50,126 bases of DNA, filler included, from Catajapyx aquilonaris (GCA_000934665.2; 2 parts of 2 records of this genome joined end to end with filler, not necessarily neighbours in it); one strand, 5' to 3'. Positions 1-50,126 are shown, counted from the whole stretch's first letter. Numbers and translations: made by a program. The notes: generated by a model from the letters alone, not told the origin.

Positions 1-1318
1 CAGGTGCAGAACTCAACCAACACATTCTAGTCACATGGGATGGATCATCTCCCAGTAAGAAGATTGACAGACTTGTTCCGCAGATGCACACATGGTCCAT
101 TTCGTCACAGCAGCTTATACACCGCCTATGAGTCAAGCAAGATTCGATTGCAGCCATTTATATATTTTTTGTGGATGTAAACTATAGGACTATATCAACA
201 TGACATTATAAGCCAGAGTGCAGTGCACCTTGAGAGAGACATAGCATATATATTTTTTTATATTGCCCAAGGTTCTACACTGTATCCATGCATGAGAAAA
301 GGTCCCCCTTATTCCCATGGTGCAGCTGGGCGACATGAGTCCCCCACCCAGTCCAGAGCCCAGAAAGGCTCCTGCGGTCACCCGGATTAGGACCTTCCGG
401 ATCCCTGCATCATCAGATACAAGCCCCCAGTAACCCCAACTCCATCCCAAAGAGAGCTGGAACCCCAACCGCCACTCAGGTCAAATCATTATATGGGTGT
501 ACTATAACAATCTTCTACTTGTGACACGTGACTAACATACTGTACAAGAATAATATCAATATTTGAACTTCATTTTAGTCAACATGGCATAGCATCCAAA
601 AGAGGTTATTTTGAACTTCAGGTCTGCTACCTTACTTCTGTATACACACAGAGGGTTTATTACATCTTGCAAGTGTTGAGCCTATAGGGGTTCAGACGAA
701 ATGCGTGTTGGAAAGAGGGGTGTGAAATAAAGCTACTTGGTATCACTCAAATATTTGATCATAGGGCGTGGAGGACTCATTTCCCATTCCTTCCTGAATA
801 GAGGTCTTGTGGATGGCCTTTTTGGAAGCCCTGAATGATTGGAGGGAGAGGCGGGGGTTGATTTGTAGGGAGAAAAGGCAAGAGGGTGGGGGAGGGAGGT
901 GATGATGACGCTTTTTGGGCAAAGTGTGGCTACGGCGATGACGATGAGGGTGTAGGAAAGTGCTGCTTGTGGTTGAGGGCTGTTGGGTGCCGTCGCCACA
1001 GAGGGGATTCCGCACTCTTTTGTTGACATTGCACTGATTAAATCTCAATAAAGGCGCGGGCCTTACATGAGTATTTCATTATGGGGACCCGGGGCAGAAG
1101 GGGAAGCCCCTTGGGATAGGGGGGGAAATATCTCATTTTCAAGGTTTCCCTGCTTTCAAAACTGCCTCTTCCAAGTGACACAACATTGTGACCTTATATA
1201 TATTACGGGCGTTTCTCATGCAAAAAGATCATCATGTGAGAATTCCCTGCCCGTGATGCTTGAAGAGCGTCGTAAGTTGTGGTATGCTTCATTCATTGCA
1301 AATTATTGCGCATTTCAT

Positions 1319-1603
1319 TTCTCATTTTTTTCATTTTTTCATTATTTATTTTACGATTTTTACTCATTGGGAGAATCTGCGCTACATTATAGGGGGGTAG
1401 AATACCACTAACTTTCACACATGGATGGGGCCAAGGAAGCAAGCGGCTTTAGCCTATTATACGGAAGCGACCCCGGAATTATCCTGGGGGGACCATGGAA
1501 AACCACAGAAAACCACGGTCAGGATCTCCGGCCCCGGGAATCGAACCCAGGGCCTCCCGATTAGGAGTCGGACTCTTTAACCACCATACCAACCTGTTTC
1601 GGT
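1319..1603 (-). mobile_element. tRNA-derived SINE (family X head/body, A-rich tail)
   Basis: Minus-strand head ACCGAAACAGGT-TGGTATGGTGG (A box)...GGTTCGATTCC (B box). 17-bp target-site duplication ATTATTGCGCATTTCAT at 1302-1318 and 1604-1620. Body closely similar to 19440-19614. Confidence 0.85.
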
Positions 1604-3902
1604 ATTATTGCGCATTTCATGCGAGCATATTAATTTCATAGGTTAAAATTGTCATGGGTGGGTTACACTGGGGCTTAGAGCCAAGGAATATGTGTAAGTT
1701 ATACAATGAGCTAGGATTAATGGTGTGCTAGACTGTAGTGATATTATTATTATCCGCTTTAAAAAATGTGGGCTAGCCCATTGTTGCAGTAAGCCCTTCA
1801 ATTGCAAACATTGCAGACTGGAATGGGCCCACTAGCATTCTTGACATGCAACAGGAAGTTGCGCAACATCGTTCTATTTTAGAACACTAAAATTTGAAGA
1901 GTTGACGGCAATCTTCATACTCCATCACCTGCGTCTTAATTATTATTATAACTCAATTTGGTCAGAACATAGTGTCAGTCTGTTCTATACCTAGCTGTTA
2001 AGCCTCTCTCTGGTAAAATTGCTTTTAGTCATGCCATTTGCAGCCAAATTTATGTTTAATATTTCACAAGCTTACAAAGACCATTACAGTATAATGTGGA
2101 TTCATAAACTTACTATATACCCTTTGCCTCATTTCACATGGCCTGCAGTATAATATTTCAGCTGGCTGCAAAAAAAAAAGCCTTTTTATTAGTTTTCCGT
2201 CCGCAACAATGCAAGTTACGCTATGTCCTGACTTTTGACACGACAAAGGCCTGCTCAAAGCACATGCAATAAAGTAGCCTACTGTACTGGTACACCTACA
2301 GCATTTGTACTTGTACCGCGCAATTATAATCACAGCAATGTTGTGAAAAACCACTGCGGATGATTTCCGACAGCTCCGTGCTGTGTTAATCCTCCTGAGA
2401 CTTGATGTCGTCATATGTCGACATCAGCAAAAAAATATTTGGCGGCAACTAGTGATGCCAACAGAACTGTAATCTGTTGGCATCCCATGATTACAATCTG
2501 GCCTCAATATGTGTAGCCACCTAGTGTCGAATATCTGACTTTGGCCGCGAAAATTAAATCACTCGTGAAAATGGCGGATGCCCCTGCTGAAGCGAGGTGC
2601 TCATCTGATAAGTTTTTTTCCGTCATATTTAGAGTGCGATTTTCGTCAATGCAGAATGTTGGCATTCGCAAGGAATGCGTATTAGGAAATACGAAAAGAT
2701 GTGTCTGTGACAATCTTTGTTGCTGTAGATAACTGGTAATTTTCTTTTCTTTGTGAGACCAAAATAATGTCCATTTAAATGGACATCCGTGAAAAGTTTT
2801 TTTAACAAACATTGTTTGGAGGATAGAGCTATATGTTACTGATCCATTAAGTGGCATTTAAATTTTCATCTTTCATCCGTTCTGCTTTTGTAGCACCAAT
2901 TGGGTCCTAATGTTCTCATTGGTTGTTTGTCATTATTTTTGTCAATATTTTAGAACTATAATTTTTTTCTCGTTTCTAATTGGGAAAATGTTCAGAAAAT
3001 GCAATAGGAATTGACATTGCACTACTCAATTCTTCTCGGGTCTCAGGAGGATATTAATAATTACCTTGCAGTCTAGAAGCGAGATTTGCAATTATTTTAC
3101 CCAATCTCGCGAAATACATGTGCGTATTATTGACATTACATGCCAGTAAAGATGTAATACTATGTACACAGCAGCCTCGGGACACATATTACATAGTTGG
3201 TATTATGCGTAACCGGTTGGGTAAATTTGTAATGTTGATTGAGAAATATGGCAGCCAAGTCATGACCAAATATCTACACATTATTTGGTCATAGGTTCAG
3301 AGTTCTGTCTCCCCTCGGATGTAGGTTTATTGAGATATTACAAGACAGAATAATTGCCCTTAGCTGACCGATGATATTGTCCGGCTGCGTTATTCGGAGA
3401 TAATAGAGTGACAATTCTCGTATCGCCAATTCGCCATACACGCAAATATAGGGGTATCCTGCCAGTTATGCCAGTCCCCAACCACCATTGCTATGCGGAT
3501 TGTCTCACCCGTAGAATATTGTCTATCGTTGTAATATTGTATCATGGATTGCATAAAAATTAACAAGTGATTATCTCCGTAATGGAATCGAAATCGTCAA
3601 AATCAACCACATAACATTTTTGTCTTTGAAATGTCACAAAGAATAACCTTCAGAGTGAAGTGTATGATGTGTGTAGGTTATAATTTTATGGAAAGATCTT
3701 GACTAACTACATATAGTAGCGGAAACTATAAACATTCGGAAAATGAGGCTGAATATATTGTGAGCATTATATATGCAGCATATATAGGTAAGGTATATTG
3801 AATGATCTTGGGTATAGTATTTCAGTCGACCAAGGAAAGGAAACTTTGGGGAATGAGACAGGAATCGTTGATCATACTCATTGGCACTCAGACACTTTCA
3901 AA

Positions 3903-4037
3903 AATAAGGTTTGGCCGAGCTTATCTTGGCGCTATACAATCATCAGCACATAAGTAAGGCGAAGTCCAAGAAAGAAACACCAGAATGCTGATTGCTGTAT
4001 TGCACCAGGATATGAATGGGTAAAGTTGTTTTTTATT
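3903..4037. repeat. Imperfect inverted repeat, probable old non-autonomous transposon remnant
   Basis: TATCTTGGCGCTATACAATCATCAGCA (~3921-3947) pairs imperfectly with TGCTGATTGCTGTATTGCACCAGGATA (~3986-4012). Confidence 0.4.
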
Positions 4038-4370
4038 GGTATGTATAGTACACGCATCTTTATTTTTCACTGAGATTAATTGTTCCAAATGGTGACAACA
4101 CCGTAGCCCAGCATACCCCTCAAGTGCCGTTACAACCCTTGGATAAGCATTTAGTGGGTATGTGGCCCATCCTTAGACTGGTTTTTCTATTGCCTGGTTT
4201 TGCAATGCACCTCGGGTTCATTGTTAGTGACTAATTGGGGCCTGTATAATTATATTGTTCCTAACCATATAGAAAAAACCCCAAGTATACTGAGTGGGAT
4301 GAAACCCTTCCTTATTCTTGGTAAATATCGATACAACTATTCATTGGATAAGTTATATAACCGTATGTGA

Positions 4371-4379
4371 GTGTGTGTG

Positions 4380-4466
<87 letters not shown>
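4371..4466. repeat. (GT)n(TA)n compound microsatellite
   Basis: About 9 GT units followed by about 38 TA units, read directly. Confidence 0.95.
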
Positions 4467-4468
<2 letters not shown>

Positions 4469-6559
4469 TATCACATGCATAGAGAGATAACTAGGAAGCG
4501 CCATTTACAAAATGTAGAGAAGTTAATAATGAGTAGCAAATGTACAGTATATACACGTAGATGCATTAGATAGTCTACTGCATGTATACAAATGAGAAAC
4601 TGTTCACTGGATCAGGAAAGTTCAATAACACATCAATAGCCCTATGCCATCAATGTGACCTTTAAAAAAGACAAAGAAACATCAAGTTGTCAACAGGAAT
4701 TATATACAGTTCAGGGTTCTGTATAAGGGTTCATTGAATCGTAAGTTATATATAATATTTTGAGATCATTATGGTACTTACGATCTTTAGTGGTACAGTT
4801 AAAAGACCTGCATACAATCTATACTAACAATCTGTGTACCTTCAACAGACTTTCGACGTCAAATAACTTAAATCCGCTATTCACTGCACAAATCAGAAGG
4901 CATAATGTGTATATGAGGTAAAAAGAGCATGAGAGTATGGTGAACCCTGTCTATCGCGGAAGAACTACATTACACAAAAATTTCCGAATTAGAGAGATTT
5001 CGATACACTGTATATGCGACAGAAGTACTGTACATTGAAAATCCTGCTCTGAGATCACAGAATAAGTTCCGTAATTGGCAATTTTCTCTGCATTCATCGT
5101 TCGTTGTGTATGCAGGTCCCATTGTTATCATTTTCACGATTATTGGCAAGTTCAGTTGAATTTTTGATTGTGAAAACTTGAAAGCTATAAGGCCTTCCAC
5201 TGACTTGAGGCCAAAGACGTTTGGGAGGCACTTGAAAGCTGCCTGTGAACTGTTTATCAAAATAATATGGCGTCGTTTGAGTATATCTTTCAATCGCGAG
5301 GCAATGGCTAATGATACCTAAATGAACAAGCCCTTATTGTTCAAATTCAACAACACAAATATAAACATAAGAAGAACTGAAATGCAGCATTTTGGTCGAA
5401 AAGTATGCTGTAATGTAGCCTACAAAATGTATACTCTCTATACTCTATATATAGTGGTCTGCTGTAGAACTTTTATAAATAAGTGATCTCAGCAGGTGTA
5501 ATGCAATCTTTAACTTCAAATCCTCATATCTTGAAATAAGTCAAATGTAACTCTGAGTTATCTGCATTTCAGGTCTTCAAATATACATACAACATACACA
5601 ATACTTTTACCATATTGGTATTGCTGTTTTTGATTGTCAGGAAGTCCGAAAGTCATCACTCAGTTTAAGAAAAATAGCTCGCTCTTATTGTTTTTTATTG
5701 CATGAGAGTGCTGAGGGTTGCCTTCAATTTACTCCGTATTCTGCATGTAGATGCATTTACTATGGAAATTGTTGCGCAACTTTTGGGACACAAATGTATT
5801 GTAACATTAATTCTACAGCAATAATTCCCTTCGTCCCATATGGTAATATTAACTACTGCCACATAATAAAATAAGCCTAAATCTCACTTCCTCTCGGTCA
5901 TATGAAAGTAATATACATTCGTAATTCCCGCCTTTTTTTCAGACTGACGCCTTTTGGAACCCCTGGCAATCAAGATCAGATTTATCAATTCGGCAAAAAT
6001 TATAGCTGGTAACGTTATATTTATCACTATACTATCGCAACATAATGTAACATCTTTCTCCCCATTCGTCGTATACCACTAAGCTACAGCTTCACACCCT
6101 ACATTTTTCCCATGAGCATAACCGGGAGCCTCTAGTAAATAAATAATTGCGAGTAACGCACCATCTGCCCTCATATTAAGCTTATGCCACAATAGCGCAT
6201 GGATCATAAAAAACCTTCCAGGCAAAACACCGCACTGAACAAACCCTCATAAAACAGTTTTCACACAACAATAGCATTTCTACACGCAAAAAGCCATTTT
6301 CTTACACATATTCAAACTAGACAATACCGCTGTGTATCACCCCCCCAAAAAAAATCCTGATTGCATTACACTGGATGTGTCCCCAGTGTGCATGCGTCCA
6401 CTCCATCTATCCATGAAGCCATCCATCCATCCATCCAACTAACCAACCACCCGATGGATCCATGCTGATGATGACGAGAAGCGAGGCTGTGCATGAAACA
6501 AGCCGGCTGTAACGCAATACGGGCGGAAAAGCGTTTGTGCGGGGCGACATTTCCGGGCC

Positions 6560-6920
6560 AGCGACTGGCTCCCTGGACTGGATAAACCCACATCAATCAC
6601 TGGGGCGGCGCATAATGGCTTTCTAATTTCATTGAGCGACCATGGGGACGAGTTCGATACAGTCAATCGCGTGTGATGCCGCTGCTGCTTTTCCCTTCTC
6701 CCATCGCGGTGCTACAATGGCGGCGGTGCTCCATGGTGTAGGGGGGGTAGGAGGACGAGGTGGAGGAGGTGGAGGAAGGGGGAACCTACCGGAAATCCAA
6801 ATTAATTTTGGTAATCCATAGTCCCTCCCCCATCCCGCTGGGGTAATGAATTCATCGATAACTGCTGTCGACAGCATCGCTGCTTTGTGTCACGTGACCT
6901 GCCCAGTGAGGGTTTATCAT
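6560..6920. promoter_or_regulatory. Candidate upstream cis-regulatory module or 5' region of Otx
   Basis: GC-richer island in AT-rich DNA with ATCAATCA (TGATTGAT, Exd/Hox-type) 6592-6599, several TAAT/AATTAATT motifs, K50 site TAATCC 6812-6817 and palindromic E-box GTCACGTGAC 6889-6898. Motif evidence only. Confidence 0.35.
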
Positions 6921-7143
6921 GGGAGAGGACTTTCTCGGAGAGATATGCCAAAAATTGGAACATAATGGTTTGAGGGTGTCTATATAGACTGGATACACCC
7001 GTGTCAGGCACATACAGAACCTATTTGTAGAATTTGAGTCCCAATTTTGTTAGAAATTGAGTGGGACAATGTGTAGGCTATCTTAGCCAGAGCGGCGGTA
7101 CTTCAGTATCAATAACAGAGAGTGTTTTAAAATAAATTGTCAC

Positions 7144-7146
<3 letters not shown>

Positions 7147-7226
<80 letters not shown>

Positions 7227-7389
7227 GATACCCGCTTTTCACCCGACATGCCGGGGCAGAATTGCACTCCCTACTCTGCCCAGGGCCAGGAGAAGAGGTC
7301 TGGTGTATTTCAGAAAGTCAGAAATGACTATAATTACAGCGCCCTCCCTTGGGAACTTCCCCATAAGAGGGCCTGGGGTCCTATCACGG

Positions 7390-7471
<82 letters not shown>

Positions 7472-7703
7472 GAAGACTCCTTGGGCTTTTCCGGGGATCA
7501 TCCTTTAATTGACCGACTTTAATCATTGCCTTTGCTGTGATGGATTTTGACAGTGGGAGGAAACGGGAGAACCCCGAGAAACCCACGCTAATACGGAGAG
7601 AACCCATCGAAACTCTATCCACATAAGCATCCACCGGGGATCGAACTCGGGACCTTAGAGTTGGAAGGCTTTGGCGCTAACCATTACACCACCGTGCCGT
7701 CCT
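7147..7703 (-). mobile_element. tRNA-derived SINE with V-domain-like core, (ATT)n tail and a second tailed segment
   Basis: Head GGACGGCACGG-TGGTGTAATGG (A box)...GAGTTCGATCCC (B box). Core GCGTGGGTTTCTCGGGGTTCTCCCGTTTCCTCCCAC. (AAT)n at ~7393-7470 and ~7147-7224. 16-bp TSD AATAAATTGTCACATA at 7131-7146 and 7704-7719. Confidence 0.85.
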
Positions 7704-7987
7704 AATAAATTGTCACATAAGAAGTATAGGCCTAATAGCCTACAATTTTCAACCTTTATGTATTTCGAAATCATCCCATTGCGGTAACTCTAATCGTTCT
7801 GTATGTCACTGTCGTAAACTTCAGCTGAATCACCTAAATTCAAGTTGTATCAAATATAATATTTCACGTATTGTTGACATTTTCAAACCCGCACAGTACA
7901 AACTGTATAACTCAAATCACATATTTCTGAATGCAAGCTATTTTTCCAGTGATTGTTAAACGGCTTGAGCGAATATGTTTTCAATTA

Positions 7988-8762
7988 CCGTGTGACATGC
8001 GGAGTGACTTTGTGACAAATCAGTTTTTCGAATCTCGCCCACTATTATTTTAGATTTTTTGACTGAAACCAGCGCCAGTAGATGGCTGCGAATGTGGTGC
8101 CACCTAGCAGACAACTGGAAGAAAAGCACCCATGCCTCACACATTGTTGGCAGTCACATTCTAAGTAGGTACTACTACTATATGCAAACTGTGAGGATTG
8201 TTGGCACTTCTTCCGATTATTTTCCCCAATAACGACTCGCAGCATAGCTGGAATGAGAGTATAACATGTAACATATTTTGAAGACAAATTCATTGACTAA
8301 GAAATGATATATATGATGCAAGATTGAACGTGTTTTGTAGGAGATATGAGGGTATTTTATGAATTTAGTACTTTTGCGGGGTGACTGTGTGACAGCATAA
8401 ACTTGTCACAAAGTCAGTCCACAAATAGTAGGCCCTACTTACTGTTTTGACCTATGTCCCGGTCCTTTAGGGCACCGTACCTCTCGAAATTATACACATC
8501 AAAATGAAAATCCAAACTAGGAAATCAGCCGCCGAGGACTTTACGAAGTTATAAGGACTTAAACGAAAAGTATACCAAAAAATCAAAATGTTTTCATAAT
8601 ACTACATTATATATGATCAATTTTATAAAATAATATATCATTGTAAAGACGAAAATTTGTCTAAAATTAAAAGTTTGTGGGGTAAATTTGTTATAGTTTC
8701 TGTTTCTCATGTTCAAAGCCGGTCAAGGAAATGACCACTGTCACAAAGTCACCCACTTACGG
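7988..8762. mobile_element. Non-autonomous DNA transposon (pogo/Tc1-mariner-like MITE)
   Basis: TA-flanked ends CCGT...GTGACTTTGTGACA (left) and TGTCACAAAGTCACCCACTTACGG (right). Internal head-to-head copies of the same motif at ~8381-8417. Confidence 0.55.
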
Positions 8763-9473
8763 TATTATTGTGCATCAAAAGTAGTGGCGAATAATTTAAA
8801 AACAGTCAGTTATCACGCTATGAAAACGTGTTGGAGTATGATGCAAAGTAACAGGTCAATGTTCAACACTATACTAATCCTCTATATGAATATAAAATGA
8901 CGTTCTGTCATCACAGTATTTGATTGACACACATCATTCTATACACATTCACTGACAATTGAACAAGACAAAATCTGATAGAGCCTCAACTGCCCAACAC
9001 CACAACACTCCCTGAGAATATCCAAGCCCCCAATTGACACTATTACAAACCTGATAAGTTCAACAAAAAAAAATAAATCAAAACTTGACCATCACGCAAA
9101 GCATGAGTCACTTCAATCTCCCCCCCCCCCCCCAAAACAACGCGTGAGATTAGCTTAAAACCCTACACAACACCCTAAAATGGCGTCTGTTCTCCACCAC
9201 ATGCAGCCCCAAGAAGCTGATTAAAGCTTAGTGTCAGAGATGTGCTCCCTACCTCAACCGCCCCATTTTTAGACATCTCTTTCCCATGGGCTTACCGCCG
9301 GATTAACCGCCTTTTGCCACCAAAAGAAGAGACTTTGATACAAATTTTTTTGAATCATTTCCTTCGAATTGTTCCGGCATATTACATGTACATGTCTTTT
9401 CAGGCTGAAGTGGAATTGTTCCGAGCTGGCGTTCCCTCCGTTCGGAGGCGGGTGCGGCGGCCCCGGGCCTGGG

Positions 9474-16687
<7,214 letters not shown>

Positions 16688-17443
16688 GCTGACCATCATC
16701 AGCATCAACAGAACGAGTAGCCTGCTTCTGGATGCCCTTCCAAACGCTCTATACCGCATTATTATAGGTGTCCAAAATTTGTTTCAATCGTTATTCTTGT
16801 TTCTGTCCCGACAAGAGACTTAACCCCAAGTGATGATGCTATACTAGTCCTGAACAAACTGCCGACCAACATGAACCTCAATCCTCCGGTTAAGATTCGA
16901 CATATCGAACTTTACAGAGGAACAGTAATCGTGAGGATCGCAACCCCCCCAGATGATGGAATTGATGTCATTTGTAACATTGTACCCATAATCAGATCCA
17001 CATTCCCTTCCTTATTCTGTACAGTTTGTATATAGGACAAGTAAGGACAAATGGGCACTTCTTTCCTTTAGTCCTGGAAGAAGCCGGGGGTGCGTGACGG
17101 AGACGAAGTACTCGCTGTATCTCGGCTTCTATTTATCGGGTAGCGCTCAATCTTGGCATAACGTCCTTAGGTTAGGTCAGGTTAGATGTTTTTTTTTTCT
17201 GTAACAGGACGAGCCCGGATTTTCCGCGGTTGAATAGCGCGACCAGTTCCGTGTGATTAAAGGAAAGAAGTCCCAGAAAGCGTACCAACAATAAGAAGAC
17301 ATTTATCCGCCTCGCTGTAATCTCAAGTCAACCCAAACCTCAATATCGTACCTCGTTTTTTGTCCACCCGGTGTCAACCTCCCACCCAAATGTGCTATAA
17401 ATGATGTATTGTAATAATGTGAAGACAATGCAAAAAAAAAATT

Positions 17444-17449
17444 AATAAA
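17444..17449 (+). terminator. Candidate Otx polyadenylation signal
   Basis: AATAAA about 760 nt after the stop codon; a second AATAAA at 17529-17534. Confidence 0.45.
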
Positions 17450-18074
17450 GACTTAGTATGACATGAACTCGCTATTCCCTCATCAATTACTACTTTATAT
17501 AGGCAAACCAGAACGGACAATATTCTTCAATAAACATTTAATATAGGATGCTATTCTATGTATACTGCGCGTGTATCACCACTCCCCCGTCCCTCCCCAC
17601 ACATACACATGATGGGGATTTTCATTGTTTGGCGCGGTGCACAGAGCGTGATGCATGGCGTCATATATCAGGGGATGTAGAGTATGGAGATGAGGATTAG
17701 TTCGCTATGTGAGGGTTTGGGTGAGGGATGGGGTGATAGTATTTTTTCCCTCCCTCTCTCCCCCTTCTTTTTTTCCTGTGGCGATGGAGTTGCAAATTCA
17801 CACCTTATTTCCGTCTATTGCCCCTTTTTAGAAAATTGGAAAAGACCTTGGCCAACTGCTCATGAGAATCGCGTCTTCCGCCACCATGATCCTATTGTCC
17901 CTTTTAGAAGAACCCCCTTAAAAAAAGAACAACATCTCATCACTTATCATCCCTCGGCTAATTAATTACCAGCTCCTTTTGTTCCTCCAGCATGCGGCCC
18001 TTGTTCTCTATTGGCCGGTCCTCATACAGTTGGCCAAAGGCAGGCGGCTCTTTTCTGCACAATATACCATGTTC

Positions 18075-18078
<4 letters not shown>

Positions 18079-18110
<32 letters not shown>
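18079..18110. repeat. (TC)n microsatellite
   Basis: About 16 TC units. Confidence 0.9.
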
Positions 18111-18115
<5 letters not shown>

Positions 18116-18685
18116 CTCTGGGGCGGTTTCCTAGCAACCAAAAAGTGGCGCCCGTCGTCATGACGACCCTTCTGGGGTCGCCATAATACTGCCGGGCCCG
18201 ATTATTTTCAGGCAGTCTTCAACAAACGGAGAAGCCACTTCAAAAAAGGCGCAGGATCTGGGATATCTCCACAGAATTAACTGTAATGAGCAGTAAGCCT
18301 TGCATCATGTGATCTTCAAAATCGAGGATCATGTCCTTCATGCACTTACACGTACAGTGCGCATGTGTGGCGTATGGTCAGGGAGGTCATATTGACCTGA
18401 AGATGATTTAGAAGCATCAAACTAGTAGGCTACATGTAGGCTACTTTACACTTTTACATTACAGAATCGACCTCGAAAGTCTTATTGGAAACTTGTTTTA
18501 ACATGTACGTATGAAGACAAATTTTATATTAGCCTAATTATATCCTCACCTAGATTAACTCACAGGACGGGTGAAAAGCTTTGTCAGAGGGGGGCCGAAA
18601 CTAGTGATCCCCCCCCCCCCNCCATTTTTTTATCGCTATACGAAAAATTAGACAATTTTATATGCAGTACTTAGTCCTACCTCTA

Positions 18686-18938
18686 CATTGTAATTCATGT
18701 ACCGATTCCGGAGGTGGTATTTTGTGATCAACAAATACCGTCTACAGTACTGACTTGTAGACAGCCCATCAGTCAGATGTCCTGACCTGAAAATGATACT
18801 TGTACATCACGATGTACCGATTCATGTACCGACTTGGACGTCAAATACCGTCGACAAGTCAGTACTCGTAGACAGTACTTGTTGATCACAAAATACCACC
18901 TCCAAGTCTGTACATGAATCGGTACATGATTTACAGTG
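18686..18938. mobile_element. MITE with long TIRs, TA-flanked, CA(C/T)TGTAA termini
   Basis: Left CATTGTAATTCATGTACCGATTC..GGAGGTGGTATTTTGTGATCAACAA mirrors right TTGTTGATCACAAAATACCACCTCC..GAATCGGTACATGATTTACAGTG. Internal repeats of ATGTACCGA. Confidence 0.8.
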
Positions 18939-19230
18939 TACACGAGTTATTTATGATAAGTTGAAACACTGGACAAGATTACCAATTATAAGTGTTTCCG
19001 AAGTTATGGTATTCCTGCACCATGAAAGATGGAGATATCTATGTATCAACTCATTAGTAACATCAAAAAGTAGGCTCCCACAATAATATAACCTTTCCTT
19101 AGAAAAGGGGAAGTCAATGATGATGTATGCTGCAGTGTATTTATTTCAACTGGAGTCGGTCCTCCACATCTGCGGGGGCAGCTACCCACACACATGGTTA
19201 GTAACTTCCGGTATACGCGGAGGGCCACTG

Positions 19231-19233
19231 ATA

Positions 19234-19321
<88 letters not shown>

Positions 19322-19616
19322 GATACCCCATTATCAGCCCTTTGGGCTTTATTAGGGGGGGGGATTGCTCCCATTTTTTTTTGTCGGGAACTCTTTCCAT
19401 TTTTACTATATTTTTTCATCGGAATTGAGGCAAGGATAGGTAAGGAAGGAAGTGGCTGTTGCCTATAATTACGGCAACGACCCCGGAATTATTCTGCGAT
19501 GACCATGGGAAACCACAGAAAACCATGATCAGGGTCGCCGGCCTCCGGGATTCGAACCCAGGACCTCCCGATTAGCAGTCGGACACCATACCACTACACC
19601 ACTACTGCTTCGGTTA
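19231..19616 (-). mobile_element. tRNA-derived SINE (family X) with (ATT)n tail
   Basis: Head ACCGAAGCAGTAG-TGGTGTAGTGG...GGTTCGAATCC. (AAT)n 19233-19320. 16-bp TSD ACGCGG(A/C)GGGCCACTG at 19215-19230 and 19617-19632. Confidence 0.87.
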
Positions 19617-19949
19617 ACGCGGCGGGCCACTGTACTGTATACCACCCCCGTGCGTGGGGCAGTTGTTTGTTTTAGTTGCATTAAAATATTTTCGCTCCAA
19701 CATTGCGATACAAGATGATGCCGATGCCTTACTTGTCAGCTCCTTGTACTCGTTTGAATCTCCACTTGTCCGCAACAGTTTCACTTCGGTACATATACTT
19801 TTAGAGGTTCTCGAAAATTATTAGCTGCTAATATTAGCTTGAATGGGTGCTACATGCTGCAATAACTGAAGGTCACAGTCAACTCACAGTCAGGCTGTTA
19901 CCAACAAAATGCCTCTTCGCACAGTACGATTACGTCCACAATGTATATA

Positions 19950-20295
19950 CAGGGTGTCTAATCTTTTTTGTCCGAACAGTTATCGGAAAATTGCGCGTAG
20001 CTGCTACTTTTTAAGCAGTGACTTGTAACCGGTGATTTGTCGGAGGAATGGGGAATGGGGAAAAAGAGGGTCACACATCCGATGGCATGTGTGGCCCTCT
20101 TTTTTCCAGGCTTGACGCTCAATTTTCAGCGGGCAGCAAGTATGCCACACTTCAACCTACGATTCGCAGGGAATATTCCCAGTTCCTCCGAAAAATCACC
20201 GTTTGCAAGTCACTGCTTAAAAAGTAGCAGCTACGCGCAATTTTCCGATTGTAACTGTTCGGACAAAAAAGATGCGACACCGGTGCGACACCCTG
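19950..20295. mobile_element. Tc1/mariner-type MITE
   Basis: TA|CAGGGTGTC...GACACCCTG|TA termini. About 100-bp near-perfect TIRs (ATCGGAAAATTGCGCGTAGCTGCTACTTTTTAAGCAGTGACTTG and its reverse complement). Confidence 0.88.
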
Positions 20296-23200
20296 TATAG
20301 TTCCTTAAATTCACAGGCTCCTATACTCGGATTACTTTGGGCAGCACAGGTTCATATTGCAAATTTGCTCTATTCAGACCCCTCTATATACGCTCCTTAT
20401 AGGCCGGTTATTCACATCCCGACAAGTACACACGATGCATCATATATTATTTTGTCAGGACAAACTACAAAGAGCTTATTTCTCTGCTCAAGCTGAATAA
20501 TCTAACTGCGTCAACCATATAAGTCTTTCAAAAGCAGCTATAGCATCTACCTATAATAAGCCTATCCATATCAGTACGCAAGACACTTCCTCAGAGTTGT
20601 TTCTTTTCACCCATAAAAATATGAATCAGTCAATCAACCAGTAGACTTATTAGGTAGGTTGTGAGAAACCTCTCTTCAATTGTTACATGATGTGGCACTG
20701 TATTACTGAAGAACAACAAATACGTTAGGTGGCGTTTTTTTAAATTCCCTAGAAACTTCTCATACACAAAAATGCAAGGATGTAGTCAGCAGGAAAATCA
20801 GCTTTTACATGCGAGTGTAACTAAAACTGTAACCTTACCTTTCTGACTTGCATGTTGGCAGGTCAGGCTGATGAACGGTGCGCCACAAATCGGAAACCTA
20901 CCAACAAACATTTACCTTCCCACAACCAGTGACAACCAGAGAAGGGTCACAATATCAACAATGCAACAAAAAATTAAAGACATTGAAAGTGCCCTTCTCT
21001 GTTTGTCACTATCACATGAGCGTAGCAGGTTCAGCAATTACATACACTGCAGCGTGTCCTCAAAGGCAAATTTATTACTATCTTCATAATCCTCATTATC
21101 AGCAGCAATCATCACCATTATTGTTATTGTTATGTGGCACTCAATATCTGCACTGTACACATCCTTTTTAACAGGGAAACGGAAACAGGGAACATGGAAG
21201 GTAACTTTGAAAAACGTTTGGTAAGCCTCTATATAGCCTAAATCTACAAAACGTAACAACGATGCACATCATTCATTTTGGACAACGGGAATAAGTTTTG
21301 AGGTGAGGGTACAGAGGGGCATATACAGTCACCACTTTCACCGGATCCGACTGGGGGGAGCATAGGCGCTTGTGCCATCTTTAACCCTATCATTACGGGT
21401 GGGTGCCAAGCACTTGCACTCTCTGCCCCCCACCCCCTCTCCCCCCCAGAATAATATTATGCCAGCAAAAGGATGCATTTTTTTTAGCTCACTTTGGATG
21501 TGCCTCCAGCTGTGGTCAAACATATGTCAAATACTATGTGTACGTTTCAATAAGAGACAGGGGCGCCTGGGAGAAGGGCCAATCTGAGCCTGAGATTGCA
21601 GAGCAGTGAATTCAATGATACCGGTAGCTCATAGTATGTCCCCTTATTGGCAGTTTGTCTCGACTACTTAAGGAAATTATCTCAATAATTATTATTATAT
21701 AATATTCTGACTCCTTTCATCCAAATATGACCAAAAATGCAAGTTATTACAGTATTTAGCATAAATTGAGAGGTGCCAAGAACTGGCAAATAAGTTTTAT
21801 TTAGTCAAAAATAATATCACTATGTGCCTCCTCGTCGTACTGAGGTAGACATACATAAAATTTAAATAAAAAAATTTACAAATTAAAAAACCATAAAATG
21901 TGCGACTTTCATATAGAAATTGCTATAGCAGTGATTGTTACATTTCTCTCCAGGTTTAAAAAAAACACAACCTTATTTGAAACCTTATTAATTATTTTAA
22001 CTGAGGGATTGAACGCGTAGGAAGTTCAGTCATAATTCGAGCTTTGGTGAACAACAAGCGAGTAACAGCCGGCGTGTAGAAGTGAGCTATGTAATTAGTA
22101 AGAATAGAAGTGATGAGATATTATTGCGCAATGTCCGTCGCTCTCTTCAGTGTGAACGTGTTTTTGTGAGACGAAGAAAAAAGCCTTCAGACATTCGAGC
22201 TTGTTGGTTGTGCGAGGCCAACGTTGAGCGAGGGTCAAGACTAGCGCTCATTTCACGGTCAAACTACTAACATCAGAAGGTACAGGAGCAAGAAGGATTC
22301 ATTTGTGCATTTTTTCGTATGGATTTGGTCCAGTCTAACGTGGGTACCATCAGATACTACTAAGCTTTTTCGACTACCTTTACATATTATGCGCATGAGT
22401 ATTTTTGGCTTTCGTCAGTTGTTAAGATTAAATAAATTGAATATAAACACAATTCACAACACTATAAATGCAGAGAAGAAAAGCACACCACAAGAACTGC
22501 AACCTCCTGCACGTCAGAGGGGAGGGAAAATACATAAAAAATTTGGGTAACATACTGCAGTTTGACCCACGAATCGTCAGGACCTATCGAAACCGAATTG
22601 TGCTTCTAGACCACCTACACTGAGGGCTTAACTCTGAATGCAGATCTACCTAAAAGCATCAACGTAACTATCAAATATGGCACACTACAACACCAATGGC
22701 AACAGTGGGGAAACAAACAAACAAAATGTACCCATTGTGGTGATTTCGTCGCTTAAGACATGATACACATATATGCACGTACGCAAGTATACACTCACTC
22801 AAACACACACGGTGGGTCAGGCTCATAATCATGGAAACAGGACAGACAGGAAGGGGACTAGGTAAAATTTTCTTTTTAATATGTAGACAGAGGGGTCAAA
22901 TTTTGGTATAAATCCTTGTGGAGGCGACACAGGAACAGCGCAATAAAGTCTTGGAGGGAAACCAAAGGCTCTGGATGAGGAGGGACTAGGTATGTCCTCT
23001 TCGGCCTTCCAGTGATGCTTCCACCACGGCTGCAAGAACCAATACTGTATACATCGTATCTGCAATTTTTCACTCCTAAACTCACCATTCGGCCGAGAAG
23101 AGCGTCAAAAAAAGAACAGGTTCATCTCGGCCACAAAACGCCTCATTGTATGACGCAGTTCCGCTCGCTCCTCCACTGCCCGCTCTCCTGCTGACCTCCG

Positions 23201-23323
23201 GTCACCCGACTCACCTTCTTCTCAATCTCATCATCATCCTCCAGCCTGCAATGACCAACACTGCATGTACAGAGCTCTGGTCTATCGTCTTGCGACCAGC
23301 CCCCTGACACTTATAGAGACCTC

Positions 23324-23761
23324 CGTGAGTTTACTTGCTTTCCGATTTGGACGACTCTTTGCACTGTACAGTGTCGGACATTAATCGCGTCATACAGCTT
23401 GCGACATTTCTGTTGCGGCAGAAGTGCAAATCGAAGTGATAAAGTGTGAGCCGTGCGAGTAAGAAGAGGTAGAGGTAGGTGAGTGACGTCACCGGCTGGG
23501 GGGCAATGGAGAAAAGGCCTGTCCCCAGCCAGTGACGTCACCCAAGGGCTACCATTTCTTACTCGCACGGGTCACACTCTATCACTTCGATTTGCACGTC
23601 TGCCGCATCGGAAAATGTCGCTAGCAGTATGACGGAATTAATGTGCACTGTACCAACACGTTCGCACAGTCGTCCGCAGGAACCCCCTTAGGAACTGTGG
23701 AGCGACACCAGCGCCAAATCGGAAACCCCCACCGAGGTGGGAGAGATCAAGTAAGCCCACG
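23324..23761. mobile_element. Foldback (long inverted repeat) element
   Basis: Core arms 23378-23501 and 23523-23644 are reverse complements with scattered mismatches and a ~21-nt loop. Outer homology continues to 23324 and 23761. Confidence 0.75.
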
Positions 23762-24936
23762 CAAAATGAGGGAGTGTCGCGACCTGAGTATTATAAGACC
23801 ATAATCGCGACTGTACCACTACAACATCATTCCATATACGTTAAGCAAACTGTCCGCAATAATATTCTGCCCATACATCTTACACCCCCCTGCAGCCTAT
23901 ACACTCGGCCGCATTGTGTCGGCGATGTTGCGTGTGCAGTCAGCAACTTGGTCTGCTGATCCTTGTGTGCAATGGAGCCGAAAGGAATCAGGCCCGAATT
24001 CCAAAAAGCCTTTTCGGAATTAATCCCCGCGTCCGCTCGACGGCTCGGAAGCGCACAAGCCGCCTTGCATTTCCTCCGCTTGCTTAGTTCTCCGGCGAGG
24101 GGGCTTCCGACCATGGAAAAGGAAAGGCGGAGGATGCAACCCTTTATGCCTCCTACTCAAAATGTTTTTCCAAAAGGAGGAACACCCTCTCTCTAAGAGC
24201 CGGATCATAATATATACCCGCCGTGAGAACCACCCCAAATTTTCTATTCGCAACATCGCACGTGCCAACTAGAAAATTTTCCATATAAAATAATCTATTG
24301 TTCCCTTAGACGTGTTCAACCCCCGTAATTATTGCAGCTCTAACGCAATACTTGAGTGGATACATCCAACGACTTTGCGTTTTTATTCAAAAGTGCCAGC
24401 TTCCCCCCCCCCCCTCCAGTTCCCTATCACTATCCCCTTCCCCCTCTAGGCGATAAATTCTCCTCTTTTTTGAGGCCTCCAGGATCTAAATCAGACTTAG
24501 CCACAGGGCTGCAAGGAAGTTGGGATGATTTTGGGATGGCTTTTCTTGCGGACCAACTGCTCCCAATCTTCTGCCGGATCATTCGCGTCTCCATCTCTTC
24601 TCCAGCCCTTTCCGCCAGCTCCCCTATACACCATATTGAATTTATATATATATATATATATAATCTAAAGCATTTCCTCTCCAATCTAACAGATATCGCT
24701 CTGTGGCCAAACACATCGGACCTGTCCATTTCCGTTACTCCCGCCAAACCTTGTCGCGCTGACTGGACACCCTAGATAAATAAAAGAAACAATATGTCGA
24801 CTTTCCCCCGCAATGTTCAAGGAAGCTTAGTGAATGAAAAGGCAAGCACAGGGTGCGGATGCTGGGAATCGGGTGAAAATAGAGGACTGGGTGGGGTTGG
24901 TGAGGAGGGGGTAGGATGGGGGTGTGTGTGAGGGGG

Positions 24937-25036
24937 NNNNNNNNNNNNNNNNNNNNNNNNNNNNNNNNNNNNNNNNNNNNTTAATTAATTAANNNNNNNN
25001 NNNNNNNNNNNNNNNNNNNNNNNNNNNNNNNNNNNN
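24937..25036. other. Artificial assembly gap spacer N44-TTAATTAATTAA-N44
   Basis: Exactly 100 nt and symmetric. The central 12-mer gives stop codons in all six frames. Both flanks are G runs. Confidence 0.95.
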
Positions 25037-25162
25037 GGGGGGGGGAGAGAAAAGGGATGTTATTTTCTTTTTTCTTTTTTTAAACGTAGAGCTTGTAGTT
25101 CTTCCAATCGACACTAGAGAGCAGGCTGTTTTAAGCGGTGACTAGCGGCGAAAATTGGAACT

Positions 25163-26210
25163 ATGCTGAGATACGGTGGATACGGTATTTTGTTGGCTAT
25201 GGCGGACACCATGGGCGATGACGACGGTGTAGAAGGCACAACCACTATTGCTGATGCAAATAAGGGGACTAGAAAACGACAACAACGTGCGGCAAGTGAT
25301 GAGCGGAAAAAGAAGGCGGCCAGATACGCAGTCGACCCACAGCTTCCCGGCCCACAAAAGGTGCCCTGCCACCATCACAAAGATGTCCCAAAAGATGAGC
25401 CGAAGAGTGTGTACCAGTGCGCTGACCTTCGAGTGAGTGACATTGCCAAATTTCGGGAAAACCTCTTCCGATATCCTGACAAAATTCGGCAGGACAACTT
25501 CATCCTTATGAACTGCAGTGGCGTCAGTGTACAGCGGAGGCGTGCAGAAGACCCCAAGCGTTCACGAGTGTGTGCTAACGAATACAAGGTCCCTAAAATT
25601 TCTGGGAGGAAGGTACGTGTGTGCAAAGCCACATTCTTGGCTATTATCGCACCAATTGGTCGCAACAGGTTGGATGGGATCCTTGCAAGGCATTTTCATT
25701 CCGGGAGTGTGGCAGTGGAGAACAGAGGAGGGGACCACGTCTCTGGCAGAAGTTCAGAGAAGAAGAAGAAGAAAGTGTGTGAGTTCCTTGGCAGATTGAA
25801 GAACATTAAATTTGTACATGAGCTGTACTGCTCCACTGTTTCTCCTGAGTACGCAGTGACATATACCATGTTTTATCGAATATTTTCTCAACACCTCCCT
25901 CTGACACCAAGTCAGCAGATGTCATAAGTGGAAAAAAAAAAAAAAACAGCTGAAGGTTCATAATAAGCTACGAGCTAAGGCATTGGTCGATCCATTTCCA
26001 TCGGAGTGAGAGGCGAGCCTTACTACACCTCGGACACTCCTTCCTACGTGTCATTGCGGAAGAAGCGAGAGGCATTCCATGCTCCAGCCTACTCCGACTG
26101 TACTCCGTCGACCAATTCCAGAGGCAAAGAAGAAGGACATTGTCAAGCTGCTTCGAACTGCCTACATATGGGGAATCCTGGGAGAGCAATGATCTGCTGA
26201 AAGTTTTTCG
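25163..26210 (+). pseudogene. Internally deleted, frameshifted DNA transposase remnant, Chapaev/CMC-like
   Basis: Intronless 254-aa ORF with motifs recalled from Chapaev-type transposases (RVCKATFL..IGRNRL, ENRGGDH, NIKFVHELY, VTYTMFYRIF). Downstream out-of-frame pieces VRGEPYY and IPEAKKKDIVKLL. No catalytic core or TIRs found. Confidence 0.6.
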
Positions 26211-26664
26211 AAACCTGGTCACTGTCCCTTCTGAAGGTGATGACACCCAGAGGCCTCCAGAGGAGTGTCAATGTGGTGACGACGATATGGGGGTTTCAAT
26301 TTAGTCACACTATTACCTTCTTTGAATCCTTGTGAAAATAAAGATAATACTACGATTTTCATGCAAAATCAGATATATCCATTTTTTAACAATGCCCTAC
26401 CCAACAATGACAATCATATTGAAGTAAAACAATTGTGTCTAGGTACACAATGGCCATCCCAATAGCATACTGTCCATGACAACTGCACAACCACTTCTGC
26501 CACCAGCATTGATTAATGACTTATTTGCCACTCCTGAAAAATTGCCTATTTAGGATTTATCAGGATTTGCTTGCAAGCTCCTCATTTGTTGGTACAATAA
26601 ATTAATATAGTGTAAGTTTACGAGTTTTAATTTACAAGTGGTGTGTATACATGCATAGTGAGTG

Positions 26665-28410
26665 TCATATGTGGCATGCAGGGTGCTCACTGTGTTTGCC
26701 GTCATGATCCTCGGCTGACACTTCGTCAAGCGGGATGTTTCCCCTAAAATAATAAGTGATATATCATTAGTTGCCATTGCATAATTATAAAGGTAGGTAA
26801 TAATAAATAAAATAAAATAAATAAAAATTCCAGGCAGACACCAACGAATTAATGAAATTATTCCATGCCCATCCAAACAGTAATTGTGAACAACATGACA
26901 ATTATATTCGATTCTAATAATTAATCGAAAATAGAGCAAAATTACATAAGAGTGGATGGATGGCTTTACTTTGAATGGGGACAAAATGTAAATGACTATG
27001 TGCACAATAAATGCCGACATACTTGTATAAAAAGTAGTGCTGGATAAAGAAGGGGACATCAAACAGGAGAGACACCAGCCCAAGACCAAACTTTGTGAAG
27101 TCACCAAATATCTCTGTCCAGTCATCTGCCAAAGATAAAGATTGCACTAATTAAATAGACATTTTCTTTAAATTTCTAGTTTTACTCTACAGGAAAAGAT
27201 GGTTGTAACTTTTACTGTTTTACAGGTGGAAATATTTCTATGATATGCACTGCAATATCTCCAAACATATAATTATGTGCAAAACAATTCAAACAGGTCC
27301 AATGAACCCAAGTAGTTTAATTAGTACAGATGAGACTAAAGTTACTGTGTATAGCTGCTCATATGAGCCAATGAGTGCCCACAAAAAAATTCAGGCATAA
27401 CTTTTTCACTGCACCATTCATCTGGCATGCCCCACACCTGAAGAAGCTCCTATTGTTGTTATCCACCATAAAAGTTTCACCATCTAAAGTGCACTTACCA
27501 TTATTGTATGAAGTCATTAACATCTGGAGGATGCTGAAAGTTCCTCCAAGGAAGTCAATCCAAATTCCAGTAATGTTCCAACCATGTGTGCTCTTTCTCT
27601 TGAAGTTCATGTACATTTGTGGAACGTACTTTATGAAAGTTATTCCCAATTTAATATTTGCACAGACCATCAGGAAAGTCAGCCATTGTATAACACTTGC
27701 AGCTGCCAAAATCAAGCACACCACAAAGGTCACTGCAATGCAACCCAGGATGATGAGCGTAGATTTGGAAATTGTTTGGTTCCCTCTCTGCAAAAATACA
27801 TTATTAAAATATTAATTCATTAATTACACTCCACTACCCTGTATTACATGCAGGTGCATGGTTTTAAATCTTACATCATAGATTAGGCACTGCACAACAC
27901 CAACAGTTGCAGCAAGAACTGAATGCAAGGTGAAGATGACATCATTAAGCTGAACTGGATTTACTGCATGTGGTCTTGTACGAAAGTATTCACTCTGAAA
28001 AAATATGCATCACAGTTATAATAAATTGTGGACTGATCACAGGTCATGGGAACCTCATATATAACATTGAATACCAGCATATTTAACTGCTCTATTTTAG
28101 TGAGATGCAATATCATGTGGGATGTGGCCATGTAATATTATTTGGTGCATGCATGTCATAGGTATATAGATAATTTGAGCTGAGCCTTTCTCATGCCACC
28201 TGCATTATAGGCAGCTTCTTATTCCTTGCGTCTAGGAGACTCCCTAAAAAATAAAGTCATGGTGGTAGTGGTGTATGTGTGTACTGTACCTGCACTTCAG
28301 GAATCCAAAACAGGCCCACATTGAATAGGTTGTATAGAAAAAATCCTGTTTCACGCAGAGCCACCAGGTCGAGGCTCAAGCCCACAACACTGAAAACGAA
28401 GGGAATATTA

Positions 28411-28475
<65 letters not shown>

Positions 28476-30425
28476 AGTATATTCGTCACTGCCTTGATCC
28501 CATTCAGCGGTGACCAGTGATGACCAGATACATGCATCTGGCCATCTCGTTTGACCAATAGCCTACTGTTGGACGTGGATTTAGCAATCCCCTATCTTAA
28601 CGAGTCACACCTCACACGAGTATTAGTATTGCCACATTGGGCATAACAAGCTGACTTTACGTGTGCAATAGGAGGATTTCCTCATATTGTCATTCACAGT
28701 CCAGTATATAAGCATAACTTCTTGAAAGGACTAGTACCTGGACACAGGCTAGGTGACTCACGATTGGTAATGTAGCTGCTTGAATTAACCTGTAAGGCTG
28801 GCTCTTGGCCAGGCCTATGTTGAGATAACATCTAATTAATTGGAATTCTTGTGTAGCTTGAGTAACGTTGTGCTGCAACTATTTTCTAAAAACATTTGTA
28901 ATAATATCGACATTAAATTCATTTAAGACAACCCTACGAAAAGATTATTTGAACCTTCACACTTCATAAACCTGACTATGACAATACAATGAACCCTCAG
29001 GTGACTGGTCAGGCCATCCAGAGATCATAATGGATGATAAAATAAAGGGATCATTAGTATACTATTTATTATAGTACATGTACTTTGCTTTAACTTTGTG
29101 CCACATGTGGCTAATTCTGGACATGTATAAGCCATTGTGTATTTTCATGGATTCTTGTGAGAAATTGTGTTGCTGTATCATTTCTCCACTATGTATCCCA
29201 ATAATACTTTAATAATGCAACCTAGTCATACGTACACATATAAGGAGTTCCTCTTGAACCTTCACAGACAACTATTTTTGTCAAGTAAATTTTCACAGCA
29301 ATGATAGAAAAGGGTTTGTCCCTTGAATTGCTAACATAATTATATGTAATGAGAATTATTTTAGCATTGTTTTTATCTACAGCATCCAACTACTACTACT
29401 CAAAATATGGGCATGTGTGAATCATAGCATATAAAGTCTCCATGAAAATCATTATTACCGAAACAACTTTTACAGATTCTTTAACAGATCTATTAAAGGT
29501 TACCTTTTCCATCGCCAGTTATCGTAGATTTGGGGATACCATGAGACTGTCCAGGCTACAAAATAGATCCAGCCCACTACATCACTCACAATTTGAAGTG
29601 ATTTGTAATGCACAACTGTGACTCTAACGAAACAACCAGGGTACCTTGAGAGGGAGAGAGAGAAAAAAAAGGATGAAGGACTAATGATTAATGGAATCCA
29701 AAGCAAACAAAAAGAGTGGAACATTCATAATATCTACAGAATTTTAATTAAATGCTTCTTGATTGAAACTTAAAAGTGACTGCTTCATTTCAAATTTAAA
29801 AGGAATAATTTCAATACTCAATTGACTTGGTGATTACATTATGAACATTTAACTACATTAACATCACATTTGGGATGATGCACTCACTCATCAATATCTG
29901 TAGTCCTCATGAAGACACTGACCATAACGTTCCCTGCCTGTTCCCCGTGGACTGTGATGCTGACACTCATAGTGTCATTGATGACTGTGATGCAGGGAAT
30001 GTGAGAAATTATCCCATAATTGCTTTCATTAAAACAAATTGCAACATTGTCATAATTTTGCAGGGTCCTAAAAATGCATGAAACCATGTTTTTAAAATAT
30101 GTTACACAAATCAAATAAATACAGTACTGTACGAAATCCATCAGATGTGATTACTCTCAAGGGAAGTGACATGATTTATTTTCACATGACAGATAGAATC
30201 CATTTAATCGTTATCAAATTTTCTACTAGTACGATTTTATACAAGGCTGATTAAGAAATGCTAAAATCTCACCTGGTGTATAATAAATTAAAGGAAACGT
30301 TCTTGTCAACCTCCACGTAGAGATCTTGGCTGCCCACATCAACCTTTCCTAAACTTTCTTTCATAAAAATAAAACCAAATATGTTGATATAATAATAGTA
30401 ACAATGATGATGATGATGATTAATA

Positions 30426-30459
<34 letters not shown>

Positions 30460-30573
30460 CGACGACGATAATAAATTTTTACCTCTACTGTTTTTGTCAA
30501 TTGCTTCTGATCCATGCCATTGAAAACTCCACACCAAAATCACTACTAATAAATATTCACATGCCAGCAGCAT
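26665..30573 (-). CDS. CTNS: Cystinosin-like PQ-loop transporter, derived paralog A, 392 aa
   Basis: complement join(30483..30573,30273..30348,29888..30067,29504..29644,28290..28389,27875..27994,27499..27787,27023..27125,26665..26743), 1179 nt in frame. Signal-peptide-like start. [54 protein letters not shown]. Last exon assigned by phase and similarity to the other copies. Confidence 0.9.
28407..28472. repeat. (TAT)n microsatellite in CTNS-A intron 4
   Basis: Read directly; lies about 16 nt from the acceptor. Confidence 0.9.
30405..30470. repeat. (GAT)n/(GAC)n microsatellite in CTNS-A intron 1
   Basis: Read directly. Confidence 0.9.
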
Positions 30574-30613
30574 CTTTAAGCGTGACACAGGGTTAATGTC
30601 ACACTAGTGTACG

Positions 30614-30708
30614 TGATAAAATGGCAATGCTACACCCTCCAAGATAAGATAATAAACATGAAAATCAATCTGATTGATAAAATAAATTTTTAAGAAGATA
30701 AACTATCT
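30614..30708. promoter_or_regulatory. GATA-site cluster upstream of CTNS paralog A
   Basis: WGATAA at 30614, 30642, 30647, 30675 and 30696, plus CTATCT at 30703, all within 95 bp and 40-135 nt before the ATG. Confidence 0.45.
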
Positions 30709-32122
30709 CGTACGTGTCTGTACATCTCTTCATTGCATTGCAAAGTCAATGAACACCCAAGTTCACTGTGATGAACCTAATTTAACGGGAACTTCCCACT
30801 TTGGACTATTAATTTTAACTCCTCTGACTCACTCATGCAGTCAATGCAATACATGATTGTTATCAATTACTATTTGGAAATAACAGCTCAGGAGTATATG
30901 AGAAACTCAGAGAATAATTGTTACATAAACTGAGAGGGCAATCTCATCGACATAATAACAGTGGTTATAGGTTTATACTATTTTCGAACTTGTACCATTT
31001 TTTTGGTTGACTTTCTTCTAAAGTTGTTACCTATTAGTTCCTTTGAATTAGAAGTTTTTAAACCATTCACACAAATACACCTTGATAATTTTTAATAACT
31101 CAAAGCATCAATTACACTCACAAGTCAGTGTAAATTTGATCACCTAATGCAAATTAATATAATAGTATAACTTAATAGCGATTATGACAATTACACAATT
31201 ATTGGCACCACTACAGCCTGAATTTTATGCAATAAAAGTAAATAGTTCACATCAATTTCAATTGCCAAATTACAATAACAGGTATAAAAAAAATCCAAAT
31301 TGTCTGAATAGAAGAAATCAGAGAAATCTACTCCATTTTTGCTATGGCAGGAAGCTAACAAGGTCTCAAGTTATGCAAGAAAATGGAAATGAAGCATTAA
31401 CTCTTTCACTCCTGCCCATTAAGGAAATCACATGTGTGTTAAACGTGAAACTGTAATACTGAGAGGTCTGGGCTAACTGTAGTCAAGAACTAAGATGTTT
31501 TCTTTTGAGCCAAGACATAAAGAATCTCCGCATTGCAAATACAATCAACTCTGATTTGGCTAAGTGGATCTGGAAAAACCACACTCTAAAAGTCTAAGTG
31601 GAAAAATAGTGGAAACTAATTCTTTGTGATCATGTGTATCTGCATGAATATCTTCAAAATTTAAGTAGCAGGGCAATTTTCTAAACTAAATTTAATCATG
31701 ATTTTCGACAGTGATATTGAGTCAGTTTCGCTGCTGGTGATTGCACTTGTACTGGCTGTGATTATAAAAATTGGAATCGACAGAGATACTAAGCAACGGA
31801 TGATAAAGTGGAGTATAGTTGATGGAGTAATTCTACACAAAGTAGACATATGGATCTGTAGGCCGGATCTTTTCACATGTAGCATCATCGCTGAGAAAGT
31901 TAATTTGACCTTCAAATAGGATTTGCATTTTCTTCCATGCATATTCAGTAATACTGTACATATTTGGAACAAAAGAGTTAATGCTAACTAATGGATGGTA
32001 GCTTATAAAAATAAAACCTCGATATGCTGCTGAGAAATGCAACATAAATGTAACATGACTTCCTACGTGAGTAACCAAGATTCTGTTATTGAATAAAGGA
32101 ACTTGCACACCAGCAAGAGAAT

Positions 32123-33597
32123 TCAGTCTTTCGAAATCCCAAGATCGCTTGCAATTTCTTGCTGATAAGGAATACTGTCCCTGAAAGAAAGAAAAAAAAA
32201 TCAAAATGGATATAATTTTTTTCCGAGGAAAAGAAAATCTTACAGAAAATCTCATCAAATGTACGCTATTATATTGACAGTTCTCTGCAAAATTAGTTTG
32301 TCACAAATCAAAAAGGTCAGCCAGACCTACAGCATGCTCAATATTAATTTCTTCCAAATCAGGCCATTTGAATAATGCCTAAATAAACCTGCCCACCTGA
32401 TTTAACTTGACACTGCAAAATCGTATGTCACAGTTCATACACCCTATGTGATGTTTCATAATACAAAAATAAAATTTAGCATCATGTTTCTTGCAAGAAG
32501 TAAATAAACTTGTTGCTACTTTCACTACATTTTGATGATTGTGCTCCTGATTATAATGCAAAAGCCAATGTGTCAAAATTACTTGTGAAAGCTGCCCAAT
32601 ATTTTCATGCATGAATATGACTGTGACTTCCATTGAAGCATATTCCATTTTAACTACAGCATGCTGACTCACCCTACATTGCAACTTACTTATACAAGAA
32701 ATAATGCTGCAGGAAAAAGGTGAAATCAAATATTAAGGAGACGAGTCCTAATCCAAACTTGGTGAAATCTCCAAATATTGACGTCCAGTCATCTGAAAAT
32801 GTTAAGATTGTCGCAGACATCATGAAAAATTTCTTCAAACCCAACAACTCACTGTTATTATAACTAATTATGAACATTTGGATCATGCTGAAAGTCCCTC
32901 CTGTGAAATCGAGCCAGATTCCACCAATACTCCAACCTTGTGTGCTCTTCCTCCTGAAGTTCATAAAGGCCTGAGGAGTGTATTTTATGAAGGTTATTCC
33001 CAGTTTAATGTTGGAGCAGACAGTGAGAAAAGTGAGCCACTGGAAAACTGAAGCGGCTGCCAAAATTAAGCACACCATGACTGACACTGCAATTGCTCCT
33101 AGAACCAGGCATATTAATTTCGAAACCTTTTGGTTGCCTCTCTGAAAAGAAACAGGAACATAATTAATAGATATTATTGCAATTTACGCCTTGCATTGTC
33201 TTGAAAGAGCAGCACTCTCCAGTAGAGTTCCATCAGGCTTTTATGCTCTTGTAATGCAACCCAATTGTTAATTACTGCATGTATTTGTAAATATCCTGTA
33301 TACTCACATCATATATCAGGCACTGCACCACAGTGAAAAAGGTAGCAAACGTTGCATGCATTGTGAACACTACATCATTCAATTGGACTGGATTCACAGC
33401 TTGCGGTTTTGTAAGAAAGTATTCTCGCTGTCAATGAAAAAAAACTCCAGTAAGTTAATGAGCAACATTTATCATGACATACTTGTTTACCTGCACTTCA
33501 GGAATCCAAAATAGGCATATGTTGAACAAATTGTACAGAAAAAATCCTGTTTGACTCAAAGCAACAAGGTCAAAGTTGAGACCTACAACACTAAAAG

Positions 33598-33682
<85 letters not shown>

Positions 33683-34718
33683 CACTATAAACATGTAATT
33701 GCTAACAGGAGTAAGTTTAAAAATCTAATTTCAATTTTAATGTGCCTTACCTTTTTCTCTTCCAGTTTTCGTAAATCTGGGGATAAAATGAGACAGACCA
33801 CGCCAAAAAGTAGATCCATCCAGTCACGGCACTGACTATTTCCAGCGACTTGTAATGCACTACAGTCACTCGAATAAATGCTTCCGTAGTGCTTGAGAAC
33901 AGAAATGTGTGGGTGTTAATGTCACTATAAACATTACGCAATTACGTCAAGTTTCCACCAGCTTATTTTCCAATAGGAAAAAGAAGACGCATGCATAAAA
34001 TAACATAATACAATTTAGCCAAAATGATTTCTGTTATTAAAGTTATTACATTTTCATTGATAACCCAAGTAAGGAGTAATCCAAGGCAGACTCACTCAAT
34101 ATCTGGTTTGCTGGAATTGGCGGTGATAACTACATGTCCTGCTTGGATGCCATGCACTGTGAGCTTCTCCTCAGATTTGTTGACAAATTTGAAAGAAGGT
34201 ATGGGAGACACAATTCCAACATCATTAATGTAGATGTTGACAGTAAAATTCTCATCCTGAAAGGTCCTAAATAAATAGCAACTTTTATAAATATCTCTGA
34301 ATATGCATCGTAATACAAGAGAAGTCATGCATGAGTCATGAATGAGAGCTTTTTATAGCATAACTCAATGGTAGTCGGTACTGAAGTAGCAATAAAATAT
34401 TGTCATTATTGTTACGTATTCACTCTCACACATTCGGTAACATCAGAGAGTTTTCGCTTATAAAATACAATAACATTACCCCGTGTAGATTAAGCTGAAG
34501 GAGGAGTTCCTGTCTACTTCCACGTACAGGTCATGGCTTTTGACGTCAATTGACCCTTGAAAAAGCAATAAAATCCCAGCTGTTACAATTGAATAACTGG
34601 CACTATTTTTAACATGGTCAATACCAGCAAGGGTCGTCCTGTTGTTCGTTACAGCTGTCACACTCCACATGCAGTTCCACAAAAAGACCCAAACCAAAAC
34701 ATGTTTATAAGGCATCAT
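32123..34718 (-). CDS. CTNS: Cystinosin-like PQ-loop transporter, derived paralog B, 383 aa
   Basis: complement join(34625..34718,34480..34555,34096..34266,33751..33891,33491..33590,33308..33427,32853..33141,32690..32792,32123..32180), 1152 nt in frame. [46 protein letters not shown]. Confidence 0.92.
33601..33680. repeat. (AAT)n microsatellite in CTNS-B intron 4
   Basis: About 27 units abutting the acceptor region. Confidence 0.93.
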
Positions 34719-36119
34719 TTTCTCAGTGATGCACCATGACAAGCCAGAACTAAAACTGAGTAAGTCTTAACTTTCCCTATGCCTACTCACAATCACATGT
34801 TGACATTTTGTGATAGGCATGTGACAGATGCTGTTCCTCTATTCCTGAGGTGCCCAAGTAGAAGTGGTGTCGGGTGCACAACTAAAAGCACATGGCTTCA
34901 TATCCTATTTCAAACACTGATAACCAGAGTCTGACAGATTGTAATATTTTAGACTCTGATGTTCTCTTATTCATGCTGAAAAGAGGGGAAAAACAAGCAG
35001 TCAGTATATAACGATCCATAATAATTGAAGGAGTACCTGGAAGTGTGGTAAGTTGTAAGTGGAAAAATTACTTAAAATAGCAGGGCCCAAGGCCAAACTC
35101 GGCAGTATTATCTGAGGTTTTATTAGGCGCAGAATTTTTACTGTCATTCCATGCTTACTTAGTCATACGGTGAAACATTTGAAAGCTCAAAATGTTCCAA
35201 TTGGAGATGATTTTTATTTTCATACGTGAATTTCTTAGATCATGATGATTACAAGTCGACCTTTAGACAAATTCCGATTCTAGTTGGAAAAGGTAAATCC
35301 ACGAGGCATTGGCCACTGATTTTTGCAGCAAACTTTAATTTGATTTCACAAAGTGATTTGTAATGTGTGTTTACACCTGATTAAGTGAGTGGCTGGCCGA
35401 TGAGTACGTGGTTGGTGGGGTGAGATGCATATATACCTCGTATATCAGTCTGGCAGCAAATAAAATTATTAATGTCAAGAGCTCTTGTCAAGCCACTGAC
35501 ATGTTGAGGTTCAAGGACTTGAAACTTCTTCTACCTTAGTAATTTATATGTACAGTACACTTCCATGACAGAATACTTGCCACTCTTTCAGCAGGGAGGA
35601 TGAATTTTTTTTAGCCATTTACAGGTGACCTTCACAATAAGTCAACTTGATGGTTATGATCAGTTATGCAAATAGTACTACAACTTCTGATCTGGCGGAT
35701 TACAAATGAGGTCAGAGCAATGTTGCATAAATAATAAAGTGCAGATACGAGGCATAAATATTTTTTCCATTCATAATATTATTCACAGTGATTATATAAA
35801 GGGTTACAATCAGTCAGGTCATTATTTTTACAAAGTACAAAGTTGAAATGATGATATGCTGACATGTACAAAACTGAAACGGGCCTTTACAATTTATTAT
35901 GTACAGTTTACAAGAACCTTCTCAGTAACATTATGACAAATGCATCATTTAAATCCAGTCAGTGCTTTACAAATTAAAATGTGCAAATACTGTACATTGC
36001 TGTGTATAGTAATACCATCAAGTCCATTCTCTTCCAGTCTTTTTTACAGTAAGGAAAGGCTTCATTACGAGGCCGATTATGAGATTCTCCCAATGTGTTC
36101 AACATTATGCAATATTAAT

Positions 36120-39100
36120 TCACTGGTTCACAGATGAAGTAGGATTGGGATCATCCATTACTTCTTCATAAGGATCACGGCCCCTGCAATTAATGAAAAA
36201 TTTCCATCAGTTCACTAGTCAAGCACTTCTTTGTCTGTATTTATAATTTATAAAATTCTGAAAGAAAGACACTGCTTGTTTGCCTTCAAACAATACCTTT
36301 TTTTTTTTCATGCAACACGTTAGTACTTTTCAGGGATAGAAACAGAATCGTCCAAACTCTCTCGTTCAGTATCATGCCGTGGTTTATGTCTACAAGTCGA
36401 AAGAAGTTGGTGTTAGTGTTGTTAGTATAAAAGCGCTGTCACAAGGCACCGATTTTCCGCAGAAACAAAGAAAGCAATTCTGTTATTGGAAGCATTCTGT
36501 AACTGTCAAACCAAAAGCATAAGTCTTTGCACTGTCAAAAATTCAAGGCCTTATATAGTTTATGTAGCTCACATAACTTCATTTCACAATTTTACTGTCT
36601 CAATGAGTTAATTTACTTCATTACTTCCCAATCCACTACTTTAAAAAACTTTCAATACAGTGCGACATAAATTGCAAATATTTTCCAACAGTCTATTTGA
36701 TTTGTGACTTTGGAGTATCGAGTTGGCAAATTATGCCTCTTAAATAGCATATCAATAACAGACTGAGAGTCATATCTTAGAGACATCCACCATATTATGC
36801 TACCAGAAATCTTGCATTGAAGCTAGTACAATCCCCAGATTTCTATGGTATCAATGCAACGGCACAGTTGCAACTCCAGCAAACTGTCAAATGATTGTAC
36901 AGGACAATCCATTACATATGATGTCCAATGACATTCTACTCTTTTAAACCTAAATCTGAAGGCTGGAAAATATTTGTTTACTGCCTGTAGTTCGAGTCAT
37001 AACATTAAAACAGAATAAGGCCAGGGTATGCTTTGTCACTTCTTGTCTAGTCAGTCAGCAATGGTAACAGGAAAGGGTTGTTTTGAGCAGCAAGCAGGTT
37101 GAGGTCAGACACATCAGAAAAACAATTCTTATGGGTACTACATAACAAACACACAGAATGCAGATAACTAAGGCAGTATTAAAAGCAATTAAAGGCTGGC
37201 TTTGTAAGGTTTCACGACCCAAATGCACCAATCAACTTCAGGACATCGAATATTTTCCAAATAACTTCGCTCAATCACCAACTAATGAAGCCGACTGGTC
37301 CGCAACTTGGGATGGTGCACTTAAGCAATGACTTTTCCCCAGTACACGTACCTGTATAGAGCGTAGTGCTGCACCATGAAGAACACATCAAATATTATGG
37401 AGAAGAATCCCAAACCAAACTTTGTGAAATCACCAAATATTGAAGTCCAATCATCTGCAATAAACAGGTCATGTTAAGATCATGTCAATCAATGAAAAGG
37501 TCAACTTGTTCTTTCAACCCACCATTATTATATGAAAGGAGAAACATCTGCAATATACTGAAAGATCCACCAGTGAAATCAAGCATGACATTTCCTATGC
37601 TCCAGCCCACTGTTGACTTCCGCCTGAAGTTCATGTACGCCTGTGGCATGTACTTGATGAGCGTGATGCCCAGCTTCACATTTGCACACACATTCAGGAA
37701 AGTGAGCCACTCAAAGACACTGGCTGCGGCTAATATGAAGCATATCAGCACAGTGGCAACAATAGCACCCAGTAGGACCAGAGCTACTCTTGAGACCCGC
37801 TGATTTCCTCTCTCATATATAATGCACTGGATTATGGTCACGAAGGTGGCAAAGGTTGCATGCATTGTGAATACAACGTCGTTCAACTGCACAGGATTAC
37901 TTGCTTGTGGCTTTGGAGCAAAGTATTCATGCTGGAAAAAACATAACAGAAATGTGTATAAGAACTGTATTACACTATTAAAAAATAAATAATTTTATAC
38001 ATAAATAATTTCATACACAAATAATTCAATGCAAAAAAGGAAATAAATATCAGATATATGTATAATTTAGTGAACAAGCCATTCATAATCTTGAACTAAA
38101 ATTTTATTTGCACTATAATGACTTTCACTAATTGTAATATTATTATTCAATTATTGCACAGAAGAGGTTCTAGAAGATTATCAAAAGTCACATAAAAAAG
38201 ATATTGCCATTTACTCGCAAGAACTATTGTAACGTTAATTGCAGTGTAATTGACTGATATACACTTTGGCGAGAGGTCATGCAACTGAAATTATCTGGTA
38301 ATTGTTATATCTCTATTTACCTTTACTTCTGGGATCCAAAACAAGCCCACGTTGAACAAACCGTAGAGAAAAAATCCAGTCAGGTTGAGTGTCACAAAGT
38401 CAAAGTTCAGACCTACAACACTGAAGCAACAGAAAATTAATATAACTACACACACAATTTACTGGATGCAAACCAACCTTTTCCTCTTAAAGTTCTGGAT
38501 GATTTGCGGATAAAACGAAATGGACCAGGCAGCAAAGTAAATCCATCCCACCACATCACTGAAGACAGCTAAGGCTTTGAAGTGGACAACAGTTATCCTC
38601 ATAAAGGCTTCATCATGACTGTCAAGAAAAAACATTTCGCATTTAAAAAAAGGGAGAGTCAATCAAAAGTAACAAGTAAATATGAATGAAAATAACTTAC
38701 TCCACTGTAGAGTTTGAGTCAGTCACATTTGTGGTTAGAATCACATGTCCAGGGCTTAGTCCGTGAATGGCAACAATCTTCTGCTTGTCATTGACTTCAA
38801 ATTCTACGTCGGGCACAGGTGATATAATCCCAGGAATACTCGAGTTAAAATTGACTGTAAAGGGTTCATATCGAGGAAGACTGGAAGCAAAAAAAAGGAG
38901 ACAAAGTTCAGTACCAGCACTTGACTCATCTTCAGTTTTTCTCCTTATCCAAAGTCTCTGTGACGTACTTTGTAAAGGTTGTTTGTAAGAAAGGCCTTGA
39001 GAGGATCGTGGATGGCATGGAGAGATAAGTGTCATTAGAGGAGGAAATCAAGATCTTTACCCGATGTACACCAGAGGAAAGGTGGCGTTCTCCCCTTTCT

Positions 39101-40445
39101 CCAACGTGAGGTCATTATCTTTGACAGCAATGAGAGGGCAGTGATGACCTCTAAGCTGACCTGTGGAAAAAAAAAAAGTTGATCACAATCACATGCTACA
39201 CCATCAATCTCCCAACAAACAAGCTTTTATCTACAGAGTACTTGCACGCCTCTGATTAAATGCTTGTCACTAAAATCCAGTAATCGCCAGTTTTCATGCA
39301 GAACGTTGAATAAAACTTTTCAGTTATAGAAAATAATGACATCTTATTTATATTTACAATATTTCACCATTAATGACATAATATGTAGGTGACAATTGGT
39401 CATTGCAATTTAATTGCATCATCCTGACACCTCATTCAAGACAACTGAACAAATGCTGACAGTGAACAAACATCAAGTTAACTGATTATTCCCTTAAGCA
39501 CTACAGAGCACCAATGAGATTTTAAATAACACATTCACGAAATATTTTTGCTCGAAGAAAATACAATCAATGATATGAACAAATTTCAAGCTGTAATTAT
39601 GTTATCAAATTCTCCACCATATTCTCCACGATAATGACTAATAAGATTCATCAATTGTACGTCAGACATTATCATGAGTTTGTTGTACTTTCCTTGTAAC
39701 ATTTCAAACTGATAATTTTAACTCGCTAGGGTCCAACTTGACATAGCTTATCTGAGTAAATTTGAGAAACTGATCAATGAGTCCTCATTCAAATCTGGCC
39801 AGATTAACAATGCCGTTAAAATTAATGTACATAAAATCATTTGCCTGGAAAAAGAGTTTTTCATTGCTAAACAAGGCATTTGCAATATCTTTCTTAGTTC
39901 TCACATGCTGCATTTGCTAGAACGCAGTTTTACCAGATGGTCCACACTGATCCAACATGTAATTAACAATAGTGCCTGCGAACCTTCATTCTTAAGTGGG
40001 GCTTAAATGATGCCACGCTGGAGAGGAACACACGATAACATCACTTAAGATGCATTTCCCATGAAAAATACCTTGTCATGCAGCCAATGAGAACCTATAG
40101 ATAGCAAGATAACACCTAAATATAATTTCCTCAAGCACTTATGCATTCATTTCTGTGAAGTGCCAATATCTATTCATAAATTCTAAGTTGGCCTCTCCCC
40201 AAGATAATCCTCAACAAGATTAGGGGTAATCTAGGCGTGAACTTTTCCTGCTCAATCAGCCCGTACTGTGCGTAAATTTTCAAAGACATATCCGTACCTT
40301 GTGTCAAATTCAAGCAGTGGTTGACCTTCTCCGTCGTGACCACCACCACATCTGTCGTGACTCCTCTTGTGGTGGTTCCAGTAGGCAATGTCCACGCAAC
40401 GCTCCAGAGAATCACGAAAAAGCAGACCGACTTTGCACCCAACAT
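36120..40445 (-). CDS. CTNS: Cystinosin (lysosomal cystine/H+ exporter), canonical paralog C, 414 aa
   Basis: complement join(40298..40445,39061..39160,38701..38880,38478..38618,38321..38420,37523..37931,37352..37454,36120..36183), 1245 nt in frame. [64 protein letters not shown]-tail RGRDPYEEV (YxxPhi). Confidence 0.95.
36320..36389 (-). CDS. Putative alternative terminal exon of CTNS-C ([23 protein letters not shown])
   Basis: TACTAAC branch point (plus strand 36421-36427), pyrimidine tract CTTCTTTCGACTTGTAG, and the correct phase 2 continuation to a stop. Confidence 0.55.
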
Positions 40446-40901
40446 TGTCACCTTTTTTTCTTTTCAGTAATTAATTAAAATGTATATACACCCCGACCGG
40501 TGTGATCCTGAGGAACGATTAGGGTCGGTCCAGTCCAAAGGGGACTCTTTTATACTTGCCTCTCCTGGTTCCCCCCCGTGACGTATTCGAGTGGTATCGG
40601 TCGCAAAAATCCAAAGGCTGCCGCATGTCACTCTCTTTATCACACTTTTTCTTCCTCCAGCACGTGATCAGTGATCAATCAGCAGCACTTCATGGGCGCC
40701 GCCATCTTTGAATCTCTTCAGCTGCTCAGCTCCGCCCACCACATGACGTCACGAGTGTTCCATTACAATCTGATTGCACTAAAATTACGATATGAACATG
40801 TAATATTTAATACTACATATTTTAAAAATATCTGTTAATTAAAAGTGAGCAATTAGTTGTATGGTAATACCGGGTAACACTAACAGTGACGTCATTCCAA
40901 C
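40446..40901. promoter_or_regulatory. Bidirectional promoter of CTNS-C and mRpL55
   Basis: 456 bp between the divergent ATGs. Minus-strand TATAAAAG 40547-40554, E-box CACGTG 40661-40666, YY1-type GCCGCCATCTT 40698-40708, GC box 40730-40737, CRE palindromes TGACGTCA 40744-40751 and 40887-40894, AACATGGCGGC twice at 40899-40921. Confidence 0.7.
40679..40705 (-). other. Candidate upstream micro-ORF MAAPMKCC* 5' of CTNS-C
   Basis: AAG-ATG GCG GCG CCC ATG AAG TGC TGC TGA in strong Kozak context. Transcription of this segment is unproven. Confidence 0.35.
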
Positions 40902-42459
40902 ATGGCGGCAAACATGGCGGCGTTAAAATGTGCTCTGGAGATGTGTAAGCGAGCGTTTTTGGGCAGTTTTGGAGCCGGTTCGAGGCCTGTGTGAGTATTA
41001 CAGATTGGTAGACAAATAGGCATCGAGTCTGCTACTTAGAGAGCAAAGAAAATACATGGGATTTGCTGTGAACTTGTAGAACAACTGGTTTTTTAAAAAA
41101 GTAAGTATGATAATTCATGTGTGTTTTTTCTAGGCTTCCAGTGCGCGATATCAACTCTCAGACTACGGCTGTGACGAGGATAAAAAGGCTGAAGTACGCC
41201 CGGATGTACCCGACACTCTTGGTCAGGCCAGATGGGTCCACCTTGACCATACGCTACCACGAACCAAGGAAGATCATCAAGGTGCAGATAATAGCAATGA
41301 GAAGTGACTGCAGCAGTCTTGTCGTTTCCTTATCAGATTTATCAAAAATAAGTACAGAGTATGCTGGTACTGTACTTGTGCACAGAACATATAGAAAACT
41401 GCACTTATTTTTTTCGCACTTGTTAATTCTGGGCTGTGGTACTAATGTGAGTTACATGTTTCTAAAGAGGGGGAGAAAACTGCTACAGTAATGTACGGAA
41501 AACGAGAACGATCTGACGTCATCGTTTCTTCTATTGTTGCTTTTTGTTGGCAATGTTTCGCAATGTTTACTCGTATTGTTCTGCGAGGGCATTTCCATAG
41601 GTCGTTCTCTCATTTTCCGTACATTATTATTATATTAATGTGATAGATTGAAGGATTACACATAGGCCTAGATACTGGAACACTGCCAATGAGGATGAGA
41701 GCATTACATAATAAAATGATAATTATGTGATCATTTATCCCATCGTCAAAATGGAATAACTGATAAAAAGAGACTCTGGAAATCACCTGCTACGTTATCC
41801 TGTTGTGTAACATAGTAACATGTATTTATCCCCTTCTTAGCAATATTGATTTATTGCATTATTCGTTAATGATGGAATGGATCAACCTTGTTAGCTCTTT
41901 CATTTTTTTTTATTATTTTTTTTCATTACCCCACGGGGGGAGTTATACTACTCTTTAGGGGGAGTGGGTTGCCACCTTTGGAATTGTTTTTGGAGCGAGT
42001 TTAAGAAGAATCTTAATTAGTATGCTCCAAGGGTGGGTGGGAGGGGATGCGCAAAGTGCAAGTGCAATGTCTCTAATCGTCATTTTGTGAACTCCCCCGG
42101 GTGGCTTAGTCTGCCGGAAATTGCCACCCGAAACGAAGCCAGAGATGGCCCAACTCTGCACGAAAGAAGGTGGGAACCCCGGGTGGGGATTGAACCCGGG
42201 ACCTTAACTTCCGTGGGCGCGCGCGTTACCGCAGCGCCACTCCGTCTCCCCGTTAGCGCTTTCATTATTGGACTCTTACCTTTGTTGTCGTGGCTGAACA
42301 AGTACTTTCTTCCAGCTTCCTTTGGACCTGTCGACCTTGACAGAGGAGGAGAGACGAATCCGTTTGGAGCTTCGGAAACCAAGGAAGAAGCGAGTTGTTC
42401 AAGATGACATCGAAGACACTTTCGATGCCAACCAATACAAACACCTGTGGAAAAACTGA
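40902..42459 (+). CDS. mRpL55: Mitochondrial ribosomal protein L55 (bL31m), 126 aa (122 from the second ATG at 40914)
   Basis: join(40902..40990,41134..41281,42316..42459), in frame. Family motifs TRIKRLKYARMYPTLLVRPDGSTLTIRYHEPRKIIK|LPLDLSTLTEEERRIRLELRKP...FDANQYKHLW. Presequence-like N-terminus. Confidence 0.93.
41489..41626. mobile_element. Small MITE in mRpL55 intron 2
   Basis: TAATGTACGGAAAACGAGAACGA at the left mirrors TCGTTCTCTCATTTTCCGTACATTA at the right. Confidence 0.6.
41905..42251 (-). mobile_element. tRNA-derived SINE (different family) in mRpL55 intron 2
   Basis: Head GGGGAGACGGAG-TGGCGCTGCGG...GGTTCAATCCC, A-rich tail. 15-bp TSD GTTAGC(T/G)CTTTCATT at 41890-41904 and 42252-42266. 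Confidence 0.82.
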
Positions 42460-44992
42460 TGTAAAAAATGCTAGAATATATTAAGTTACCATTTTATGCT
42501 CAAAGTCCACTTGCTTTTTCCCCACTTTTTCTCTCTCTCAAAAAAGACGTCACCAGTAATCCCGGTCTTGAGATAACATCTTTCGATTCAGGTACTTTAG
42601 ATTAAGTGACAAGTTGAACCTGTCACCACTTGGGTGTGTACGCAACAAACTTACAGAATGTCGCCTTGTCTATCTTTACGGGGATTAATGGAAAAAAAAA
42701 AAATCTACATCTTGGGTCATACAGTTCATGCACTGGCCTTCTAATGAAAGTTCTACATGTCAGTCAGCATCTCGTAGGATAATGTAAAATGTAGTTTCAA
42801 GGCCACCAGAAATGGCTGATGGTGTGATTACATTACCACCATCAACATTGAGTAATCTCATCCTATGGAGGAGGGTTTTTCCAATTCATAGGACCTGATT
42901 GGGAGATAAGGTATTATCATTATGAAGTGAGGAAAAAAACCATTCTTTGGCAACAACAAGGCGTCTTTCCAACACTTGAAGGGATATTTTCGTAAGACCT
43001 CCTGGCTGAAAATAATGATAACTTAGCCAATGTTGTGTCAACTTTTGTTGGACTTCGAGATTTTGAAGGAAAAATATTTCCTTTGAAATGCCGGAACAAG
43101 AGAACAGTACTAAGATAAGAAAAGCAAACTTAGGGTTATCTTTAAAGGAGGTAATCCCGATTAAGACTTAAGGAGAAGGTTGATTAATGATGATCCTGAG
43201 TAGGTACATAATGATACGCCTACCGACATGCAGAAAAGTCCGTGGTTTTTTTGAGAGAATTTGTTGTGACATGGAAATAAGGCACCAAAGAACTAGGTCA
43301 GTGGTTTATAAACTTTTTGGGCGTGGGCTAGTCTAAATAAATTGAGACAATTCTTAAGTCAGAAAAATAATTAGCTCACCACTTGTGATGAGTAGTGTAC
43401 ATGTTGAAGCTCATACGCCAATTAACCATTCATGAGTGTGTATTTAGCTCCCCAAGTTAGATTTTCAAGCCTTTTTATTTCCTTGATCACTTCGGAAAAA
43501 TGTTGTCACTTTTGTAATTGAAGCTATAATATCTCACTTTTAATGTTATTTTCACTCTTACATTACATGCAATCTGCAAAATACAAAAGCTTCGGAAAAT
43601 CCCCGAAGCTGGTGCAAATTGCGACATCTCTGAAACTAGTGCCTGTCAAGACTGTCACACTATGATTTGTGTATTTATCAACCTAACAGGGCATTCAACA
43701 AGCATTGAGTTCATCATGCTTTATCAGAAAGGTACAACTGATGACTGATGGATAATTCATCTACGCGTATCTTGCAGGAGAGTACTTGAGATGCGATACC
43801 AAAATGCGGACTTTGTGAAATCCGACAATGTGCAATTGAACACATTCACAGGTACACTGTCCGTGCACATTGAAAAATCGACGGGAAGCATAACGATGAA
43901 TCAATAACACATGCAGATGTTGAGTATTACAATATTACAATTAATAAAATTGGAATGAAATGACCACTTGGCAATGTAGACAGGGCCAAGTGAGAATTTT
44001 ATGAATCTCAATGAACCCATTTGTATTACAAGTGCTGCAATGCATTTAGCTGTTCAGGAGATTACACATTACAATAATTTTTAAATGAAAGCTGCTTACA
44101 ACAGACTGCACTTCAGTGATAGCTGGCTTAAAATATTAGAGCAATTTGACAATCTCCTTGAAAGTAATTACATGGAACTGAGCATAAAACCATGAGATTG
44201 ATTAAAATGGTTCATTTTGATGCAAATAAACTTGAAACCATATGATTGTCATTTATATGCTTAGTAGCAGTGCGAAAGGTTGTTCCTTCTAGAAATGACT
44301 TTTAAGATTTCCTTCCACTTAAACCTTGCAACTGATAAATAATATATTGTATGATCAATGTTGTGTAGTTTGAATGTTTCCCTAAGATCGTTCTCGATTA
44401 TATTCAGAAGGTATCACCCTGCATAACCAATGCACTGCAGTAAGTGGATCAAAAGTTCAGTGAGGTCGAGGTAGGTACGGGGAAAAAAAGGAAATGCTAT
44501 ATACTGTATATCAAAAGGTTTCTACGATTAGAGGAGCATACACAAGGTATTTGGCCTTGTCTGCTGACTGTATATAACAGACTATCAGTTGGAGCCTGAA
44601 ATACATTGCATGACACTACAAGAAAAAGGTACAAAGGTGAAAGTAATGCAAGTCATCTTTGCAGTCCTATGTCTCAAGTAGCTTTGCAAAAACAAACAAC
44701 GTTTTTAGTGACATGGTGCACCATGTTTCCCGAATGACAGTGCAGTGACTTACAAGGTGACTTAGCACATGTAAGACTGAATTTCTTCAGCTCTAGCCTT
44801 TGTCGTTAGTGAAAGACCATTTGCAGCATGACAGGTGGATTTCGATGTGCTTCGTGCTGTCTTGCGTTCAGCAAATACCTTCATTTCGACATATCCCGCT
44901 CACAATATATTGTTCCCAGTGACCTGCACATTTGCCTCCATCTAGAAGACAACAATCGAAACAATACTTGCTCAAAGTAATGAAATAAATAG

Positions 44993-45078
44993 ATACTAGA
45001 CTTACCTATTTGCAGTTTGTCAGACCACCTACATAATTGTATGTGGTCTGACAAACTGCAAATAGGTAAGTATAGTAT
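44993..45078. repeat. Near-perfect palindrome/hairpin 1
   Basis: 41-bp arms with 2 mismatches around a TAAT loop. Confidence 0.9.
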
Positions 45079-45092
45079 ACACAAGTAGTATA

Positions 45093-45161
45093 TACAAGGT
45101 TCAGTCATGAAAGTAAGCCAGTGAATTATTCACTGGCTTACTTTCATGACTGAACCTTGTA
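45093..45161. repeat. Perfect palindrome/hairpin 2
   Basis: 34-bp arm TACAAGGTTCAGTCATGAAAGTAAGCCAGTGAAT, 1-nt spacer, exact reverse complement. Confidence 0.93.
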
Positions 45162-47356
45162 CAATGCAGTATGATCTACTAGGATAATGTACAGTAACAA
45201 AGACCACTTGATGCTGGGAAGAGAAAGTAAGGTCCATCTTTGGTCATTCTTTTATTGTCTTTTTTGCTTATACACAAATGCATAACATTGCAATTTAATG
45301 CAGGTAAAATGTAAATAGTAATTAACATGTAATACTGTTCAGCTTTTATACGGCTTGAGGAACAGGAATTCTTTAGTACTAACACTGGAACAATCAAGTG
45401 ATCCAAAGTTCATCATTGTAAATGATTCGATTCATTAGCAAACTGTGTGGGCATAGTTTCTTTGATTCTCTCAATCAATCAATCAGATGATAAAAGCTTA
45501 TAATAACAGGATTTTTAAAAAACACTTCTGCCTTAACACACTTAGCACTACCTTTACCTGAGAGACTTCTCCATACATTTGCAGCACCATTCAAGAAACT
45601 TTGGGCACATCTGGTAATTTTCTGAAAAAATACCTGAACATTAAACTAGTACCCAGGTGACACTCGGTACTCATTTCTATTGATGCTAAAGGACAGGGCA
45701 TTCTTCAGTGCATCAGTCCACTTGGAAAAACTCGACTAATTTGTGGAACCTCAATGGAGGTTTTCTAGATAAATTCCTCCCCAGTGATCAAGGAAGTTCA
45801 GTGTGACCGAGAAGCTTATTGATTAAATGTAATAATCCTGTCTTTTTTTTACGCACTATGCATCCCACCTGGCATGCTTTGCCTTGGGAAAGGATGTTCA
45901 CAGGTTTCAAGGTCTGGGACTTGGCTTGTTATTCAAGACTTGGAAGTCAATTTCATAATCTCCATGGGGGAAAAACTCTGACATGCTTCCATGCAGGCTT
46001 GGTAAATTAATTTTTGTTCACGCTGGCATTGTTGTGTTCATGCCATTGTAGATGGCATCAACCAAGAATTGGTCTGCTATAGACAGGTTTTGTTATATTA
46101 CAGTGAAATAGTAACCCTTTCACATCTAGCTAAATAAATTTGGCATATATGCCCAAACCTGTTTCAGAGTTGACCAGAAACTGCCTCTGTCATAAAAGCA
46201 GCATTTGTATTATCTTCTACTTAGGGTTATAGTCTTCATCTGGAATATTCATTTTTTTTGCTTCATTAGTGAGCTCATGCACTTAATTAGCACGCAGCAG
46301 CTCTGCTGACACCATGAGGTGATTAGTGTGGCGTGATATTTCCTTAGCGCCAAAATAAACTGCAATTCCAACTACACCTCACGGGAAGATGAAGCTTCAT
46401 TTGGACTTTTGTTCCATACATGAATTTTTTTACAGGTCATAGTTGATTTCCAAATGTAGTTGAGACTGCTTTTCCCATTACACAGAGATATGCCAGCAGC
46501 ATGTAACATAAATCCTGTATCTGTAAAATCCTACATTAAAAAGTGCAGGAGGATTATTATGAAATAGAGTTGTATTCAAATGCAAGAAACCTCTGAATCA
46601 AGGGCACACAAACGCCCAAGTATATGTGGCCTTAAGGCAGGGGAAACTCAGCTGCTGCAAACACCATGGCCGTAACTGACTATAATCTCAATACTGAAGT
46701 ATGCACCATAATGATCTGAAATTTCTCTCTGCTCATGACACACACTAGTTGTCAGCAACTGAACTTAAGTTAGGGCAGCAGTAAACAAATTTAAAACACT
46801 TGTATCAATCATTAGTTTCTGCTTACTTTAACAACCAAGATGCCCATAGGTGAATTTCACAGAACAATCCTGTTCGCTGGACCATTGATGTAGATCCGAA
46901 TGCGTCACTATTTCTTTCATTTGGTTATTTGCATATTTATTACAATAGACAAGTCAGGCCAACAAGCTGCAATAAGCAATTTCAGGCAGTGGAAGGCAAG
47001 GGCATATTGTGAGCAGTAACTTATTTTTCACAAAAAAATGACTATCATAGTAACTTTTGTCATAGAAGATTAATTTTTGTGGTCCCATATGGGGTCAACA
47101 TGTGGATGGTATCAGCACTAGTCTCAGTCAGTCTGAAGGATCTGTCAATCGGCACTAGCCGCTAGGTCCATTCTTAAGTCCATACTGATTTGCAGATCCG
47201 TACAATATTAGTGATACAACCCATGTGTAGACCTGTCTAAATTAAACGCTATCTTCTATTGTATAACTGCATATCTTTAAAGCGTGTAATCTGCACTAAT
47301 ACCGAAAGAATATAAATGTTCATTAGCAATTACCCTTAGGATAAGCACAAGGTAGT

Positions 47357-48822
47357 TTAGTGACTCATCACACTGCTTTCCACAGCTTCCTGAAATAGAA
47401 TAAAACCAATATAGTTAAAATGCACAGGCAAGAACTAAATAGCATGAAATTACCCTGAGTTCTTTGATATCCTTGGTCCAATCTTTGTTGGCAATCTTCG
47501 GAACCACGTGCTGAAACAGACGAGTTACATTGTGAGCATTCTTCTTAAAGGTTTCCACCACTCCCATGGCGGAAACCCTCTCTCCCTCCTCACGCCAGCA
47601 GTCATAGTCTGTCGCCATGGCCACGGCAGCGTAGTGTAAACCAGCTTCTTTGGCCAGCACCACCTGAGAAAATAATTTCAGGAGAAAATAGTAATGAGGG
47701 TCACTTGGATGTCACACTTTAATTGTGCATTATATTGCTGCTATAGTTCACAGCTCTTGCCCATTGTGATGGCAGTACTATTTAAGGCTGAATGTGCTGT
47801 ACCAAGAGCTAATGGCTGTACGTATTAATAGAACCGGAACTGCTGATTGTCAAGGAACTCCATTGCAATTTCCTTGCTGTAACAAAGCAATGGATGGTCA
47901 TCAATGCGACACATGCGATGAACAAATACTCCCCTCACAGATCTGACCCATATCCTGGTACACGTGCTGAATTGTGATAATGCCAAAAGGACATGTACTG
48001 AATTGTTCAGAATTTGGCTTGGTCTCGAGTCACCCAATGACACGGACTGAACCTGTGAAAGTGCAAAGGAACATATCACTTCAAAACTCTTACCTCAGGC
48101 ACTGTAGTCATGTTGATAACATCCCCTCCCCACGACTGGTACATCTTAGACTCGGCTCTGCTTGAAAATCTCGGCCCTTCGATCACCACGCATGTCCCAT
48201 GCGGCTTGTACTCCAATCCAAGCTGGTCACACCCATCCTGAAGGATGCTCCTAACCGTCTTGCTAAACGGGGCATCCATCTGGATGTGACACACACCCTT
48301 AGGGCTGTTTTCGCTTCCATCGTAAAAGGTCTGGATGCGACTCCTGGTTCTGTCGATGAACGAGTCCAGGAGCACCAATTGGCCTGGCTTGATGTGGGCC
48401 TGAAGCGATCCCGTTGCAGTCGACGCAAGCACCACCTGGCACATGAACTTGCTTAAATTTTATCCTACTGATGATGGTAACGGCCAATGTTACCTGGCAC
48501 CCAGCCTGCTTCAAAGCCCAGATGTTAGCGCGGTAGTTGACATTGGACGGGTTGATTGAGTGTGTACGGCCGTGACGTGCCAGCAAAACGCAGGCCACAC
48601 CAGACATCCGGCCGTGGATAAGCACATCCGACGGACATCCAAACGGAGTGGTCACAACCTCCTCCCGGCGGCCCTCCAGTATGTCCGGGTCATCCAATCC
48701 GGACCCACCGATGATCCCAACCTGCAGGATATAATTTCAGATTTTCAGTCTCACCTAGTAGTATACTTGTACATTACTAACGTAGTACTTGCCTTGATTG
48801 CAGGTGCTGCGTCTCCGGACAT
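47357..48822 (-). CDS. MTAP: S-methyl-5'-thioadenosine phosphorylase, 280 aa
   Basis: complement join(48793..48822,48494..48721,48094..48435,47454..47663,47357..47389), 843 nt in frame; first intron GC-AG. Motifs [56 protein letters not shown]. Confidence 0.96.
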
Positions 48823-49873
48823 GCTTCTACCGCAGGTGGTTGTACGGTGCTGGGTAGCAAGCAGGGATATCTCTACTTTCCAGGGCAGATTCAAGAGGGA
48901 GATCGAGAGGAGCAGAGTCCGAGCACGTGACATGGACCGGTAGGAAACCTGAGGGAAGGGACTGCTCCTGAGGGATCAAGTGGGAATATGTGACGTCTGG
49001 CAACACTGCTCAAGAGGCGGAATTTTCAAACAGTGAGTCACAATTCATGATAAAAATAATACTGTATATTTATATAAAGTTCCGTTTTAAAAATATTGTG
49101 TAAAAAATATTAGGGACCCAAAAACAACGTCCTAAAATATTGAATGATAAGTTCTTTTTATGGCTTTTCAAAGTTTTATGCTAATATTGACTTGTAAGCT
49201 TTTGTAATTAGCCTATTTCACGATTAACATGTACCGGATAAAAAATGCCTGTCAGTTTTATCCGTTAGGTTTCCACTTGAATAGCTGGTCCCATGTTGTT
49301 GCTTCATCATTGCTAATGAATTCAGATTGCCTTAATTATAATTATTGTTATTACTTGAGGATATACTTTGGGGGACGTAATTTCACACGATTTACTGACA
49401 ATGATTTTACTAAAGAAACAAGCATCAAAAACTAAAGCATAATGTTGGGGGGGGGGGGGGGGAANGGGTCAAAGCGAGTTGACAAAGCCCTGATTGCTTT
49501 GGAGAAATTCATGCTTTCAAGGCACTATGATAGAATTATGAAGTTGGAAAAGGGGAAACTTACAAGTAAAATTGCAAAGCTTCGACTTTGCTACCAGCAA
49601 TAAGGCATGAAGGTGACATCACAGTGTGAGAATAAGGTAACAAAAGAGGAGAGTGAAGGGTTCAAATAATGGCGAAATACACACTTCAGGAATGTGATAA
49701 CCATGTTTGTAAGCTGCCACAGTGTTATATTAATACTATATGTCATGAGTGTGGTGTCTGTTATCACAGTGCTCTTGCACTTATTATTATTCTATGTTGG
49801 GTATATGCATGCACAGCCACGCAATTATGCATGTAAAACGACAAGAAGTTATGCCAAAGGTGGAAAATATTAA

Positions 49874-50126
49874 AGGGACACTCCACTCAAAATACAAGTA
49901 GGCCTCTAAAAATCAGGCAAAAAATCCTGATTCCGAGAATGCGATCCTTTTTTCTCTGAGCCGAACGGTAATCCGCGAAATAAATCTCAAAGTTGGCCGT
50001 CTGCAAACCCCCTGCCCCTCCAGACTCGACGCCACCACCCCCGGCCACCTGGCGGCTGCCTGAGGAAGTTGGATACCCGAATCTCTATCCACCTTGGATA
50101 CCCGTCACCAGCAGCGCGAGTTTGAA
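49874..50126. mobile_element. Possible left end of a Kolobok-like non-autonomous element, truncated by the window edge
   Basis: TTAA|AGGGACACT terminus followed by GC-richer sequence with a TTGGATACCCG direct repeat. The other end is not visible. Confidence 0.35.

Follow-up and report, generated by a model that had tools for sequence, protein, structure and literature searches.

Three tandem cystinosin genes in Catajapyx aquilonaris

The window, i.e. the whole stretch of DNA analysed here (50,126 nucleotides, filler included), contains three complete cystinosin genes of Catajapyx aquilonaris (GCA_000934665.2), which form a head-to-tail tandem array on the minus strand. Copy C (40445-36120) is a canonical cystinosin gene with 8 exons (40445-40298, 39160-39061, 38880-38701, 38618-38478, 38420-38321, 37931-37523, 37454-37352 and 36183-36120) that encode 414 amino acids. 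Copy B (34718-32123), a derived cystinosin paralogue of 383 amino acids, has 9 exons (34718-34625, 34555-34480, 34266-34096, 33891-33751, 33590-33491, 33427-33308, 33141-32853, 32792-32690 and 32180-32123), as has copy A (30573-26665), the most derived paralogue, with 392 amino acids (30573-30483, 30348-30273, 30067-29888, 29644-29504, 28389-28290, 27994-27875, 27787-27499, 27125-27023 and 26743-26665). Each copy possesses an upstream region of 1.4-1.5 kb and a separate first exon.

In the gene models built from these coordinates all introns are GT-AG, internal stops are absent and the exon phases agree across the copies, which bears out an earlier description of the locus as three intact, in-frame, tandem CTNS paralogues; the outer coordinates given there, 26665 and 40445, are exactly the stop codon of A and the start codon of C. 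Copy C has one intron fewer, because its exon 6 (409 nt) equals exons 6 and 7 of A and B (120 + 289 nt). The signal-peptide-like first exons were placed solely by reading frame and splice sites; support for the last exons comes from similarity of the tails to homologues. When the three proteins were compared with the whole window by tblastn, matches were obtained at these three loci and nowhere else. The window also contains assembly gaps, with N runs at 24937-24980 and 24993-25036.

Cystinosin (SLC66A4-type) is a seven-helix PQ-loop H+/cystine exporter of lysosomes; it is the prototype of proton-driven lysosomal amino-acid exporters, and its gene is mutated in cystinosis. All three copies show both PQ-loop repeats (PF04193, cut-off 22 bits), with 32.7, 40.3 and 41.7 bits for repeat 1 and 62.0, 60.7 and 67.2 bits for repeat 2 in A, B and C, respectively. 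For TIGR00951, one 96-residue exon piece per copy scored 78.0 (A), 83.8 (B) and 94.8 bits (C), the cut-off of 192.35 being meant for whole proteins. Significant PDB matches were confined to human cystinosin (8dke, 8dkw, 8dyp) and a plant homologue (7zk1). Human cystinosin (CTNS/SLC66A4; 8dke, 8dki, 8dkm, 8dkw, 8dyp) is the best match of known structure for every copy, aligning without a gap to C over human residues 185-324 and to A over 229-323.

In each predicted protein, 15-17 of the first 25 residues are hydrophobic; the first exons lack homology support. Like human cystinosin, the copies combine the two PQ-loop repeats with a putative luminal N-terminal part containing N-x-S/T sequons, 3 in A and 5 each in B and C. 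The C-terminal tails differ: C ends in a Tyr-x-x-hydrophobic motif, B has a tyrosine with non-canonical spacing, and A has no tyrosine and, unlike the human protein, no GYDQL-type motif. As the tail tyrosine is also absent from canonical invertebrate homologues (P0001-P0003), this motif is not diagnostic here.

The triplication is old and the copies are under selection

Protein identity among the three copies is only 52-60%, their introns are of unlike length, and synonymous sites are saturated, with dS of at least 1.2 in all pairs by four methods. Pairwise dN/dS ranges from 0.04 to 0.26 over whole genes and from 0.04 to 0.15 over the membrane core, where the comparisons of A with B or C yield about 0.1-0.15. 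A dN/dS near 1, named beforehand as refuting the proposal made for A and B, was thus not seen; values this far below 1 indicate that A and B are selected genes and not decaying ones. With dS saturated, these low ratios would still be compatible with a recent loss of constraint on A.

In the tree, the clade (C,(A,B)) obtained SH-aLRT values of 99 and 100, and of 99 and 99 when the trait columns were masked. The terminal branch of A is the longest, with 0.21 compared to 0.093 and 0.12 for the other two copies. A search for an orthologue of A or B outside this locus found none. The tandem triplication of the cystinosin gene is old and probably lineage-specific.

Transport residues are retained and two stretches are altered

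Human numbering was taken over from an aligned chain of human cystinosin, 8dke_P, which is numbered like the human protein, and the positions of F142, N166, N301, K273, K280 and D305 were confirmed in this way. A, B and C have in common with human cystinosin W138, both PQ motifs, D205, K273, K280, Y281, D305, K335 and D346. Hence the retention of both lysines, D205, D305, D346 and both PQ motifs in A and B, as claimed in the first-pass annotation, is upheld. Among homologues, K273 is present in 152/155, K280 in 151/155 and D305 in 153/155, and W138 in 85/85 of those covering the position. In human cystinosin K273, K280, D305, D205 and K335 are essential, and uptake by the plant protein depends on Trp24, which corresponds to W138 (Lobel et al. 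2022, PMC9385667). D205, which had been counted among the residues of the cystine site, is instead part of a salt bridge of the luminal gate (PMC9385667).

Outside this conserved set, B carries the changes F162L, N166S, L167Q, N301G, V302I and L303W, and A carries F142W, R152W, F162L, N166R, L167E, S298N, G300T, N301G, V302I, L303W and L304I. The first-pass annotation had listed F142W, N166R and N301G for A and N166S and N301G for B, with C as canonical, all of which the alignment confirms; the motifs it quoted (FVTLNLTGF and WSIGNVMLD in C, LVALSQTGF and WSIGGIWLD in B) are present in the genes named and its human numbering is correct. The changes at 167 in both copies, F162L, V302I and L303W in both, and R152W, S298N, G300T and L304I in A are additional. 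As located by motif position and alignment, on the minus strand, the codons for Arg166-Glu167 of A lie at 28350..28355, those for Ser166-Gln167 of B at 33551..33556, and the canonical Asn166 codon of C at 38384..38386. The codons for Gly301-Ile-Trp303-Ile-Asp305 of A occupy 27554..27568 and those for Gly301-Ile-Trp303-Leu-Asp305 of B 32908..32922, while Trp142 of A, a phenylalanine in B, C and human cystinosin, is encoded at 29539..29541.

N166, N301 and F142 are reported by Guo et al. 2022 to be in direct contact with cystine. Position 301 is variable. It changed at least 17 times on the tree and is occupied by a residue other than Asn in 24 of the tree's 80 rows, as well as in 35/155 and 9/62 homologues of two sets. 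Among 15 muroid rodent cystinosins, 14 have Gly301, including that of the mouse (e.g. Mus musculus XP_011247625.1), and one, from Cricetulus, has Ser301. Knock-out of rodent Ctns is reported to lead to cystine storage, and the rodent protein exports cystine in vivo. The earlier claim that N301G marks a changed specificity is therefore not sustained: since rodents use Gly at this position, Asn301 is not a specificity determinant, and N301G alone leaves the job of the protein unchanged. Unlike A and B, the muroid proteins, described as single functional cystine exporters, retain N166, F162, L167 and L303.

Position 166, in contrast, is nearly invariant, with Asn in 94/98 and 61/61 homologues covering it, i.e. 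155/159. Of the 40 columns conserved to at least 90% among 77 homologues, C deviates at none and A and B at one each, which is the same column, N166; among the 73 columns conserved to at least 80%, A deviates at 9, B at 3 and C at 2. Positions 166 and 167 carry a different residue in each of the three copies. F162L and L303W, both common to A and B, are found in 1% and 6% of the family, respectively. The replacement of Asn166 by Ser in B is mild, from one polar residue to another, and a snail protein (P0041) has S166 together with N301. N166 is the unusual change in A and B, and the case for a changed substrate would rest mainly on this residue. An anionic ligand, at which the new arginine in A had been thought to hint, is weakly indicated, because Arg166 is followed by the new Glu167 and no net charge is added.

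In an alignment of the internal repeats N166 lies opposite D305, and as the repeat-1 counterpart of D305 it should therefore lie at the depth of the substrate. It is 3-4 residues ahead of G169/F170, the human equivalents of the cystine-contacting Lys55/His56 of the plant protein (PMC9385667). The Arabidopsis thaliana cystinosin (PDB 7zk1, 7zkw, 7zkz; PMC9385667), which belongs to the same fold family but lacks the luminal N-terminal domain, carries a Lys and a His at the positions of the animal G169 and F170; the animal arrangement at 169/170 is present in A and B, but N166, one turn away, is changed. The plant residues contacting cystine, Lys166, Asp191 and Trp24 (PMC9385667), correspond to K280, D305 and W138, which are kept in A, B and C. 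In the alignment the Arabidopsis protein agrees with human cystinosin at N166, N301 and F142 (Asn, Asn and Phe, respectively).

Possible functions of the derived copies

Our preferred reading, which we hold tentatively and at a little short of even probability, is that A and B work as proton-coupled exporters that move a cystine-like amino acid out of lysosomes, and that their selectivity, affinity or proton coupling has probably shifted from that of canonical cystinosin. C would be the housekeeping cystine exporter; A and B are sister paralogues preserved by natural selection over a long time. The transport machinery is retained in both: both PQ motifs, D205 and K335 as the luminal gate pair, D346, W138 and Y281, as well as D305 as the proton and amino-group site and K273 and K280 as the lysines that clamp the carboxylates. 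The alterations fall on a single stripe of helix 2, with F162L, N166S or R and L167Q or E, and on the part of helix 6 immediately ahead of D305 (N301G, L303W), with A probably shifted further than B. From the sequences we infer that N166 lines the site, that the A and B proteins would be expressed and lysosomal, and that their substrate may have changed.

To our knowledge, the basis of cystinosin's narrow substrate range is known from few mutants only. The locus places a canonical copy beside two long-preserved paralogues that differ at the near-invariant cavity residue N166 and its neighbours. With all known gate, proton and carboxylate-binding residues kept, it represents a ready-made experiment on the role of Asn166 and helix 2, and it might bring to light a new export activity of arthropod lysosomes. 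Should A and B merely move cystine, it is an ordinary tandem gene-family expansion.

The latter outcome, a sub-functionalisation in which all three copies export cystine and are retained for differences of tissue, stage, regulation, pH optimum or kinetics, with the cavity changes as near-neutral tuning, is credible, although we consider it somewhat less likely than the preferred reading. It would agree with the retention in A and B of all residues known to be essential for cystine transport (PMC9385667), with Gly301 being native in a cystine-exporting rodent protein and position 301 having changed so often, with the conservative replacement of Asn by Ser at 166 in B, and with each copy having its own upstream region and first exon; the strong purifying selection is also consistent with an unchanged core function. 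Against it, A and B break just one of the most conserved columns, and this column is Asn166. The combination of Arg-Glu at 166-167 with F142W and R152W in A is hardly neutral, and the family-rare changes on the stem of A and B, F162L and L303W, adjoin the same site.

A bolder version of the preferred reading, which we regard as unlikely, would place A and B, as its first members, in a separate functional class of lysosomal exporters derived from cystinosin. Here the loss of N166, together with F162L, the polar residue at 167 and Trp303, would retune the cavity to a non-cystine ligand, and Arg166-Glu167 would change the proton coupling in A. Candidate ligands would be another disulfide or thioether diamino-dicarboxylate, or a mixed disulfide. 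If so, C would serve as a built-in control and the trio would form a natural series of specificities within the PQ-loop fold.

It is improbable that transport has been lost, with A, perhaps also B, serving in lysosomes as sensor, regulator or scaffold, or with A in early decay. The longest branch and the 9 deviations of A, compared to 2-3 in B and C, point in this direction, and Arg166, pseudo-symmetric to D305, might form a pair with it that blocks the site. Other homologues without Asn301 also lose further residues of the site, as K273 is present in 21/23, K280 in 20/23 and Y281 in 20/23 of them, compared to 54/54 each in the canonical rows. However, A lacks no gate, proton or lysine residue and has all nine exons with their splice sites, its membrane core remains constrained, and the sequence shows no sign of a new interaction module. 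An assembly duplication, collapsed haplotypes or unexpressed pseudogenes are very improbable despite the N runs in the window, as all frames and splice sites are intact and as the low protein identity, the saturated synonymous sites and the different intron lengths mean that the copies cannot be haplotypes or assembly repeats.

Relation to other divergent and duplicated cystinosins

Replacement of Asn301, as in A and B, is also found in divergent invertebrate proteins predicted as 'cystinosin-like', in which position 303 is often aromatic. They include two proteins of Oratosquilla oratoria (XP_076058805.1, with E166, G280 and S301, and XP_076062039.1), one of Panulirus ornatus (XP_071528733.1) and one of Lingula anatina (XP_013397284.1, with S301 and W303). 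One of them, P0081 from Oratosquilla, also resembles A and B in lacking Asn166. Some of these proteins lack K280 or K273, whereas A and B keep both. Since these proteins stay apart from A and B in the tree, where A and B group with their neighbour C, the changes in the two sets are independent. No function has been described for the divergent proteins in the literature covered; the name 'cystinosin-like' turned up in one paper, where it denotes a differentially expressed gene.

Duplication of cystinosin with recurrent divergence is already published: the gene has undergone many independent duplications in eukaryotes (P = 12; von der Dunk and Snel 2020, PMC7414715, Table 1), and the duplicates diverge towards the same two 'fates', with no known functional difference (PMC7414715). 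In view of these repeated duplications, the statement in the first-pass annotation that cystinosin is usually single-copy was too strong. The published result is a genome-wide statistic on two-copy species, and the section of that paper concerned makes no mention of individual residues, of a triplet in arthropods or of a connection with the substrate cavity (PMC7414715). The trio described here fits its pattern of recurrent duplicates.

Three complete cystinosin genes in tandem

Three complete cystinosin (CTNS) genes, here named C, B and A, lie in tandem on the minus strand within 26665-40445. Models built from the coordinates give 8 exons and 414 aa for copy C (40445-36120), 9 exons and 383 aa for copy B (34718-32123), and 9 exons and 392 aa for copy A (30573-26665), with a spacing of 1.4-1.5 kb between neighbouring copies. 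The introns follow the GT...AG rule throughout, internal stops are absent, and exon lengths and phases match across the copies (e.g. exons of 141, 100 and 103 nt in all three). In each copy both PQ-loop repeats exceed the Pfam cut-off, and among solved structures only human cystinosin and the homologue from Arabidopsis match significantly. A tblastn search of the window with the three proteins returned these three loci only. The last exons are short and their tails resemble those of homologues; support for the first exons comes only from the frame, the splice sites and a hydrophobic start resembling a signal peptide.

A single 409-nt exon of C (37523-37931) corresponds to two exons of 120 and 289 nt in A (27499-27994) and B (32853-33427). 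The phase-0 intron splitting this pair is absent from C and was either lost by C or gained by A/B. This difference in intron content indicates that the copies stem from DNA duplication and are not retro-copies.

In copy B, introns 1 (34556-34624, 69 nt) and 7 (32793-32852, 60 nt) are stop-free and multiples of three in length, and their retention would insert 23 and 20 residues in frame, respectively; a 165-aa open frame at 32686-33183 results from a stop-free, in-frame intron of this copy. Long trinucleotide microsatellites are found in introns at 28406-28474, 33600-33680 and 30404-30459, and intron 1 of A contains an (ATG)n array. In A as well as in B, exon 5 is closely preceded by AT-rich arrays with the consensus units TAT and TAA, common to the two despite the saturation of synonymous sites in the coding sequence.

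An exon of the gene for mitochondrial ribosomal protein L55 is found at 41114-41491 on the plus strand (Pfam PF09776, 2.2e-17). This gene is oriented head to head with C, ~0.7 kb from its start codon, an arrangement that suggests a shared bidirectional promoter region. Further upstream of the cluster, two minus-strand open frames of the PNP_UDP_1 phosphorylase superfamily (48076-48736; PF01048, 5.6e-20 and 1.4e-4) probably represent a nucleoside phosphorylase gene. Two 44-base N runs within 24937-25036 lie directly downstream of A, adjoined by a 261-aa open frame on the plus strand (25142-25927) that has no Pfam match.

Age of the copies and selection

At the protein level, A and B are 60% identical, B and C 59%, and A and C 52%. 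The proportion of synonymous differences, 0.69-0.78, is saturated, and NG86, LWL85, YN00 and ML give a dS of 1.2 or more wherever the method returned a value. In the membrane core dN is 0.18-0.27. The dN/dS ratio is 0.04-0.26 over the whole gene and 0.04-0.15 in the core, well below the value near 1 that the first-pass annotation had named as speaking against its reading of A and B. Taken together, saturated dS and low dN/dS indicate that the duplications are old and that purifying selection has acted on A, B and C through most of the period since; with synonymous sites saturated, a recent relaxation of constraint on A is conceivable. Pseudogenes are ruled out by these values and by the intact frames, and haplotypes or assembly repeats by the divergence between the copies.

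Relationship to other cystinosins

Of 155 homologous proteins, the 77 that cover both W138 and K335 (human numbering, as throughout) were combined with A, B and C in a tree, which was obtained by a fast LG+G4 search, SH-aLRT being the sole measure of support. A, B and C group in one clade (99), within which A is sister to B (100); with the trait columns masked, the support is 99 for the clade and 99 for the A/B pair. Branch lengths are 0.21 for A, 0.093 for B, 0.12 for C and 0.14 for the A/B stem, with a median terminal branch of 0.44 in the tree. The nearest named homologues are from the insects Timema, Lamprigera and Diploptera. Two homologues, P0006 and P0007, were left out of the tree, as they appear to be merged tandem predictions. 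These best-scoring representatives (532 and 522 aa) each carry the second half of cystinosin 2-3 times, and by their sequences look like tandem cystinosin duplicates of other organisms that were fused by gene prediction.

Cystinosin had been taken to be usually single-copy in animals. Duplication is in fact not rare, with P = 12 independent duplications in Table 1 of PMC7414715, where the duplicates are described as diverging recurrently and no functional difference between them as known, and the trio fits this pattern of cystinosin duplication. Predicted proteins termed cystinosin-like are present in crustaceans; in the literature searched the term occurred in one paper only, as an expression hit, and our search for cystinosin paralogues brought up no work on the function of such copies.

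A profile built on exon 7 of the two derived copies, A and B, was run against 1.84 billion representatives clustered at 50% identity and gave 1956 matches. Nothing close to A or B was present among the best 150 of these 1956, which were examined; close orthologues could be concealed within the 50% clusters. Among longer proteins, word-index searches returned 5 matches for exon 7 of A (best 63% identity, no near-length candidate) and 65 for exon 7 of B (best 70%, all with Asn166), and a scan of metagenome loci yielded only a single weak, partial match, 49% over 35 residues. Within this scope, none of the profile, word-index and metagenome searches recovered a close orthologue of either copy; the source lineage seems to be poorly sampled.

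Substitutions in A and B

The copies were aligned to PDB chain 8dke_P, numbered as the human protein, which fixes the positions of F142, N166, K273, K280, N301 and D305. The alignment confirms the residue mapping of the first-pass annotation: B carries N166S and N301G, A carries N166R, N301G and F142W, and C is canonical. Residues W138, P144/Q145, D161, G169, F170, D205, K273, K280, Y281, P283/Q284, N288, D305, G308, G309, K335 and D346 are kept in all three copies. Further changes affect position 167 (L167Q in B, L167E in A), both A and B (F162L, V302I and L303W), or A (R152W, S298N, G300T and L304I). F162L and L303W, which A and B have in common, are rare elsewhere, with family frequencies of 1% and 6%, respectively. 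A, B and C all differ from one another at 20 columns, 166 and 167 included.

In two sets of homologues covering position 166, Asn is found there in 94/98 and 61/61 sequences; the four exceptions have Glu, in a 'cystinosin-like' protein of a mantis shrimp, or Ser, in a snail protein and in two unnamed ones. In 77 homologues, 40 columns are conserved to at least 90%; C deviates at none of them, and A and B at one each, which is N166 in both cases. Where the threshold is at least 80% (73 columns), 2 deviations are counted in C, 3 in B and 9 in A.

Location of residue 166

In human cystinosin, N166, N301 and F142 are presumably in contact with cystine, and a structure of the cystine-bound protein has reportedly been determined by Guo et al. 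in 2022; our literature search found no paper describing N166, N301 or F142 of cystinosin. In the internal-repeat alignment by HMMER, N166 of repeat 1 stands opposite D305 of repeat 2, and N166 should hence be level with the site for the proton and the amino group. The relevant passages of Lobel et al. 2022 (PMC9385667) describe cystine contacts of the plant residues Lys55 and His56 in helix 2, which are equated with human G169 and F170. N166 precedes these by 3-4 residues and faces the same side of the helix, with F162 one turn further away. K273, K280, D305, D205 and K335 are described there as essential in the human protein (PMC9385667). D205, which had been counted among the residues of the cystine site, is assigned to the luminal gate in the same passages. 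The value of the locus lies in a canonical copy accompanied by two others that have been preserved for long and have changed at a putative cavity residue which hardly varies in the family.

Variation at position 301

N301G had been read as part of a switch in substrate, which is not borne out, since muroid rodent cystinosins carry Gly there: in 15 examined sequences including that of Mus musculus (P0027, P0221-P0234), 14 have Gly301 and one, from Cricetulus, has Ser. Asn301 is present in snake and fish sequences and in three other vertebrate-clade representatives examined. Mice and rats that lack Ctns are described as storing cystine (PMC3418268, PMC6397714); as Gly301 is native in muroid rodents, it is compatible with the export of cystine. 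In the solved chain 8dyp_A this position is Ala, so the fold tolerates a change there. A residue other than Asn is found at 301 in 35/155 and 9/62 homologues and in 24 of the 80 tree rows, with at least 17 changes at this position.

An aromatic residue at 303 occurs in 12/24 rows without Asn301 versus 3/56 rows with it, and all five rows of the tree set that lack Asn166 also lack Asn301. In Fisher tests, which ignore relatedness, the association of 301 with 303 gives p = 1.2e-5 and that with 166 p = 0.0019; tree-aware independent-pair tests of the same associations, underpowered with 5 and 3 usable pairs, give p of at least 0.5. Homologue P0041, outside the tree set, has Ser166 yet Asn301. In the group without Asn301, K273 is kept in 21/23, K280 in 20/23 and Y281 in 20/23, versus 54/54 each in the canonical rows; A and B retain all three.

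Among the plant proteins P0194, P0195, P0202, P0208, P0213, P0170, P0217 and P0218, some legume and cucurbit homologues combine Gly, Thr or Pro at 301 with Gly or Ala at 142. Two cystinosin genes are present in several plants, with adjacent locus tags in Corymbia.

Putative function of A and B

We propose that C would act as the housekeeping H+/cystine exporter and that A and B would be working proton-coupled exporters, in which gates, proton sites and the carboxylate-clamping lysines appear intact from the sequence. One stripe of the cavity would be re-modelled in A and B, formed by positions 162, 166 and 167 of helix 2 and 301 and 303 of helix 6. Selectivity, affinity or coupling may be shifted in both, in A further than in B; we put forward this shift tentatively, at slightly less than an even chance. 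The suggestion that the Arg in A hints at an anionic ligand is weak, since Arg166 is directly followed by the new Glu167 and the net charge is unchanged. A speculative alternative is a pairing of Arg166 with D305 that would change the coupling.

It is also possible, if rather doubtful, that the substrate is unchanged and that expression or kinetics have been divided among the copies. That transport was lost, mainly in A, with a role as a sensor or early decay, we consider unlikely. An artefact is highly improbable in view of the intact frames, the saturated dS, the low dN/dS and a divergence between the copies that is too large for haplotypes or assembly repeats.

Loss of the C-terminal Tyr in A is not taken as a sign of re-targeting, since the canonical homologues P0001-P0003 are also without this residue. 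All three copies have Asn at human position 271, where the family has Tyr (83%), and Phe at human position 329, which is Pro in five aligned homologues and lies there within a Gly-Asp-Pro-Thr-Lys stretch after helix 6. Judged by the alignment, these two changes common to A, B and C, at sites conserved elsewhere, are lineage-specific.
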